NCBI GenBank assembly: GCA_965214775.1
Contig: OZ243974.1
Location: forward strand, 160,001 to 224,000
Source of the DNA: Nitrosopumilus sp.
GTDB taxonomy: Archaea > Thermoproteota > Nitrososphaeria > Nitrososphaerales > Nitrosopumilaceae
Direction: 5' to 3'
DNA: 64,000 nucleotides
Below are positions 1 to 64,000 of this stretch, one piece after another; the stretch's first letter is position 1; the number at the start of each line of letters is the position of its first letter. Under the pieces are notes generated by a model. The model saw only the letters and a list, made by a program, of their open reading frames with translations. It did no database searches and was not told the DNA's origin. Position numbers and translations under genes: made by a program.

Positions 1-1545
1 CGTAAACACTGCATCAAAATAATTATCAGAATACGATAAAGAGGTTGCAGACTCTTGAATTATTTTTGAGGCAGGTTCCATTATACTAGAGCAGTGTTCT
101 ACCCCTCTCAGTACCCAATCTTGAATATTTTTCCACCCTACACTCGTAAACGGATTGAGCTCCACATAGTCCCAAGCCATTTGTAACGCTTGTCTTCCAA
201 AAACGTGCTCAATCTTTTCCCCGACTACATTATATAAAACCAGATTGGTGTTCTTGTCTGCTAGTCTGTCCAGCATGATTGCCAGGTATGCCGTAACCGC
301 CTTTGCATATTCCTCATCATATTCTTCATCCAGCATGAGCTGGTGTGCCATCCTGATCTTCTCTAGAAACACAGTCATCGCAAGGGCTTGACGTGTGTTG
401 AACAGATCAGACCATTTGGTTATCTTATACATCATTGGTATTGTATATCTCCAATATGATCCGCCTTGTACGTGTTCCTTGTTTTCAGGGGTTGGGATTA
501 TCTCGTCAGGTATAGGGTTTATGTCATACTCTTTTGACATTCTTTTCGCGTCAAGGTATTTTACGGCAGATTGGAACAGCTTCAAATCAGATTCGTTTGC
601 AGGACGGTATTTCTTTCCCGGCATTCCGTTTTTGCTTGTAACCACTGCTATCTGTTTCTCCCATGACTCCATTCTCCAAAAGATATCCTTCAATGTCTTG
701 GGATCTATTACCGTACCGCATGCAATGCACACTGTAGTTGCCCTTGATATGGTGCCCCTGTTGGGATCAAAGTCTGCAGGCATCTCATCGTATCCCGTAC
801 CGACAATATTGAACCTGATTTTTTTTCGATCAACGCGTGGATATACTGCTATCTTTTTGTTTTCCTTTTTGACAAGCCAGTAGCTGCGCATCAACGGAAT
901 CTCCGTACCGCATTTTGGGTTCTGGCAGGAAATGGTTCTGGCAGTGATATACCCTACCGAGACAGAATCGTCCCCTTCTGTGTAAAACTTGCCAATCTCC
1001 TCAAGTGATCTGTCAAATACCCAATCAGACCATTTTTTGATGTCATCAAGCAGTGGATTCCTTCCATCGTTGAGAGCCAGGCTGTTTTCCTTGTGTGTTC
1101 TGCCAAACTTTTGTGGGTACTCCAGAGTGCACTTTTGAATCAATATGGCCACGGGGTTGATGTCAGACGAGTATGTCTCACAGCCAAGGCGTAATGCCTC
1201 AAGCGGTATGGAGCCGCCACCGCCGAACGGATCCAAGACCTTGGGAGCAACTCCCCCATTATTCTCTAGGATCTCCTTTTGTATTCTGGAGATTAGTTCG
1301 TGATTCTGGACGCTTTCCCATTTGGACAGTTCTGCGATCAGGGAGTTTTTTGTGCCCCATTCCTCAATGTTCTTTGGCGGATTCACCAGGGACGCATAGA
1401 TGGTGGCCCGTGACGAGGCCAACGGGCGCCGCGCCCACCACAGATGAAGCGTCGATATGTGCCCGTGACGTATTGATTTTTCCCTAGATGATTCCTTGCT
1501 GACCTCCCTTACCGGAAAGATCTCGCCGATGAGTCTGCGCTTCAT
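1..1545 (-). CDS. DUF1156-type adenine DNA methyltransferase with Zn ribbon (3' end runs off window)
   Basis: Not in ORF track. Manual translation from ATG at 1545 gives MKRRLIGEIFPVREVSKESSREKSIRHGHISTLHLWWARRPLASSRA (DUF1156 signature), SAM motif DPFGGGGSIP and CQNPKC Zn ribbon. ATGA overlap with helicase stop. Confidence 0.9.
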   Translation of the reverse strand, partial: MKRRLIGEIFPVREVSKESSREKSIRHGHISTLHLWWARRPLASSRATIYASLVNPPKNIEEWGTKNSLIAELSKWESVQNHELISRIQKEILENNGGVAPKVLDPFGGGGSIPLEALRLGCETYSSDINPVAILIQKCTLEYPQKFGRTHKENSLALNDGRNPLLDDIKKWSDWVFDRSLEEIGKFYTEGDDSVSVGYITARTISCQNPKCGTEIPLMRSYWLVKKENKKIAVYPRVDRKKIRFNIVGTGYDEMPADFDPNRGTISRATTVCIACGTVIDPKTLKDIFWRMESWEKQIAVVTSKNGMPGKKYRPANESDLKLFQSAVKYLDAKRMSKEYDINPIPDEIIPTPENKEHVQGGSYWRYTIPMMYKITKWSDLFNTRQALAMTVFLEKIRMAHQLMLDEEYDEEYAKAVTAYLAIMLDRLADKNTNLVLYNVVGEKIEHVFGRQALQMAWDYVELNPFTSVGWKNIQDWVLRGVEHCSSIMEPASKIIQESATSLSYSDNYFDAVFT

Positions 1546-4500
1546 TGCGCCTTTTTCCGTATCTCCTCTGGGCTGACAAAGTACCGTACCACCTTTGAGT
1601 CGGCCTCTAGGTTCTTTGCGGGATTTTGTATGATGATTGGTCTGGCTCCGGGTTTTGTCGCGTTCCACACCACATACAGATAGTATGCTTCTCCCATCTG
1701 CGATGCCTGGTACCACTCGTTTGTGGTCAGCGCGACGGATCCCTCTCCTGCCCTTGCCTTGACTTCTATGTACCGTGTATAGTCGTCTTTGTTGGAACGC
1801 ACGTCAAATCCCAGGTTCTCCTTTGATACGTCATGTGGTTCCCTTCCCTCGCTTCTCTCAAACTCCATTGCCACCCTCATGCCTGCACGCTCCACATCGG
1901 GGTCGTTTTGCATCTCCTGTCCGCCGGCTGTCACTAGCGGCTTTATGCGTATTATTCCCGCAAATGAGGGCGTGCTCATAGTAAGGCTCTGCTCCTTTTT
2001 TATGGTCTCCTCAAGATCCTTCTTGCTCTCCTCGTACCGCTTTTTCTTCTCCTCCTTGTTTCTGATTGCAAGATCCACGTTGTCTCCATTGTCCTTGCGG
2101 ATCTGTAGATCCCCCAGATTGTTGTCCAAGTCCCTGATTGACTGGCTGAGTGATTCTACCCCGTATTTTCGTTTTATCTCGGCTTGGCGATCGCGCTCTT
2201 TTTGCAGCTCCTCGTTATACTCCTCCAAGGACTTCATCACGTGTTCTAGTACGCCGGTCTTTATGCGGTCTATATCCACCGGAACCCTGCTTTTCTCCTC
2301 GGATTCCTTCAGATCCCACACTATGATTGGATGGACGGGTCTGACCGTGCCTGATTTTTCATCAACAAAATGAGAGAACAGCTTTTTTCCCGCGATTTGG
2401 TTTGTTCCATCCCTTACCTCGCCCTCCTGAAACACCACGTATCCGTCAAGCCCGTTTGGATCCAGGAAGGTTGCGCCACGCCGCATCTCATGACCAAAGC
2501 TCTTGTCGATCCAATACAGTACTGCCTCAAAGAGCGGGTGGCCAAACGTGATAAAATCCGAGTCCGGATGCTTGAAGGCCGTCTCCTTGTCAAACGTGGC
2601 CTTTGGATATGATCTAATCAGCGTACCAAACCGTTTTTTGAAGTCATCTGTCTCTGCAATGCTTCGGATTTCATACGGTATCGAATCGATTGTGATAAAT
2701 CCATCCTTGCGGGTGTGAAGCTTGCCATCTGCACGCAAAAACGCCCTTTTAAACAACTCCTCGGTGTACTTGGGAATAAGCTTGTTTTCAAGTGCTTTTG
2801 CCTTCATCTCCTTCATGCCGGTATGGTCAATATACTTGGTTGCAAGGCTGTCTCCAAGTTTGTCTTTTATGCCTGCAATGTATTCATCATCCACATTTAT
2901 GTCCAGATCCATGATGATCTCGTCCTGGGAGCGCGCATTGGCAGCGGCGTCTACCAACAGTTGTGTAAGGCTCTTGCCAGGAAGTATTTCACTTATCACG
3001 TCAAACACCTTGTCGCTTGACATTATCTGCTTGATCTCATCGAGCTTCTCAAAGAGCTTGATCATTATCTGGCCTTCACGGGTATCTGATGCCACCATGT
3101 TGAACACCGTTACCTCGCGCTGCTGTCCGTATCTGTGTATTCTGCCCATGCGCTGTTCAAGTCTGTTAGGGTTCCACGGGAGATCATAGTTTATCATGAG
3201 ATGGCAGAACTGTAGGTTTATGCCTTCACCGGCTGCTTCTGTAGCCACCATGATCTGAGTCTGGTTTTTGAATACGGCCTCTGCCTTTACCCGCTCTTCA
3301 AGCGGCATGTTGCCATGAATCGTATTGACCGAATACCCCCAACCCAGTATCTTTCCCTCGATATACTGCAGCGTGTCCTTTGATTCCGTAAATATCAGGA
3401 TCTTTTTCTTGGAGCTTTCCTTGCTCATGTCAGACAGTGTGTTCCTTAGCTGGCTCAGCTTTGTCTCATTCTCATCGTCGATTATCTTTTGGGCCTGTGA
3501 TATCAGCCTGCCAAGGGTCGATATCTCATTTTCCAGCTCGTGTCTGTTCTCTGCCACGCTCAGGGTCTCCCATACTGCCTCCTTTTCCCAGCGATCCTCC
3601 TCACTCATGTCATCCAAATCATCCTCGGTGTACACCTTGGACGGATTTGGCTCATCCTTGACGGCTCCCTCCAGCATCTTTTCGAGTCTATACCTCCTAC
3701 GATCCAGGGATCTTAGGAGAGCGTATGTGCTTGAGGCCATCCTGCGCTGTAATATCAGGAGGGCAAACCCGATGTGTCGCTTTTTGTCTGATTTCAATGC
3801 CTTGTCGTATTGTTCCTTGACGTATACGGACACATCGTTATACAGATTCTTTTCCGGATCAGACAGCAGTATGTCCGGTGTCTGAACCACCCGCGGGACA
3901 AACAGGGGATTGCCCTCAAAGTCAGTCATGTCTTCTTTGATCCTGCGGAGAAACAATGGATTGTCTTGGCTGTTCAGGGACTCTTTTATCATGGCAGCGG
4001 TCTTGAAAAAACCCGGGTTTAACAGGTCAAGAAAAAGCCTAAAGTTTTCCGGATCACCCCTGTGTGGTGTGGCCGTAAGAAACAGCAGGTGTTCGCTGTT
4101 TTTAGAAAGGATCTCCCCCAGTCTGTACCGGCCGGTTTTTTCCGTCTTTTCCCCGTACTTTACGGCGCTCATCTTGTGCGCCTCGTCCACCACTATAAGG
4201 TCAAACTCGGAATTGGCCAGTGATGGGAGAATCTCCTCGCGCTTTGCAAAGTCAATTGATGTGATTATCTGGTTTTCTTTCATCCATGCATTCTCTGCAT
4301 ATTGAGCCCTCATGTAACTGCGTGAAACTACTGTAAACGTTTCAGAAAACCGATCCCTTAGCTCCCTGCTCCACTGATCCTTGAGGTGTCCAGGAACCAC
4401 GATCAGTATGCGCCGGATTATCCTGCGCATTTTCAACTCTTTGATTATCAACCCGGCCATGATCGTCTTTCCGGCTCCGGGATCATGTGCCAGAAGGAAC

Positions 4501-4862
4501 CTTATCTTGGGCATCCTAAGCACGTATCCGTACACGGCCTCGATCTGGTGTGGAAGAGGATCCACCTTGGATGCGTTCATTGCAAGTAGCGGATCATACA
4601 AGGAGGCAAACCGGTATCTCTTTGACTCAAGTGCCAAGAAGATCTTCCATGCCTCGCTCGTAAAGTCTGTTGAAACGGTTTGCGTGCTCAGATCAGCAAG
4701 GTCACTCTTGCGGATCATTTGATCAACCGGCTCGTTTGATATGGTAGTAGTGGCAACCAGTTGGACATAGTCCCCGTGCGGGACCACTTTTTTGACGTGA
4801 ATTGGTTCTGGCCATTTTGATCCCGTAACCACGATGCCGGATTTTAATTCGTCAACGTTCAA
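1542..4862 (-). CDS. SNF2/SWI2 helicase with C-terminal DUF3883 (NOV_C-like) nuclease domain
   Basis: DPLPHQ, HDPGAGKT, DEAH, LTATP, TEAAGEGINLQ, QRMGRIHR motifs; C-terminal GFDVRS...RYIEVKAR...LTTNEW. Confidence 0.92.
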   Translation of the reverse strand: MNVDELKSGIVVTGSKWPEPIHVKKVVPHGDYVQLVATTTISNEPVDQMIRKSDLADLSTQTVSTDFTSEAWKIFLALESKRYRFASLYDPLLAMNASKVDPLPHQIEAVYGYVLRMPKIRFLLAHDPGAGKTIMAGLIIKELKMRRIIRRILIVVPGHLKDQWSRELRDRFSETFTVVSRSYMRAQYAENAWMKENQIITSIDFAKREEILPSLANSEFDLIVVDEAHKMSAVKYGEKTEKTGRYRLGEILSKNSEHLLFLTATPHRGDPENFRLFLDLLNPGFFKTAAMIKESLNSQDNPLFLRRIKEDMTDFEGNPLFVPRVVQTPDILLSDPEKNLYNDVSVYVKEQYDKALKSDKKRHIGFALLILQRRMASSTYALLRSLDRRRYRLEKMLEGAVKDEPNPSKVYTEDDLDDMSEEDRWEKEAVWETLSVAENRHELENEISTLGRLISQAQKIIDDENETKLSQLRNTLSDMSKESSKKKILIFTESKDTLQYIEGKILGWGYSVNTIHGNMPLEERVKAEAVFKNQTQIMVATEAAGEGINLQFCHLMINYDLPWNPNRLEQRMGRIHRYGQQREVTVFNMVASDTREGQIMIKLFEKLDEIKQIMSSDKVFDVISEILPGKSLTQLLVDAAANARSQDEIIMDLDINVDDEYIAGIKDKLGDSLATKYIDHTGMKEMKAKALENKLIPKYTEELFKRAFLRADGKLHTRKDGFITIDSIPYEIRSIAETDDFKKRFGTLIRSYPKATFDKETAFKHPDSDFITFGHPLFEAVLYWIDKSFGHEMRRGATFLDPNGLDGYVVFQEGEVRDGTNQIAGKKLFSHFVDEKSGTVRPVHPIIVWDLKESEEKSRVPVDIDRIKTGVLEHVMKSLEEYNEELQKERDRQAEIKRKYGVESLSQSIRDLDNNLGDLQIRKDNGDNVDLAIRNKEEKKKRYEESKKDLEETIKKEQSLTMSTPSFAGIIRIKPLVTAGGQEMQNDPDVERAGMRVAMEFERSEGREPHDVSKENLGFDVRSNKDDYTRYIEVKARAGEGSVALTTNEWYQASQMGEAYYLYVVWNATKPGARPIIIQNPAKNLEADSKVVRYFVSPEEIRKKAQ

Positions 4863-4871
4863 TGCTCATCC

Positions 4872-7415
4872 TCATCCACTCAGGTCATTTTCTGAGTCGT
4901 CGACTACTCCCATCTGTTCCAGTGTCTCACGTATTCTTTTGAGATCCGCATCCGTCATGGAACCGTTCTTGGCATTTATTCCAAGGCGGATAGACTTGAA
5001 CTTCTCATTCAATAGGCGCATTATGCCCCATGCATCGTTTAGCTTGCCTTCTGGAACGTCAAACGTATGATCAAACTCATTTACTGATTTTGTGTCGACA
5101 GGGTGAGGTTTGTCGGGTTCATTGTCGACGGGTTCTGGTTCTGGATCAGCTCTCGATATCGTGACTGACTCCTTTGTACACATAGAATCGTGTATGATGA
5201 TCTCGTTATCTGCAAATGCCACGGATGAATCATCTTTGAAGAACTTGCATGATGGTTTTTCGTCAATCAGCTCACCTAGACCAAATGTTCCATTTTTAAC
5301 GCCTTCTGTGATCGAGTCTTCTATGACATTCCTGCCTGTAGGCCTTCGACTTCCCCTGGTACTGAGCATCAGTTCGTACATCGATGCAGTTCTTGTGAAT
5401 TTACAGTGTTTTAGGTACTCATCCTTCAAAATAAGTGCGCCTACCTTCTCGTGAATCTGCTGCTCGGTGCCAAGTCGTTCAAACACGCGATCTGATATGC
5501 CAACCGATTCACCTACAGTAGGAATTCCCAGATCATACATATCACATGAGGTTTGAGTTGGAACGTAGAGATTTCTATAATATTTTTTTAGGGCGTGCGG
5601 TAGAGATGTTTTTTCTTTCTCCAACTCATTTTTGATATCCGTTTTTTGCTCTTCCCTTAGATTTAGACTTGAATCGGACATGATCTGTTTCAGTGCGATC
5701 ATGGCCTTGAGTTGGCTTACGAACTGCTTTCTCTCTGCTTCAGGAGGACACAAAAAGAATATAGAATTTCTGTATACGCGTGGTATGCCGTCACCCTTGT
5801 TCTCTAAAATATCTTCGCGTAGGCTCTGATCATCCTCAGATAAGATTACCAGCTTTAACGTGGGCGAATCCTCTACATCCTTGGGACTGGAGGGCCATAT
5901 GCTTGTACGAAGCCTCTGCCCCCCCCCCCCGATACTTGATTCCAGCAATATTTTTTCATTATCGCGTACTTCTTGGTCCGTAATGTTTTCCATCTTGTCT
6001 ATCCTGAGTCGGTTTATGTTAGGTTCGCTGGAAAAGAGATACCTGTCGTTTTCGCTCTTAAAATAGGACAGTTTGTTCTTGAATGTTGCAACGACGTCAC
6101 CTATTACACTTGAGTGCATGTTCCTGTTGGATGCGGCTCTTTTGATCTGATTCATCGTCGCACCGTTTGCACCACCGCCGGAAAAAGAGTACATGAAGAT
6201 CGCCGTTGCAGTCTTGATGCCAAGACGCAGTCCCTTATATGCGGCACCGACATCCTGTTCTGCACGCACCGCACCAGAGGAAGGATCTGTAATGTCCTTT
6301 GCTATGACACTGTCAAACTTGTCCCCTATGTGTCCTAGAAGCTCCCTTCTCATCTCGTCGTCTTTCAGATCAAAGTCAGACAGTGTGATGTATGGCCTCT
6401 CGCTATCCCTGAGAGAATAAACCACCATGGATAACAGTCTCAACACGCCTCTAGTTCGCTGAAACGACGGGAAGCTGCCCCAGTTCTGGTACAAGGCATC
6501 TATTACCTGAGGAAGAAACGGGTATGTCTGTTCGAATCTTTCCCTGTATTGTTTGGCGGTATTTTTTGGGGGAAGTATGGACTCTCTTTCACAGTAATCG
6601 ACAAAATCCGAGATTATCTCTTCTGCATCACTCTTTATGTCGCTTTCAGGTGTGGAAAACAGCCTAGCCCTTATGATATCGGGAACATCGGCCGGATCTG
6701 TTGGTGTAATCTTTTTCTCTTTTCGTCCGGCCACCTTGCGCAGTTGCAGTAATAACTCCTCTGCCGACGCCTTGTCGGCCATTTCATACACGCTTGCAGG
6801 AAAGCTAGCAACCACGCATACACGATCCAATCCAGATACAGCCTCGCTGAGCTGCTGCATGAATGTAATGGTCTGCTTTGCCAGTGTCGTCCCTTCAACT
6901 TTTATGCCGGCCCCGACTGAAACATGGGAAAACAACTCATCGATTAGGATTAGTACTGAACTGTGTTTTTCCAACACCTCATTTAATTTTTCCCTGCCCG
7001 GAGCCAGTTTTCCAGACAGCTTGTCTATCTTCCCATCCAGCTGCTTCTCAATCATTTCCCACACCGTGTCATCGGGGCTCATGGATGTGCCTACAATGAC
7101 AACTTGCTTGGCCCCCCATTGTTTCGCACGGTGATACAAAGCTATCATGGCGTGGGTCTTGCCTCCGCCAAAGGGAGTCTCAATATGCATGAATCCATCT
7201 CCGCTCTTGCCCTGTAGCCTATTTTGCACATTGTCTAGGATTGTTTGAAGATTCTTTGTAATGTGGGTTTTTTTAAAGAATGTTTTTGGATCGTTATACT
7301 CTTCAGAACCCCTCTTTTTGAACGTGTCCCACAAATCAGCTGCAAACACATCCATAGCGAGCTTCTTGTTTAGGATATCGGCATGTGGAACCGCAATAGT
7401 ATGAAATGCTTTCAT
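4872..7415 (-). CDS. DUF499 AAA+ ATPase (BREX-related defence ATPase)
   Basis: N-terminal PHADI...FAADL, Walker A TPFGGGKTH, Walker B LILIDE, YPFLP and FQRTRGVLRLL motifs. Confidence 0.9.
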   Translation of the reverse strand: MKAFHTIAVPHADILNKKLAMDVFAADLWDTFKKRGSEEYNDPKTFFKKTHITKNLQTILDNVQNRLQGKSGDGFMHIETPFGGGKTHAMIALYHRAKQWGAKQVVIVGTSMSPDDTVWEMIEKQLDGKIDKLSGKLAPGREKLNEVLEKHSSVLILIDELFSHVSVGAGIKVEGTTLAKQTITFMQQLSEAVSGLDRVCVVASFPASVYEMADKASAEELLLQLRKVAGRKEKKITPTDPADVPDIIRARLFSTPESDIKSDAEEIISDFVDYCERESILPPKNTAKQYRERFEQTYPFLPQVIDALYQNWGSFPSFQRTRGVLRLLSMVVYSLRDSERPYITLSDFDLKDDEMRRELLGHIGDKFDSVIAKDITDPSSGAVRAEQDVGAAYKGLRLGIKTATAIFMYSFSGGGANGATMNQIKRAASNRNMHSSVIGDVVATFKNKLSYFKSENDRYLFSSEPNINRLRIDKMENITDQEVRDNEKILLESSIGGGGQRLRTSIWPSSPKDVEDSPTLKLVILSEDDQSLREDILENKGDGIPRVYRNSIFFLCPPEAERKQFVSQLKAMIALKQIMSDSSLNLREEQKTDIKNELEKEKTSLPHALKKYYRNLYVPTQTSCDMYDLGIPTVGESVGISDRVFERLGTEQQIHEKVGALILKDEYLKHCKFTRTASMYELMLSTRGSRRPTGRNVIEDSITEGVKNGTFGLGELIDEKPSCKFFKDDSSVAFADNEIIIHDSMCTKESVTISRADPEPEPVDNEPDKPHPVDTKSVNEFDHTFDVPEGKLNDAWGIMRLLNEKFKSIRLGINAKNGSMTDADLKRIRETLEQMGVVDDSENDLSG
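5919..5930 (-). repeat. G12 homopolymer inside DUF499 CDS
   Basis: C12 on + strand, encodes in-frame GGGG (SSIGGGGQRL). Confidence 0.9.
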
Positions 7416-7457
7416 GTGATATTATCGATATTGTATCAGTTTTATATCTAATGACTC

Positions 7458-7599
7458 CGTGCCTGGCCCTGGCCAACCAAGTAGGAATTTTCATGCGGTG
7501 GTGGTTTTTGTGTCTGGCCAGCTTGGTCAATATCGTCTACATTTCTTGGTTTTAGGCCCGATTATGGCACGTTTTACCTGGCTGGTCATGGCAGGCCCG
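7458..7599. repeat. Degenerate MITE-like element with ~26-bp imperfect terminal inverted repeats at the defence-locus boundary
   Basis: cgtgcctggccctggccaaccaagta vs reverse complement of right end cgggcctgccatgaccagccaggta (~20/26); no clear target duplication. Confidence 0.35.
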
Positions 7600-7698
7600 A
7601 CTAGCAATGCTATTAATTTCAGATCTGCAAAAGTCTTGTGTGAATCTTGCAGATTTTCCTGAATCCAGATTTTCTTGACGCTTGGATGATTCTAAAAG

Positions 7699-8586
7699 CT
7701 AGAACAAGGGAACATGAAATGCGGCATCCAATGCCACTGCCACAAAGATAATTGTCAGATAAGGGGCAGTAACTTTGTATGCTTTCCAGGCAAATTCGGG
7801 CGTGGGGGTTTTTGTCAATCTGTAATGGTATGCAAGCATCAAACCTCCAGATACTGCTGCAATAACAGCATAAACAACGCCCATGCCATCTGGAACAAGC
7901 GAGAGAACCAGGGAATACGGAAGCAGGATTACGGTGTTGCCCAAGATGTACTTTGAAGTTTTTTGCATTCCAATAACAACTGGCAGCATCGGAACCTTAG
8001 CTTGTGCATATTCGTCTTTGATCTTCATTGCAAGACACCAAAAGTGTGACGGAGTCCAGACAAACACCAAAAAGCCGACCAGGAATCCCAAAAGATCCAT
8101 GCTGCCAGTTGCAGCTGCCCATCCGGCCCATGCTGCCGCACTTCCAGCAATGCCGCCGACTACGATGTTTGAAGTGTTCAGGCGCTTCAGCCAGACAGTG
8201 TAAACGACCACATATGAGAAGATCCCGACTGCAATAAAGAATGCAGATACCGGGTTTAGCAAAAAAAAGCCGTAAATAACGGAGATGCAGCTGACTGCCA
8301 GTCCGTAAACTAAAACGTGTGATGCGGCCATCCTTCCAGACGGGATAGGCCTTGAACTTGTCCGGGTCATTTTTGGATCAATGTCTTTGTCATAATAATG
8401 ATTCAAGGCACTAGAGCCGGCCGATGCCAAAGCTCCGGCAACGATAATGTGCAGGTATGCCCAATAATCAAGCTCAGGTGCCCCTGAAACCAGTCTGCTT
8501 GCTGCAAACATGGAAGTTACAGCAGTTATTACCAAGAGAACCACGATTCGGGGTTTGGATATCTCCATTACTTCGTTAAATCCCAA
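7699..8586 (-). CDS. ctaB: protoheme IX farnesyltransferase (heme o synthase)
   Basis: KPRIV, NHYYDKDIDPKMTRTSSRPIPSG, WTPSHFW, VPMLPV motifs. Confidence 0.93.
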   Translation of the reverse strand: MGFNEVMEISKPRIVVLLVITAVTSMFAASRLVSGAPELDYWAYLHIIVAGALASAGSSALNHYYDKDIDPKMTRTSSRPIPSGRMAASHVLVYGLAVSCISVIYGFFLLNPVSAFFIAVGIFSYVVVYTVWLKRLNTSNIVVGGIAGSAAAWAGWAAATGSMDLLGFLVGFLVFVWTPSHFWCLAMKIKDEYAQAKVPMLPVVIGMQKTSKYILGNTVILLPYSLVLSLVPDGMGVVYAVIAAVSGGLMLAYHYRLTKTPTPEFAWKAYKVTAPYLTIIFVAVALDAAFHVPLF

Positions 8587-8688
8587 CTCACTGTATCCTC
8601 TTCCAAAGCCATTTAATTTATTCGTCTGCGAGATCCGTTGGATTTCATCAAAAGGAATAAGTATCTAAGACCTACCAGCTAACGTTAA

Positions 8689-9483
8689 ATGAGTAATTGG
8701 GATCTCATGATGCCAGGAATGGGACTTACGGCCATAGGCTTGGCCGGATTGACCTTATCTTATGCCGGCTTGGCACACACATTCATCGATGGAATGCATG
8801 CCCTGACCGGTTTGACCATGTTTGTAGGCCTGATCTTCCTGGCGACAGGCATTCTTGATGGAGGGATCTCGACCAGCAACAGGGCAAAGGCTACGGTTTT
8901 GGTAATTTTATCCATCTCACTTGGGTTTGGCATGTTTGCACTGACCTGGAACACGTCAGATTACACAATCACATTGGCAGGAATCCTGATGGCAATTGCA
9001 TTCCCATCAATTATCATTGCATACCTGGCAATGAAGCATCCAACCTTGCTAAAACCGGTTGGTTCAATTGTCGGAATGGCAGGGGCCACCGGAATCATCA
9101 TGTGGTTTGCATTTGGATTTGTCAGTCCTGATCAATACATGATGCCGCAGGCCACCGAAGTTGATGAACCGGCAGAAGAGGAGGTTGCGCCAAAAGGACC
9201 GGTATTTGCAATCGAAATACTAGAAGGTTCTGCAACAAAGGGAAACCCAGACTATGATCCTGATGTTGCAACAGTCTCACAGGGACATGTTATTGAATGG
9301 ACCAATGCAGATTCCGTAATACACACAGCTACAAGTTTTGAAGACCAGGGAGAAACATTTGACACAGGCCTGATGGATGCAGGTGAAGTTTATTCTTTAG
9401 ATACGACTGATATTGCTCCGGGTGAATACGAGTATTTTTGTCTGGTTCACCCATGGATGATTGCAACTCTTAACGTAGAATAG
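8689..9483 (+). CDS. membrane protein with C-terminal plastocyanin-like blue copper domain
   Basis: 5 hydrophobic helices, then WTNADSVIHTATS...YFCLVHPWM copper ligands. Confidence 0.88.
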   Translation: MSNWDLMMPGMGLTAIGLAGLTLSYAGLAHTFIDGMHALTGLTMFVGLIFLATGILDGGISTSNRAKATVLVILSISLGFGMFALTWNTSDYTITLAGILMAIAFPSIIIAYLAMKHPTLLKPVGSIVGMAGATGIIMWFAFGFVSPDQYMMPQATEVDEPAEEEVAPKGPVFAIEILEGSATKGNPDYDPDVATVSQGHVIEWTNADSVIHTATSFEDQGETFDTGLMDAGEVYSLDTTDIAPGEYEYFCLVHPWMIATLNVE

Positions 9484-9485
9484 AT

Positions 9486-9878
9486 TTGCAGAAGATATTT
9501 TTACCTCAATCAATTTTAGAAAACCTGAAAAAACATGCTGAAAATGAAAAGCCAAACGAGTCATGTGCCATGCTGTTTGGAAAAGAAAACAGGGTCTCAT
9601 ACACATTTCTAACAGAAAACATGGAAGAATCACCCGTAAAATTCACAATCCCAAACGAACAGCTGATCAAAGGATACAAAATTGCCAAAGAAAAAGGTCT
9701 TGAAATGGTGGGGATCTTTCACTCACATCCGAATTCAGCGGCATTCCCGTCAGACAAAGACAGAAAATTCATGGAGATCAATCCGGTTGCCTGGATAATT
9801 TATTCAGGAATCAACAAGGATTTCAGAGCGTTCGTTTTAGAGCAAGAAATCAAGGAAATAAAGATTTCAAAGGACTAA
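9486..9878 (+). CDS. JAB/MPN (M67) metalloprotease
   Basis: PNESC and FHSHP...PSDKD JAMM motif. Confidence 0.9.
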   Translation: MQKIFLPQSILENLKKHAENEKPNESCAMLFGKENRVSYTFLTENMEESPVKFTIPNEQLIKGYKIAKEKGLEMVGIFHSHPNSAAFPSDKDRKFMEINPVAWIIYSGINKDFRAFVLEQEIKEIKISKD

Positions 9879-10267
9879 CTCCGTAGAACAAAAGTGGCAG
9901 TCTCTCCTTTTGCTTTTTCCAAAATCCGTTTGTCAGGCGAAACGATTTTTCCAACAATATTGACAGGAGAGGCAGGAGTGATTTCACCGGGCTTTCCAAT
10001 CGGAGTTGGGCCATAAAACAAACATACTGCCTTGCCGGTTGGCCAGTATGCAACGTCGTTTAGTTCAACAAGAGATTTTGCATTTTCTTCTGGTTGAGCG
10101 ACAGGAGAACTTGACGAATAGACTTCGCCACCCCATACATGCAGATCCACGGTGAAAGGAAGCTTCTCAACGAATTCCTTTACAGTTTTCGGGGAGTTTG
10201 TATCGTCTAATTCGACGCGAATCGAAGAAGAGGAATCACGTAATTTGATTTCCATGTTGTACTTCAC
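9875..10267 (-). CDS. cyclophilin-like fold protein (DUF369)
   Basis: LPF...WGGEVY...DVAYWPTGKAVCLFYGPTP...PASPVNIVGKI. Confidence 0.85.
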   Translation of the reverse strand: MKYNMEIKLRDSSSSIRVELDDTNSPKTVKEFVEKLPFTVDLHVWGGEVYSSSSPVAQPEENAKSLVELNDVAYWPTGKAVCLFYGPTPIGKPGEITPASPVNIVGKIVSPDKRILEKAKGETATFVLRS

Positions 10268-10314
10268 AGTTTAATCTCAAAAATACAAGATAAAAATTTT
10301 GAATCTGACTGCTA

Positions 10315-11736
10315 GTGCCAACTGAAATTGCAGGCACCCTTTCTTTAAAGCAAATGAGGCAAAAGATCCCATGTAATTTGAGTGAGGTTGTAGTTATTGG
10401 GGCAGGAATCGGCGGCTTGTCCACGGGGGCGCTGCTGTCAAACGAGGGCATCTCAGTAAAGATTTTTGAAAAATCATCCAGAGTCGGCGGGCGGACAGCA
10501 TCGATGGTCTATCGAAATCATATTTTGGACAACGGCTTTCACATAATGCCATTTTACAAGACATCTGCAGTTTATCAGGTTCTTGAGAAGATAGGAATTG
10601 CCTCAAAACTCAAACTGGCTCTGGTGGACGACATTTCATTCTTTAAGGACAAAAAATTCTTCAAATACCCAAAGGGAATAGCAGACATTCTAAGGCTGTC
10701 AATAATTCCAGTTTCTAGCAGAATCAAGCTCCTATGCATACTTTTTCCCATGGCTTTCTCATCAATGAAAAAAGCAGAGGAACTAGACGGGAAATCACTT
10801 ACAGAGATTACAGACAGGCTGGACAAAAACACAAAAGCATTCTTTGATGCAGTCTGCATGCTGGCCTTTGCCGATACTCCCGAGCATGTTTCGCTGGGGG
10901 AATTTGTCAGAACGATCATCAGGGCCAATCCATTCAAAGGAGGAACAAGTGAATTTGCATATCCAGAGGAGGGGGGATACGACAAGATATGTCAGAGACT
11001 ATCAGACTTTGTCATCGAGAAGAATAACCAGGTAAAATTGAACTCACCAATCAAAAAAATTCTCATCAATGACGACAACAAAGTCAGGGGGGTCCTAAAC
11101 AGTCAAGGAGAGCTTGTCAAGGCAGACAGCGTTGTTGTCGCATATCCCGCATACATTGCAGTCAAACAGCTTTTTGATGAAGGCGTGTTTGATCAAAAAT
11201 TCTTAAACAAGGTTGAAAAGCTAAACAAGACAACATCCGTAGTTGAAACCCATTTTTGCACATCGGAAAAAATTGACGGCAAGCAGATTGTTTTTCCAAC
11301 GGGTCAAGGTTACACGTCAAAAGGAATCTTTTTCATTTCAAACATGACTGACAAGGTTTCACCTCCAGGAGAGCATCTGCTTATGGCAGGAACCCCCGTC
11401 CCATCAGAACACACAGAAAGCCCAGAAAAAATCAGGGAGATCAGCAGAAAGATGAGAGAGGAGATTGCAGGAATTTATCCAAGCTTTGAGAAATCGCTAT
11501 TGTGGGAGCGTCCAATGGCTTGGAGGCTAGTCGAAGCAGTAGCCAAGGAACCTGGAATGGTATGGAAGCAAAAGATGCCGCATGAGATTGACGGCATCAA
11601 GGGATTGTATTTTGTAGGGGATTCCACCATAAGCTATGGGATTGGCACGGACTCTGCTGCCCACAGCTCATTGCTCTGCCATCCAAAGATAATGAACCAG
11701 CTGACAGCAGGAAAGGAGAACTTTATTTTAAATTAA
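10315..11736 (+). CDS. FAD-dependent oxidoreductase, phytoene dehydrogenase-like (true start probably ~20 codons downstream)
   Basis: GAGIGG Rossmann motif, GGRTAS, DNGFH, GLYFVGD. Confidence 0.85.
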   Translation: MPTEIAGTLSLKQMRQKIPCNLSEVVVIGAGIGGLSTGALLSNEGISVKIFEKSSRVGGRTASMVYRNHILDNGFHIMPFYKTSAVYQVLEKIGIASKLKLALVDDISFFKDKKFFKYPKGIADILRLSIIPVSSRIKLLCILFPMAFSSMKKAEELDGKSLTEITDRLDKNTKAFFDAVCMLAFADTPEHVSLGEFVRTIIRANPFKGGTSEFAYPEEGGYDKICQRLSDFVIEKNNQVKLNSPIKKILINDDNKVRGVLNSQGELVKADSVVVAYPAYIAVKQLFDEGVFDQKFLNKVEKLNKTTSVVETHFCTSEKIDGKQIVFPTGQGYTSKGIFFISNMTDKVSPPGEHLLMAGTPVPSEHTESPEKIREISRKMREEIAGIYPSFEKSLLWERPMAWRLVEAVAKEPGMVWKQKMPHEIDGIKGLYFVGDSTISYGIGTDSAAHSSLLCHPKIMNQLTAGKENFILN

Positions 11737-11761
11737 ATATACCCTTTTTCTGATTACAGTC

Positions 11762-12019
11762 ATGGAAATTCACGTATACGACACCTATGTCAAGGCAGCA
11801 GACGGTCATACCATGCACTTTGATGTAATTACCGGTGAAAAAGACCACGACAAAGCCATCTCGTATGGCAAGGAGTGGCTATCATCCATCGGCGAAGGCG
11901 ACGCAGCAATGACTACAAACGAGTGCCAGTTCTGTCACTCGCAAGGCGCGCCAGAGCCTGTAGAGCAGGCAATTAAGGAGAAAGGCTACTTTATCCAAAA
12001 AATGGAAGGCTGTCCTTAA
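11762..12019 (+). CDS. DUF2024 family protein
   Basis: VYDTYV...MHFDV...CQFCH...GYFIQKMEGC. Confidence 0.8.
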   Translation: MEIHVYDTYVKAADGHTMHFDVITGEKDHDKAISYGKEWLSSIGEGDAAMTTNECQFCHSQGAPEPVEQAIKEKGYFIQKMEGCP

Positions 12020-12082
12020 AAACACTTTTTTCCTTTTTCATCAAAGGAATTGGTTTTTTTATGGACTGGTGTTTCATATTGC

Positions 12083-12271
12083 ATGGCCGAACACAAATAT
12101 TCAAAATGGACAGTCGAAGGAGATAAAAAAATTGAATGGATATGCGGATGCTTTCAAACCGCAGATGATTTCTTCAAGTTTTGTGAAAAGCATGAAGAGA
12201 CCTTGAAGAAAGCAATCCAGGCCCAGGTTGACGAGCTGGACATGACAGAAATTGTTGAGGAAAAATCCTAG
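12083..12271 (+). CDS. small conserved hypothetical protein (CGC...FCEKH)
   Basis: ORF track 12050..12271; likely ATG at 12083. Confidence 0.65.
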   Translation: MAEHKYSKWTVEGDKKIEWICGCFQTADDFFKFCEKHEETLKKAIQAQVDELDMTEIVEEKS

Positions 12272-14307
12272 AGGGCGATGATTGCCACAAATGCAGACAC
12301 AAATACGATTGCAATCGTATTTAGCAGTTTAATCACGGTGTTCAAGGCAGGGCCTGCAGTATCTTTGTAGGGATCACCGATAATATCTCCCACGACTGCA
12401 ACCTTGTGGGCTTCAGAACCCTTCTCTCCTTTCATCTCGACCAGTTTCTTTGCGTTATCCCATGCGCCACCGGTGTTTGCCAGGTGGTATGCAAGCAAGA
12501 TTCCGGTTACAACAGAGCCCATCAACAGGCCTGCCACTGCAGTCGGGCCCAGCAGAATGCCAAGGATGATCGGTGCGATGATTGCCACAAGTGCCGGCTT
12601 GTACAGTTCCTTAATTGATGCGACAGTTGCAATATCCACGCATCGGGCATAATCAGGCTTTGATTTGCCGGTTAGAATTTCGAGATCGGACTTGAATTGC
12701 CGCCTGACCTCGTCTACCATCTTTCCTGCTGCACGGGATACGCCGTTAATCAGTTGGCCGGTAATGATAAAGGGAATCAGCCCCCCAACCAAAAGACCGA
12801 CAATGATTGCCGGATTTGTCAGACTGTAATCCAAATCCAAAACACCCTCAAAAATATGCGCTGCCTCAAATTGGAATGCCTGAATCATTGCCAGTGCTGC
12901 TAGTGCGGCACTTGCAATTGCAAATCCCTTGGTGACGGCTTTGGTGGTATTTCCAACAGCGTCAATTTCATCGGTAACCTTGCGATTTTCCTCGCCCATT
13001 CCAGTCATCTCGACGATTCCGCCTGCATTATCGGCAATCGGACCAAATGCGTCAATACTTAGAACGATTCCTGCAAGACTCAGCATTGCCATGGCAGTCA
13101 GGGAGGTTCCAAAGATTCCATACAGCACCGGATCTGCGCCTTGAGGAGCTGCTGCAGCAGAGATGCTGTACGATATGATGATTGCCACAACCAGTGCAAT
13201 CATAAATGGGCCAGTTGATTGCATTCCCTTGATGATTCCCATCAGAGTCAGGGATGCATAGCCCCATTTTGCAGAGTCTGCAATCTCGTTAACAGGACCG
13301 TGTTTGTAGCTGGTATACCTGTCAGTGATTTTTTGAATCACAGGAACCAGTATTACTCCAATTACGGTTGTTCCAAACAGGGCATATGCCGCCTGGGTCT
13401 GCTCGATGAATTGCGTGATAAAGACATAGTTTAATGCGATTGCGATTCCAGCTGAAACATAAAACGAGCGGTTAAGTGGCTTCATTACGTCTGTAACCCC
13501 CTTGGAACCGACAATCACCACGCCGATGATTGATGCGATCATTCCTGACGATCCAACAAGAATCGGATATAGGAAATAGTCTGGCGCGCCAATAAGTGCT
13601 GCAATCAGCAGTGCTGCCAAAATTGTAACAATGTAGGATTCGTAAACATCAGAGCCCATTCCTGCCGCATCCCCAACGTTATCCCCGACGTTATCGGCAA
13701 TGGTTGCCGGGTTTCTGGGGTCATCTTCAGGAATGTTTGCCTCGACTTTTCCGACCAGGTCTGCACCCATATCTGCAGCCTTTGTGAAGATCCCGCCTCC
13801 AATTCTAATGAACAAGGCAATCAGGCTTGCGCCAATTCCGACACCTGCAATGGTGATCGGGTCTGGAAAAACAATGTACAGTCCAGCAATTGCCATCAAG
13901 GCCATTGCAGGCACTGCAAGACCGACAGTGGCCCCGCCCCTAAAGGCCATGGCAAATGTTTTTCCCAGGCCGTCACTGCTCAGATGTGCAGCTCTGACTG
14001 CCGCTTTGACCGTGATTTTCAGCGAGATGATTCCTGCCACTGCAGACAATGCCGCTCCAACTGCAAATGCAAGACCGTTTGAAGGGGTGAGAAACGCCCC
14101 AATAATTACAGTCAGTGTGATTGCAACAGGCACAATAATCTTCATCTCTCTTTTCAAAAATGCGGCTGCGCCGACTTTGACAGCATTTGAAATATCCCTC
14201 ATCTCTTTTGTTCCAGATGGTTGTTTTGAAATCCAAGCGACCAAACCTCCGGCCACCAAAAATGAGGCAACCCCTGCAACAAATGGCAGAATCTCAGAGA
14301 CTTCCAT
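12268..14307 (-). CDS. hppA: membrane-bound H+-translocating pyrophosphatase, likely K+-independent
   Basis: GGIFTKAADMGADLVGKVE, DNVGDNVGD, GNTTKA (Lys at the K+-dependence position), GDPYKDTAGP. Confidence 0.95.
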   Translation of the reverse strand: MEVSEILPFVAGVASFLVAGGLVAWISKQPSGTKEMRDISNAVKVGAAAFLKREMKIIVPVAITLTVIIGAFLTPSNGLAFAVGAALSAVAGIISLKITVKAAVRAAHLSSDGLGKTFAMAFRGGATVGLAVPAMALMAIAGLYIVFPDPITIAGVGIGASLIALFIRIGGGIFTKAADMGADLVGKVEANIPEDDPRNPATIADNVGDNVGDAAGMGSDVYESYIVTILAALLIAALIGAPDYFLYPILVGSSGMIASIIGVVIVGSKGVTDVMKPLNRSFYVSAGIAIALNYVFITQFIEQTQAAYALFGTTVIGVILVPVIQKITDRYTSYKHGPVNEIADSAKWGYASLTLMGIIKGMQSTGPFMIALVVAIIISYSISAAAAPQGADPVLYGIFGTSLTAMAMLSLAGIVLSIDAFGPIADNAGGIVEMTGMGEENRKVTDEIDAVGNTTKAVTKGFAIASAALAALAMIQAFQFEAAHIFEGVLDLDYSLTNPAIIVGLLVGGLIPFIITGQLINGVSRAAGKMVDEVRRQFKSDLEILTGKSKPDYARCVDIATVASIKELYKPALVAIIAPIILGILLGPTAVAGLLMGSVVTGILLAYHLANTGGAWDNAKKLVEMKGEKGSEAHKVAVVGDIIGDPYKDTAGPALNTVIKLLNTIAIVFVSAFVAIIAL

Positions 14308-14342
14308 GTTATATCAGCTTGCCCCAGTCTGGGAAATATAAA

Positions 14343-14720
14343 TCAAATAGAGGGGGCCCTGGATCTTTTTTGATATGGCAAAAATGTTTTGCCTTTCAGT
14401 CCTTGCCTGACAAGTTTGTTGAATCTTTTTCCATGGGCAAGATATGGAAATCTCATGTGGATTAGTTCATGGACAATGGTGTCCTCCAGGGTTTTTTCAT
14501 CTGGGATTTTTCGTACATTTATGAAGACCAGGTTGTGTTGAAGGTAGGAAACCCCGTAGTATTTGTAGGCAGAAGTCCGCCTTCCTTCGGTCATCTCCTT
14601 TGGCGCGTCAAGAACTTCCCTAGTCGTAAGTAAAATTTCAGGTTCCGGAATAGAAAAGCGGTCAGAATAAATTCCGACTTTTTCCAAAATCCGTAATTTA
14701 AGCTCGGGATCTAGTTTCAC
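14343..14720 (-). CDS. zincin-like (SprT/YgjP-like) metalloprotein
   Basis: HELIH...H motif. Confidence 0.7.
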   Translation of the reverse strand: MKLDPELKLRILEKVGIYSDRFSIPEPEILLTTREVLDAPKEMTEGRRTSAYKYYGVSYLQHNLVFINVRKIPDEKTLEDTIVHELIHMRFPYLAHGKRFNKLVRQGLKGKTFLPYQKRSRAPSI

Positions 14721-14904
14721 ATATCCATATCTATCAATCTGCGTTTATCTTGAAATGTCAATTCTTGTACAAATTTTGGTTTAAGATGATACAGTAATCA
14801 TTGGAAAATAAAGCGAGTCTTTAACAATCGTTGATTGTACGGCAATCTCAGACACAGTTGGAATTCGATTGTTTTTCAGTTTTATTCTGGCATCATTTTT
14901 CATG

Positions 14905-14995
14905 GTACGAGTTTACCCCTCAGGCGACACTGCTGGCTGGAGCATTCGTGATCACGCCTGTTGTACCGTATCTCATGGGAGGGGTAAATTCATAC
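14905..14995 (+). mobile_element. MITE family A (~91 bp, GTA-ended, IS66-like)
   Basis: TIR gtacgagtttacccct/aggggtaaattcatac; 9-bp target duplication TTTTTCATG; 3 more copies in window. Confidence 0.85.
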
Positions 14996-15080
14996 TTTTT
15001 CATGTGTATGCAATAGGCCTTGTGCATAATCGGTGCAGATCAAGAAAATCAAAAATATTTTACGTCATTTTTGACAGATA

Positions 15081-15159
15081 TAGCAACGAGCAGAAGTCTT
15101 TGAGTCAAAACAGGGCCAGATTGCCCGTGAAAGACATCAATTAATTGTGAGCGTTGCTA
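15081..15159 (+). mobile_element. MITE family B (79 bp, TA target duplication, IS630-like)
   Basis: TIR tagcaacg/cgttgcta flanked by TA; inserted into the left target duplication of the adjacent MITE G. Confidence 0.85.
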
Positions 15160-15162
15160 TAT

Positions 15163-15303
15163 CAGCAGTTGAAAATGTACGCTCTGAATTCCAACTCCGA
15201 GATTGCGTCTTTGCCCATTCACAGCTCTGCACGCATGGGATATACATGCCAAGATCCCACGAGACGGCGGCCACAAATAACAGTGACACATTTTCAACTA
15301 CTG
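15163..15303 (+). mobile_element. MITE family G (141 bp)
   Basis: TIR cagcagttgaaaatgt/acattttcaactactg; AGATAT duplication restored when MITE B is removed; partial copy at 61547. Confidence 0.8.
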
Positions 15304-15462
15304 AGATATGCACAGAGTCTAATACCTAAAAATCAATTTTGTTGCTTGACTAGCTACAGTCAAACATGGCTTGTTTTGATTCTTCTAACTATGAATTAAC
15401 AGGGTCAGAGGTTTTAGCAGTGCAATCATCAATCATACAGCCACCGTCTCATCACACCCCGA

Positions 15463-15960
15463 TTATTCCATTAGATCCAGCAAGGATTGTGCTTTATTTC
15501 TAATTTCGGGAGTTACCTTGGCTATGACTAGGCCCTCATTTGGCTGACCATACATCACAATTGCGTTTTCTGGAGCATGGATGCATGCTGGAAGCACCAG
15601 AAGATCCTCTTCCCCATTAACTGTCAGTCTTACTGGAAAGGTCATGGAAAATGATTTTTTTATCATCTCAATACTCTGGTTTGTAATTTCTGCAGGAGGG
15701 TTATCCACCGACAACTCAACAGTCTCCAATGTCATCTTTGGATGGATTCTTTTTTTGCGTTTTTCGATGCCATCGACGATTTGCAAGGAAGGAATTAGAT
15801 CAAAATCAATCATTTTTTCAGTTGTTCTGTCTCCAACCGTGATTAGATAGTAATTGCTTCCAAGATGCCCCAAGACAGTTTGCTTGTCGGCATTCTCTTC
15901 AGGAACAAGCGTTCCCAAAGGGATTTTCATTTGTTCTCTTAGCGATTCAGGAAGTCTCAC
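15463..15960 (-). CDS. GTP-dependent dephospho-CoA kinase (DUF359)
   Basis: TVGDRTT, NPPAEIT, GEEDLLVLP, YGQPNEGLV. Confidence 0.9.
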   Translation of the reverse strand: MRLPESLREQMKIPLGTLVPEENADKQTVLGHLGSNYYLITVGDRTTEKMIDFDLIPSLQIVDGIEKRKKRIHPKMTLETVELSVDNPPAEITNQSIEMIKKSFSMTFPVRLTVNGEEDLLVLPACIHAPENAIVMYGQPNEGLVIAKVTPEIRNKAQSLLDLME

Positions 15961-15971
15961 ATAAATCAGAA

Positions 15972-17111
15972 TTAGTTTGAAGTTTGTGTTTCAGGGACAG
16001 TTTCAGGCGTATCTTCTTTTGCAGAGTCATCAGCGGTTCCCTCAGACTCTTTTTCTTGCTGCAATTTTGCTGCAAGAATACTGCATTGTGCGGCAATATT
16101 TTTTGCAGTTGTTCTGAAAGCTTTGGCACTTGGAGAATCAGGATTTGTTATCATGATTGGCTTTCCCAAATCAGAGCCAGACATAATTCCAGAGTTTAGC
16201 GGGATTTCACCCAAGAAGGGCATCTTGAATTGCTCGCTGATTTTCTTTGCGCCGCCATCTCCAAAGATGTAATGCTTATCATCGCAGTTTGGGCAAATAA
16301 AATGACTCATGTTTTCTACGACTCCGATGATTGGAACGTTGAGTTTTTCAAACATTCCAATTGCTTTGACTGCCACGTTGCTTGCAACATCTTGAGGGGT
16401 TGTAACTACAAGAATTCCAGTAATAGGAATTGTTTGTGCAAGCGTTAATGGAATATCTCCCGTACCAGGAGGCAAATCGACTATCAGATAATCAAGATCA
16501 GACCAGTTGGTGTCCACCAAAAATTGTTTTAAGATTCCAGATATGATCGGACCACGGTAAATTGCTGCCTGGTGAGATTGTTCTGCAAAGAATCCAAATG
16601 AGACGACTTTCAGGCCATTTGCATGGGCCGGTTGAAGTTTGTTGTCTTCAACTTCCATGGAACCGTCTTTCATTCCAAGCATTAACGGAATGCTTGGGCC
16701 ATAGATGTCAGCATCAAGCAATCCGACCTTGGCTCCGGTTTGAGACAGTGCCAGTGCCAAGTTTAGTGAAACGGTGGATTTTCCCACACCGCCTTTTCCG
16801 CTTGCAACGCCAATGATGTTCCTTACAGTGGCCATTCCAGTATCCTCGTCTAATGAACGGCCTTCCATTACTTTTGCAGTGACATTCATGTCAAAGCTCT
16901 TCAGTTCAGACAATTGGCCAATAGCTTTTCTAACATCATCCTCGATTTCCACATTGAACGGGCATGCAGGGGTGGTAAGCTCTAAAGTAAACTTCAGGTT
17001 GTTGTCATCAAGTTCCAAGTCTTTGATCATTCCCATGGAGACAATGTCTTGTTTCAGGTCAGGATCAATTACGGTACTGAGCTTTTCTAAAACTTGATCT
17101 ACGCCAACCAT
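15972..17111 (-). CDS. mrp: Mrp/NBP35 Fe-S cluster carrier ATPase with N-terminal DUF59 domain
   Basis: LTTPACP, SGKGGVGKST, DLPPGTGD, CPNC. The ORF-track extension to 17267 runs through a MITE; real start is MVGVDQ at 17111. Confidence 0.92.
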   Translation of the reverse strand: MVGVDQVLEKLSTVIDPDLKQDIVSMGMIKDLELDDNNLKFTLELTTPACPFNVEIEDDVRKAIGQLSELKSFDMNVTAKVMEGRSLDEDTGMATVRNIIGVASGKGGVGKSTVSLNLALALSQTGAKVGLLDADIYGPSIPLMLGMKDGSMEVEDNKLQPAHANGLKVVSFGFFAEQSHQAAIYRGPIISGILKQFLVDTNWSDLDYLIVDLPPGTGDIPLTLAQTIPITGILVVTTPQDVASNVAVKAIGMFEKLNVPIIGVVENMSHFICPNCDDKHYIFGDGGAKKISEQFKMPFLGEIPLNSGIMSGSDLGKPIMITNPDSPSAKAFRTTAKNIAAQCSILAAKLQQEKESEGTADDSAKEDTPETVPETQTSN

Positions 17112-17161
17112 TGCGTGAAAAAGTCCGCCTGCATTATTTAAAGATAGGTTAGGCACGAATG

Positions 17162-17252
17162 GTGCAAGTTTACCCCTCACTTGAGATATGGCGTGGCAGG
17201 CGTGATCATGAAGACTCCGGCCAGCAGTAACGCCTGAATGGTAAACTCTTGC
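17162..17252 (-). mobile_element. MITE family A (diverged copy)
   Basis: agtttacccctc...gcctgaatggtaaactc, reverse homolog of 14905-14995. Confidence 0.75.
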
Positions 17253-17303
17253 CAAAAAAACATCCAAAGATTCATAAATTGAGATTCAAGAAAAACAGCA
17301 CAG

Positions 17304-17903
17304 TTGTTTTCCATATCTACCCTGGTTGATGTTGTTAGGATCCCCCCAAGCCTGTTTGGAACCACACTCAAAAAGGCAGCAGTAAACATTCTCAAGGAAA
17401 AATACGAGAGCATGATTAATGCAGACCTGGGTTACATCATCATGATTTTAGATGCCAAGGTCGACGAAATGGGAAAAATGGTTGCAGGAGACGGAGGCAC
17501 GTTCCACAAAGTCGAGTTTGAGGCATTGACATTTTATCCAAAGCTGCAAGAAATTGTCCAAGGGGAAATTGTAGACATTACAGACTTTGGCGCATTTGTA
17601 AGAATCGGCCCGACAGATGCGTTACTCCACCTCTCACAGGTCATGGATGACTATCTAAAGAGCGATGTAAAATCCGGAATGATCCTGGCCAGTCAGAGCG
17701 GAAGAACGTTAAAAGTCGGTTCAACACTTCGTGCAAGAATTACTGCAGTTTCACTAGGAAAGGCAGCTGCAATGGGCAAAATCGGAATCACATGCAGACA
17801 GCCGTTCCTTGGGGCAGACGGTTGGATTGCAGAAGAGATTAAGAAAGCAGAAGGAGGCGCCCTCGAAGAGCCGGCCAAGGAAGCAAAAGTAGAGGCAAGT
17901 TAA
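17304..17903 (+). CDS. rpoE1: DNA-directed RNA polymerase subunit Rpo7 (E')
   Basis: VVRIPP, GDGGTFH, S1 domain FGAFVRIGPTDALLHLSQ. Confidence 0.95.
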   Translation: MFSISTLVDVVRIPPSLFGTTLKKAAVNILKEKYESMINADLGYIIMILDAKVDEMGKMVAGDGGTFHKVEFEALTFYPKLQEIVQGEIVDITDFGAFVRIGPTDALLHLSQVMDDYLKSDVKSGMILASQSGRTLKVGSTLRARITAVSLGKAAAMGKIGITCRQPFLGADGWIAEEIKKAEGGALEEPAKEAKVEAS

Positions 17904-17904
17904 G

Positions 17905-18093
17905 ATGGCAAGAGAGATGGCATGCAGAAAATGCAAGTTCGTAACAACAGGAAAGGTTTGTCCGGTCTGCAAGTCGGCAGATCTAACGCCTGATTGGAAC
18001 GGAATTGTCCTGGTAGTTGATCCCACAAATTCTGAAATTTCTAGAACGTTAGGCATCACTCAGAAAGGCAAGTATGCAATCAAGGTAACATAA
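17905..18093 (+). CDS. spt4: transcription elongation factor Spt4 (RpoE'')
   Basis: ACRKC...CPVC...WNG...GKYAIKV. Confidence 0.95.
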   Translation: MAREMACRKCKFVTTGKVCPVCKSADLTPDWNGIVLVVDPTNSEISRTLGITQKGKYAIKVT

Positions 18094-18134
18094 AAAAATC
18101 TAAATCCTTAAAATCACAATAGCAATTACTAATT

Positions 18135-18962
18135 ATGTTGTCATCATCATCATTTGATTCCAAAAAACAGTTATCACAGTTTCTATCCGAGGATGTTGGC
18201 AGAGGCGACATTACATCTGCGTTACTTGCAAAGAGAAAAATTTCTGCAAGAATTATTTCCAGAGAAAAGGCGATCATTGCAGGCACGAAATACGCAAAAG
18301 AGATCTTCAAAATCAAGGGATGCAATGCAGTAATTGAAAAAAGAGACGGAGGCAAGATTTTGCCAAACCAGACGGTAATCAGGGTAACAGGCGATGCGGG
18401 AAAGATTCTTGCATGCGAAAGAACGGTTCTCAATTTACTTGCCAGAATGAGCGGAATTGCCACACAGACAGACAAACTCGTAAAAAAAATACCAGGCAAA
18501 ACAAAGCTGTATGCCACAAGAAAGACTGCCCCCGGTTTGCGCTATTTTGACAAAGAGGCAGTCGAGATTGGCGGCGGGCAGAAACACAGGCTGAGGCTAG
18601 ACGAGATGGTGATGATCAAAGACAACCACATTGCCGCAGAAAAATCATTGTCATCATTGATTCAAAAGGCAAAGAAAAAGCACAGAAGATTCGAGGTGGA
18701 GGTCGAAGACGTTTCAGATGCGTTGCTTGCAGCAAAGGAAGGGGCAGCAATCATCATGTTAGACAACTTTACACCCGGCCAAATTGCAGAGGCAATTCAA
18801 GCCTTAAAAGACAACAGGCTAAGAAAAACGGTCCAGCTGGAAGCTTCTGGAGGAATCACGTCAAAAAACATTGCAAAGTATGCAAAGACAGGCGTGGATA
18901 TTATTTCTGTCGGAAGCATTACAAACTCAGTCAAGGGCATCGACTTTAGTCTGGAAGTTTAA
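18135..18962 (+). CDS. nadC: nicotinate-nucleotide pyrophosphorylase
   Basis: TRKTAPG, HRLRL, IKDNH, MLDNF, EASGGI. Confidence 0.95.
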   Translation: MLSSSSFDSKKQLSQFLSEDVGRGDITSALLAKRKISARIISREKAIIAGTKYAKEIFKIKGCNAVIEKRDGGKILPNQTVIRVTGDAGKILACERTVLNLLARMSGIATQTDKLVKKIPGKTKLYATRKTAPGLRYFDKEAVEIGGGQKHRLRLDEMVMIKDNHIAAEKSLSSLIQKAKKKHRRFEVEVEDVSDALLAAKEGAAIIMLDNFTPGQIAEAIQALKDNRLRKTVQLEASGGITSKNIAKYAKTGVDIISVGSITNSVKGIDFSLEV

Positions 18963-19357
18963 GACAGTTCGGACAGCAATTCAGATACGGACTTGTTTTC
19001 AGGGTCCACCTCCTTGATTTTTTCACAGCACTCGACTGCCTTTCTTTTCTCGCTTAGTTTTTGATGAGAGTACGCCTTTAGCAACAGGACATCAACGTCA
19101 TAGGCTCCAATCTCAAGGGCTCTGTCAAAATAAGAGATGGCAGTCTTGTGCTTGTTTTTCAGATAATAGATTCCCCCCATGGTAAACAGCACGTCATGGT
19201 TGTTTGGCACCTTCAGGAGATATTCCGTGCCTGATTTTATTGCCGGGTCATATTTTTTGTCCTTGACGAGTCTTTTGAATTCTTTGAGTTTTTGAGTATT
19301 CTTTTTTTGCTGGGGATCTTTTGGAGATCTGCCAAACAGCCCAGCCAACAGAGTCAC
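18959..19357 (-). CDS. TPR repeat protein
   Basis: TPR-like helices (AISYFDRALEI, AVECCEKIKEVDP). Confidence 0.8.
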   Translation of the reverse strand: MTLLAGLFGRSPKDPQQKKNTQKLKEFKRLVKDKKYDPAIKSGTEYLLKVPNNHDVLFTMGGIYYLKNKHKTAISYFDRALEIGAYDVDVLLLKAYSHQKLSEKRKAVECCEKIKEVDPENKSVSELLSELS

Positions 19358-19361
19358 ACAG

Positions 19362-20318
19362 CTAACTTATTGCAAGCATTCTGTCAATTGCCAGACGCGC
19401 CTTATCTGCAATGTCTTTGGGAACCGTAACGACGTTTTTTTCGTTGATTAATGTATCATAGACGTTTTCCAAGTTTATCATTTTCATGTATTGGCATTCG
19501 GCTTTTTCTGATGCTGGAACGAATGCTTTTTCAGGATTTTGCTGTCTCATCTTATACAAGATTCCGGTTTCAGTCGCAACAACAAAGTTTTTGGAAGGTG
19601 ATTTTTTTACATGATTCAGCATCCCTTCAGTAGAAAGAATAGAGACCTTCTTGTCATCATAGCTGCCATCGGCTACATCATACATCATAGGCGTGGTACA
19701 GCTGCACTCAGGATGAATGACAAATTCGGCACCTTTCATTGATTCTAATTTCTTTGCAACGTCGTCTGGAGTAATTCCGGCATGAACGTGGCATTCACCT
19801 GCCCAGATATGCATGTTTTTCCTTCCAGTCATTTTTGCCACATAAGAGCCCAAGAACATGTCAGGCAGGAACAAAATTTCCCTGTCTCTGGGAATTGCCT
19901 TAACGACATTGACTGCATTAGATGAAGTACAGCAGTAATCCAGTTCGGCCTTGATTTGTGCAGTGGTGTTCACATAGCCTACTGCAATGGCATTTGGATG
20001 CTGTTTCTTCCAATTTCTTAGCTCATCTACAGTAATTGAATCAGATAAAGAGCACCCAGCCTCCAAATCTGGAAGCAGTACCTTTTTTTGCGGACTGATG
20101 ATTGCAGCAGTCTCGGCCATAAAGTTCACCCCACAAAACAAAATTGTTTTTTGCGGAACCTTTGCTGCCTGCCTTGAAAGGCCAAGAGAATCCCCCGTAA
20201 AGTCAGCAATGTCCTGGACGTCGGGAATTTGGTAATTGTGGGCAAGTATGACAATGTCTTTTTCCTTTTTGAGCCTCAGTATTTCGTCTTTGAGTCGTGA
20301 GGATTGTTGTACAAGCAT
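19362..20318 (-). CDS. nadA: quinolinate synthase
   Basis: LAHNYQ, GDSL, CGVNFMAE, AGCSL, HPEC, CQYMK. Confidence 0.95.
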   Translation of the reverse strand: MLVQQSSRLKDEILRLKKEKDIVILAHNYQIPDVQDIADFTGDSLGLSRQAAKVPQKTILFCGVNFMAETAAIISPQKKVLLPDLEAGCSLSDSITVDELRNWKKQHPNAIAVGYVNTTAQIKAELDYCCTSSNAVNVVKAIPRDREILFLPDMFLGSYVAKMTGRKNMHIWAGECHVHAGITPDDVAKKLESMKGAEFVIHPECSCTTPMMYDVADGSYDDKKVSILSTEGMLNHVKKSPSKNFVVATETGILYKMRQQNPEKAFVPASEKAECQYMKMINLENVYDTLINEKNVVTVPKDIADKARLAIDRMLAIS

Positions 20319-20417
20319 AGTCCTATGAAAATTGAAGTCAAGGGGATTTAAAGAATGGGAAGTAGTCCATATTTCTCAAGGATTCCGCCAAATGTGGCAA
20401 TTATTGCCATCATCATA

Positions 20418-21236
20418 TCACGTTCCAATCTGAATCTCATCTGAGCAATACTTTCTCAGAGTCTCGATTGCAGACAGGATTGCCAATCTGCTTGTTTTCG
20501 GATTGTTTGGGTCCGGAAAGTTTTCAGTCGTAAATGACATTCTTCCAAATTTTCCGGTAGCCTCTATATGATGAGTGTTTCTGTCAGTATCAGAGTCTGC
20601 GACGATTTTTACTCTGGTTTTTTCACTGCCCATGCCAGACAGAGAAAGCAAGGCAGCAACGTTGATGTTTGCCGGAAACAATGATACTGCCTCTCTTGCA
20701 GTTCCTTGGAAAATTACTGTCGGAGAAGAGATGTCATCCAGATTAATTTCAGAGGATTCAAAAAACTTTGCACCTTTAAGGGAGCGAGGATGTTTTGTGG
20801 TTGTAATGGAGAGGGATTCCAGTTCGTCTTTTACTGACTTTATCCCGTCAAGTCCGGCAATAGCCCCCGAGGGAAGATAGATGGCTTTTTTAAAGTCCCT
20901 GCATGCATCAGAGAAGATCTCCCATACTGATTCATCAAGCAAGGCGCCAACGCTCATTATCATCAGGTCTCGTCTGTTCTGCAGGACGCTCAGGCCCGCA
21001 TCCTTTACGGCATCCTGAGATGCAGCCTCTACGACAATGTCTACAGGATGCAGAGACAGCAGATGAGAGTTTTCAACTATTTCAGGCTTGGCAGTTAGTC
21101 TTGAAACCAGGGTTTGGGCTGCTTGCTTTGATTCATCAAAAACGTGTGTCAATGCTCCGTTGATCTTTCCAGAATCAATTGCCAGTGCAATTTGAGTTCC
21201 AATTGCGCCGCATCCCAAAAGACCGATTTTTTTCAA
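20418..21236 (-). CDS. nadX: L-aspartate dehydrogenase
   Basis: GCGAIG, SGAIAGLD, FPANINVAA, NPKTSRLA; nad cluster context. Confidence 0.92.
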   Translation of the reverse strand: MKKIGLLGCGAIGTQIALAIDSGKINGALTHVFDESKQAAQTLVSRLTAKPEIVENSHLLSLHPVDIVVEAASQDAVKDAGLSVLQNRRDLMIMSVGALLDESVWEIFSDACRDFKKAIYLPSGAIAGLDGIKSVKDELESLSITTTKHPRSLKGAKFFESSEINLDDISSPTVIFQGTAREAVSLFPANINVAALLSLSGMGSEKTRVKIVADSDTDRNTHHIEATGKFGRMSFTTENFPDPNNPKTSRLAILSAIETLRKYCSDEIQIGT

Positions 21237-21547
21237 CAGTGATGGTTGGATCTGTCTGTCTATTAATTAGTTCTAGGCGCAAAAGCAGAGTCCATGGTGA
21301 ATACTTTTAAGAAAAAACGGCAAAGCAGATGCAGTGAATGCAACAACTCGAGGAATTTTTCTTGGAATCTCTGCCATTTTACTAGTATCATCAGGCATGC
21401 CAGTCGATGCACAGGCAGTCGAATCGCCAAAAAAACAGATCAAAAGAGGGATTGCTCCTGAAGACATCCAATGTAATGTCTGGCTGGAACTATACTGACG
21501 ATCATTGAAAATTTCGCCTGATTACACGTCTTGTGAAGGTTTATAGA

Positions 21548-22025
21548 CGCTATATGAAATCTTATCAGTATCCTGTGATATACAATTATCGTTGGGCCTG
21601 AGAGTCGATGTGATCTTACCATGTACAAGGGTGTTTTATAGACTGACTCGTAACAGCAGGCGGAAAGCAATATACCGCGTAGACGGTGAATGGGAGATTC
21701 CGCCCGGATCAGGCATTTTGATCAAAAAGGAGGTGATAACATGATCAACTCGGCCACAGCAGTACGAAACGACTCAAGACTTGGTTCTATATATGAAAGG
21801 ATAAGAAAGAGACGAGGATGGCAGAAGGCAAAGATTGCAGTTGCAAGGCATATGCTGGAGATAATCTGGCACATGCTGACCACCGGAGAAGAGTACCGCA
21901 CTCAGAACAAGACTCTCACGCAGAGAAAGTATAAGAGGATGCATCGCATAGCAACATTGTCCTGATTCGGAACATCACGCTGGCAAGGGTCCACGGTAGG
22001 ATCTGGTACGATTTCATATGGGAGA
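21548..22025 (+). mobile_element. non-autonomous IS110/IS1111-derived element (internally deleted recombinase)
   Basis: Absent from IS630 copy 2; sub-terminal IRs atatgaaatcttatcag/ctggtacgatttcatat; AGA core at both ends; ORF 21741-21965 is an IS110 C-terminal domain (YERIRKRRGWQKAKIAVARHMLEIIWHML). Confidence 0.88.
21590..21720 (+). ncRNA. candidate bridge/seek RNA of the IS110-derived element
   Basis: Outer stem gcctga/tcaggc encloses two stem-internal-loop-stem arms; loop sequences TTTATAGA and ATGGGAGA match the target and donor junction respectively. Confidence 0.75.
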
Positions 22026-22047
22026 TCTCCGCCATGGCCCTTCTGAC

Positions 22048-23124
22048 ATGAACAAGACGAAAATCCTCACGGATGCCATGCGTGTCGAAAAGGATAACAG
22101 GGTTTATACCAGAATCCTAGCGGTGCGCTCCGTACTGCTTGGCAACACCACTGCACAGACCGCAGAGATTGCCGACGTGACACAGCGTACAGTACAGATG
22201 TGGGTTGAGAGGTTTGAGCTTGACGGCGTTGACGGTCTCCGTGACTCCCCCAACAGGGGGAAAAAGCCAAAGGTCCCAGTCGGCAGGATAAAAAAGATCG
22301 CCACGAGGGTGCGCAGGATGGAAAAGCTCACCCCGAAGAAGATGCGCAACTGGGTGCGCCGCAAACTGCATGTCACATACAGCGTTGGAAGCATCAGAAG
22401 AATCCTGCGCACGATGGGATTCTCGCTAAAGACGTCAACTACCAAGCTGGCAAATGCTGCCGACGCAAAGGAGGTAAGACGGTGGCAAAGGGAGGCAAAA
22501 GACACGATTAGGCTTGCAAAAAGGCGCGGATTCAGGATAACCGTACAGGACGAGTCGATATTCGTCAGTACGGGAAGGGACGGCAGAAAGTTCGTACAAC
22601 TTCAGGTCCTATTTAAACCGCCTAGGAATCTAGGAAGTATTTGCTTGCCAGTATAAATAGGACCTGAAGTTGTACGAAAGTTCTGGTCGCCAGTGGGGGA
22701 CAGGATCGAGGTGCAACGATCCGGCAGAAGGGAGCGCGTCGTGGTATACGGAACGGTTGCAGACGACGGAACCAGGCTGATGCACACATACGACAAGTTC
22801 AACAGCATAAACTTTGTGCGTTATCTCAAGCAGGCGCACAGAAAGTGGGGAAAGGTACTGATGGTGATGGACAACGCATCACAGCATAAGACCGGAAGGG
22901 TTCGTAGGTACCTGAAGAAAAATCCCGACGTTGTCCTGCTGTACCTGCCGGTAGCTAGGCCGGAGCTGAGTGGCATAGAGCCAATCTGGAAGGATGCCAA
23001 GTACAGGCTGGTCACATCTGCCTTTTACGATACGGCAGATCACCTCAAAAGAGCCGTCTCAGAATACTTTAGGACGTGTTCCATTAAAGTTGACATCTAC
23101 AAATATCTTGAGCGCCGCGTGTAA
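22048..23124 (+). pseudogene. IS630 transposase interrupted by MITE H
   Basis: MNKTKILTDA...QDES; 90-bp in-frame insertion with a stop at 22654; continues MDNA...RPELS DDE motifs. Confidence 0.9.
22594..22675. mobile_element. MITE family H (82 bp)
   Basis: Perfect 22-bp TIR gtacaacttcaggtcctattta; 8-bp target duplication GAAAGTTC; absent from IS630 copy 2. Confidence 0.92.
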
Positions 23125-24033
23125 AGAAGGCGAAATTTTCAATGATCGTCAGTATAGTCATCAGGGATAACGGAAATCCGGCCTGTGTTACAGCAAGTAC
23201 TGCTGAAAAGATGAAGAGTTTGGGAATTGCCTTTGGCCTGGCTCCTGTTTCAAAATCCGAAAATCAGATCCAATCAATTCCAGCATCAGGTGAATCCACA
23301 GTCAGTTTCTACATTACAGATCATGATTTGAATTTGGCCCATGGCGGAGTGGAAATCATTGAGACGGACGGACTTTTGGAATTTACGGTTAATGGGAAAG
23401 CAATTCCCGGACCAGAAACAATGATTGAGACGGGTCCTAATACAGGTCAGTTTTATGTAAAGCTGGAACTGCCTGACACAGTAAATGGAAGACAAATCAG
23501 CCAGGATGACATCGTTCTGGTCAGATATCTGGATCAATCAGATGATGCAGGAGAGCAGAGAGTTCTAGTCAAATCTGTAAAACTTTCAAAAACGTTTGCC
23601 AAAATCCAGACGGCAGGAGGAGGCGGCTCAAGAATAGGACATGAGTTTACCGTGCGAATATACGAGTCGGATGCAAATATGGATTCCAAGGAAGTGGACA
23701 GAATTTCTCTGAGTTTGTTAGAGTTCAGAGGGGAGGGCGGAATCAGAACAACATTGGCAAATCCAAAATTTGACGCAAACTCTGCATTCCTTTTAGAAAC
23801 AGAACCCAACTCAAGCACATTTGAAGTGAAGGTAAAAATTCCAAGGGAGGTGGATGGAAAAACAATCCACATCGGAGACAAATACGAAATCAGATATATC
23901 GACAGATCCACTACGTCAGATACGGATGAGAAAGTGATCTTCAGTGGCAGGATTGGATGATGGTTTTAATGGATCAGGTTTGTCAATATTCAGTATAACC
24001 TAAAGATTTTATTCAAAACAACGAACTAGTTGT

Positions 24034-24870
24034 GTGCTCAATACTGTATACAAGGATGCCATCGTAAACAGAGACAAAATGCTCTCAGTTCTCAAAGGTC
24101 CCAAATTTGAGGAAATTATCAACAAGGCAAGAGAGAACTGGGTAGAATTTACGCCTGTAAAAGAAGAAGTTGTTACAGCAGGCATCGATAGTAGTTTCAA
24201 TAATACAAAATTTCAAGGAATTGATCTTTGGGCAACCACGGCTGTATCCATCAAAGATGATGGTGAAATTCTGGTTGATTTGCATGATTCAGGATTAGGT
24301 TCAGACACTAACTTGTCTAGAATTGCAAGTAGAATGGAAATTGAAGCCTGTGAGAAAACAGTGGATGCGGTAGATTTGGTTTTGATGGACGGATCTTTGC
24401 ATTCACAGTTTCTGACAAGACAATCAACGCTTGATGCACTTGTTGTAAAAACAATGAAAAAAAGAAACAATGTAATCTTTATTGCAAAAACATCAAACAC
24501 AAAAAAACAATTTGAAAAACTAGGTTCACTTGCCGGAGATATCTTCTATTACAATCATGTAACAAACAACCCCGGATTTAGTAAAATCTTTGTAGAGAGA
24601 AAATATGGCATAGACAAGATAATCTCTTCTACTTTTGTCAGGTTAAGCGACTCTACCCCCATTATCAAATTAGAATTTTTAGGAGGGCAAATTAATGAGC
24701 AGAAAATCAAGTCTGTAATGAACAAGATATACAAAACAAGTATTGGAGGCTATCCATATGCTCTCAAATTAGCTCACAACAACTGTAAGATATCCGACAA
24801 GGAACTTGGAAAAATGGTAAGCTTATTAGGATTAAGTAATGAGATTGGTTCAAGGGAGGTCTTGGGTTGA
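24034..24870 (+). CDS. nurA: DNA double-strand break repair nuclease NurA
   Basis: AGIDSS, LMDGSL, IAKTS, GYPYALKLAH. Confidence 0.92.
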   Translation: MLNTVYKDAIVNRDKMLSVLKGPKFEEIINKARENWVEFTPVKEEVVTAGIDSSFNNTKFQGIDLWATTAVSIKDDGEILVDLHDSGLGSDTNLSRIASRMEIEACEKTVDAVDLVLMDGSLHSQFLTRQSTLDALVVKTMKKRNNVIFIAKTSNTKKQFEKLGSLAGDIFYYNHVTNNPGFSKIFVERKYGIDKIISSTFVRLSDSTPIIKLEFLGGQINEQKIKSVMNKIYKTSIGGYPYALKLAHNNCKISDKELGKMVSLLGLSNEIGSREVLG

Positions 24871-26399
24871 GTCTTGGTTTTGTTGTTGGTGAATCCAAAC
24901 CAACTTTTGTAACTGCAATTACATCAAGAGCATTATCTGTTGGAGAATACATCAAAATTGGTTCTGGCCAAGGAGAGATCTTGGGATTGGTTGAAAGATC
25001 TTCAGTTTCAAGTGCGGCATTTGCTGATGTGAAAAATTTTGATGAAGCAGTAGAAAGTACTGAAATTGCAGAGATAAACAAACGCGATAAAACATTTACG
25101 GCCAATATTGGAATTTTGGGATTCCTCAGTAATTTGAAGAAGGGCAAGTCAATCATCCCCGCAATTCCGCCTATTCCAGGCACAGAGATAACACAGCCAA
25201 CAAAGCAGGACCTTGAAGAGATCTTCAGTCCTAAGGAAAATGGCTGGGTAAAGATTGGGAGTCTTTTGAGAAACAACACAATTGATGCATGTATTAATTT
25301 AGACAAAATAGTTTCAAGACATTTAGGAATTCTTGCCATGACAGGAATGGGCAAGAGCAATCTAGTCTCATTAGTTACAAAACAAATTTCCAGACTAAAG
25401 GGAACAGTAATTATTTTTGATTATCATAATGATTACACATCTCTAAACATTCCCAGAGTCAATGTGATTGATGCAAAAATCAATCCCAGGTTATTGGATG
25501 CAGACCAACTTTCAGAAGTTTTAGAAATTAGAGACGGTGCAAATGTGCAACAAAGAGTCCTAAGAATGGCATTCACAAAACATGTCAAAGAAGCAAAAGA
25601 ATTTTGGAGTAAGTTAGAAACAGAGATTGATTCTATCGTAAACTCTGAAGATAGAAGATTAAAGGAAGTCAGAACATCAGCTTACAGAGTTCAGGATATT
25701 ATCGAAGAGGCACAAAAAAGATTTGAAGATATTTTAGATCCCGACATGGGAGATCCCATCAGTTTTATCAAAGAAGGCAGGACAAATGTATTGAACATTT
25801 CGGAATTATCTGAAAAACAGGCAAATGTTGCTGTTGCGTTTTATTTACAACAGTTGCTCAAAGATAGAAAAGATGCAAGCATTGCAAGACATGGGAAAAC
25901 AAAGAGACAGAGAAATTTCAGATTCAATTCACCAATTTTTGTAATAATAGAGGAGGCACATGTGTTTATTCCAAAAGATCACGATACCAGTGCAAAATAT
26001 TGGGCTGCAAAAATTGCCAGAGAAGGAAGAAAGTTTGGTCTCGGTTTAGGAGTAGTTTCTCAAAGACCTCGGAGTGTGGATCTTAATGTGCTCAGCCAAA
26101 TGGGCTCCTTTGCAATAATGAAAATTATCCAAGAAGATGATCAAAGGCAGATAGCCTCAGCCACAGAGTCTACTAGCCGTGAATTAATTGCTCAATTGAC
26201 ATCTTTGAACGTTGGAGATGCGGTTTTGGTGGGTCAATGGACCAATTTGCCATCTTTGGTGCATGTTGAGGAAGTAAAAGAGAAAATAATGGGATCAGAT
26301 CAAAGTGCAGTTAATGCATGGGCTAATGCTGAGAAAATGAACAAGGTTGCCATAGAATCAACACAGGGCTTAATAAAGAAAGATTTGTTGTTAGACTAA
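24867..26399 (+). CDS. herA: HerA helicase/ATPase
   Basis: HAS barrel, RHLGILAMTGMGKS, IEEAH, REGRKFG, SQRP. Confidence 0.93.
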   Translation: MSLGFVVGESKPTFVTAITSRALSVGEYIKIGSGQGEILGLVERSSVSSAAFADVKNFDEAVESTEIAEINKRDKTFTANIGILGFLSNLKKGKSIIPAIPPIPGTEITQPTKQDLEEIFSPKENGWVKIGSLLRNNTIDACINLDKIVSRHLGILAMTGMGKSNLVSLVTKQISRLKGTVIIFDYHNDYTSLNIPRVNVIDAKINPRLLDADQLSEVLEIRDGANVQQRVLRMAFTKHVKEAKEFWSKLETEIDSIVNSEDRRLKEVRTSAYRVQDIIEEAQKRFEDILDPDMGDPISFIKEGRTNVLNISELSEKQANVAVAFYLQQLLKDRKDASIARHGKTKRQRNFRFNSPIFVIIEEAHVFIPKDHDTSAKYWAAKIAREGRKFGLGLGVVSQRPRSVDLNVLSQMGSFAIMKIIQEDDQRQIASATESTSRELIAQLTSLNVGDAVLVGQWTNLPSLVHVEEVKEKIMGSDQSAVNAWANAEKMNKVAIESTQGLIKKDLLLD

Positions 26400-26588
26400 A
26401 TTGTTACCTGATATGCCGATTTCACCCGTTTGTTCCACAAGAGCACCGCCGTTTATGTGCCTGATTTTTACGGATTTTGTGTCAAAAAATCACACATGGT
26501 TGATGTGTCAGACAAGACGTATCTTGGCAGCCTTTGCCGCTGCGTCTTTTTCCTCTCGTACTCAGGCAATTCTGCAGACAGAGGAGAG

Positions 26589-26697
26589 TCCTCGTTCTCA
26601 TTGTACCGACAAGTCTGTTCTGCTGACATGCAAAATCCCATGCATGCAGAGCCGTGGATGGATCCTCGTTCTCATTGTACCGACAAGTCTGTTCTGC
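26589..26697. repeat. isolated 35-bp direct repeat pair with 39-bp spacer
   Basis: tcctcgttctcattgtaccgacaagtctgttctgc at 26589-26623 and 26663-26697. Confidence 0.9.
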
Positions 26698-27082
26698 CCC
26701 TCAGTTGTCCTGTCCCTTGCCTTTATGACATTTTCTAACGTGGTTATTCTGTCTGTAATCGATGCAATTGCGGTCTCAGGCTCACGATATGTTGGCCGGC
26801 GACCTTTTATGATGCCGATGTTGTGCGGGGGTTGTATTTGGATCAGTGGGATTAGGACATATCAAACAGATTGTCAAGGTACAGATGGCCACACACTTGG
26901 CACGTGCCACCAATGTTATTAGTTACAAATCAAAGTTACATCAGAATCATCATGGGAATTCCAGTCAACGGAACACCGGAGTTTGTAAAACTTTTCCAGT
27001 CTCTAAATAAAACAGAACGACTATTCAGGGAACTATACTGACGATCATTGAAAATTTCGCCTGATTACACGTCTTGTGAAGG

Positions 27083-27088
27083 TTTATA
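27083..27088 (+). promoter_or_regulatory. putative TATA box of IS630 transposase
   Basis: TTTATA 25-30 nt upstream of ATG 27113, the usual spacing for a leaderless archaeal transcript. Confidence 0.55.
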
Positions 27089-27112
27089 GATCTCCGCCAT
27101 GGCCCTTCTGAC

Positions 27113-28099
27113 ATGAACAAGACGAAAATCCTCACGGACGCCATGCATGTAGAAAAGGATAACAGGGTTTATACCAGAATCCTGGCGGTGCGCTCCGTAC
27201 TGCTTGGCAACACCACTGCACAGACCGCAGAGATTGCCGACGTGACACAGCGTACCGTACAGATGTGGGTTGAGAGGTTTGAGCTTGACGGCGTTGACGG
27301 TCTCCGTGACTCCCCCAACAGGGGCAAAAAGCCAAAGGTTCCAATCAACAGGATAAAAAAGATCGCCATGAGGCTGCGCAGGATGGAAAAGCTCACCCCA
27401 AAGAAGATGCGCAACTGGGTGCGCCGCAAACTGCATGTAACATACAGCGTTGGAAGCATCAGAAGAATCCTGCGCACGATGGGATTCTCGCTAAAGACGT
27501 CAACTACCAAGCTGGCAGATGCTGCCGACGCAAAGGAGGTAAGACGATGGCAAAGGGAGGCAAAAGACACGATTAGGCTTGCAAAAAGGCGCGGATTCAG
27601 GATAACCGTACAGGACGAGTCGATATTCGTCAGTACGGGAAGGGACGGCAAAAAGTTCTGGTCGCCAGTGGGGGACAGAATCGAGGTGCAACGATCCGGC
27701 AGAAGGGAGCGCGTCGTGGTATACGGAACGGTTGCAGACGACGGAACCAGGCTGATGCGTACATACGACAAGTTCAACAGCATAAACTTTGTGCGTTATC
27801 TCAAGCAGGCGCGCAAAAAGTGGGGAAAGGTTCTGATTGTGATGGACAACGCAGCACAGCATAGGACCGGAAGGGTCCGCATGTACCTGGAGAAAAATCC
27901 CGACGTTATCCTGCTGTACCTGCCGGTAGCCAGGCCGGAGCTGAGCGCCATAGAGCCAATCTGGAAGGATGCCAAGTACATACTGGTCACATCTGCCTTT
28001 TACGATTCGGCAGATCACCTCAAAAGGGATGTCTCGGAATACTTTAGGACGTGTTCCATCAAGGTTGACATCTACAAATATCTTGAGCGCCGCGTGTAA
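27113..28099 (+). CDS. IS630 family transposase
   Basis: HTH N-terminus; QDES, MDNA, RPELSAIE DDE triad. Confidence 0.95.
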   Translation: MNKTKILTDAMHVEKDNRVYTRILAVRSVLLGNTTAQTAEIADVTQRTVQMWVERFELDGVDGLRDSPNRGKKPKVPINRIKKIAMRLRRMEKLTPKKMRNWVRRKLHVTYSVGSIRRILRTMGFSLKTSTTKLADAADAKEVRRWQREAKDTIRLAKRRGFRITVQDESIFVSTGRDGKKFWSPVGDRIEVQRSGRRERVVVYGTVADDGTRLMRTYDKFNSINFVRYLKQARKKWGKVLIVMDNAAQHRTGRVRMYLEKNPDVILLYLPVARPELSAIEPIWKDAKYILVTSAFYDSADHLKRDVSEYFRTCSIKVDIYKYLERRV

Positions 28100-28364
28100 T
28101 CAGGCGAAATTTTCAATGATCGTCAGTATAGATGCAATCTTAGAGGCACTTGCAGAAAACCCCCTACTAGGGGAACGGATAAGATTTGAATTGGTTCCAA
28201 AATCACTTAAGAAGCGGTACCCGGATCTTGACAACCTGTTGCGGGTTGAGGTAAACAAGAGATGGCGTTTGTTGTATACTTTAGTCGGATGGCCACAAAA
28301 CAAAACGGTGTATGTCTTGATGGCCATGCCTCACAAAGAATATGATAGACTGTTTGGCTATTGA

Positions 28365-28655
28365 TCACTTCAATGGAATTGAATTCTCTTCCAAACCAAC
28401 CAGTCCCGGTTTGTCTCTTGCAAATATCCAGAACACCGCACCGTTCTTGTCGTATGCTATTTTGTTTGATTCTTCTAAACACACTAGAACTTTCTTGAAG
28501 GTGGCATGTTGTATGCGACGTGGCAATGCGTTATACAGTTCTGTTGCAGTTCTAAAATCTCGATTTGACTCTATTGTCTGCTCTACCATTTGTATCGTAT
28601 CAAGAGTCGGGCTGTGAGTCGTTTTCTTTGCTGCAACAGCTGCACTTTTACTCAT
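28365..28655 (-). CDS. small winged-helix-like DNA-binding protein
   Basis: SPTLDTIQMVE...LYNALPRRIQH...LEESNKI pattern; upstream acattattgtata repeats could be an operator. Confidence 0.65.
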   Translation of the reverse strand: MSKSAAVAAKKTTHSPTLDTIQMVEQTIESNRDFRTATELYNALPRRIQHATFKKVLVCLEESNKIAYDKNGAVFWIFARDKPGLVGLEENSIPLK

Positions 28656-28694
28656 ACAATGTAATGAACATTATTGTATATTTACATTATTGTA

Positions 28695-28773
28695 TAGCAA
28701 CGGGCAGAAGTCTTTGAGTCAAAGTAGGTCATAACTACACGTAAAAAACCTCAATTATTTCTGCTCATTGCTA
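28695..28773 (+). mobile_element. MITE family B
   Basis: 79 bp, tagcaa...ttgcta, TA duplication. Confidence 0.9.
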
Positions 28774-28780
28774 TACATAC

Positions 28781-28901
28781 CAGTCTTCCCAGAAGTACGC
28801 GATTCATGACTGTGCAGATGGTGGTAAGTGAATCTGCAGGCATCATAATTTGGTTTGCCTCAAATCAGGAGCCGTTTTCCCGGTTACTTCTGGGAAGACT
28901 G
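28781..28901 (+). mobile_element. MITE family C (121 bp, CAG-ended, ISH3-like)
   Basis: TIR cagtcttcccagaagta/tacttctgggaagactg; ATAC duplication. Confidence 0.9.
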
Positions 28902-28912
28902 ATACATGCATA

Positions 28913-29033
28913 CAGTCCTCTCAAAAGTTCCCAGGAAAACGGCTCCAAGCTCAAAACAGTGTAAACCAAGCTGCCTGCAGATCCGCACGTCGCCGTCTCC
29001 ATCCCCACGAGTCGTGCACGTCTGGAAAGACGG
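28913..29033 (-). mobile_element. MITE family C (diverged, reverse)
   Basis: 121 bp; contains aaaacggctcc and gcctgcagat, reverse-complement core motifs. Confidence 0.75.
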
Positions 29034-29053
29034 ACATGCAGTTAAGCATGATA

Positions 29054-29132
29054 TAGCAACGAGCAGAAATAATTGAGGTTTTTTACGTGTGGTTATGACC
29101 TACTTTGACTCAAAGACTTCTGCCCGTTGCTA
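29054..29132 (-). mobile_element. MITE family B (reverse)
   Basis: Near-exact reverse complement of 28695-28773, TA duplication. Confidence 0.9.
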
Positions 29133-29270
29133 TACATAGAATTGAAAGATGGTCATTTCTTATCGAAATGGGTACATATGTATCAAAATTATAGTTCATT
29201 TTTTTGATGTGCGCACTACGAAATGTACTCTAAATCAAGCATCAATAATGATGTTTGGACTCTCATCGTC

Positions 29271-29361
29271 GAAAGAGTTTACCCCTCAGGCGACACTGCT
29301 GGCCGGAGCATTCGTGATCACGCTTGTTGTGCCGTATCCCATTGGAGGGGCAAACTCTTCC
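29271..29361 (+). mobile_element. MITE family A
   Basis: gagtttacccctcaggcgacactg...; TCATCGTC duplication. Confidence 0.85.
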
Positions 29362-29562
29362 TCATCGTCGATCCCATGTACACGGTACATAATCTTAGTA
29401 CGCAGGCATGATTTTGTGACACAGGTACTTTTTGTGCTCAGCAATCAAGGCGACTTTCAGGCCCAACAGCAATGCCAGATCACAGGATACAGATAAGATT
29501 TCACACAGCGTCTTAAGCTTGGCAGTCATTTTACGGGAAACGATTTTGATAATCCCTTCATG

Positions 29563-29643
29563 AGGCGCACAAAATAAAATTTTAACCTTGAAGAATTCAA
29601 ATCAGATACAGACAAGCAGAGAAGGCGCACAAAATAAAATTTT
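29563..29643. repeat. 21-bp direct repeat pair with 39-bp spacer
   Basis: aggcgcacaaaataaaatttt at 29563-29583 and 29623-29643. Confidence 0.85.
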
Positions 29644-29689
29644 GAAAAACGCTATTAATAAATAAACATAACTAAAACTGCATACAGAA

Positions 29690-30829
29690 TTGTTGTTTTC
29701 ACATATTTCAGATACACATTTAGGGCTTGTACAATATGGTTCAGAAGAAAGAGCACAGGATATCTATGATGTTTTTAATCAAGCTATAGATACATCAATA
29801 AAAGATCACGTCAATTTTGTTATTTTTGCAGGAGATGTTTTCGATGTTCCAAATCCAAACGGAACGGCGGTTGTTCAAATGGCAAATGGATTAAAGAGGC
29901 TAAAAGAAAATGACATTGATTCATTTTTTATTTTAGGAGAACACGATATTAGCAGGGTTAGAACAACGCCAATTCCATACGTATACCACAATTTAGGATT
30001 CTCAAATTACATTGGCAACGGTGAGCCGCATAAACACAAAGGGGTTTTGATTGTAGGTTTTGACAAGATTAGAAAGGCAGAGATTTCACAGTATGAAGAA
30101 AAATTTTCTAAAATAGACAAGGATGTAAAAAATCACAACGGACATAAAATTTTGGTTTTACATCAAGGCGTTACAGAATTTAACAAATTTGCTGGAGAAA
30201 TCCAATCAACAGATCTTCCAAAAAATTTTTCATACTATGCAATGGGACATTTACACGACAAAGACATCAAACAATTCAATCATCTTAATGGGCCAATAGC
30301 ATATCCTGGTTCAACTGAACTAACTATAAGTGAAGGGATTAAGGAAAGCAAGAAAGGATTTTTCGAAGTAGATATTTCAACTCAAGAACCGAAACCCAAT
30401 TGGATAGAATTAGACACAAGACCACAACTTTCATTTGAAACAGATTACGACAAATTGGCTCAATCTATTAACAAGATTTCTGAAAGAGTTTCAGGGCTTG
30501 TAAAAAAGCCAATAGTCGAAGTGAAAATCAAAGGAGATACTATAGAAACAGACCACATTCAGGCTCAAATTTCACGCCTAAATGCTCTTGTTTTGAGATG
30601 CTTTTGGAGAATTAGTGCAAAAAAGGTTTCGGATTCTTCGGTGTTTTTGGATAGGCCAAATGTAATCGATGACGAAATGTTGCGATTGGCAACCGATGCC
30701 CTAAATTCTGAAGAATCTGCCAATTTTGCAATAAAGGAACTGCTTCCGGTTCTTACAACTGGCAAAACAGAACGTGCATCAGAGTTAGTCTACGATAATT
30801 TTGAAAAATTCAAGGAGAAGAAAAAATGA
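29690..30829 (+). CDS. mre11: DNA repair nuclease Mre11
   Basis: HISDTHLG, AGDVFD, LGEHD, MGHLH, YPGS. Confidence 0.93.
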   Translation: MLFSHISDTHLGLVQYGSEERAQDIYDVFNQAIDTSIKDHVNFVIFAGDVFDVPNPNGTAVVQMANGLKRLKENDIDSFFILGEHDISRVRTTPIPYVYHNLGFSNYIGNGEPHKHKGVLIVGFDKIRKAEISQYEEKFSKIDKDVKNHNGHKILVLHQGVTEFNKFAGEIQSTDLPKNFSYYAMGHLHDKDIKQFNHLNGPIAYPGSTELTISEGIKESKKGFFEVDISTQEPKPNWIELDTRPQLSFETDYDKLAQSINKISERVSGLVKKPIVEVKIKGDTIETDHIQAQISRLNALVLRCFWRISAKKVSDSSVFLDRPNVIDDEMLRLATDALNSEESANFAIKELLPVLTTGKTERASELVYDNFEKFKEKKK

Positions 30830-32895
30830 TCACATTAATAGAATTAGGAGACTTTTTGGCACATTCAAATACAAAACTAGAATTCGAGAATGGGGTTACA
30901 GTCTTTGTCGGACATAACGGAGCAGGAAAATCAAGCATCATTGATGCAATTACATTTGCTCTTTTTGGTCGGCATACTAGAAAATCAAACAAAGGACTAA
31001 TCAAAAGGGGAACAAATCAAGGATTTGCAAAAATAAATTTTTCGGCAAATGGAAGAAACTTTGAAGCGGTAAGAAAAGTAGACACTAAGGGAAATCTATC
31101 AGCTAAATTATCAGAGTTGCGTGATAATGACCAAATTGAATTAGCAGCTGGAGAAAGAAAACAGTTTGGGGAATCGATGACAAGCGAGGTTGAAAAAATA
31201 ATTGGTCTTGACTTTGAAAAGCTGAAAATTGCTTCAATTGTTCAACAGGGAGAATTGAATGCGATTATCAAAGCAAGGCCAAAAGAATTCAAAGAGTTGC
31301 TTAATGCAATTATTGGAATTGACAAGCTAGACACTGCGGTCGAATCTATGAAGGTTGTAAACAAAGAATTTCGTGAAAAGATTAATGAAAAAATCGGATA
31401 CGATGATACGCATATTGATATTTTATCCAGAGATCTGAAAAGAAATCAAGAAGAAATCGAACGATCAATTCCCACTAGAGCAAAACTGGAAGAAGAGCAA
31501 AAAAAACTGCAAAAGGAAACTGAAGAAATTAGAAAAAGGATTGAGACAGATGCGCCTAAAATTGACAAAATCGATCAGATTAAATTAAGAAAAAAAGATC
31601 TGCTTTCATACGCCAAAGAGGCCATACGAGAGATTCAAGAAGAAATATCAGAAAATGAGCGTAAAATTAGGGATTGCCAGGGATGTTTTGAAGATGCAAC
31701 GCAAAAAGAGGATCTAGAATCTAAAATCCGCATAGTAGAGGAAACAATTGAAGATACAACTAAAAAAATTCAGGAAATGACAAATCAAGTTGCATCATTA
31801 AAAGAGAAGTTAATTCTTGCAGAAAAGCTACAATTAAAAGACAACAAATGTCCAGTGTGCGGTTCTAATGTTGAAAAACTAAACCCATTATTTCAGGAAG
31901 AACACCTCAAAGAAGAAATCAACACATTGCAAGATCAGATTTTCTCAAAAGGAAAAGAAAAAGAAATTTACAAGAAAAAAAGAGCGGGATTCTCAGAAAA
32001 ACTTCAGAATGCAAGAGATGCCGAAGCAACATTAAGAGCTCATTTCATTAGCAGTAAGGAGGAACTGTTAAAAATTCAAGAAGATGTTAACCTAAAAAAA
32101 CAAAAGATTCCTCTTACCAGTAATGACAATCTAGACGAAATTGCACGAATTGATTCACATGCAAGAATGATTTTTCAAAGCATCATCAAACTAGAAGAAG
32201 AGACAAAAGGTTTTGATGAATCAAAGTTTTTAGAATTAAAAAATATAGCAGAAATTAAGCAGAGAAACATATCTCAAGCAGATCAGCAATTGGGTGCAAT
32301 CATCGAAAAAATTTCTAAGAGCGAAGAGGAGATCGTTAAGATCAAAAAGGCGTTAGAAGAGCTTTCAACTGTCAAAGAATACATGTCAGGGTTGCAGCAA
32401 ATTCAAACTAGTGTCTTTAACAGAGACGGGCCAGTTGCAACAAGCCTAAGGTCTTGGGCTTTGAATGCGATTTCTGCAAAGGCTTCAGAATATTTGGCAC
32501 TGCTAAATACAAAAATTCAACGAATTCATCTAACAGAAAAAACTCGAGACATATCCATTACATGCTATTCAAAAAATGAGACTCTGGATTTAGAATCATT
32601 GAGCGGGGGAGAACAGGTCAGTGTTGCACTAGCCCTCAGATTAGGCATGGCAAGCCTCCTGGGAGCCTCAAATCTCAACCTAATGATCCTAGATGAGCCT
32701 ACAGCACATCTTGATGCAGAGAGAAAAAAATCACTTGTAGGGGTACTTTCACAATTATCAAACATTTCAAATTCAGAATCGCCGATGCAGTTTTTGATCA
32801 TCACACATGATGCAGAAATTTTTGAGGATTCAACTGTAGAAAGGATTTACAAGTTTGAATCAAGTGAGAATGGAAGCAAAGTCATAGCACTCTAG
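30826..32895 (+). CDS. rad50: Rad50 ATPase
   Basis: GHNGAGKS, coiled coils, CPVC Zn hook, LSGGE, LDEPT. Confidence 0.93.
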   Translation: MITLIELGDFLAHSNTKLEFENGVTVFVGHNGAGKSSIIDAITFALFGRHTRKSNKGLIKRGTNQGFAKINFSANGRNFEAVRKVDTKGNLSAKLSELRDNDQIELAAGERKQFGESMTSEVEKIIGLDFEKLKIASIVQQGELNAIIKARPKEFKELLNAIIGIDKLDTAVESMKVVNKEFREKINEKIGYDDTHIDILSRDLKRNQEEIERSIPTRAKLEEEQKKLQKETEEIRKRIETDAPKIDKIDQIKLRKKDLLSYAKEAIREIQEEISENERKIRDCQGCFEDATQKEDLESKIRIVEETIEDTTKKIQEMTNQVASLKEKLILAEKLQLKDNKCPVCGSNVEKLNPLFQEEHLKEEINTLQDQIFSKGKEKEIYKKKRAGFSEKLQNARDAEATLRAHFISSKEELLKIQEDVNLKKQKIPLTSNDNLDEIARIDSHARMIFQSIIKLEEETKGFDESKFLELKNIAEIKQRNISQADQQLGAIIEKISKSEEEIVKIKKALEELSTVKEYMSGLQQIQTSVFNRDGPVATSLRSWALNAISAKASEYLALLNTKIQRIHLTEKTRDISITCYSKNETLDLESLSGGEQVSVALALRLGMASLLGASNLNLMILDEPTAHLDAERKKSLVGVLSQLSNISNSESPMQFLIITHDAEIFEDSTVERIYKFESSENGSKVIAL

Positions 32896-33605
32896 ATGAC
32901 ATTAACAACACCAGTCATCCAAGGATGAACCATGCAGAAATAATCAAAGGTTCCTGCCATATCAAAAACATGCTCGTAAGTGCCACCAGCCATAAATAAG
33001 ATTGAATCAAATATAGCAACGGGCAGAAGTCTTTGAGTTAAAATAGGTCATAACTACACGTAAAAAACCTCAATTATTTCTGCCCATTGCTATAACTCAT
33101 CGTGACCATCAGCCATGTTTCCACTCGTTACAGTGTGAGCTGCAGTATCATCATTGCCCCATATGACCAAAGTGCCAACAGCTGCATCAACTTCATAGGG
33201 AATGTAACATTCGTTTGTTTCCTCACATCCCAGAATTGCAGAACCTTCAGGAAGTGAAATTGTTAACGATATGGGATAGGATTCTGAGGTAGGCTCCATT
33301 ACTGGTTAAGCTGCCGGCGCCGTTCCAGTTTTGGCCATGGCACATTCTCCAGAATAGTCAAATGCAACATCAGCTGCGTTTAACATGCATTGGTTTCCAT
33401 AGGTTTCTCCATCCACACCACAAACAGGATCATACTCCATGGTACAGGCTACGGGTTTTCCTTCCACTGGTAATTCGGGTTGCTTGACCATTACATCAGA
33501 CATCATTCTTGGCTGAAGCATCTCGTCTGGAGACATCAAAATCAATCCAATTGAGACTGCCACTAAAACTCCGACTGCAATTATAACACCGTAAGAAAAA
33601 TTCAT
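32892..33605 (-). pseudogene. Kazal-domain + blue copper protein, broken by a nonsense codon and MITE B
   Basis: [20 protein letters not shown]; in-frame TAA at 33306; cupredoxin resumes after the MITE (FDSILFMAGG...YFCMVHPWMTGVVNVI). Confidence 0.87.
33014..33092 (+). mobile_element. MITE family B inside blue copper gene
   Basis: 79 bp, TA duplication. Confidence 0.92.
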
Positions 33606-33606
33606 C

Positions 33607-34095
33607 TCATCCGCCCGTCAATTTTGCAAACTTTTTGTTCTTACTTAACTTTTCCATAAACTGGATGTTTGAGAGGGCAACTACTGCTGATTCAACTACT
33701 GGCCTGTCCGGATCGTCTAATGCCTTTTCCAGGGCATCCTTGGCTTTTTTTGAGCCGACAACGCCCAGGGCAATAGCAGCCTCGTGTCTGACGAACATGC
33801 TTGGATCATTCAGGGTAGCATCAGTTAGTGGGGGAATTGAGCTCGAATAGCACATCTGACCAAGTGAAAAGGCAGCCTCATGTCTGACTAGTTCATTGTC
33901 ATCATCCTTGAGAACTTTGGCAATATACGGAACTTTGTCTTCGCCGCCAAAATCAACCAAAATACAGGTGGCCCTAGTCCTAACAACATAGTCCGGATGA
34001 TCCAGCAGCTTGACAAAGTATCCAGTGTCCTTTTGCTCGTACTTTGATTCCATTTCAGCAAACAATGCCAATCGATCATCAGTGACTACTTGCAA
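33607..34095 (-). CDS. HEAT/PBS-lyase repeat protein
   Basis: [10 protein letters not shown] / [10 protein letters not shown] repeats. Confidence 0.88.
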
Positions 34096-34320
34096 TTTGT
34101 TTTGAGATTTTCAGTGTCCTATATTAGGTTACGCAGAAGACCAGCCAAGTGAAAAGTACCCCAGACCTGGCGTCATGAAGGGGGCTTGGGCTCCCTGATA
34201 TTAATCGTCATAACCACTTCCTTGAATACAGGCATTGATCTGTTTGCACCTGCCAGCGTTGCCAGGACGGTCTGAATTCCTTGGTTCTCTGCCTGGCTGG
34301 GGCACTTTTCACTTAGCTGT

Positions 34321-34581
34321 TCATTCGGATAACAGCTCCTCGACTTCCTCAATCTTGTCGTGATTTAACAAATATTGGAATCCATAGTTTGTCGGATGCC
34401 TCAAAACTAGATTCGTCTTTACAAGATTCTTTACTGCTTTCTCCACATTTCCTTTTTCGTGTGACGGAAATCCATGCTTCAGATCATCTAACCCATGATG
34501 CTTTCCTCCGCAGACATTGTGCAGCAACATCTTTGTCAGGAGCTTCTTTGAAACGGAATCCAGTTCCATTATGTTGAGCAA
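34321..34581 (-). CDS. small winged-helix-like hypothetical protein
   Basis: GGKHH...GFPSHEKG...HPTNYG motif; cargo of the composite. Confidence 0.65.
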   Translation of the reverse strand: MLNIMELDSVSKKLLTKMLLHNVCGGKHHGLDDLKHGFPSHEKGNVEKAVKNLVKTNLVLRHPTNYGFQYLLNHDKIEEVEELLSE

Positions 34582-34658
34582 ACAACCAGTATCTATTTTA
34601 GCATTATGTAATTCATTTCTTAATATTATGGATTATAGTAATTAATATATATTGTACG

Positions 34659-35057
34659 TTGTGTTGCATACAGCGTATGTCTAGTACAATTTCCAAAAAT
34701 ACACCAAATCAAGGCAAGTCCTCAAAAACTACTTCAAAGACCCATGATGGTAAAGTTCTGGAGATAGGGCCACTGGAAGACAAGTTCCCATGTTCCAGAT
34801 CAAAGATTTTGGATTTTCTAATAGTGTTTGATGACTATGATTATTCTATCTCCGATATTGCAAGATATTCCGGAATATCTTTTAAAACCGCACTCAATGA
34901 AACTCGCCAACTCGAGGAAGATAAATTCATTACAAGAACAAGAACGTCCGGGAAGTCGATCATGTACAAACTAAATCCAGATTCTGCTAATATCCGGCTA
35001 ATTAGCAAGCTGGCCAAAAGCATAGCAATTAGCAGGGTAAAATCTCAGAAAAAATAA
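34659..35057 (+). CDS. ArsR-like winged HTH protein
   Basis: KILDFL...DYSISDIARYSGIS...TRTSGKSIMYKLN. Confidence 0.75.
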   Translation: MCCIQRMSSTISKNTPNQGKSSKTTSKTHDGKVLEIGPLEDKFPCSRSKILDFLIVFDDYDYSISDIARYSGISFKTALNETRQLEEDKFITRTRTSGKSIMYKLNPDSANIRLISKLAKSIAISRVKSQKK

Positions 35058-35293
35058 CCGCCTGACAATACCCCTCTAGTTCAAAAATTCTCTCACACTA
35101 TCAGCCAAGTAAAAAGTACACCAGACCCGGCGTCATAGAGGGGGCTTGGACTGGGATAAATCGCCATTCCCTCCTTGAATACCGGCATTGATCTGCTTGC
35201 ACCTGCCAGCGTTGCCAGGACGGTCTGAATTCCTTGGTTCTCTTCCTGGCTGGGGCACTTTTCACTTGGCTGAAGACAGCCGATCAAGTTTTA

Positions 35294-35414
35294 CAGTCTT
35301 CCCAGAAGTACGTGATTCATGACTGTGCAGATGGCGGCGAGTGAATCTGTAGGCGTCATAATTTGGTTTGCCTCAAATCCGGAGCCGTTTTTCGGATTAC
35401 TTCTGGGAAGACTG
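35294..35414 (+). mobile_element. MITE family C
   Basis: 121 bp, TTTTA duplication, close to 28781 copy. Confidence 0.92.
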
Positions 35415-35458
35415 TTTTAAGGGGTATGTATTTAATGGAAAAAATACGATTGTGAACA

Positions 35459-36127
35459 ATGAGTACGGCAGTCATAGGTGAAAAAGCGCCAAATTTCGGA
35501 GTTTCAGAATGGGTACAGGGGGCACCTACAAACTTTGATCAGGAAAAGGACAAAATTGTGATTTTAGAAGTTTTTCAGGTTAATTGTCCTGGTTGCTTTA
35601 TGCATGCATTGCCTGAGGCGGTAAATATTTACAACAAATACAAAGAGGACGGGGTTCGAGTTTTAGGAATTGCCACAGCCTTTGAAGATTTTGACAAAAA
35701 TACTTTGGATAATTTGAAGATGCTAGTTCAGACAGGCAAAGTCATAGGGGAAACTAAAAAGGCACTTTCAACGTATGGTCAGCTCCAAGAGGGCGACAGA
35801 TTGTCCTATCAGATTCCGTTTCCGCTAGGAATGGACAAACTGACAAAGACTGCAGGAGAAATTAGCCAGGAAAAAGTCATGCAGTTCATCTATCCTCAAA
35901 TTCCTGAATTTGATTCCCAGCCAGAGGAATACAAGAATCAAATCATTCAAAGAGTAAAAAACTACATGAAATCAAAAGAGTACGCAGCTGAGACGTTTGA
36001 GAGATTTGCGTTACAGGGAACTCCGTCAACGATTGTTGTTGATAGAAAAGGGATTCTCAGGGATGTGTCATTCGGGCAAACAAATCACATTGAGCCACTG
36101 ATTCAAAAATTGTTAAACGAAGACTAG
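35459..36127 (+). CDS. redoxin/TlpA-like thioredoxin-fold protein
   Basis: FQVNCPGC, GTPS. Confidence 0.85.
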   Translation: MSTAVIGEKAPNFGVSEWVQGAPTNFDQEKDKIVILEVFQVNCPGCFMHALPEAVNIYNKYKEDGVRVLGIATAFEDFDKNTLDNLKMLVQTGKVIGETKKALSTYGQLQEGDRLSYQIPFPLGMDKLTKTAGEISQEKVMQFIYPQIPEFDSQPEEYKNQIIQRVKNYMKSKEYAAETFERFALQGTPSTIVVDRKGILRDVSFGQTNHIEPLIQKLLNED

Positions 36128-36211
36128 TCAGCGAGCAACCACTACAACGGCTACAGACAGGGCAACAGAAACCACAAATCCCGCGATTAATGCAATTTTT
36201 GCGTTGTCCAT
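36128..36211 (-). CDS. 27-aa single-TM small protein
   Basis: MDNAKIALIAGFVVSVALSVAVVVVAR, directly downstream of the Zn-finger gene. Confidence 0.5.
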   Translation of the reverse strand: MDNAKIALIAGFVVSVALSVAVVVVAR

Positions 36212-36213
36212 CA

Positions 36214-36483
36214 TTATTCTGAAATGGTAATCACCCTGGCAGGAGTGCCGCCAAATCCAGGATCAATTTTTTGTTTGGGGCTCAAGGTTGTATCATGATG
36301 ACATGGTTTGTTACAGACGGGGCAGAATTTTCTATCAAGAACAATACACTGACAGATATGGTTTTCCAGATAAGCCTGGGCGGCCTGATTCCATTCACCG
36401 GTACCGTTACAAAAAACACACATGTTTGATGCAAACACTCCTGCACCCTTGCACAAATCACAGAAATCTTCTGTCATTCCCAC
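36214..36483 (-). CDS. Cys-rich Zn-finger protein
   Basis: CDLCKGAG, CVFCNGTG, CQC, CPVC..CHH. Confidence 0.75.
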   Translation of the reverse strand: MGMTEDFCDLCKGAGVFASNMCVFCNGTGEWNQAAQAYLENHICQCIVLDRKFCPVCNKPCHHDTTLSPKQKIDPGFGGTPARVITISE

Positions 36484-36626
36484 TAGTTGAAAAGAAGATA
36501 CATCATATATTCTAAGAGTTGTAATAGTTTACATGATCGAGGCAGAAATTATTGTTCCCGCATTAATTATATTGGCAGTAGGGGCTTTTGTGGGAAGCAG
36601 GATTTGGATCATGCTAAGGAAATAAC

Positions 36627-37469
36627 TCATAATTGCCTCCTCAAAATAATGATTGCTGATGCCGGAACTCCAACGTACATTCCAACATTGAGTATGATCA
36701 GACCAGAGCCAATAACAATTGCGTCAAACTCCGAGTTGATCTCGGCATAACTCAAAATCGATAATGAGGCGATCATCGGAGTAATTGACAGTCTGACAAA
36801 TTCCCGGAAGACCTTGTTCTCTCTTTCAAAATCGGCAATTCCGGGGGAGAACGAATAGTAGAATTGGTTAAATGAACTTACAAAAATAATTCCAGAATAT
36901 GTAGATAGCAGTTGGTTGTCTCTAATCTCTCGCAGTTGTTGTACTTGCGGAGAAAGTTCAGTCCCATATGCGGCAGTGGCAATGAGGCATCCCCCGCCCC
37001 CACCATTTGAGCTTAAATCGTCGACTGGGACATCAACAACTGCTTCATCTCGAGCTGTTTCAGTAACTCCGGATAGTGCCTCTGTTGCAAATATTTCGAG
37101 TCGGTTATCTCCAGAACCTGTGAAATTCAAAGTAATAAAAGAAATTTTTTCATTGGAATTTATTTTTGCAGAATACTCTTGATCATTTAGCAAAAGAGTG
37201 AAATTTCCGCCTAGCAAATTTGCAGGTATGATTATTTCACCGAGATTATTTTCAAGTCCGCTTGAAATGTAAAGTGTCAGTAGTTTTTCATCACGGTCAA
37301 AGTCAAAATCATAAATGTCAAAATTTGAAACAGTTTTTACTTCAAAGGTGTGGCCTGCACTTTGAACGTTCAATCTGTTGACAAGGCCCGTAGCATCAGA
37401 TAGCAGCTGTCCATATGCGGGAGATAAAATCACGGACAATGCGATTAAGGATAATAAAATTAGTTTCAA
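36627..37469 (-). CDS. secreted CFI-box-CTERM domain protein
   Basis: Signal peptide; GGGGCLIATAAYGTELSPQVQQLREIRD...FYYSFSP; C-terminal TM helix. Confidence 0.87.
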   Translation of the reverse strand: MKLILLSLIALSVILSPAYGQLLSDATGLVNRLNVQSAGHTFEVKTVSNFDIYDFDFDRDEKLLTLYISSGLENNLGEIIIPANLLGGNFTLLLNDQEYSAKINSNEKISFITLNFTGSGDNRLEIFATEALSGVTETARDEAVVDVPVDDLSSNGGGGGCLIATAAYGTELSPQVQQLREIRDNQLLSTYSGIIFVSSFNQFYYSFSPGIADFERENKVFREFVRLSITPMIASLSILSYAEINSEFDAIVIGSGLIILNVGMYVGVPASAIIILRRQL

Positions 37470-37470
37470 C

Positions 37471-37935
37471 TTATGCGGTTCTAGGAATTCGCTTTGTCAG
37501 TTCTTTATCCTGAGCAACTCTCGGATGCGCGGGATCGGCCAGGATTACCTCAAACCAGTAGTGCTTGCCGTCTTTATAGATAAAGTAAGAGCCTAAAACT
37601 TTCATGTTTGGGTATCTTTCTGAAACTCTTCTCTCAGCAACAGTTTTCATGCTGTCATCTGCCTTGATTCTAGTTACACCAAGATGCTTTGGTCTTCTTC
37701 CACCAGTCGGTCTTTGCTTTCTCATGCCGCCGGTACCGACCCTCATTCTAACAACAATGATTCCTTGTTTTGCCTTGTAGCCTAGTCTTCTTGCTCTATC
37801 GATTCTGCTTGGTTGTTTGATTCGAGTAACGGCATTTTGTTTACGCCACTCAACTACGCGTTCACGTAGTTCTGGGGCATTCTCTTTCCACAGTCTGATC
37901 CATATTTTGTCTTGATGGCTAGGCATATCGGGCAT
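37471..37935 (-). CDS. rpl15e: 50S ribosomal protein eL15
   Basis: RARRLGYKAKQG, YWFEVILADP. Confidence 0.96.
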   Translation of the reverse strand: MPDMPSHQDKIWIRLWKENAPELRERVVEWRKQNAVTRIKQPSRIDRARRLGYKAKQGIIVVRMRVGTGGMRKQRPTGGRRPKHLGVTRIKADDSMKTVAERRVSERYPNMKVLGSYFIYKDGKHYWFEVILADPAHPRVAQDKELTKRIPRTA

Positions 37936-37975
37936 AGTTTTAGCCCCTTTAATAACTGTAAATCAGCATTCCAGC

Positions 37976-38067
37976 GTAAGGGTTTACCCCATCCAGAAGA
38001 TACGACGTAAATAGGCATGATCGTGAGAGCCCTAGTTGACAGCATCGCCTGAGGGGTAAACTCATAC
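37976..38067 (-). mobile_element. MITE family A
   Basis: gtaagggtttacccc...ggggtaaactcatac; 9-bp duplication CATTCCAGC overlapping the end of MITE D. Confidence 0.85.
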
Positions 38068-38072
38068 CATTC

Positions 38073-38195
38073 CAGCTAAGCGAAAAGTACCCCGGATCTG
38101 ACATTATGGAGGGGAGTTTGAGTTCCCTGAGACAAACAGCCATACACTCCTTGAATACTAGTATTGTCAAGACGGTCTGAATTCCTTGGTTTTCT
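38073..38195 (+). mobile_element. truncated MITE family D
   Basis: cagctaagcgaaaagtacccc...gacggtctgaattccttggtt homologous to 34142 copy. Confidence 0.75.
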
Positions 38196-38332
38196 GAGAG
38201 ATGATCCGAAATTAGAAACCGTACGAATTTTTCGAGCGATTTCACAGATAACTTGTATTTTGTTGGTGTTTTGAGCTGCTCTATGCAAATTCGTTCACAA
38301 ATAATCAGTCTGCTAATTTCGAATCAACTCTC
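38196..38332. mobile_element. MITE family E (~137 bp)
   Basis: TIR gagagatgatccgaaattag/ctaatttcgaatcaactctc (18/20). Confidence 0.65.
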
Positions 38333-38334
38333 TA

Positions 38335-38801
38335 GAGGCCGTACGTGCTGCGCGCGTACTTTGACACGCAGCTGCTCATAGCAGAAGCCAAGGGCAAGAT
38401 GGCGCACGACATTAGAGTGTTCTTCATGGGACACAAGGGAAGCATGGATGCTCGGTACACCACCAACAAGTGCGTGCTGCCCGAGATCCTGATAGCCGAG
38501 ATGCGCCAGTCATTTGGCCGCTCCGAGGAGCACTTGGATCAGAGCGAGGTAGCAGATCCCCTCGTAGAGCAGAGGGAGAGGGCCCAGTAGATGATCACCG
38601 AGGCCACGCCGGAGCAGATTGGCCGCGTGCTAGAGGCACTAAGCGTGCCGGCAATACGGACCTAGCCAGGTTGTGGCCGACGAGGGAGATGCCAAAGATC
38701 TGATATCCCGGGGATGCAGGTTCGTCGGCGTGCTGCCAAACGACAGGATCGTGCTGGAAAGACAGGACGTGAACCCGCAGTAGGCTCACATATGGGAAGA
38801 C
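38335..38801 (+). pseudogene. 3' fragment of tyrosine integrase (diverged direct repeat of 47639-48105)
   Basis: Colinear without indels at offset 9304; extra TAG at 38588. Confidence 0.9.
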
Positions 38802-39009
38802 GTGTACCCGCGCCGGGCTCACGTCCGATACGAGACGGCAGAGGCGATTGGGACGCCTACAATATCCCTACCTTCATTTTTTATTTCACAGCCAAGCGAG
38901 ATGTGCGGGTATTTGATCCGCTTCCAGTTTGTCAGACTGGCGCAAGCCAGGGCACGCCTCGCTCGGCTACGGGTACGCCATTTCGTCATCCTAGGTTTTT
39001 TCGCCTGGT

Positions 39010-40197
39010 TCAAGGGAATGCCAAATCCGGATGGCTCACGAAATCAATCAAGAGGACATCCGCACGATCGTATTCGGGGGTCAAAAACAACATCGAGCCG
39101 TCCAGGCACTGACACCCCTCGCACGCGTCTCTTGGTGCTGGCAGACGCATCGTGTCGTGGATCTCGATTCCGCGATCCGCATAGTAATCATACACCGTCT
39201 GGCCGCTTCTATCCCACGGAGTGAACCAGCACTGGGGGTACGGTATCTGGATCCACACATACTCGGTATCGGGATCCCTTGCATACGAGTCCCCGTCGAG
39301 CTGATATCCCGACGACTGGCCTCCGATTGAGAATCGGATCACGTCACCTGACTGCGTGACGTAATATCCGTGCTCGTCATAACCGTCAGCCGACACCTGC
39401 AGCGGCGTCTCGCTCAAGGGCATTACGGTCACAATGAACTGACGCGTCTCCCCCGGAAGCATCTCGGTTCTGGGAGTGTAAAAACCCCGACCTGGTAAAA
39501 CATCGCTCAAAGACTCGACTGGCTTCAGGGGAGGATCCGAGGACAGAACCTCCACGTCCCCTATGAATGTGATCCGGAACGCGGCGTTGACCGGAGATGC
39601 GGTATGCGGGGAGACGACGTCAAGCATGACGTCTGCGCTCTGGCCGACTAGCGGCAGCTCCGGCATCCTGAGATCTATTTTCAGTCCGCCGTCTATGTGG
39701 CGATCCCGGTGATATCTTTTGTCCTGTCCAAGACTGCCGATATGCTCGAACGCACTAGAGGACGCAATATCCTCCGGATACTCGTCCAGTACGAACCACC
39801 CGCTGTTTTCCAAAAATCGCGCGCTAAGGCCATCCACGCATCCCCAGTCATGCTCAGGAGACATCACACGCATCGCCTCACAATTGTGGTATGACATGCC
39901 ATCCACGTTTACCACACTCCAGCCCTTCCTTTCTATCAACCCTGCGTACGCGCACACGGGGGAGCCCCTGTCGCGCATCACAAGGACCATGTACTGGCTG
40001 CAACGGATGTCCTCCGGAGGCACGCCGGCGGCAAGCTGCTTTAGCGGGGGCGGCACACCCACATGTGTGGCGGCAGTGTTCCATTCTAAACTCTTTTGGT
40101 CGAAATAGTGTTGTGTGGGCGGCACACCCACATGTGTGGCGGCAATGAGGGCCGCAGTCAGGGCGATAAAAAGTCCGGCCGCCAAGAGTTTGATCAT
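39010..40197 (-). CDS. secreted thaumarchaeal protein (PPLKQ...PEDIRC...GSPVC N-terminal module)
   Basis: Signal peptide; same N-terminal module as the 21334 pseudogene; C-terminal CEGCQC. Confidence 0.75.
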   Translation of the reverse strand: MIKLLAAGLFIALTAALIAATHVGVPPTQHYFDQKSLEWNTAATHVGVPPPLKQLAAGVPPEDIRCSQYMVLVMRDRGSPVCAYAGLIERKGWSVVNVDGMSYHNCEAMRVMSPEHDWGCVDGLSARFLENSGWFVLDEYPEDIASSSAFEHIGSLGQDKRYHRDRHIDGGLKIDLRMPELPLVGQSADVMLDVVSPHTASPVNAAFRITFIGDVEVLSSDPPLKPVESLSDVLPGRGFYTPRTEMLPGETRQFIVTVMPLSETPLQVSADGYDEHGYYVTQSGDVIRFSIGGQSSGYQLDGDSYARDPDTEYVWIQIPYPQCWFTPWDRSGQTVYDYYADRGIEIHDTMRLPAPRDACEGCQCLDGSMLFLTPEYDRADVLLIDFVSHPDLAFP

Positions 40198-40572
40198 GGC
40201 ATAGATGCCGCCGTGCTGCTAAAAAACCTGCTGTCGTGTGATCCTTCCAGGCCTGCACGAAAACGATTCCTCCACGGCGCCTAACGTGAAAGGGAGCACG
40301 CAGCTCGAAGCCATATGTCGGATCTGCCTTCATCCCCGCCTGTCAGTGGCAAGCCGGATGGGCATGCCGGATAGCTTGCTGTCATCTTGAACGTGACAGC
40401 GGCCGAATTCGACATGCCTCAGAAACCTGCAAAAAACCCCGGGGCCTGCCGGCGTACTCCCGAGCACGGATCCACGCAGGTCAAAGACTGGATTTGCTGG
40501 CCTTCTGCACCCGTCAGCATCCGTTTCAGATGCCAATCCAACCATCAACGATACCTGCATCGTATCATGCTG

Positions 40573-43407
40573 CTACGATTTCCTGCATTCCCTGCACCAG
40601 GACTGCGGCCTGATCATCCCGTCCACGTTCCGAAACCCGAACTCTTTTTCAATCTCTTGTCTGGAGTCGGCAGTCTTGTTGCACTTGGGGCACTTTGCGT
40701 GCTCTCTTGCAGACACAACGGTCTTTGCATGACTGCCGATTATGCCCCTGACCTCCGAGGGGTGAAACGCCACGTCCCACGTCCATGTCCCGTAGTTTCC
40801 GTCCTCGTTCACTGCCTCCGTCCAGTCCTTTAGAAATCTGCGCTTTGTCCTGTTCTGCTCACTGTCCTTTCCCTTTATTTCAAGAACCAGCATTACGCCG
40901 TTTTCAAGCCTTATCAGAAAGTCCGGCCAATAGTCGTGAACCACGCCGTTGTACACGTATTTGATTCCAAATCCAATATGGTCGTTTTTTGCCCAGGATA
41001 TCACGTTTTTGTTCCTGTCCATCTCCTGTTCTGCACCAAGCTCCCAGTCGGAGTCATGAGGTGCTAGGTTCATGTGGGATTTTTTCGGGTGTTCTGTGGG
41101 CTTTTTTGTGTGCCACGGGCGCATGTCTGCTGTAGATTTTATCGGTTTTGCATGGTTGATGTGAATCCTCCTCTTCTTGACGTTGTGGTGTGTGATTGCC
41201 CCCCACACATGGTTGATCACCTTTTGCATGTTAAACATGATGGTTATCTTTGTGCGAAGTTTGTCCTCGGTATCCGTGACATGGATATTGCCTGAATCTA
41301 CAAACTCCTCTATTATCCTGACCACCTGAGCCAGAAGAAACTCCCTGTTTCCCTTCCAGTCAGGGACGATCTGGTCGTACACGTCCTTTGCAGATATGAA
41401 CAGTATTCTCTGCATTCTGATATCACGGCCTGTCTTAGCTAGGTCAATATCGGACATCTTGTCCACGTCCGGCTTTCCGTCAAGCACTTGGGCCATTCCA
41501 ACGGTGGTGGCCCTGAGGTCGCCGCGCAGCTCCAGATTGCTCACCTTTATCCAGTCCACTTCAAGTCTTGGATCGTACTCGATGTCTATTCTGTCTATGT
41601 TTGGCCAGGCTATCATGTGTTCTGTCTTGTTCGGATCGGGCTCTATCAGACTGGTGGGCCGTTCTGGAGGCGGCGGCGTTCCGGTTCCTCCCTCGTGTGG
41701 AAGAAAGGTAAACGGCACGCCAAACACATTGACATACTCTGGAGGGAACAGTTTTGTTTCGGGATCTATCTCATACGATGTCCTGCGCAGTCCCCGTCCC
41801 ACCACCTGTTCACACAACAGCTGGCTTGAAAATGCCCTCAGTCCCATGATGTGGGTCACGTTTCTTGCATCCCAGCCTTCTGACAGCATTTGCACTGCTA
41901 CTATGTTCCGTATCTGCTCGCCTGCCCTTCCCTTCTTGCCTACGGTGTCCACCACCTCCCTTAGATCCGCGGCATCGTCGGACTCGCCTTCGCCGGCCTT
42001 GTCAAGCACGCTCGAATCTATGTGCAACAGGTGTTCTTTGGCCGAGAGGCCCTTCAGGTCAAACCGGTTATGCTCAAAGGAGTACCTGACCCTTGCCGCC
42101 GTATGCGTCTTGTTGCATACGGTGATCATCACGGGCGGGACAGGGGAATTGTGCTTGTCCCATACCTTCTTTGTCTCGATCCAGTCCTGCCCGAGAAGAA
42201 AGTATGCGTTTGCCACGAGATCAGGAAGCTTTTCGTGTTCTTTTGCATTTCTGTTTAGATCTGGCTTTACCTCGTCGTCCCTGTATATGTGGTAGAACCT
42301 TGAGCGGTATTGCTCGTCAAAGCTGTTGGTATCGTCCCTGATTGCTATCTTAGGAGTCTTTGTGAGACCTGACTCTATTGCATCATTGAGGGAAAAGTCC
42401 GACACTATCCAGTCAAAGAGCGTCTCCTCTGTGACGTTTTTTCCAGACGGGATAAACGGGGTGGCTGAAAAGTCAAAGCAATGCGTGATGTTTCGGGACT
42501 TGTGAATCCTGTCCAATCCCTCGATCCAACGCTTGTCCCGCTCTGCCTCCGTAGCTGATATACCCTTTGCCTGCTCTTCTGTGCCGCGATACGCGTGGTG
42601 CGCCTCGTCGTTGATAACTACTATGTTCCTGAGGTCATGTCCCAGAATGCGTTTGGCAAACACATGGTCACTTTCCTCCCCAAGCTTGACTACGCTTCGC
42701 GGCGCGTCGGTCTGTGGCATCAGCGTATGCCAGTTGTGTATGCTTATCCTGCCGCTCCGCATCCTCTCGCGATATGACTCTGGCACGATGTCAAACTGGT
42801 CATAAAAGTTATCCTCGTGCGTTGGAATCAGAACCTGCAGCCTTGACCTTACGGTCAGGCCCGGCGCCATGACCAGCACGTGTTTTGAAAACCTAGAATC
42901 CTGCGGATATGTGGCCTTGTTGAGTACCTGCCATGCTATTGCCATGGCCATGACCACCGTCTTTCCCGTGCCTGTGGCCATCTTGCAGCACAGCCTCCTG
43001 AAGAGGCCGCCATCAGAGGGTATATTGATTCCCTGCTTTTCATGGTCTGATGCCTCAACAAGCCAGATGAGCGTCTCTATGGCCTCCAGTTGGCAGAAAA
43101 AGAACCTGTTCCCCCTCACGTTCTCATCATTCCAGAAATTGAGCAGGTTTCTCGTGATGCCGGTAATCCCGGGATAGCCGTTCTCCCTCCAGGAATCTAC
43201 CCTGTCCCGTATCTGGTTTACAAGCGCGATCTCATGGAACTCGCCTGGGTCGTCATAATCTTGGCTGTCCTTGGACGCGATAAGAAACCCCGCAGGCCTC
43301 CTGCTGTACTCTTTTCCAAATCTTCTTCTGGAGCGGTCGTACCTCCAGTGGCACAAGGGCTTTTCATACGGGTTGCATATTATGAGATCGTCTATTTGAG
43401 ACATCAT
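40573..43407 (-). CDS. res: type III restriction endonuclease Res subunit
   Basis: KMATGTGKT, DEAHH, FSATP, EGWD, QVVGRGLR, YWPDF...LEIKG nuclease; extra C-terminal CPKC...CREC. Confidence 0.9.
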   Translation of the reverse strand: MMSQIDDLIICNPYEKPLCHWRYDRSRRRFGKEYSRRPAGFLIASKDSQDYDDPGEFHEIALVNQIRDRVDSWRENGYPGITGITRNLLNFWNDENVRGNRFFFCQLEAIETLIWLVEASDHEKQGINIPSDGGLFRRLCCKMATGTGKTVVMAMAIAWQVLNKATYPQDSRFSKHVLVMAPGLTVRSRLQVLIPTHEDNFYDQFDIVPESYRERMRSGRISIHNWHTLMPQTDAPRSVVKLGEESDHVFAKRILGHDLRNIVVINDEAHHAYRGTEEQAKGISATEAERDKRWIEGLDRIHKSRNITHCFDFSATPFIPSGKNVTEETLFDWIVSDFSLNDAIESGLTKTPKIAIRDDTNSFDEQYRSRFYHIYRDDEVKPDLNRNAKEHEKLPDLVANAYFLLGQDWIETKKVWDKHNSPVPPVMITVCNKTHTAARVRYSFEHNRFDLKGLSAKEHLLHIDSSVLDKAGEGESDDAADLREVVDTVGKKGRAGEQIRNIVAVQMLSEGWDARNVTHIMGLRAFSSQLLCEQVVGRGLRRTSYEIDPETKLFPPEYVNVFGVPFTFLPHEGGTGTPPPPERPTSLIEPDPNKTEHMIAWPNIDRIDIEYDPRLEVDWIKVSNLELRGDLRATTVGMAQVLDGKPDVDKMSDIDLAKTGRDIRMQRILFISAKDVYDQIVPDWKGNREFLLAQVVRIIEEFVDSGNIHVTDTEDKLRTKITIMFNMQKVINHVWGAITHHNVKKRRIHINHAKPIKSTADMRPWHTKKPTEHPKKSHMNLAPHDSDWELGAEQEMDRNKNVISWAKNDHIGFGIKYVYNGVVHDYWPDFLIRLENGVMLVLEIKGKDSEQNRTKRRFLKDWTEAVNEDGNYGTWTWDVAFHPSEVRGIIGSHAKTVVSAREHAKCPKCNKTADSRQEIEKEFGFRNVDGMIRPQSWCRECRKS

Positions 43408-45923
43408 TCCAGCCGTATTATCTTCAGCGACTCTATTCCGCGATCGTCAATTATCTTTACCGCCGCCCTTTTGTTTGGACCCGCCTCAAACGGGATTGAC
43501 TCGGTTCCACGATACTTTTCGATCAACTTGTCGTCTATCTGTGCATGCAGGGTTTTGGCAAGCCTGCTCCACCCACCCGTATTTCCGTCCAGCGGGAAGA
43601 AGACCTGCTGCGGATAGACGCTCCTACCGTCATAATCCGTATCAAGCATCCACATGGCAATCTTTGACGATCCGCCGGATTCTATTACCCCTGTCTTTGT
43701 ATTGTAATAGTCAAAGCCGTTGACCTTGACGATGTATTTGTCATCGTTGGTTTTTTCCAGATCTACGTCAGGCTGGCCCATCAACCAAAACGACTCGTTG
43801 CTTGAGCGTTTCTTCTTGAGATCTTCTGTCAACAAATCCTTACTCATTTCCACCTTCAGTATGGTGGCATCTGGCCAATTGGTTTCGTCAATGTCCTTTG
43901 CGGCCTCCGGATCAAACTGCATTGCGGCAAATATTATCATTTCAGGTTTTGGCGCCAAGGTTAGTGCCTCCTCTATTGCGAGTGCTACCTGCCTCTGCTC
44001 TAATGGAGCATGCTCGGGCCCAAAAGAGATCATCACGCGCTTTGGTTCGTCCTCTTTTGTCTCGGCATCTGCGTGCAGCCATCTTGTTGCAGGATGCGTT
44101 TCCACCCTACTGAACTCTATCTTCTGACCAGACTTTCCACGTATGCCAGTCTTTAGCAGCTCATCACGCCATTGATGTTGGTGTGTGGTTGTTATGTTTT
44201 CTGTATTTTGGTCTGATTGTAGATCTTGAAAAGATAGGAGATCAAGTGATTTTATTGTTGGTGCTGGTACTGCTTCCACAGTGAACGGGCCAGCGATTCT
44301 AGTTTTTGTTTTGTCTATTTTTGGTTTATCATATAGTGTGACAAGCTCGCCTTTACTGTTCTGTGCAACAGATGACATTGTCTTATTCTCTATGCTTTCA
44401 TAATCAAATCCATCTGAAACACTTGTGTTTGGATTATGCAGCTTAAAAAACGGGTAAAAAGCAGTTATTAATCTCTGCTTCGTTAATGTTATTGCAATTC
44501 TTGAAGTATCACAGGTAATCCATCTCCGCCCATAATATTCTGCACTGTATGCAGTGGTGCCACTGCCACAAGTCGGATCAAAAACTAAATCTCCAGGATC
44601 TGTAGTCATTAAAATGCATCGAGAAATAACATTGGTTGAAGTTTGCACAACATATTTCATTTCTATTTCGCCACGCACATCTAACCATAAACTAGTAATT
44701 GTAGAATAAGGAAAATCACTTAGATATTTTTTATAAATCCTCAAACCTTCTTTTCGTAACAAACGTCCCTTATCCCACAAATTTTTAACTCCTAGGACGC
44801 CTACTCCCCAATGTGCATTATTTCCACATTTTAAAACGAAGGTTTTTCCATCATGTTTTAATTTGATAGGCTCAGAGTTGTTTTTAGAATAACCCGGCGA
44901 AATAATAGGCCAAGTTGCAAAAACCTGCGCATTTTTTGGTAATGTTGACTGATTAATAATTTCTTTATCTGATATTTTTCTAATTGTGCCATCATTTAAT
45001 TCTACATTGGTAAATTCTTTAGCACCTTCACCACCGATTTTCTTTCTAAAATATAACTTATGAAATTTGATCTTTGTTTTATCCTTAGCATACCAAACTA
45101 GATAGTCATAGGTAGTTGATAATAACTTTGTACTTTCACTACCTGTTTTCCTAAATATTATGGTAGTACAAAAATTCTCTCTCCCAAAAACTTCATCTAA
45201 AATGTTTCTAATATATTGCACATTTTTTTCTGATATTTGTACAAAAACACTACCACTTTCAGTTAGTAAAAGTTTTGATAAAGTTAGTCTATCCCGTAGA
45301 TATGACAGATATGAATGGATCTCTAGTTCCCATGTATCCCTGAATGCCTTTATCATTTCAGGTTCTTGTGTCAGGTCAGCATCATTTCCATCCTTAACAT
45401 TCCGCTTGTTTACAAACGGCTGAAAGTTGGAACCATATTTGATGCCATATGGCGGATCTATGTATATCATCTGAACCTTTCCCTCCATACCTTCTTTTTC
45501 CAACAGTGAGTTCATTACAAGTAGTGAGTCTCCGGCAATCAACCGATTCGACCAGTTCTGGTCGTGTTTGTAAAACTCTACTGCGTCTCTCAGTGGAGGA
45601 TTGCTGTCTGAAGTTTCAAAGTAGTGAAATAACGTGTGTTGTGTTTCCTGTTTATTCTTCATTGCCTTTTCAAGGATCGTGTGTGGATCGATCCTTTCAT
45701 GCACATGTAGAGAAACCGTGTCCACCTCAAACTCCGTGTTTTCTTGCTTGCCTGACCACTGCAGTTGTGGATCCAACCTTGGGTCATACGAGTATTTTTT
45801 TCGGGGCTGGTCAGGATCCGTCTGTGGCGTAACCAGTCCGACCGGCGGATTGTTTGGCCGCTTTTTGTTTTTGTGCGTGTATTGGTCTACTGACTCTTTT
45901 TTCAGTTTTGCCTTTCTTGCCAA
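43404..45923 (-). CDS. mod: type III m6A methyltransferase Mod subunit
   Basis: YIDPPY catalytic motif precedes DPTCGSGTT (beta class); overlaps res start. Confidence 0.92.
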   Translation of the reverse strand: MARKAKLKKESVDQYTHKNKKRPNNPPVGLVTPQTDPDQPRKKYSYDPRLDPQLQWSGKQENTEFEVDTVSLHVHERIDPHTILEKAMKNKQETQHTLFHYFETSDSNPPLRDAVEFYKHDQNWSNRLIAGDSLLVMNSLLEKEGMEGKVQMIYIDPPYGIKYGSNFQPFVNKRNVKDGNDADLTQEPEMIKAFRDTWELEIHSYLSYLRDRLTLSKLLLTESGSVFVQISEKNVQYIRNILDEVFGRENFCTTIIFRKTGSESTKLLSTTYDYLVWYAKDKTKIKFHKLYFRKKIGGEGAKEFTNVELNDGTIRKISDKEIINQSTLPKNAQVFATWPIISPGYSKNNSEPIKLKHDGKTFVLKCGNNAHWGVGVLGVKNLWDKGRLLRKEGLRIYKKYLSDFPYSTITSLWLDVRGEIEMKYVVQTSTNVISRCILMTTDPGDLVFDPTCGSGTTAYSAEYYGRRWITCDTSRIAITLTKQRLITAFYPFFKLHNPNTSVSDGFDYESIENKTMSSVAQNSKGELVTLYDKPKIDKTKTRIAGPFTVEAVPAPTIKSLDLLSFQDLQSDQNTENITTTHQHQWRDELLKTGIRGKSGQKIEFSRVETHPATRWLHADAETKEDEPKRVMISFGPEHAPLEQRQVALAIEEALTLAPKPEMIIFAAMQFDPEAAKDIDETNWPDATILKVEMSKDLLTEDLKKKRSSNESFWLMGQPDVDLEKTNDDKYIVKVNGFDYYNTKTGVIESGGSSKIAMWMLDTDYDGRSVYPQQVFFPLDGNTGGWSRLAKTLHAQIDDKLIEKYRGTESIPFEAGPNKRAAVKIIDDRGIESLKIIRLE

Positions 45924-46029
45924 CTGCTTACCGCCCCGTCAAAAGTCTCATCAGAGTTTGATCGTCAAAACTGTATGTATCTTGTATATATCTTATAGCT
46001 AACGTGTAATAATTCAGAAAAGTGCAGGC

Positions 46030-46326
46030 GTGACTCAGCTACAGGATACGTACATGAAGAAGGATTTGGATGTACAACTTGGCATGGTCAAGGGGAGCAA
46101 ACATAGAAAGAGCGTGTTGGTGGCAATAGTGGATGGGCCACTGTGTCCCAAGGAGATCTCGGAGAAGGTCGGCTATTATCCCAGCCACGTGAGCAAAGCC
46201 TTGTCTGAATTGAGCAATCAAGGCCTGGTCGTGTGCAAGAACCCCGATGCCAGAAAGGGAAGGCTGTATCGCCTTACAAAAGACGGGGAATCCATCTGTG
46301 CCATGCTGTCCAATTGTGACAAGTGA
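46030..46326 (+). CDS. MarR/ArsR winged-HTH regulator divergent from mod
   Basis: PKEISEKVG...HVSKALSELSNQGLV...RKGRLYRLT. Confidence 0.82.
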   Translation: MTQLQDTYMKKDLDVQLGMVKGSKHRKSVLVAIVDGPLCPKEISEKVGYYPSHVSKALSELSNQGLVVCKNPDARKGRLYRLTKDGESICAMLSNCDK

Positions 46327-46352
46327 CTGCCTGCAAGACAGCCGCAGCCGGC

Positions 46353-46643
46353 CTATCTTGCCCTTGAGGAGGCCTGGTCTATCATGCCACCTATTTTTTT
46401 GAGCCGTCCTGCGATGTACTTTTGCCTCTCGCTTTTTGAAAAGTACCCGGCGCGCCCCAGCATGTCGTCCAGATATTTTGAGAGCACCCTATCAAAGTTT
46501 TTGTCTATGATCCGCGCGGCCTTGTGCAGGTTCTGCACGTTCAGGTTCTCCAGATCGTCCCTTCTTCCAAGAAAGTACTGCGAGTTGCCTGCCAGCAGGT
46601 ACAGGTACTCGACCCCCTGCCTCTTTCTTATGAACACGCCCAT
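46353..46643 (-). CDS. small basic protein divergent from integrase (possible excisionase/regulator)
   Basis: IRKRQGVEYLYL...YFLGR beta-hairpin motif; position next to integrase. Confidence 0.6.
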   Translation of the reverse strand: MGVFIRKRQGVEYLYLLAGNSQYFLGRRDDLENLNVQNLHKAARIIDKNFDRVLSKYLDDMLGRAGYFSKSERQKYIAGRLKKIGGMIDQASSRAR

Positions 46644-46712
46644 GATACCACTGTATCATGTGACATGATAAATCTTTAAATAAAGCTTTGTATCATGTAA
46701 CATGATACAAAG
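46641..46712. promoter_or_regulatory. palindromic operator cluster (TATCATG-N3-CATGATA)
   Basis: tatcatgtgacatgata and ctttgtatcatgtaacatgatacaaag flanking TTTAAATA. Confidence 0.7.
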
Positions 46713-47969
46713 ATGACCGGCTTTAAAGGTAAAATAGCAGCGTGTGGGATACACAACGAGGATGAAGTCGCCGAGAGGCCGACCGATATGGGAAAAACAA
46801 AGACAGTCAAAAAGACAGACACTGCTAAAAACACAAAGACATCCGTGCTCCTGTCTGATCCAGACGTGAGCCGATGGTACAACAACCTTGCACGGGGCAG
46901 CCCGTACACGGCAAGCAGGGGCCTTGGCATACTAGGAAGGTTCTGCGAGATGCACCATATGACGCCCAGGGAGCTTGCAGATCTTGCAATGAGGGACGTC
47001 AGGACGGCAACTGATTTACTGGAGGACCACGTCACCATGATGGAGTCAAAGAACTATTCTCCCGGGTACGTTGCAAACCACGTAAAGACCGCAAAGTCGT
47101 GGCTGAGGCACTTTGACGTCGAGATCAGGCGCCGGATAAAGATATCTGCGATGGGTCCGGCGCCGGTCCTCGAAAACGAGAGGGTTCCAAACGCCGCCGA
47201 GATGGCCGAGATATACAGTCGTGCAGGACTGCGCGAGTCTGTCATAATATCACTGATGGCAAAGGCGGGGCTGCGGCCTGAGGTCATAGGCAACTATGAC
47301 GGGACAAACGGCCTTCAGATGCGGGATCTTCCCGATATAGTCACGTACAGGGGCGAGACCAGATGCGTCAGGGCGCCGTGCATGATAGTGGTCCGGAGGA
47401 CCCTCTCCAAGGCGCGCCACCAGTACTTTACATTCCTGACGGGGAGCGCGACCGGGCAGATAACTGCGTACCTCAACGACAGGATTGCGCACGGCGAGTC
47501 GCTGCACGATGACTCGCCTGTGATCTCGCCGGATCACTTGCACAGGACGAGCCGCGGGAAGAACTCTTCCAAGGACTTTCTTCCGACGGCCCGGGTAAGC
47601 AAGCTGGTTCGCCAGACGTTCCGGCCGAGGTTCTCCTGGAGGCCATACGTGCTGCGCGCGTACTTTGACACGCAGCTGCTCATAGCAGAGGCCAAGGGCA
47701 AGATGGCGCACGACTTTAGGGTGTTCTTCATGGGACACAAGGGAAGCATGGAGGCCCGGTACACCACCAACAAGGGCGTGCTGCCCGAGGTCCTGGTGGC
47801 CGAGATGCGCCAGGCCTTTGGCCGCTCCGAGGAGCATTTGGATCAGAGCGAGGCAGCAGATCCCCTAGTAGAGCAGAGGGAGAGGGCGCAGCAGATGATC
47901 ACCGAGGCCACGCCGGAGCAGATTGGCCGCGTGCTAGAGGCACTAAGCGTGCCGGCAATACGGGCCTAG
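46713..47969 (+). CDS. tyrosine recombinase/integrase (start possibly ATG 46788)
   Basis: GLRPE (R), YVLRAYF, FMGH, ARYT (Y) catalytic residues. Confidence 0.92.
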   Translation: MTGFKGKIAACGIHNEDEVAERPTDMGKTKTVKKTDTAKNTKTSVLLSDPDVSRWYNNLARGSPYTASRGLGILGRFCEMHHMTPRELADLAMRDVRTATDLLEDHVTMMESKNYSPGYVANHVKTAKSWLRHFDVEIRRRIKISAMGPAPVLENERVPNAAEMAEIYSRAGLRESVIISLMAKAGLRPEVIGNYDGTNGLQMRDLPDIVTYRGETRCVRAPCMIVVRRTLSKARHQYFTFLTGSATGQITAYLNDRIAHGESLHDDSPVISPDHLHRTSRGKNSSKDFLPTARVSKLVRQTFRPRFSWRPYVLRAYFDTQLLIAEAKGKMAHDFRVFFMGHKGSMEARYTTNKGVLPEVLVAEMRQAFGRSEEHLDQSEAADPLVEQRERAQQMITEATPEQIGRVLEALSVPAIRA

Positions 47970-48116
47970 CCAGGTTGTGGCCGACGAAGGTGATGCCGAG
48001 GAGCTGATATCCAAAGGATGCAGGTTCGTCGGCGTGCTGCCTAACGGCAGGATCGTGCTGGAAAAGCCGGACGTGAACCCGCAGTAAGTTCACATCTGGG
48101 AAGACTGACTGTTTGT

Positions 48117-48237
48117 CAATCTTCCCAGACGTACCCGACTCGCGGTGATCTAGGAGACGGCATGTGGATCTGCAGGCAGCCTAATCTGAATTGCGTCAAA
48201 TTTGGAGCCGTTTTACGGGGAGCTTTTGGGAAGACTG
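48117..48237 (+). mobile_element. MITE family C (diverged)
   Basis: 121 bp; caatcttcccag...gggaagactg; gatctgcaggc and ggagccgtttt core. Confidence 0.8.
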
Positions 48238-48285
48238 GCTTGTCAGAGAAGGTACATATAGGAACATATGCCACATATGGCACAT

Positions 48286-48525
48286 ATGGAACCAACTACC
48301 AGCATTGCAGTCTCTAAAGAATCAAAAGAGGCGTGGGAAAAATTCAAGAATTATCCTGACGAATCAATGGAGAATATGATTAACCGCATCCTAAAGCACC
48401 AAAGGGAGGAGGATGAGGAATTGCTCACAGGAAAGGAGATTGCCGAAATAAAGGCATCCGCTACAGAGATTGAGCAAGGCAACTACAAAACTCAGGAACA
48501 AATGAAAGAAAAATACGGGCTGTAA
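48286..48525 (+). CDS. putative antitoxin (RHH-like N-terminus, acidic tail)
   Basis: MEPTTSIAVSKE...PDESMENMINRIL; upstream of RelE; repeated acatatg operator-like motifs at 48254-48289. Confidence 0.72.
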   Translation: MEPTTSIAVSKESKEAWEKFKNYPDESMENMINRILKHQREEDEELLTGKEIAEIKASATEIEQGNYKTQEQMKEKYGL

Positions 48526-48526
48526 T

Positions 48527-48786
48527 TTGACAGTTGTTTGGGAGATTACCTACTCCGTCCGAGCACAAAAGGATCTAGATCGTATCGGTACGGGCATCGC
48601 AAAGAGGGTGATCTTGCTGATGGATGAAATTGCATCTGACCCTTACGGAATGCTTGAAAAAATGACAAACTCGCCATTTTATAAATTCCGCATTGGCCAG
48701 TATCGCGGGATGTTGACATTGTAAACCACAAGCTGATCCTTCATGTGATCAAAATAAAACACCGATCACAAGTCTACAAAAGATAA
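48527..48786 (+). pseudogene. RelE/StbE toxin, frameshifted
   Basis: WEITYSVRAQKDL...YKFRIGQYRG, then continues in another frame VDIVNHKLILHVIKIKHRSQVYKR*. Confidence 0.8.
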
Positions 48787-48796
48787 TCTCGTAACA

Positions 48797-48917
48797 CAGT
48801 CTTCCCAGAAGCATCACATAAAATTATCCCGGGCCAGAAACAATTCAAATATGGCTGCCTGCAGATTCGCATGTTCCCTCCTGCACCGCCACAAGTCGGT
48901 CACTTCTGGGAAGACTG
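48797..48917 (-). mobile_element. MITE family C (reverse, diverged)
   Basis: 121 bp, TIR cagtcttcccagaag/cttctgggaagactg. Confidence 0.85.
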
Positions 48918-49027
48918 GCATTCATCTAAATGAAAAGCACCATGAAATCGAGTAAAACAGAAACTGGACAGGAGGCAGGACGCCTCAATAGCAAGGCAAA
49001 ACAGCAAATCTCATTTGTGTTTTACTT

Positions 49028-49150
49028 CAGTACTTCCTAGGTGTGTTTTTGCAGACCCGGCACTGCATAGCCGCTAATTTCGTTTACGCATAAGGTCTTC
49101 TCCAAATTACGTAATTACCGTGCCTGTAAAAGTACACTTGGGAAGTACTG
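49028..49150 (+). mobile_element. MITE family C2 (123 bp)
   Basis: TIR cagtacttcctaggtgt/acacttgggaagtactg; ACTT duplication; twin at 61620. Confidence 0.9.
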
Positions 49151-49334
49151 ACTTGGCTGGCATTACACCGCAGCAACGCCAAGTAATTAAAACTGACTTG
49201 AGTCAAGAGGCCTTGCTTACACTCAAGGTTTGCTTCTGCAGAAGACTTGACGGTGTAAAAACCAAGTCAAAGTTGTTGAAAAGGGCTCGTCAGAACTGCT
49301 TTGAGATTTTTATAAAGGGATTCCTAGATTTCTT

Positions 49335-49994
49335 ATGATGAAAGTGCTATTTGCAGCGACAGCAGCAGTAGTTTTTTTGTCCGTTGCGCTTTTGCCGGCT
49401 GTTTATGCAGAACCGGCCGTTTTGATAAAATTAGAAAAATCGGTTTATGGTTACTGTGAAAAATTGTTCTACGTAATTGAGGTTTCAGAAGTTACAGGAG
49501 ATCCTGCAATAATTCACATCAGAGATGACGCAGGAAAAGGAAGCAGTGCAATTCCAATTCCAATTGTCGCACTTGAAAACCCCGTTCCATCACTAGTTCC
49601 TTTTGAAAAAGAAGTTTTTCCCTTGGGCAAGTATTACATTGATGTGGAATATTCAGGACAAAAAACCATGGCAGAATTTGAACTGATTGATCTTGAAAAA
49701 AAATGTTTTCCAAATGCAGTTAATATTTTTATAATGGAATGGCATTACGGGAAAATTCCAGACGGGTTCCTGATTGACGCATTTCAAAAGCAAGTAGACA
49801 AAGAATTGATAAGGATTCCATTTGAAATTACTGAGAATAACATTTACAGTGTCAAGATTCCAAGCTGGGTAAAAGATTCAACGGGATGGTGGCTAGAAGG
49901 GATGATAACAGATGAAGAGTTGGCCAACATGATGAACTATTTGATGAAAGAGAAAATAATTTCCAACTCAGCAGAAACAGGAAACAACATATGA
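49335..49994 (+). CDS. secreted protein with thaumarchaeal IPxWxK..GWW C-terminal domain
   Basis: Signal peptide; IPSWVKDSTGWWLEGMITDEE. Confidence 0.8.
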   Translation: MMKVLFAATAAVVFLSVALLPAVYAEPAVLIKLEKSVYGYCEKLFYVIEVSEVTGDPAIIHIRDDAGKGSSAIPIPIVALENPVPSLVPFEKEVFPLGKYYIDVEYSGQKTMAEFELIDLEKKCFPNAVNIFIMEWHYGKIPDGFLIDAFQKQVDKELIRIPFEITENNIYSVKIPSWVKDSTGWWLEGMITDEELANMMNYLMKEKIISNSAETGNNI

Positions 49995-50506
49995 ACAGAT
50001 ACTCGATAATCACCGGTGTTGCAATTGCGATTATTGTAATTCCATTCATCCACAGTGGGTTGAACATATACGGAGTGCAACAGCTTGAATACAGGTGGCA
50101 TAATCCGGTAAATTTTTCATTTTTTACAATGTCAAATCATGGCGAGATCGAATTTTGCAATCAGATGCCGTTTTGGACAAGCTTTCAAAGATTTGAGATT
50201 GCCACGTTTTATGAAGGAAATCATCTAGGGTCATTTGTGGTAGGCCCGCTCATTGCAAATCCCCTCACTTCATCTATTCAATCAGGAGTTTTCACATCAG
50301 AAGAATTGACAACATCACAACACATATTCATGACGATGGATTTTCAATTAGATGGCGGGGATATCAGATTGGATCCTAACGAGTTCACAGTAATTACAAA
50401 AGCAGATACCCCAATTCTAGGATTGATTCCATATTCAACATCTACACAGTATGATATTGTTGATTTTGATAATGCCATGAATTCCCTTGACTTGAGTTGC
50501 AACTAG
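49991..50506 (+). CDS. membrane-anchored hypothetical protein
   Basis: N-terminal TM helix; ATGA coupling with the previous gene. Confidence 0.7.
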   Translation: MNRYSIITGVAIAIIVIPFIHSGLNIYGVQQLEYRWHNPVNFSFFTMSNHGEIEFCNQMPFWTSFQRFEIATFYEGNHLGSFVVGPLIANPLTSSIQSGVFTSEELTTSQHIFMTMDFQLDGGDIRLDPNEFTVITKADTPILGLIPYSTSTQYDIVDFDNAMNSLDLSCN

Positions 50507-51573
50507 TTGCTACGTTTACTTGCCTTTGACATCAATGCCAAGATAATTCCAACTACTCCGGCAACAACAAATGCTGCCAGAACTCCATAAACTAGTTCCT
50601 TGCCAAAACCTTTGAAATAACCAGAGGATGCAGGAGCCGGTGTCGAATCAAGAACACATACTCCGTCTTCTAAAATTGTTCCCGGACCGCATGTTTCAAC
50701 CAAGGTGCAGACTCCGTCTTTAAGAACGGTTCCCGGACCGCATGTTTCAACCAAGGTGCAGACTCCGTCTTTAAGAACGGTTCCCGGACCGCATGTTTCA
50801 ACCAAGGTGCAGACTCCGTCTTTAAGAACGGTTCCCGGACCGCATGTTTCAACCAAGGTGCAGACTCCGTCTTTAAGAACGGTTCCCGGACCGCATTGTA
50901 CACGTGGTGGTTCCTCAGCCGGGGGCTCTGCTACGGGTGGTTCCTCAGCCGGGGGCTCTGCTACGGGTGGTTCCTCAGCCGGGGGCTCTGCTACGGGTGG
51001 TTCCTCAGCCGGGGGCTCTGCTACGGGTGGTTCCTCAGCCGGGGGCTCTGCTACATCTTGGCCAAATACAGAGCCAATAATTTCAACTTCTTCAGTGCCT
51101 GAAGGAAGTGTAATGCTTAGAGTTCTGCTTTGAATGGTAGTACTAGTTTCAGTAAAATTTGATTCATCTCCGTCTGCCAAAACAATAAAGTCATCATCAT
51201 CGCCCTGATAGATGGAATCAAAGAAGGATCTTTCAAAAGTAATATCCAAAGTTCCGTCACCATCAGGAACGTCAACAGATAAAATCAGAGAAACAAAATC
51301 CAGATCAGTTTCAATTCCAGAAACGCTCATTCCGGTTACAGCATATTCTGCGTCATAAAATGTTCCATCAACATCAACAGAAATTGTTTCTGCATATGCC
51401 AGTGCAGTTGCAATAACTGTAAACAAAACCAGTCCCAGGGATAATTTTAAAAGAGTGTCAACGCCAGGTGCCTCTGCTTTTTGAGTGCAGGCCTTGCTCT
51501 TGCCAATACCACCAACCATGATATTTTTTTCCTTTAAACTGACGTTAAAATCCATGAGCCGATAATTAATCAT
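50503..51573 (-). CDS. surface protein with Pro/Glu and Cys-rich tandem repeats (real start likely downstream)
   Basis: 5x VAEPPAEEPP (30 bp) and 5x CGPGTVLKDGVCTLVET (51 bp); C-terminal TM helix. Confidence 0.8.
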   Translation of the reverse strand: MINYRLMDFNVSLKEKNIMVGGIGKSKACTQKAEAPGVDTLLKLSLGLVLFTVIATALAYAETISVDVDGTFYDAEYAVTGMSVSGIETDLDFVSLILSVDVPDGDGTLDITFERSFFDSIYQGDDDDFIVLADGDESNFTETSTTIQSRTLSITLPSGTEEVEIIGSVFGQDVAEPPAEEPPVAEPPAEEPPVAEPPAEEPPVAEPPAEEPPVAEPPAEEPPRVQCGPGTVLKDGVCTLVETCGPGTVLKDGVCTLVETCGPGTVLKDGVCTLVETCGPGTVLKDGVCTLVETCGPGTILEDGVCVLDSTPAPASSGYFKGFGKELVYGVLAAFVVAGVVGIILALMSKASKRSN

Positions 51574-51634
51574 GTACGTGTCAAACTTTTTTGGTTATTT
51601 TTATAGTCAAGGCAGAAATTCCACTATCAAAATT

Positions 51635-52567
51635 CTAAATTACGCCTCGAAGAATCTGAATAATTTTCTCCCCTATTACATTTGCTGCAAGGGATTGGGC
51701 CTCCTTTGTTTGAGCGCCAATATGCGGAGTCAAAATCACATTGTCAAGTTCTGCAAGTTGTGTTCCGATTGCGGGTTCTTTTTCAAACACATCTAATGCA
51801 GCGCCGCCAAGAGTCCCATTTTTCAATGCATCGTACAGTGCGACCTCATCAACAACACCACCTCTAGAAGTATTGATAATTTTTGCAGTATTTTTCATAG
51901 TTGACATTTTTTCTGCGTCAATCAAATGATATGTGGAATCCAACAGTGGAACGTGAACGGAGACATAATCGGAACTTTGTAACAAGGTGTTCAAATCAGC
52001 TTTCATCAATCCGACTTCTTTTGAAAATTCTTCGTCAATTGGAACTACATCATAGCCAATGATGTTCATGTTTAATGCACGAGCCAATCTTCCCAAGCGC
52101 TTGCCAATATTTCCCAATCCAATGATTCCCAAATATTTTCCTCGAAGTTCAGTTCCTTTCAATTCTTTTTTGAGCCACTGCTCATTTCTGATTCCTCGAT
52201 CTCCCCTTGCGGTTTGCCTTGCTAGAGACAACATCAATCCCAAGACTAATTCTGCAACTGCATTCACAGCACCCTCTACTGCATTAATTACACGAATGTT
52301 CTTTGTTTTTGCTGCCTCTTGATCAACATTGTCCAGACCAACGCCAACTCTGGCAATAATTTTACAATGTTCAGCTTTGTCAATCATCTCTTTTGTGATC
52401 GTTGTTCTGCTTCTTACAATTACAATATTGAAATTTGAAATTTTTTCAAGAATCTGTTCTGCGGTGATTTCGGGCTCGTATGATACTTTGAGACCGTTAT
52501 CCTCCAAGATTTTGTTTAAGATTGGATCCACTTCATCGCAAATCAGTACAGAATCGTCAAATCCCAT
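51635..52567 (-). CDS. serA: D-3-phosphoglycerate dehydrogenase
   Basis: ARVGVGLDNVD, GLGNIG, INTSRG, LDVFEKEP, TPHIGAQT. Confidence 0.88.
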   Translation of the reverse strand: MGFDDSVLICDEVDPILNKILEDNGLKVSYEPEITAEQILEKISNFNIVIVRSRTTITKEMIDKAEHCKIIARVGVGLDNVDQEAAKTKNIRVINAVEGAVNAVAELVLGLMLSLARQTARGDRGIRNEQWLKKELKGTELRGKYLGIIGLGNIGKRLGRLARALNMNIIGYDVVPIDEEFSKEVGLMKADLNTLLQSSDYVSVHVPLLDSTYHLIDAEKMSTMKNTAKIINTSRGGVVDEVALYDALKNGTLGGAALDVFEKEPAIGTQLAELDNVILTPHIGAQTKEAQSLAANVIGEKIIQILRGVI

Positions 52568-52943
52568 AAAATAGCAAAACGAGCTACGGAATATAATTCA
52601 TGCATAATAGCAAAAAGAAAGAGATGCAAGTAAACAAAAAGCAAGAATTTCTGTAACTGCAGAAATTACTTGCCACAATGCGACATAATTTCAACCTGCC
52701 TGCATTTCAAAAGATATAGTGACGGCTGAAAGTTCTTGAACTGCACAACATCATACTCTCCGTAAAATCATGTGTGAACGGGAAATTTGGATGGATGTTT
52801 TACGCCTAGAAAATCTGGTATCCGGCGTTGTGCTTTTTGACATGACCCGGTTTTTGCGTGCATTATGACAGAATCCACATACAACAGTTTGATCTGATTG
52901 ACACATTTATGTCCGGAAAGTCTTGCGGAATTTTTAATCACAG

Positions 52944-53020
52944 CCGATTACGCATAAAGTCTGGTGCATTTGTTCGTAATAACCTCAGATCTGAACCGAT
53001 TACGCATAAAGTCTGGTGCA
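52944..53020. repeat. 25-bp direct repeat pair with 27-bp spacer
   Basis: ccgattacgcataaagtctggtgca at 52944-52968 and 52996-53020; similar motif at 59789. Confidence 0.8.
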
Positions 53021-53079
53021 GATCATGAAGATTCGGCAAAAAAGAATGAGTTATAGGGAAAATATTCGGCAAAGCCAGC

Positions 53080-54441
53080 ATGAAGTTCAGACTGGATCAG
53101 GATTCACTAGGAAAAGTCAAAATCCCTTCAGACGCATACTATGGCGCATTTACCGGCAGGGCAATCAAACAGTACAAAGTAACAGGCCACAAGGCCCACG
53201 AGAACCTGATCAAGTCGTTTGTTATGATAAAGCGTTCAGCAGCAGTTGCCAACATGAAAACAAGGGCAATAGACAACAAGAGAGGAAGAGCAATTGTTGC
53301 TGCATGCGATAAAATCCTGGCAGGAAAACACGTTGATCAGTTTGTAGTCGATATGATAAACTCGGGAGCTGGAACTGCATTTAACATGAATTCCAACGAA
53401 GTTATTTCAAATATAGCACTCGAAGTAATGAAAAAGAAAAGAGGCCAGTACGAATTCCTGCATCCAAATGACCACGTAAACATGTCACAATCAAGCAATG
53501 ATACATACCCAACTGCCATGCATGTGGCAATTTTGATGAATCTGAAAGGAACGATTCCGGCAATTGATGTTTTGATCAGGTCATTGAAAAAGAAAGCAAA
53601 ACAGTTCTCAACCTTTAAGAAAATCGGAAGGACCCACCTGATGGATGCCCTTCCCGTCACGCTTGGAGGCGAATTTGCAGCTTATGCCACATCAATTGCC
53701 AAAGCTAGAAGTGAAATTGTCGCATCACAAAAAGAACTGCAAAATGTTGCATTGGGCGGAACAGCTGTCGGTTCTGGTGCAAACACACCAAAAGGATATA
53801 GAAAAATTGCAATTGCAGAACTGGCAAAGATCTCAAAACTTCCGCTAAAACCTGAGAAAGACATGCAGCATGGCTTGCAAAGCAAGTTTGCAGTTGCCAG
53901 CATGTCTGGCACACTTAGAAACCTGGCATTGGAAATCGGAAAGCTTGCAAATGACATCAGGTTAATGGCATCAGGACCAATTGCGGGACTAGCCGAATTG
54001 GGAATTCCTGCAGTACATGCAGGCTCGTCCATCATGCCTGGAAAAGTGAACCCGTCACTTGCAGAATGTATGAACATGGTTTGCTTTAACATAATCGGAA
54101 ATGATACTACAGTATCCTATGCAGCCCAGAGCGGTCAATTTGAGTTAAATGTCATGTTACCTGGCATGCTAAAGTGCATGCTAGAATCAACTGACATGCT
54201 GAAAAACTTTCTGCCAATATTTTCTGCAAATCTGATTGATGGCCTGACAGCAAACAGGGACAGACTAAAGGCAGATATCGAAAACAGTCCAGTAATTGTG
54301 ACTTTGCTTACGCCAAAAATAGGATACCTGAAAGCAGCAGAACTGTTCAAGGAGTCATTAAAGACGGGAAAGACAATCAGGGAGCTGGTCGTTTCAAAGA
54401 AGCTGATGACAAACAAGGAAATCGATTCTCTATTTGGATAA
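53080..54441 (+). CDS. fumC: class II fumarate hydratase / aspartate ammonia-lyase family
   Basis: HPNDHVNMSQSSND, GRTHLMDA, GSSIMPGKVNP. Confidence 0.85.
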   Translation: MKFRLDQDSLGKVKIPSDAYYGAFTGRAIKQYKVTGHKAHENLIKSFVMIKRSAAVANMKTRAIDNKRGRAIVAACDKILAGKHVDQFVVDMINSGAGTAFNMNSNEVISNIALEVMKKKRGQYEFLHPNDHVNMSQSSNDTYPTAMHVAILMNLKGTIPAIDVLIRSLKKKAKQFSTFKKIGRTHLMDALPVTLGGEFAAYATSIAKARSEIVASQKELQNVALGGTAVGSGANTPKGYRKIAIAELAKISKLPLKPEKDMQHGLQSKFAVASMSGTLRNLALEIGKLANDIRLMASGPIAGLAELGIPAVHAGSSIMPGKVNPSLAECMNMVCFNIIGNDTTVSYAAQSGQFELNVMLPGMLKCMLESTDMLKNFLPIFSANLIDGLTANRDRLKADIENSPVIVTLLTPKIGYLKAAELFKESLKTGKTIRELVVSKKLMTNKEIDSLFG

Positions 54442-54444
54442 ACT

Positions 54445-55713
54445 ATGGCAAAAATTTTCGTAGAGGCATACGGGTGTTCTGCTAGCTTTGCAGATTCAGA
54501 AATGATTTCAGGACTGGTTCAAAATGGAGGCCATACACTTGTCGAGGATCCCTCCCAGTCAGATCTAAATGTCGTAGTTACATGTTCTGTAAAAGATGCA
54601 ACTGCAAACAAAATGATCCACAGAATAAAGTCATTGAAGGCAAAGCCGTTGGTTGTTGCAGGGTGTCTTCCCAAGGCAGAAAAAGATACAGTAGAGAGAT
54701 TTGCTGAAAATGCAAGCCTGCTAGGACCAAACTCACTAGGTCAGACTCTTCAGGTGATCAATTCAGCCCTAAAGGGAAGAAAAGAGACGGCACTAGAAGA
54801 TTCCGATCTGTCCAAGGTAGGACTGCCAAAAGTCAGACTAAATCCAGCAGTAGGCATTGTAGAGATTGCAAGTGGATGTATGAGTGAATGCACATTCTGT
54901 CAGACCAAGTTATCAAAAGGAGATCTTGTCAGTTACAGGTTGGGAGATATTGTAAGGCAGGTCAAAATTGAAATTAGTGACGGTTGTAAAGAGATTTGGC
55001 TAACGTCTACGGACAATGGATGTTATGGTTTTGACATTGGAACGGACTTGCCATCACTGGTTAATGCGGTTGCAGAAATTCCAGAGGATTTCATGCTAAG
55101 AGTCGGAATGATGAATCCAATGTACATGCCAAGAATCAAAGAGGAGTTAGTAAAATCATTTGATAATGACAAGGTATTCAAATTTTTACATGTTCCAGTT
55201 CAGAGCGGCAGTGACAAAGTTCTCCACGACATGAAGAGGGGGCATACTGCCAGTACTTATAGAGAAATCGTCCAAAAAGTGAGAGACAGGTTCGAAGACT
55301 TTACAATTTCAACTGATATCATAGTAGGATTTCCTTCAGAGACAGAGGAAGACTTTGAGAAGACAGTCAAGTTAATTGATGAGACAAGGCCCGAAGTGGT
55401 CAATCTGTCCAGATACAGTGCAAGGCCAGGAACTAAAGCAGCAGGGTGGGAGCAGATTGATGTTGGCGAAGTGAAAAGAAGAAGCAAGGGAATTTTTGAG
55501 CAGATCAGCAAAATCACCCTAAAAAATAATCAAAAGTGGATCGGATGGACCGGTAGGGTCCTCTTTGATGAAAGGACAGATGAAGGAATCAAGGGGAGAA
55601 ACTACGCTTACAAGCCGATATTTGTCAAAGATAGTGTGGATATCGGACAAACAGCGGTCGTAGAAATTACTGGGGCAACTGTAAGTGGCCTTGTTGGAAA
55701 GATCGCAAGCTAA
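54445..55713 (+). CDS. mtaB: tRNA t6A methylthiotransferase (radical SAM, e-MtaB type)
   Basis: YGCSAS, GCMSECTFC, DIIVGFPSET, TRAM domain. Confidence 0.87.
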   Translation: MAKIFVEAYGCSASFADSEMISGLVQNGGHTLVEDPSQSDLNVVVTCSVKDATANKMIHRIKSLKAKPLVVAGCLPKAEKDTVERFAENASLLGPNSLGQTLQVINSALKGRKETALEDSDLSKVGLPKVRLNPAVGIVEIASGCMSECTFCQTKLSKGDLVSYRLGDIVRQVKIEISDGCKEIWLTSTDNGCYGFDIGTDLPSLVNAVAEIPEDFMLRVGMMNPMYMPRIKEELVKSFDNDKVFKFLHVPVQSGSDKVLHDMKRGHTASTYREIVQKVRDRFEDFTISTDIIVGFPSETEEDFEKTVKLIDETRPEVVNLSRYSARPGTKAAGWEQIDVGEVKRRSKGIFEQISKITLKNNQKWIGWTGRVLFDERTDEGIKGRNYAYKPIFVKDSVDIGQTAVVEITGATVSGLVGKIAS

Positions 55714-55785
55714 ATTTTTTAGATCTAAAATTTGATTAAAAAAACGTAAGAAGGTTTTTTATGGAAATATCCAAACAGGATCAGA

Positions 55786-56733
55786 ATGAGTTTCCAGGTA
55801 AAAGAGCCGGTACTAGTGATTGGTCTGGGAGGGGCAGGCTCAAAATTGGCAATAAATGCAAAAGATGTCCTCAATTCAGACTGCATGGTAATCAGTAACG
55901 ATGTCAAAGACTTGCAGACAGGCACAGTAACTTCAGTTCACGTTTCAACTGACCCAATAGTAAATCCATCTATTCAACTAATCAGAGGCTCAACTTACAA
56001 AGTATCCAAAGCAATCAAGGCCAAGATCAGCGATTATTCCACAGTTGTAATGATGAGTAACCTTGCAGGCAAGGCAGGTTCTGCCATTGCCCCGGTGGTT
56101 TCTGAAATTTGCAAGGAATCCAATGTAGGGCTGGTTTCGTTTGCAATCATGCCATTCAAGTATGAAAAAGACAGAATTTTCAACTCTGGTGTGTCTCTGA
56201 AGAGAGTAAGAGAGAATTCAGAATGTACGGTTGTTTTAGATAATGACGCATTACTAGAAAACAATCCAGGCCTAAGTGCAAAATCATGTCACGATATTGC
56301 AAATTCTGCAATTATGCACGTAATAAAATCACTAGAATCATCTGAAATAAGAGAAGATACAAGCATTCTCTCAGCAGGCAAAGATGGTCAAGATATGGAA
56401 GACTCTTTGAGGGATTCGTTGAAGATGCTATATGATAACGCGCCGCCAGCATCAGTAAAGAGTTCAATGTTGTATGTAGTTGGTGGCAGTAACATCCCAG
56501 TGGGGGTTTTGAATTCCATTACAAGTATGACCAGTGGGATTATCAACGAAAGCCAATCACAAGTCGATATGACTTCAGACGAATCAAACGTAGTGATGTT
56601 GTCATCAGTTCAAGGAATGACAAAATTTGATAACTATGATCCGCTTGGAGCAATTCCTCACGAAGATTATCTTGATTGGTCAACTCCCGAATGCAGTATT
56701 GATTGTCAACTAGACATTTACCAGATAGAATAA
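55786..56733 (+). CDS. ftsZ: thaumarchaeal FtsZ-like protein
   Basis: IGLGGAG, PFKYE, LDND; degenerate tubulin signature (LAGKAGS). Confidence 0.85.
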   Translation: MSFQVKEPVLVIGLGGAGSKLAINAKDVLNSDCMVISNDVKDLQTGTVTSVHVSTDPIVNPSIQLIRGSTYKVSKAIKAKISDYSTVVMMSNLAGKAGSAIAPVVSEICKESNVGLVSFAIMPFKYEKDRIFNSGVSLKRVRENSECTVVLDNDALLENNPGLSAKSCHDIANSAIMHVIKSLESSEIREDTSILSAGKDGQDMEDSLRDSLKMLYDNAPPASVKSSMLYVVGGSNIPVGVLNSITSMTSGIINESQSQVDMTSDESNVVMLSSVQGMTKFDNYDPLGAIPHEDYLDWSTPECSIDCQLDIYQIE

Positions 56734-56766
56734 AATAATTTTTTAAAATTAGTTTTTTGGAAAGAA

Positions 56767-57720
56767 TTACTCTTTTGGGTCTTCTTCTTTCTTTGGCGGC
56801 GCATTAGCTGATTCTTCTGCTGCAGGCTCTGCTGGATCACCCTCAACCTTTTGCTCTGCTGCAGGCTCTGCTGGATCACCCTCAACCTTTTGCTCTGCTG
56901 CAGGCTCTGCTGGATCACCCTCAACCTTTTGCTCTGCTGCAGGCTCTGCTGGATCACCCTCAACCTTTTGCTCTGCTGCAGGCTCTGCTGGATCACCCTC
57001 AACCTTTTGCTCTGCTGCAGGCTCTGCTGGATCACCCTCAACCTTTTGCTCTGCTGCAGGCTCTGCTGGATCACCCTCAACCTTTTGCTCTGCTGCAGGC
57101 TCTGCTGGATCACCCTCAACCTTTTGCTCTGCTGCAGGCTCTGCTGGATCACCCTCAACCTTTTGCTCTGCTGCAGGCTCTGCTGGATCACCCTCAACCT
57201 TTTGCTCTGCTGCAGGCTCTGCTGGATCACCCTCAACCTTTTGCTCTGCTGCAGGCTCTGCTGGATCACCCTCAACCTTTTGCTCTGCTGCAGGCTCTGC
57301 TGGATCACCCTCAACCTTTTGCTCTGCTGCAGGCTCTGCTGGATCACCCTCAACCTTTTGCTCTGCTGCAGGCTCTGCTGGATCACCCTCAACCTTTTGC
57401 TCTGCTGGATCACCCTCAACCTTGAGAGTCTCTTTTTCTGGAACTGCTTTAGATTCTGCTTCTTCATCATATGGAGAAACTAAAACATAGCCTTCGTCAG
57501 TTTTATTCATTCTAACTCTAATCTTTCTTGGAGGACTTCGAACCCCTTTTGCCCAAATTTGCCAAGCTAGTTCTTCCTCAATTTTGACATCCTCAACTTT
57601 CATGTGATGTCTTGCAAATTCTTTAATCATGTTAATTGCTCGAACAGCCCTATGTTGAGATTGAGAAAGTAACACTTTACCTAAATTAATTGTATAAACT
57701 CGTTCTAATTCTTGAGACAT
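56767..57720 (-). CDS. rpl31e: 50S ribosomal protein eL31 with repeat-expanded acidic tail
   Basis: ERVYTINL...RAVRAI...IWAKGVRSPPRKIRVR. Confidence 0.93.
   Translation of the reverse strand: MSQELERVYTINLGKVLLSQSQHRAVRAINMIKEFARHHMKVEDVKIEEELAWQIWAKGVRSPPRKIRVRMNKTDEGYVLVSPYDEEAESKAVPEKETLKVEGDPAEQKVEGDPAEPAAEQKVEGDPAEPAAEQKVEGDPAEPAAEQKVEGDPAEPAAEQKVEGDPAEPAAEQKVEGDPAEPAAEQKVEGDPAEPAAEQKVEGDPAEPAAEQKVEGDPAEPAAEQKVEGDPAEPAAEQKVEGDPAEPAAEQKVEGDPAEPAAEQKVEGDPAEPAAEQKVEGDPAEPAAEQKVEGDPAEPAAEESANAPPKKEEDPKE
56812..57423 (-). repeat. 39-bp tandem repeat x15 plus one partial (KVEGDPAEPAAEQ)
   Basis: Near-perfect tandem array in frame in rpl31e. Confidence 0.95.
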
Positions 57721-57879
57721 CTATCCTACCTCCGCATCAGTTGATCTCCAAGCTCTGCGTTTTGGATTTGTTCTGACATTTCTCTTTGTTTTGAGAATAA
57801 TCCAAGCTGGCACTGGCGATGCCTGCTTTGTTTTCTTGAGCAGGCGAATCTTTCTTGGAGAGGACTTGCGTGCAGCCAT
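57721..57879 (-). CDS. rpl39e: 50S ribosomal protein eL39
   Basis: Manual translation MAARKSSPRKIRLLKKTKQASPVPAWIILKTKRNVRTNPKRRAWRSTDAEVG. Confidence 0.93.
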   Translation of the reverse strand: MAARKSSPRKIRLLKKTKQASPVPAWIILKTKRNVRTNPKRRAWRSTDAEVG

Positions 57880-58101
57880 AGATTTTCAGGCACGCGGAGC
57901 TCTTTTTAAATCCTGTGTTTCAATTGGCTGCAAACAATGAAGGGGAAAGATGCGTTTTATTGCATAGGAATCCGCATATGATGCCTGGGGAAAGTACGAG
58001 GTCTTTGTAATCAAGGGACGAGTCATCATTTTTCCCAATTTCATTTACAGATTCCAAGACGAATAAAAAATTAGGCCTGCTAAGAAATACAGGTTTGGTT
58101 G

Positions 58102-58230
58102 GGGGCCGTTGCCTAATTCCACTTGTTTGGCTCAATTCACACGTTTTTCTGAATTTTTGCCCTTTTGCACACCTGATCCACTGGCATCTCAACGGTTTTC
58201 AGGAATTCTGGCAAATTAGGAAACAACCCC
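58102..58230 (-). mobile_element. MITE family F (reverse)
   Basis: Reverse homolog of 59373-59501. Confidence 0.85.
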
Positions 58231-58234
58231 AAAG

Positions 58235-59018
58235 CAACATGACGAGGATCTCAGAGCAGAACCCGAGGAGTGCGGCTTTGAGAGCAACCTGTGGGACTTG
58301 CGTATGACAATGCCATACATCAAAAAGAAGTTCGGCGCAGAATACACAGTAAAAGCGACGCGCTGCTGCTTGCACACAAGTTTGGATTCTCCTGGAAAAA
58401 TCCAGGCCAAAGAACCCAAAGTCAGCCTCAAAGCGCAGGCAAAACGAGCTCAAGGAGGCAGTACAAAAGATGATACGGGGAAAAAGGCGCAAGGCTACGG
58501 TACTAGCAGAAGACGAGTCATCCATACAAAAGACCACGAGTAGATCGGGACACGGGTGGACAAAGCGCGGCAGGAGCACCACATCTCCCTTATCGCTGTC
58601 ACGGCAGTGACGGTACATCTTCGGCGTGCTGGCAGCCAGCATATTCTACTTTATGTTCTGTGAGAAGACCAATGCCGACAGCTTTTGTGACTTTCTGGAA
58701 AGGGTGCACAAGGAGTTCGACAAGGTGCTGACATTCTTAGATAATGCGTCATGCCACAAGTCTGCCGGCGTAAAGGAGATACTGGAAAAGTATAACAGCG
58801 AGATAATACTGGAAAAGTATAACAGCGAGATAATACTGGAGCACATACTGTCGTACACGCCGGAACTCAATCATGTGGAGATACAGTGGAGGGAGATAAA
58901 GCGGAGGCTGTCTGCCAGGGTGTTTGATACGCTCGATGACATGGAGCAGTACGTGCGGAATCTGTTTGCAAGAGGAGAGGTCCTGCCGGTAAAGATGTTC
59001 CGATATTTGATGGGTTGA
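58235..59018 (+). pseudogene. degenerate IS630-family transposase (different lineage)
   Basis: Fragments YIKKKFGAEYT, EDES, FLDNASCHK, YTPELNHVE; frameshifts and a 27-bp duplication. Confidence 0.8.
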
Positions 59019-59372
59019 CCGGATCAGCATGTCGTGTTTCCTACTGTCGGGTTTGGTATACCCTGCAGACGTTGATTGACGTGACAAGTGCCTCCATTTT
59101 GTTCCAGCGTTCCATATGTCGGGCCAGTGCGCCTTGCGGAGGCGTGAGCACTGTCTGGAAGGAATGCCCCTTAACATCATGAAATTTTGTCTGTCTGTTT
59201 TCCCATGCACGTGCGTATGGCTTGCCTGATCCTAATCTTTGGATCAAAAACAGTTGTTAAGATTGTCCGCTTCTTTTATGCGCTGACTACATCTGAACCT
59301 ATACCGTCAGAGAATCATTACTGATCTTAGGGTTGCAGGTATGTAAACCATGATCTGCTGTGTCATATTTTT

Positions 59373-59501
59373 GGGGTTGTCTCTTAATTCGCCAGAATTC
59401 CTGAAAACCGTTGAGATGCCAGTGGATCAGGTGTGCAAAAGGGCGAAAATTCAGAAAAACGTACAGTTTGAGTTAAATCAGTGGAATTAGACGACAACCC
59501 C
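59373..59501 (+). mobile_element. MITE family F (129 bp)
   Basis: TIR ggggttgtc..taatt/aattag..gacaacccc; 9-bp duplication CATATTTTT. Confidence 0.9.
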
Positions 59502-59531
59502 CATATTTTTAGATCAGATAGACCAATTACG

Positions 59532-59660
59532 GAGGTTGTCTCCTAATTCGCCAGAATTCCTGAAAACCGTTGAGATGCCAGTGGATCAGGTGTGCAAAAG
59601 GGCGAAAATTCAGAAAAACGTACAGTTTGAGTTAAATCAGTGGAATTAGACGACAACCCC
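59532..59660 (+). mobile_element. MITE family F, second copy
   Basis: Near-identical to 59373 copy; CCAATTACG duplication separated by the MITE C insertion. Confidence 0.88.
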
Positions 59661-59662
59661 CC

Positions 59663-59783
59663 CAGTCTTCCCAGATGTGCACAGCTTGTGTCGGTGGAGA
59701 CGGTGATGTGTGGATCTGCAGGAAGCTTGGTTTGAACTGTTTGAAGATTGGAGCCGCTTTTTGTGTTACTTTTGGGAAGACTG
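59663..59783 (+). mobile_element. MITE family C
   Basis: 121 bp, inserted in a poly-C run. Confidence 0.87.
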
Positions 59784-59900
59784 CCCCCCCAATTACGCAT
59801 AAAATCTAATGGATTTGCTAGTCTTGCAGAATCAACAAGAAGACAGTAGTTGACAAGACTTGGCTGTCATGAAGACATCTGGTTGTAACGATGAATGGAT

Positions 59901-60410
59901 TTAGAAAAAATTTTTCATTACGTGGTTTAGGTTAATCTCATAATTTTCTTCCCGTCCAACATAGGTTACTTGTTTTGCTCTTTTTCTGATTTCTGTTTTT
60001 GTTATCTTGAACTTTTTGATACATGTTGCAATGTCTTCCTTGTCTCGCGCATTTAGTCTACCCACCTTTGTTACGATGATATCAAGAGGATCAAGCACTC
60101 TGAGTTTGATGTTTTTCATTTTTGTTCTTATGTGCTTGCTTTTCTCCAAATAGTCATCTGGCAAGTCTTGACTAAACACCATCCCATTGTTCCAAGTATC
60201 TACTTTGAACCCGTGAGGAACCAGGTTCAAAACCCTGTGAAACTCTGAGAAATCTTTTGCTGGAATGGTGAAATCAACATCAAGTGTGGAAGCCTTGGAG
60301 TTGTGAAGAGTCATGGCCGTACCACCTACTGCCACTACTGTCACCTCACCCTCCAGTTCCTTGTCAAGTTCTCCCAAAAAGTCCAACAACTGTTTCTTAT
60401 TCAATGGCAT
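59901..60410 (-). CDS. DUF6036/AbiEii-like nucleotidyltransferase (putative toxin)
   Basis: VGGTAM, STLDVDF, K..R...RDKEDI motifs. Confidence 0.8.
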   Translation of the reverse strand: MPLNKKQLLDFLGELDKELEGEVTVVAVGGTAMTLHNSKASTLDVDFTIPAKDFSEFHRVLNLVPHGFKVDTWNNGMVFSQDLPDDYLEKSKHIRTKMKNIKLRVLDPLDIIVTKVGRLNARDKEDIATCIKKFKITKTEIRKRAKQVTYVGREENYEINLNHVMKNFF

Positions 60411-61491
60411 CGTATAACCTCATCTTCTTTTCAATATCTTTTAGGCTCAGTTCTAATGCATGCTGATCTGCTTTTACTTTCTTCAACACAGTTTCATCAA
60501 CTTCCTTCATGACTTGTTTGACTTTTTCAGTTGGAGTTATCTCATCTAAGACTTTCAGGATATTGTATAACTGTCGTATCATCTTGAATTTTGTTACAAG
60601 AAAGACTAGAAGAGAATAATTGATTTTCTCTTTGTTTTTTGCAAGAATTATCGGTATTGCCTCCAGTCTGCGAATGTTGTCTTTTTTTATCAAAATTGAG
60701 GTCACAAGATATTCAATTCCCATGTGTCTTCCTTGCGTGATATCTGCACCTATTTCCTTGTATCCAAATCTTGCAAGATTAAAAACAATGTCTTGCTCTG
60801 AAGTCTTTGCAAGTGAAATTGGTTCTCTTTCGACTATAACACGTATTCCTCTGTCAAGTAGGTTTTTTATCGTGAACCAAAAAGTTTGGGGGCAAAATAT
60901 GGCAATCTTATCAGACATTATTTCTTTTATTGTATTGGCACCTTCGTGTCTCATCAAGCTCTCAAAGCTTGTCTCGTCTAGCATCAGATAATCAATTCGA
61001 ATATTGTGTACTCTTTGAAGTAATCGCATACTGCTGTGAATACCTTCTGATTCTTTTTTATCTTCATCTTTGCGCAACAAGATGAGCAATTCTATTCTGT
61101 TTAGTTTGGCATTTGTTTCGGGATTTATCATGATGATTGATTTTATTATGCCGAATTCTCTCAAATAACTATTAATCTGCAGCACTGGTATCTGCCAGTC
61201 ATTTCTTTCTTCTAAAAAGAGAATTTTGTTGACAAGCTCGACTTGTGCAAGATGATCCATCAGTAATGAATTATCAAAGTTTAGTGATGCAACAGATGAC
61301 TTTCCATATTTGTCAATGTGGACAAGTTTTTTCTGTTTCATTTGTTGCATTGTATTGTAAATCATTGGATAGTGGGCATGCCCGTAAACATCGTTGATTT
61401 TCTCTTTTATTTTGTGAATGGAAATTGGGTTGCCCATTTCGCGGGACAAAGTGTCTAGTATTTTGCATTCCATGTCTTTCATTGCTTTCAT
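60397..61491 (-). CDS. winged-HTH + NTase-like multidomain protein (putative cognate antitoxin)
   Basis: N-terminal wHTH (SIHKIK...YNTMQQM...KYGKS), central degenerate NTase-like region, RRLEAIPIIL C-terminal domain; overlaps the NTase gene. Confidence 0.65.
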   Translation of the reverse strand: MKAMKDMECKILDTLSREMGNPISIHKIKEKINDVYGHAHYPMIYNTMQQMKQKKLVHIDKYGKSSVASLNFDNSLLMDHLAQVELVNKILFLEERNDWQIPVLQINSYLREFGIIKSIIMINPETNAKLNRIELLILLRKDEDKKESEGIHSSMRLLQRVHNIRIDYLMLDETSFESLMRHEGANTIKEIMSDKIAIFCPQTFWFTIKNLLDRGIRVIVEREPISLAKTSEQDIVFNLARFGYKEIGADITQGRHMGIEYLVTSILIKKDNIRRLEAIPIILAKNKEKINYSLLVFLVTKFKMIRQLYNILKVLDEITPTEKVKQVMKEVDETVLKKVKADQHALELSLKDIEKKMRLYDAIE

Positions 61492-61546
61492 CTGTTTAGA
61501 TTTATTATATTATATAAGTATAATATTATATCTAATTAGTATACAT

Positions 61547-61619
61547 AGTAGTTGAAAATGTACACTTTGTATCCCACCTGTGTGATGGCGTCTCCATCCA
61601 TCCACGGCTCTGTACACAT
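61547..61619 (+). mobile_element. truncated MITE family G
   Basis: tagtagttgaaaatgtac...ccatccacggctctg homologous to 15163 copy. Confidence 0.7.
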
Positions 61620-61742
61620 CAGTACTTCCTAGGTGTGTTTTTGCAGACCCGGCACTGCATAGCCGCTAATTTCGTTTACGTATAAGGTCTTTTGCAAATT
61701 ACGTAATTGTCGTGCCTGTAAAAGTACACTTGGGAAGTACGG
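61620..61742 (+). mobile_element. MITE family C2
   Basis: Near-identical to 49028-49150; ACAT duplication. Confidence 0.9.
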
Positions 61743-61744
61743 AC

Positions 61745-61936
61745 ATGAAAAAGCCCAAAAAGATGTTCTCAAAGACCGTGACTGAGATCCCCAAGAGGCC
61801 CAAACCGGTCACGACACAGCACACCGCATACAAACGCGAATGCGCCGACTGCGGCCACGAGTGTAGAGGACTACAGGAACTGGAACGTGCCGGGTACCGC
61901 CACCATATCGGATCCTTTTTGCGTTCCGATGATTGA
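61745..61936 (+). pseudogene. IS66-like transposase Zn-finger remnant
   Basis: VTEIP...VTTQHTAYKRECADCGH. Confidence 0.5.
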
Positions 61937-62115
61937 ACCTAGCACGCCTGATTTAGGTATTGCGCGGCAATGCATGATAGGAGGTAAGAGCATACCACCT
62001 CCAGAAGATATCGCGCGGAAGGCATGGTAGCAAAAACGGGCAAATAGGTCACCTGTGTGGCATGCCGGCAATCATAAGTTCTTGAATGTCATCGTCCGTT
62101 TGCAGGGGCGTCTGA

Positions 62116-64000
62116 TCATGAAGTACTTTGAGAATCCTTAACGGCCGGTACGAACTCCTGTCGCAGGCCGGGCCCGCCGTGATCGGTCGAGCTGATGCCT
62201 ACGGAAAGCCTGCCTCCCTCATCCATAGACTGGCTGCCGATGGGTGACATCGAGGGTGCGGAGTTTGCGTCTATCACTCCCGTGATCTCGACGCGCGAAA
62301 TCTGTACGTCCTCGTTAGGTGCTGAGCTCAGGGCAGTGAACCGGATCTTGAACTCGTCGGATGCGTAGCGGCTTATGTCGTGGCCGGATACGCGCTCCCA
62401 CGTGTCGGTGTCCCCGCCGTTGTCGTGGTTCCAGTAGAACAGCTCCTCCCACGTGCTGCCTCCGTCATCTGAGGCCTCCACCTTTAGGCCCTCCATGTCA
62501 TCCGCATGATCGTCTACAAAATAGTAGAAGCCGAGTCTCACGTCCCCATAGTCCTCCAGATCGAGCGGATCGGCAAGCTCCAGTATGCACTCGTCGTCGC
62601 AGTCATCTGCCTTTGTCACGTTGTACGTTTGGGCGCTAGTGAACGGGGGAGTCGATCTGCGGTTCTCGTATATCTGCCAGTCGCCGTCGCCCGTGTTGCT
62701 CCATCTTGCAAGGTCGCCGTCGAGCTCGTCGGCAAATAGCGTGTTAGGATGCAGTATCCGGTCCGTATACGTGTTCAGAAACAGGACGCGGTTGATGTTG
62801 TGCTGTGGAAAATCTTGTCTCCACTGATCCACGAATTCGTCAAAGTTTTCATGCGGCGCGGTGCCCCTTGACGCAGGAGGGCTGTCAAATACGTCCCAGA
62901 TGATGTGTTCCATGCCTGACACGTCGTCCTGGTTGGTGCCGTTTCCTGGCTCTCCCGTGCCGTCGGTCAGATCCCACAGGGCGGCCGCAACGTTTCCCTC
63001 CACAAACGGGCCGTCCTCAAACGGCACTGCGGGATTCCCATACGTCCTGTCTTCAAAATCAAATACGACACCATGGGTTAGCGACGGGCTGTTCCTTACA
63101 AGTAGCGCAAGGTAGCTGGCCCATCCCTCAAACCATACTAGGCCCTTGCTTTCGTGCGCGGATTGTATGAAATGACTGTAGCTGCCAACAACCCGTGGCC
63201 AGCCTCCGCCGTTTTGATCAACGTATATTGAATTCATCACATGGTGGCCGTATTCGTGTAATACTGTAAGATCCCTGTTGTGGGCATCGTCATTTAGGCT
63301 GATCGTGCTTGCGGCATCATGATAATGGTTTCCATGATTTCGTATGCCATCCATATACTCTACCGCAACCTGCGTGATGTTGGCGCCAAAGTCGCCGCTA
63401 AGCTTCGTATGGGCGTCGTTGATCTTGCCCATGATCGACTGAGCGGCATCTACCGTACTGTTCGATCCAAGGGTTACGTCAACGCGGACTATTCTGTTCT
63501 CCGTGTTTGGGATGCTGGTGGGAGGGCCGTTCTGGTACACCTCGATGACGTCTCCATCGCCGGGAGAGTCAGGAGCTGTAAACTTCACCATTTTTACCAT
63601 GTCGTTTTCCATCCTCAAACCTACGATTAGTTCTACCCCTGTGTCGTCGTCGGGGTCGTCGTTTATCGCACGAACCGAATAATACCCCGAATTATGATTC
63701 ACCATATTGCATGCGTCCATGCTGTCTCTTCAGAACATCGTGTGAACCTGTATTATCCCAGTCAAACAAACACACCTTCATGCCGACAGGTGACACAAGC
63801 CTTCCCCCTGCATCAGTAATCCTGAAATTTCCATATACAAACAAATCATGATCATCTCCATGTGTGGCATGGGCCTCTGGTAAAAAATAGGAGGGGAGTA
63901 CAAACAACCCCGCCAATTCCGGGTACTTTTCAAAGAACTCCTCCAGGACATCCGGTGGAACGTCCAGAGTTCCCACCAGGTACTCCCTGATGTTCTCTGT
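62116..64000 (-). pseudogene. large secreted zinc metallopeptidase-like protein, frameshifted (~63710) and 3'-truncated; 5' end off window
   Basis: HEYGH + WFEGWA zincin motifs, carbohydrate-binding/MAM-like domain, start of a cadherin-like repeat cut off; upstream frame 63692-64000 is open to the window edge. Confidence 0.72.

Follow-up and report, generated by a model that had tools for sequence, protein, structure and literature searches.

By comparing a 478-bp insert in an IS630-type element with its relatives in the same genome and in other genomes, we identified what is very probably a derivative of an archaeal IS110-family element with ends of the IS1111 type, shortened by deletion and no longer autonomous. 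The insert retains the element's ends and the gene for a bridge (seek) RNA of ~125 nt, and has lost the recombinase. The anatomy of the insert, its empty site, its parent copies and the covariation of guides with targets and with donor ends can all be seen directly in the sequences compared. The field of recombinases guided by bridge or seek RNAs dates from 2024, and work in it has centred on bacterial elements. Coordinates refer to the window, the whole stretch of 64,000 nucleotides that was analysed (positions 160001–224000 of a single 2.83-Mb contig), and all features described lie on its + strand. The archaeal origin proposed in the initial annotation of this DNA agrees with the SSU rRNA, which scores 1459 bits on the archaeal model against 1097 bits on the bacterial one; the named homologues of the recombinase also come from ammonia-oxidising archaea.

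Insertion and anatomy of the mini element

The occupied site reads ...GAAGGTTTATAGA|CGCTATATG...CATATGGGAGA|TCTCCGCC and the unoccupied allele, at 27081–27095, reads GGTTTATAGATCTCC. The difference between filled and empty is exactly 478 bp (21548–22025), which confirms the insertion initially annotated there. Since AGA is repeated at the junctions, the boundary can be slid by up to 3 nt. We adopt an AG-core convention under which the mini element spans 21547–22024, again 478 bp and identical to 21548–22025 apart from the sliding A.

The convention follows from the other copies. The core had initially been taken as AGA, and here the annotation has to be corrected: full-length copies end in GGGAG|TTCC, with TTCC directly after GGGAG, and a diverged sub-family has TTTAC in that place. 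Because different bases follow GGGAG in other copies, the core shared by target and element is AG, and the extra A at the window copy is a coincidence of its target. The AG core recurs at the left and right junctions of copies whose targets differ, and no target duplication is made. Right ends read GATTTCATAT-GGG-AG and left ends read AG-ACGCT-ATATGAAATC. The left sub-terminal inverted repeat (21552–21568) is preceded by the extension (AG)ACGCT; the right one (22003–22019) is followed by GGG (22020–22022) and the core AG (22023–22024). As annotated, the two repeats are identical at 15 of 17 positions, the first 10 being perfect. Counting one AG at the left, the extensions beyond the repeats are 7 bp (AGACGCT) and 3 bp (GGG).

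Relative to a 1336-bp parent, the mini is an in-frame internal deletion of ~842 bp between two near-identical 9-mers, with parent positions 1–205 and 1048–1336 kept. What is left of the recombinase is an ORF of 74 aa (21741–21965), in which the first 3 codons are joined in frame to recombinase residues ~288–359, without the catalytic domain. The ORF aligns to residues 285–359 of the full-length protein with 93% identity, in line with the earlier view that the recombinase had been reduced to its C-terminus, and a Pfam search of it gave no domain match. With just these 74 C-terminal residues and no Pfam match, the mini counts as a derivative rather than as an autonomous member of the IS110 family. 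The coordinates initially assigned to stems, loops and repeats were all correct.

Parent copies and mini lineages

A BLAST search of the 478 bp against its own genome returned ~50 pieces. Among them are three intact full-length copies of 1333–1336 bp that have both ends in common with the mini, which answers the initial suggestion that full-length parents should be sought by their ends. Their ORF encodes a DEDD recombinase of 359 aa (376 aa from an upstream ATG) with matches to PF01548 (7e-28, 97.8 bits) and PF02371 (5e-23, 81.6 bits), placing the parents in the IS110 family. One more full-length copy is frameshifted and several others are interrupted by insertions, such as the copy at 1252186, which is broken by an IS66-family element. 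In the parent layout a non-coding region of ~200 nt lies upstream of the recombinase gene and only ~60 nt follow the stop codon.

In a PDB sequence search, the C-terminal domain of the recombinase resembles IS621 (8wt6, E = 4e-12) and ISCro4 (9t56, E = 6e-12), and tblastn with the recombinase against plasmids gave distant matches of 22–38% identity. Because these matches are either distant or confined to the C-terminus, they do not discriminate between the IS1111 and IS110 groups for the recombinase.

The genome has seven minis of 478–487 bp that belong to two deletion lineages, as well as one partial copy. Type 1 (478/484 bp) lacks parent positions ~206–1047 and is found as four copies and one partial tandem. 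Type 2 (487 bp) lacks positions ~384–1223 and is found as three copies. Both types retain the left 200 nt and the right end. The minis thus have the attributes of MITEs: they are small, have no transposase, carry the inverted-repeat ends of a parent IS and occur in several copies. A still shorter mini of ~300 bp was found in another genus, with little beyond left end, RNA and right end; its guides match at 7/8 and 9/9 positions. A query of the genome that holds it for a recombinase homologue found none.

Structure of the RNA gene

The bridge/seek RNA gene (21591–21716, ~125 nt) consists of an outer stem (21596–21601/21709–21714) enclosing a target-binding arm and a donor-binding arm. The stem of arm 1 is formed by 21602–21607/21644–21649, with an inner stem at 21617–20/21630–33, and the stem of arm 2 by 21659–65/21698–704. 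The minimum-energy fold of 21590–21720 gives exactly the outer stem and both arms. Compared with shuffled sequences, the fold energy is no better for this region (z = -0.58) or for the 198-nt left end (z = 0.14). With so ordinary a fold energy the fold by itself is no evidence, and the case for the RNA is built on comparison with other copies.

Two covariance models, R1 and R2, score the window RNA at 151.5 and 135 bits, respectively. Across 18 sequences, 93.2% of 502 helix cells are paired compared to 25–44% in slid controls. Five of the 28 pairs change on both sides, all five from one diverged sub-lineage. Counting this genome each time, covariance model matches were found in 9 of 151 genomes drawn from relatives, and in 12 of 151 genomes (7 of 48 genera) drawn from the class, a tally of 12 that includes one unpublished genome (G241). 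An Rfam search of the window matched no bridge RNA family. Its sole match, a microRNA model at the 22585–22684 hairpin, is spurious. We found no clear analogue in the mini RNA of the IS621-like handshake guides.

Guides track flanks and ends

The loop of arm 1 carries the two target guides. The right target guide (21610–21616) is on its 5′ strand, where GATCT (21612–16) complements the core and right target AGATC of the top strand. The left target guide (21635–21641) is on its 3′ strand, where TTTATAG equals the left target and core of the top strand and would pair with the bottom strand; the stretch 21635–42 reads TTTATAGA.

We compared the left guide with the left flank in 39 elements, 22 from this genome and 17 from eight relatives, which make up 32 distinct pairs. 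Thirteen fragments had been dropped beforehand: eight remnants from this genome without an intact loop and five from relatives in which the left-end start or the loop end was not recognised. In the elements compared, the 3′ strand of arm 1 repeats the left flank and AG. Of the six positions that precede the core, 4.38 match on average; shuffling the guides among elements lowers this to 2.05 ± 0.22, and none of 20,000 shuffles reached the observed value. Relatedness among elements inflates a test of this kind, yet there are 18 distinct guide sequences. They fall into plainly different classes (TTATAG, AAACAG, CAGTAG, TATGAG, TCACAG, GCAAAAG/GCGAAAG/TCAAAAG, GCAACAG and GATAAG). The wider class draw gave 20 more hits; the left-end start was recognised in 16 and 15 were comparable, of which, by our reading, 13 match at six or more of 8 positions. 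It added the classes TAACAG, TAATAG, TAAGTAG, CCGTAG, TACCAG, CTTGAG and GTAGAG.

The 5′ strand of arm 1 behaves likewise towards the other side, complementing the core and the right flank. Both ends were identified in 19 elements; in 15 of these, three or more consecutive positions following the core match, and the mean is 4.19 of 6 against 2.39 ± 0.29 for shuffled guides, again with no shuffle in 20,000 as high, the register having been slid by one base in 3 rows to fit. Perfect right-guide matches of 8–9 nt occur in two other genomes (G002 and G242).

Not every copy follows its own guides. The guide of the left end at 2169389 matches its left flank at just 1 of 6 positions, and the right flanks of the mini at 2787937, of the element FLx_2634798 and of one element in a relative (G183 L083) do not match their own guides. 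Such copies point either to guidance in trans or to later rearrangement. In favour of guided insertion, the DNA that encodes the left guide has itself served as a pseudo-target.

The donor-binding arm relates in the same manner to the element's own ends. The left donor guide (21690–21696, ATGGGAG; 21690–97 reads ATGGGAGA) equals the right end ATGGG followed by the core AG and is near-invariant in homologues. More generally the 3′ strand of the donor arm, AATGGGAG, corresponds to the right end and core and is almost invariant, as is the right end itself. The right donor guide is the triplet AGC (21666–21668), complementary to left-end positions 3–5 (GCT). Across lineages the triplet keeps its place four bases ahead of the inner stem. 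Of 14 determinable element types, 10 have a triplet that is complementary to left-end positions 3–5; two more are wobble-compatible and one is mismatched. Since it covaries in four states (AGC/GCT, AAC/GTT, ATC/GAT and GGC/GCC), AGC is a genuine right donor guide, albeit a short one, which leaves out the core and the left end's first two bases. The initial annotation, in which this AGC match was called weak, is to be corrected accordingly.

The loops thus track both flanks and the element's own ends, which marks this as a true bridge/seek RNA. None of the refuting outcomes named with the initial annotation was observed among the copies compared: full-length relatives share the ends of the mini, most other copies sit at targets fitting their own loops, and guides covary strongly with targets, and with donor ends as well, in this genome and in others.

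Targets in the leaders of other insertion sequences

In the window the mini sits in the leader of the IS630-type element, 22 nt upstream of the transposase ATG. The left part of the host element (21490–21546) comprises a 39-bp terminal inverted repeat and the leader up to GGTTTAT and the core AG (21545–21546). The rest (22025–23157) contains a transposase ORF cut to 212 aa and further broken by a hairpin insert of ~84 bp at ~22594–22676. An intact copy of 1099 bp lies at 27033–28131 and encodes a DDE_3 transposase of 328 aa; this is the copy with the empty target at 27081–27095. The description of the insert as a non-autonomous element inside an IS630 transposon therefore stands, with the recombinase lost and a DDE_3 transposase in the host. 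The exact IS630 site is present in this genome in 7 empty and 3 occupied copies.

Other minis are found in other leaders. For the 487-bp minis the fitting site is AAGCTTATAG|ATCATGG, which belongs to the leader of a DDE_Tnp_1 IS of ~1.2 kb and is present in 3 exact and 2 diverged empty copies and 3 occupied ones. The 484-bp mini and two left-end fragments are located at GCAAACAAACAG|ATT. A different IS110-family recombinase (33% identical) lies downstream of this AAACAG|ATT site, of which more than 25 copies exist and 3 are occupied. Between them, the two mini lineages target 5′ leaders in three IS families that are unrelated to one another. All guides of the intact full-length copies, on the other hand, are programmed for CAGTAG|TTCC, with the loop strands TCAGTAG and GGAAC, so that the minis are programmed differently from the surviving parents. 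No empty CAGTAG|TTCC site is left in this genome. The now-broken copy at 1252186 bore a recombinase, occupies the IS630 site and has guides that are nearly those of the window mini, suggesting that the IS630 programming may predate the deletion.

We also considered what the insertion may do to transcription. In the empty copy TTTATA stands ~27 nt before the IS630 ATG, about the distance to be expected of a TATA box in an archaeon if the message is leaderless, and it is from this spacing that TTTATA (21540–21545 at the occupied site) is designated a putative TATA box. The insert physically separates it from the transposase gene, which had been described as uncoupling the two. The right end of the mini, however, brings an AT-rich box of its own ~30 nt upstream of the transposase ATG (22048), and an ATG (22018) in frame with it, so separation need not mean uncoupling. 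The captured box could instead drive the RNA of the mini. A TTAT(A/C)-like motif at left-end positions ~15–24 (~21560–21570 in the window), present in all lineages, is a second candidate promoter, ~25 nt before the 5′ end of the RNA.

Mobility of the mini and alternative explanations

The two minis borne by IS630-type elements, in the window and at 1124121, are at two loci with different flanks, and their hosts differ from one another by 3 nt compared to 14–17 nt from the empty copies. The shared host substitutions suggest one insertion followed by transposition of an IS630::mini composite, and the two copies probably stem from that single event. Elsewhere, the same deletion junction is found in three unrelated target contexts and that of the second mini type in two. 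One junction in three contexts argues that the mini moved after the deletion, although a deletion between near-identical 9-mers could also have recurred. Five sequencing runs of DNA or unknown type, from two studies, were listed for this genome, and contigs from four of them contained a candidate circle junction, a back-joint from 22024 to 21490 with 3 letters between, which we rejected because it represents a full-length element abutting IS630. The 478-bp ‘skip’ joints in such contigs are the empty IS630 copies, and the contigs break at repeats.

Could the mini instead be an inert relic? A full-length element would then have been guided into IS630 once and lost its recombinase in place; later copies would have arisen passively, as IS630 passengers or by segmental duplication, and the mini itself would never have been mobilised. 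The derived substitutions common to the hosts of the window and 1124121 copies fit such a history, as do the near-identical 9-mers flanking a deletion that could recur and the recombinase-bearing copy at 1252186, with nearly the same guides in the IS630 site. It does not readily explain why the same junction appears at the DDE_Tnp_1 IS site (2787937) and, with matching guides, at the AAACAG|ATT site (808414), why the minis are closer to each other than to any extant full-length copy, or why the 487-bp deletion type occurs in two different target contexts. The ~300-bp mini with matching guides in another genus also argues against it, and we consider a history of purely passive copying very unlikely.

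The mini could also be mobile but steered to its site by a sister copy's bridge RNA, the fit with its own loops being inherited. Minis and full-length copies have identical donor-arm guides and ends; guides and cargo are consequently unlinked, and the RNAs of sister copies could move the mini. A preprint suggests that the bridge RNA can act in trans (10.64898/2026.08.14.744561), and the copies at 2169389, FLx_2634798 and 2787937 are at sites that fit the guides of another copy. Most elements nonetheless match their own guides, which is unexpected under free use in trans unless all are recent copies by descent; we give this explanation a small though appreciable chance. That the matches between loops and flanks arose by chance, or that the 5′ region is a structured leader with no guiding role, would agree with the fold z-scores of 0.14 and -0.58 and the lack of an Rfam family. 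It is contradicted by covariation, with 0 of 20,000 shuffles attaining the left- or right-guide matches and more than 18 guide specificities tracking flanks in 7 genera, and its probability is negligible.

Proposed mechanism and implications

Under the preferred reading, that of a guide-bearing mini mobilised by its parents, the recombinase from one of the three intact sister copies would bind the mini RNA. The ends of the excised element, now joined, would be held by the donor arm, whose 3′ strand AAUGGGAG matches the right end and core and whose 5′ strand would pair through AGC with left-end positions 3–5. The target arm would pair with both strands of GGTTTAT-AG-ATCTCC in the IS630-type leader, UUUAUAG of its 3′ strand with the bottom strand and GAUCU of its 5′ strand with the top strand. 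The element would then be inserted by strand exchange at the AG core common to both partners, with no target duplication. In this scheme we infer transcription of the RNA, formation of its complex with the recombinase, a circular intermediate and mobilisation in trans.

The class of mechanism is already known (described in PMC11208160, PMC11208158 and PMC11187229). What the present elements contribute is an archaeal clade, with an RNA of ~125 nt and an enzyme of 359 aa, that combines IS1111-type ends and guide order with an upstream RNA gene of the IS110 type, and so bears on the divergence of the two groups. They also include natural elements that keep only guide and ends and are programmed unlike the intact parents in the same genome, which shows that the two parts of the system, guide and enzyme, are able to evolve as parasites in their own right. 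A single genome contains at least five natural reprogrammings, each with empty and filled sites, and so offers a ready-made data set for asking which loop positions matter.

A further interpretation of the minis, which we put forward tentatively and hold to be rather doubtful, is that they are evolving ‘guide parasites’, an address without an enzyme. Changes in the loops would redirect the parent recombinase into the 5′ leaders of rivals (IS630, the DDE_Tnp_1 IS and another IS110-family IS), where the minis would land just downstream of TATA-like boxes, be transcribed from the promoter of the victim and could silence it. If true, this would amount to RNA-programmed warfare between archaeal transposons and provide a natural precedent for separating the bridge RNA from the recombinase.

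Comparison with known systems

A close likeness is to the IS1111 elements ISEc11, ISKpn4 and ISPa11, which use a seekRNA (Siddiquee et al. 2024, PMC11187229). As described there, IS1111 elements have sub-terminal inverted repeats of ~11–13 bp or more with 7-bp and 3-bp extensions. The archaeal family shares with them the DEDD recombinase, the long sub-terminal repeats with extensions of 7 bp at the left and 3 bp at the right, the order of guides in which the one complementary to the top strand comes before the one for the bottom strand, the lack of target duplication and the preference for targets that are repeated or mobile DNA (PMC11187229). It differs in its archaeal host and in the position of the RNA gene, which in the published account is usually downstream of the recombinase gene and is upstream here, where a long downstream non-coding region is lacking (PMC11187229). 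IS1111-type exceptions with an upstream non-coding region, for example ISMtsp17, are in print (PMC11187229). The combination of features that the initial annotation had singled out is present, but two of the three, the sub-terminal repeats and the guide order with the right guide first, were already published as typical of IS1111, which leaves the upstream RNA as the one atypical trait.

In that position the family resembles IS621 and the IS110 group, where the RNA is encoded at the left end upstream of the recombinase and has two internal loops, for target and donor (PMC11208160; PMC11208158). In IS621 the left guide is reported to pair with 8–9 nt of the bottom strand and the right guide with 4–7 nt of the top strand (PMC11208160). 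Here too left guides of 7–9 nt address the bottom strand and right guides of 3–7 nt the top strand, with the 2-nt core included (PMC11208160; PMC11208158). Unlike in IS621, the order of guides within the loops is reversed and the core is AG rather than CT (PMC11208160; PMC11208158), the sub-terminal repeats are long, and the right donor guide spans only 3 nt, covering neither the core nor the first two bases of the left end (PMC11208160). With its reversed guide order and long repeats, the family does not fit the IS621-like pattern of the IS110 group. Archaeal IS110 recombinases as such are known, 662 having been counted in one survey (10.1101/2024.06.21.599552).

In the open-access literature we found no description of a guide-only IS110 derivative with its own programming, or of a set of guide-only elements aimed at the leaders of other transposons; the supplementary tables of two 2024 papers, which list ISfinder elements, may include relatives. 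The minis depart from classical MITEs in carrying a guide RNA and in leaving the target unduplicated. MITEPpu9 (ssr9) of Pseudomonas putida is similarly small and non-autonomous, with IS110-family ends and a small-RNA gene (PMC12288879); it forms minicircles and is thought to use the transposase of its parent (PMC12288879). The small RNA is described there as something other than a guide, whereas the RNA retained here is a guide whose programming differs from that of the intact parents (PMC12288879). Recombinase-only IS110 elements of ~800 bp without a 5′ UTR have been reported in a preprint (bioRxiv 10.64898/2026.08.14.744561). These are likewise one half of a split, two-part system, implying that RNA and enzyme can act in trans, and they are the mirror image of the minis: there the enzyme is kept and the RNA lost, here the RNA is kept and the enzyme lost (10.64898/2026.08.14.744561).

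Guides, targets and a minimal element in another genus

One class of minis targets the 5′ leader of a second IS110-family element, whose recombinase shows 33% identity. At least eight copies of this second element lie on the whole contig of the same genome (G000:C1; for example 634448-635487), and its 5′ leader sequence is found there in more than 25 copies. A still smaller derivative occurs in a genome of another genus, G242. This element of about 300 bp (locus L078, 1388-1686, minus strand) consists of the left end, the bridge RNA and the right end only, and comparison of its guides with its flanks gave matches at 7/8 and 9/9 positions. A search of genome G242 with the full-length recombinase as query (E <= 1e-10) found no homologue.

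The mini's IS family has also left a diverged remnant of its left end in the window, at 29451-29510 on the minus strand, where 60 nt align at 82% identity. The remnant adjoins AAGCTTAAG, a variant of the target in the DDE_Tnp_1 IS.

The IS630::mini composite

The IS630 copy carrying the 478-bp mini is present at two loci, window 21490-23157 and G000:C1:1121546-1124179, with near-identical host sequence and different flanks. IS630 and mini probably moved together, through IS630 transposase provided in trans. At the second locus a 1040-bp element, which has inverted repeats at its ends, interrupts the mini. In the window copy (22018-22050), the mini's right end (CATATGGGAG) contains an ATG in the reading frame of the IS630 transposase ATG, which lies 30 nt downstream; this provides a 10-codon N-terminal extension of the transposase open reading frame.

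The same IS630 copy is interrupted by a near-perfect hairpin of about 84 bp (window 22594-22676). Contigs have loose ends at both of its borders, which shows that the hairpin is present in many contexts, and it is probably a palindromic MITE. An Rfam microRNA match to this hairpin was dismissed as spurious.

Guide-coding DNA and element copies as apparent insertion sites

The left end at G000:C1:2169389-2169914 has a chimeric target loop, with a left guide of the TTATAG class and a right guide close to the TTCC class, and is located at a CAGTAG site that it matches at 1/6 positions, an arrangement that suggests either that copies have recombined with one another or that this one was guided in trans. 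At G000:C1:2749475-2751227 the recombinase gene of one copy hosts another, full-length copy. The site of this nesting, GTAGA|TATC, is similar to the nested copy's own left target.

In locus L070 (G000:C1:2787937-2788694), directly after a complete 478-bp mini come positions 93-375 of another copy. The junction is exact: the right end plus AG abuts the bases immediately 3′ of the left-guide sequence in that second copy. Guide-coding DNA and the left half of the target are identical in sequence, and the former seems to have acted as a pseudo-target. A left end at G000:C1:1348582-1348669 breaks off precisely behind its left-guide sequence TTCAGTAG; TTCC, which forms the right half of the target of full-length copies, comes next. 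The arrangement resembles a deletion running from guide-coding DNA to the right junction. 'Half-match' recombination has been reported for IS621 (10.64898/2026.08.31.748434), and it is this process that the cut left end recalls.
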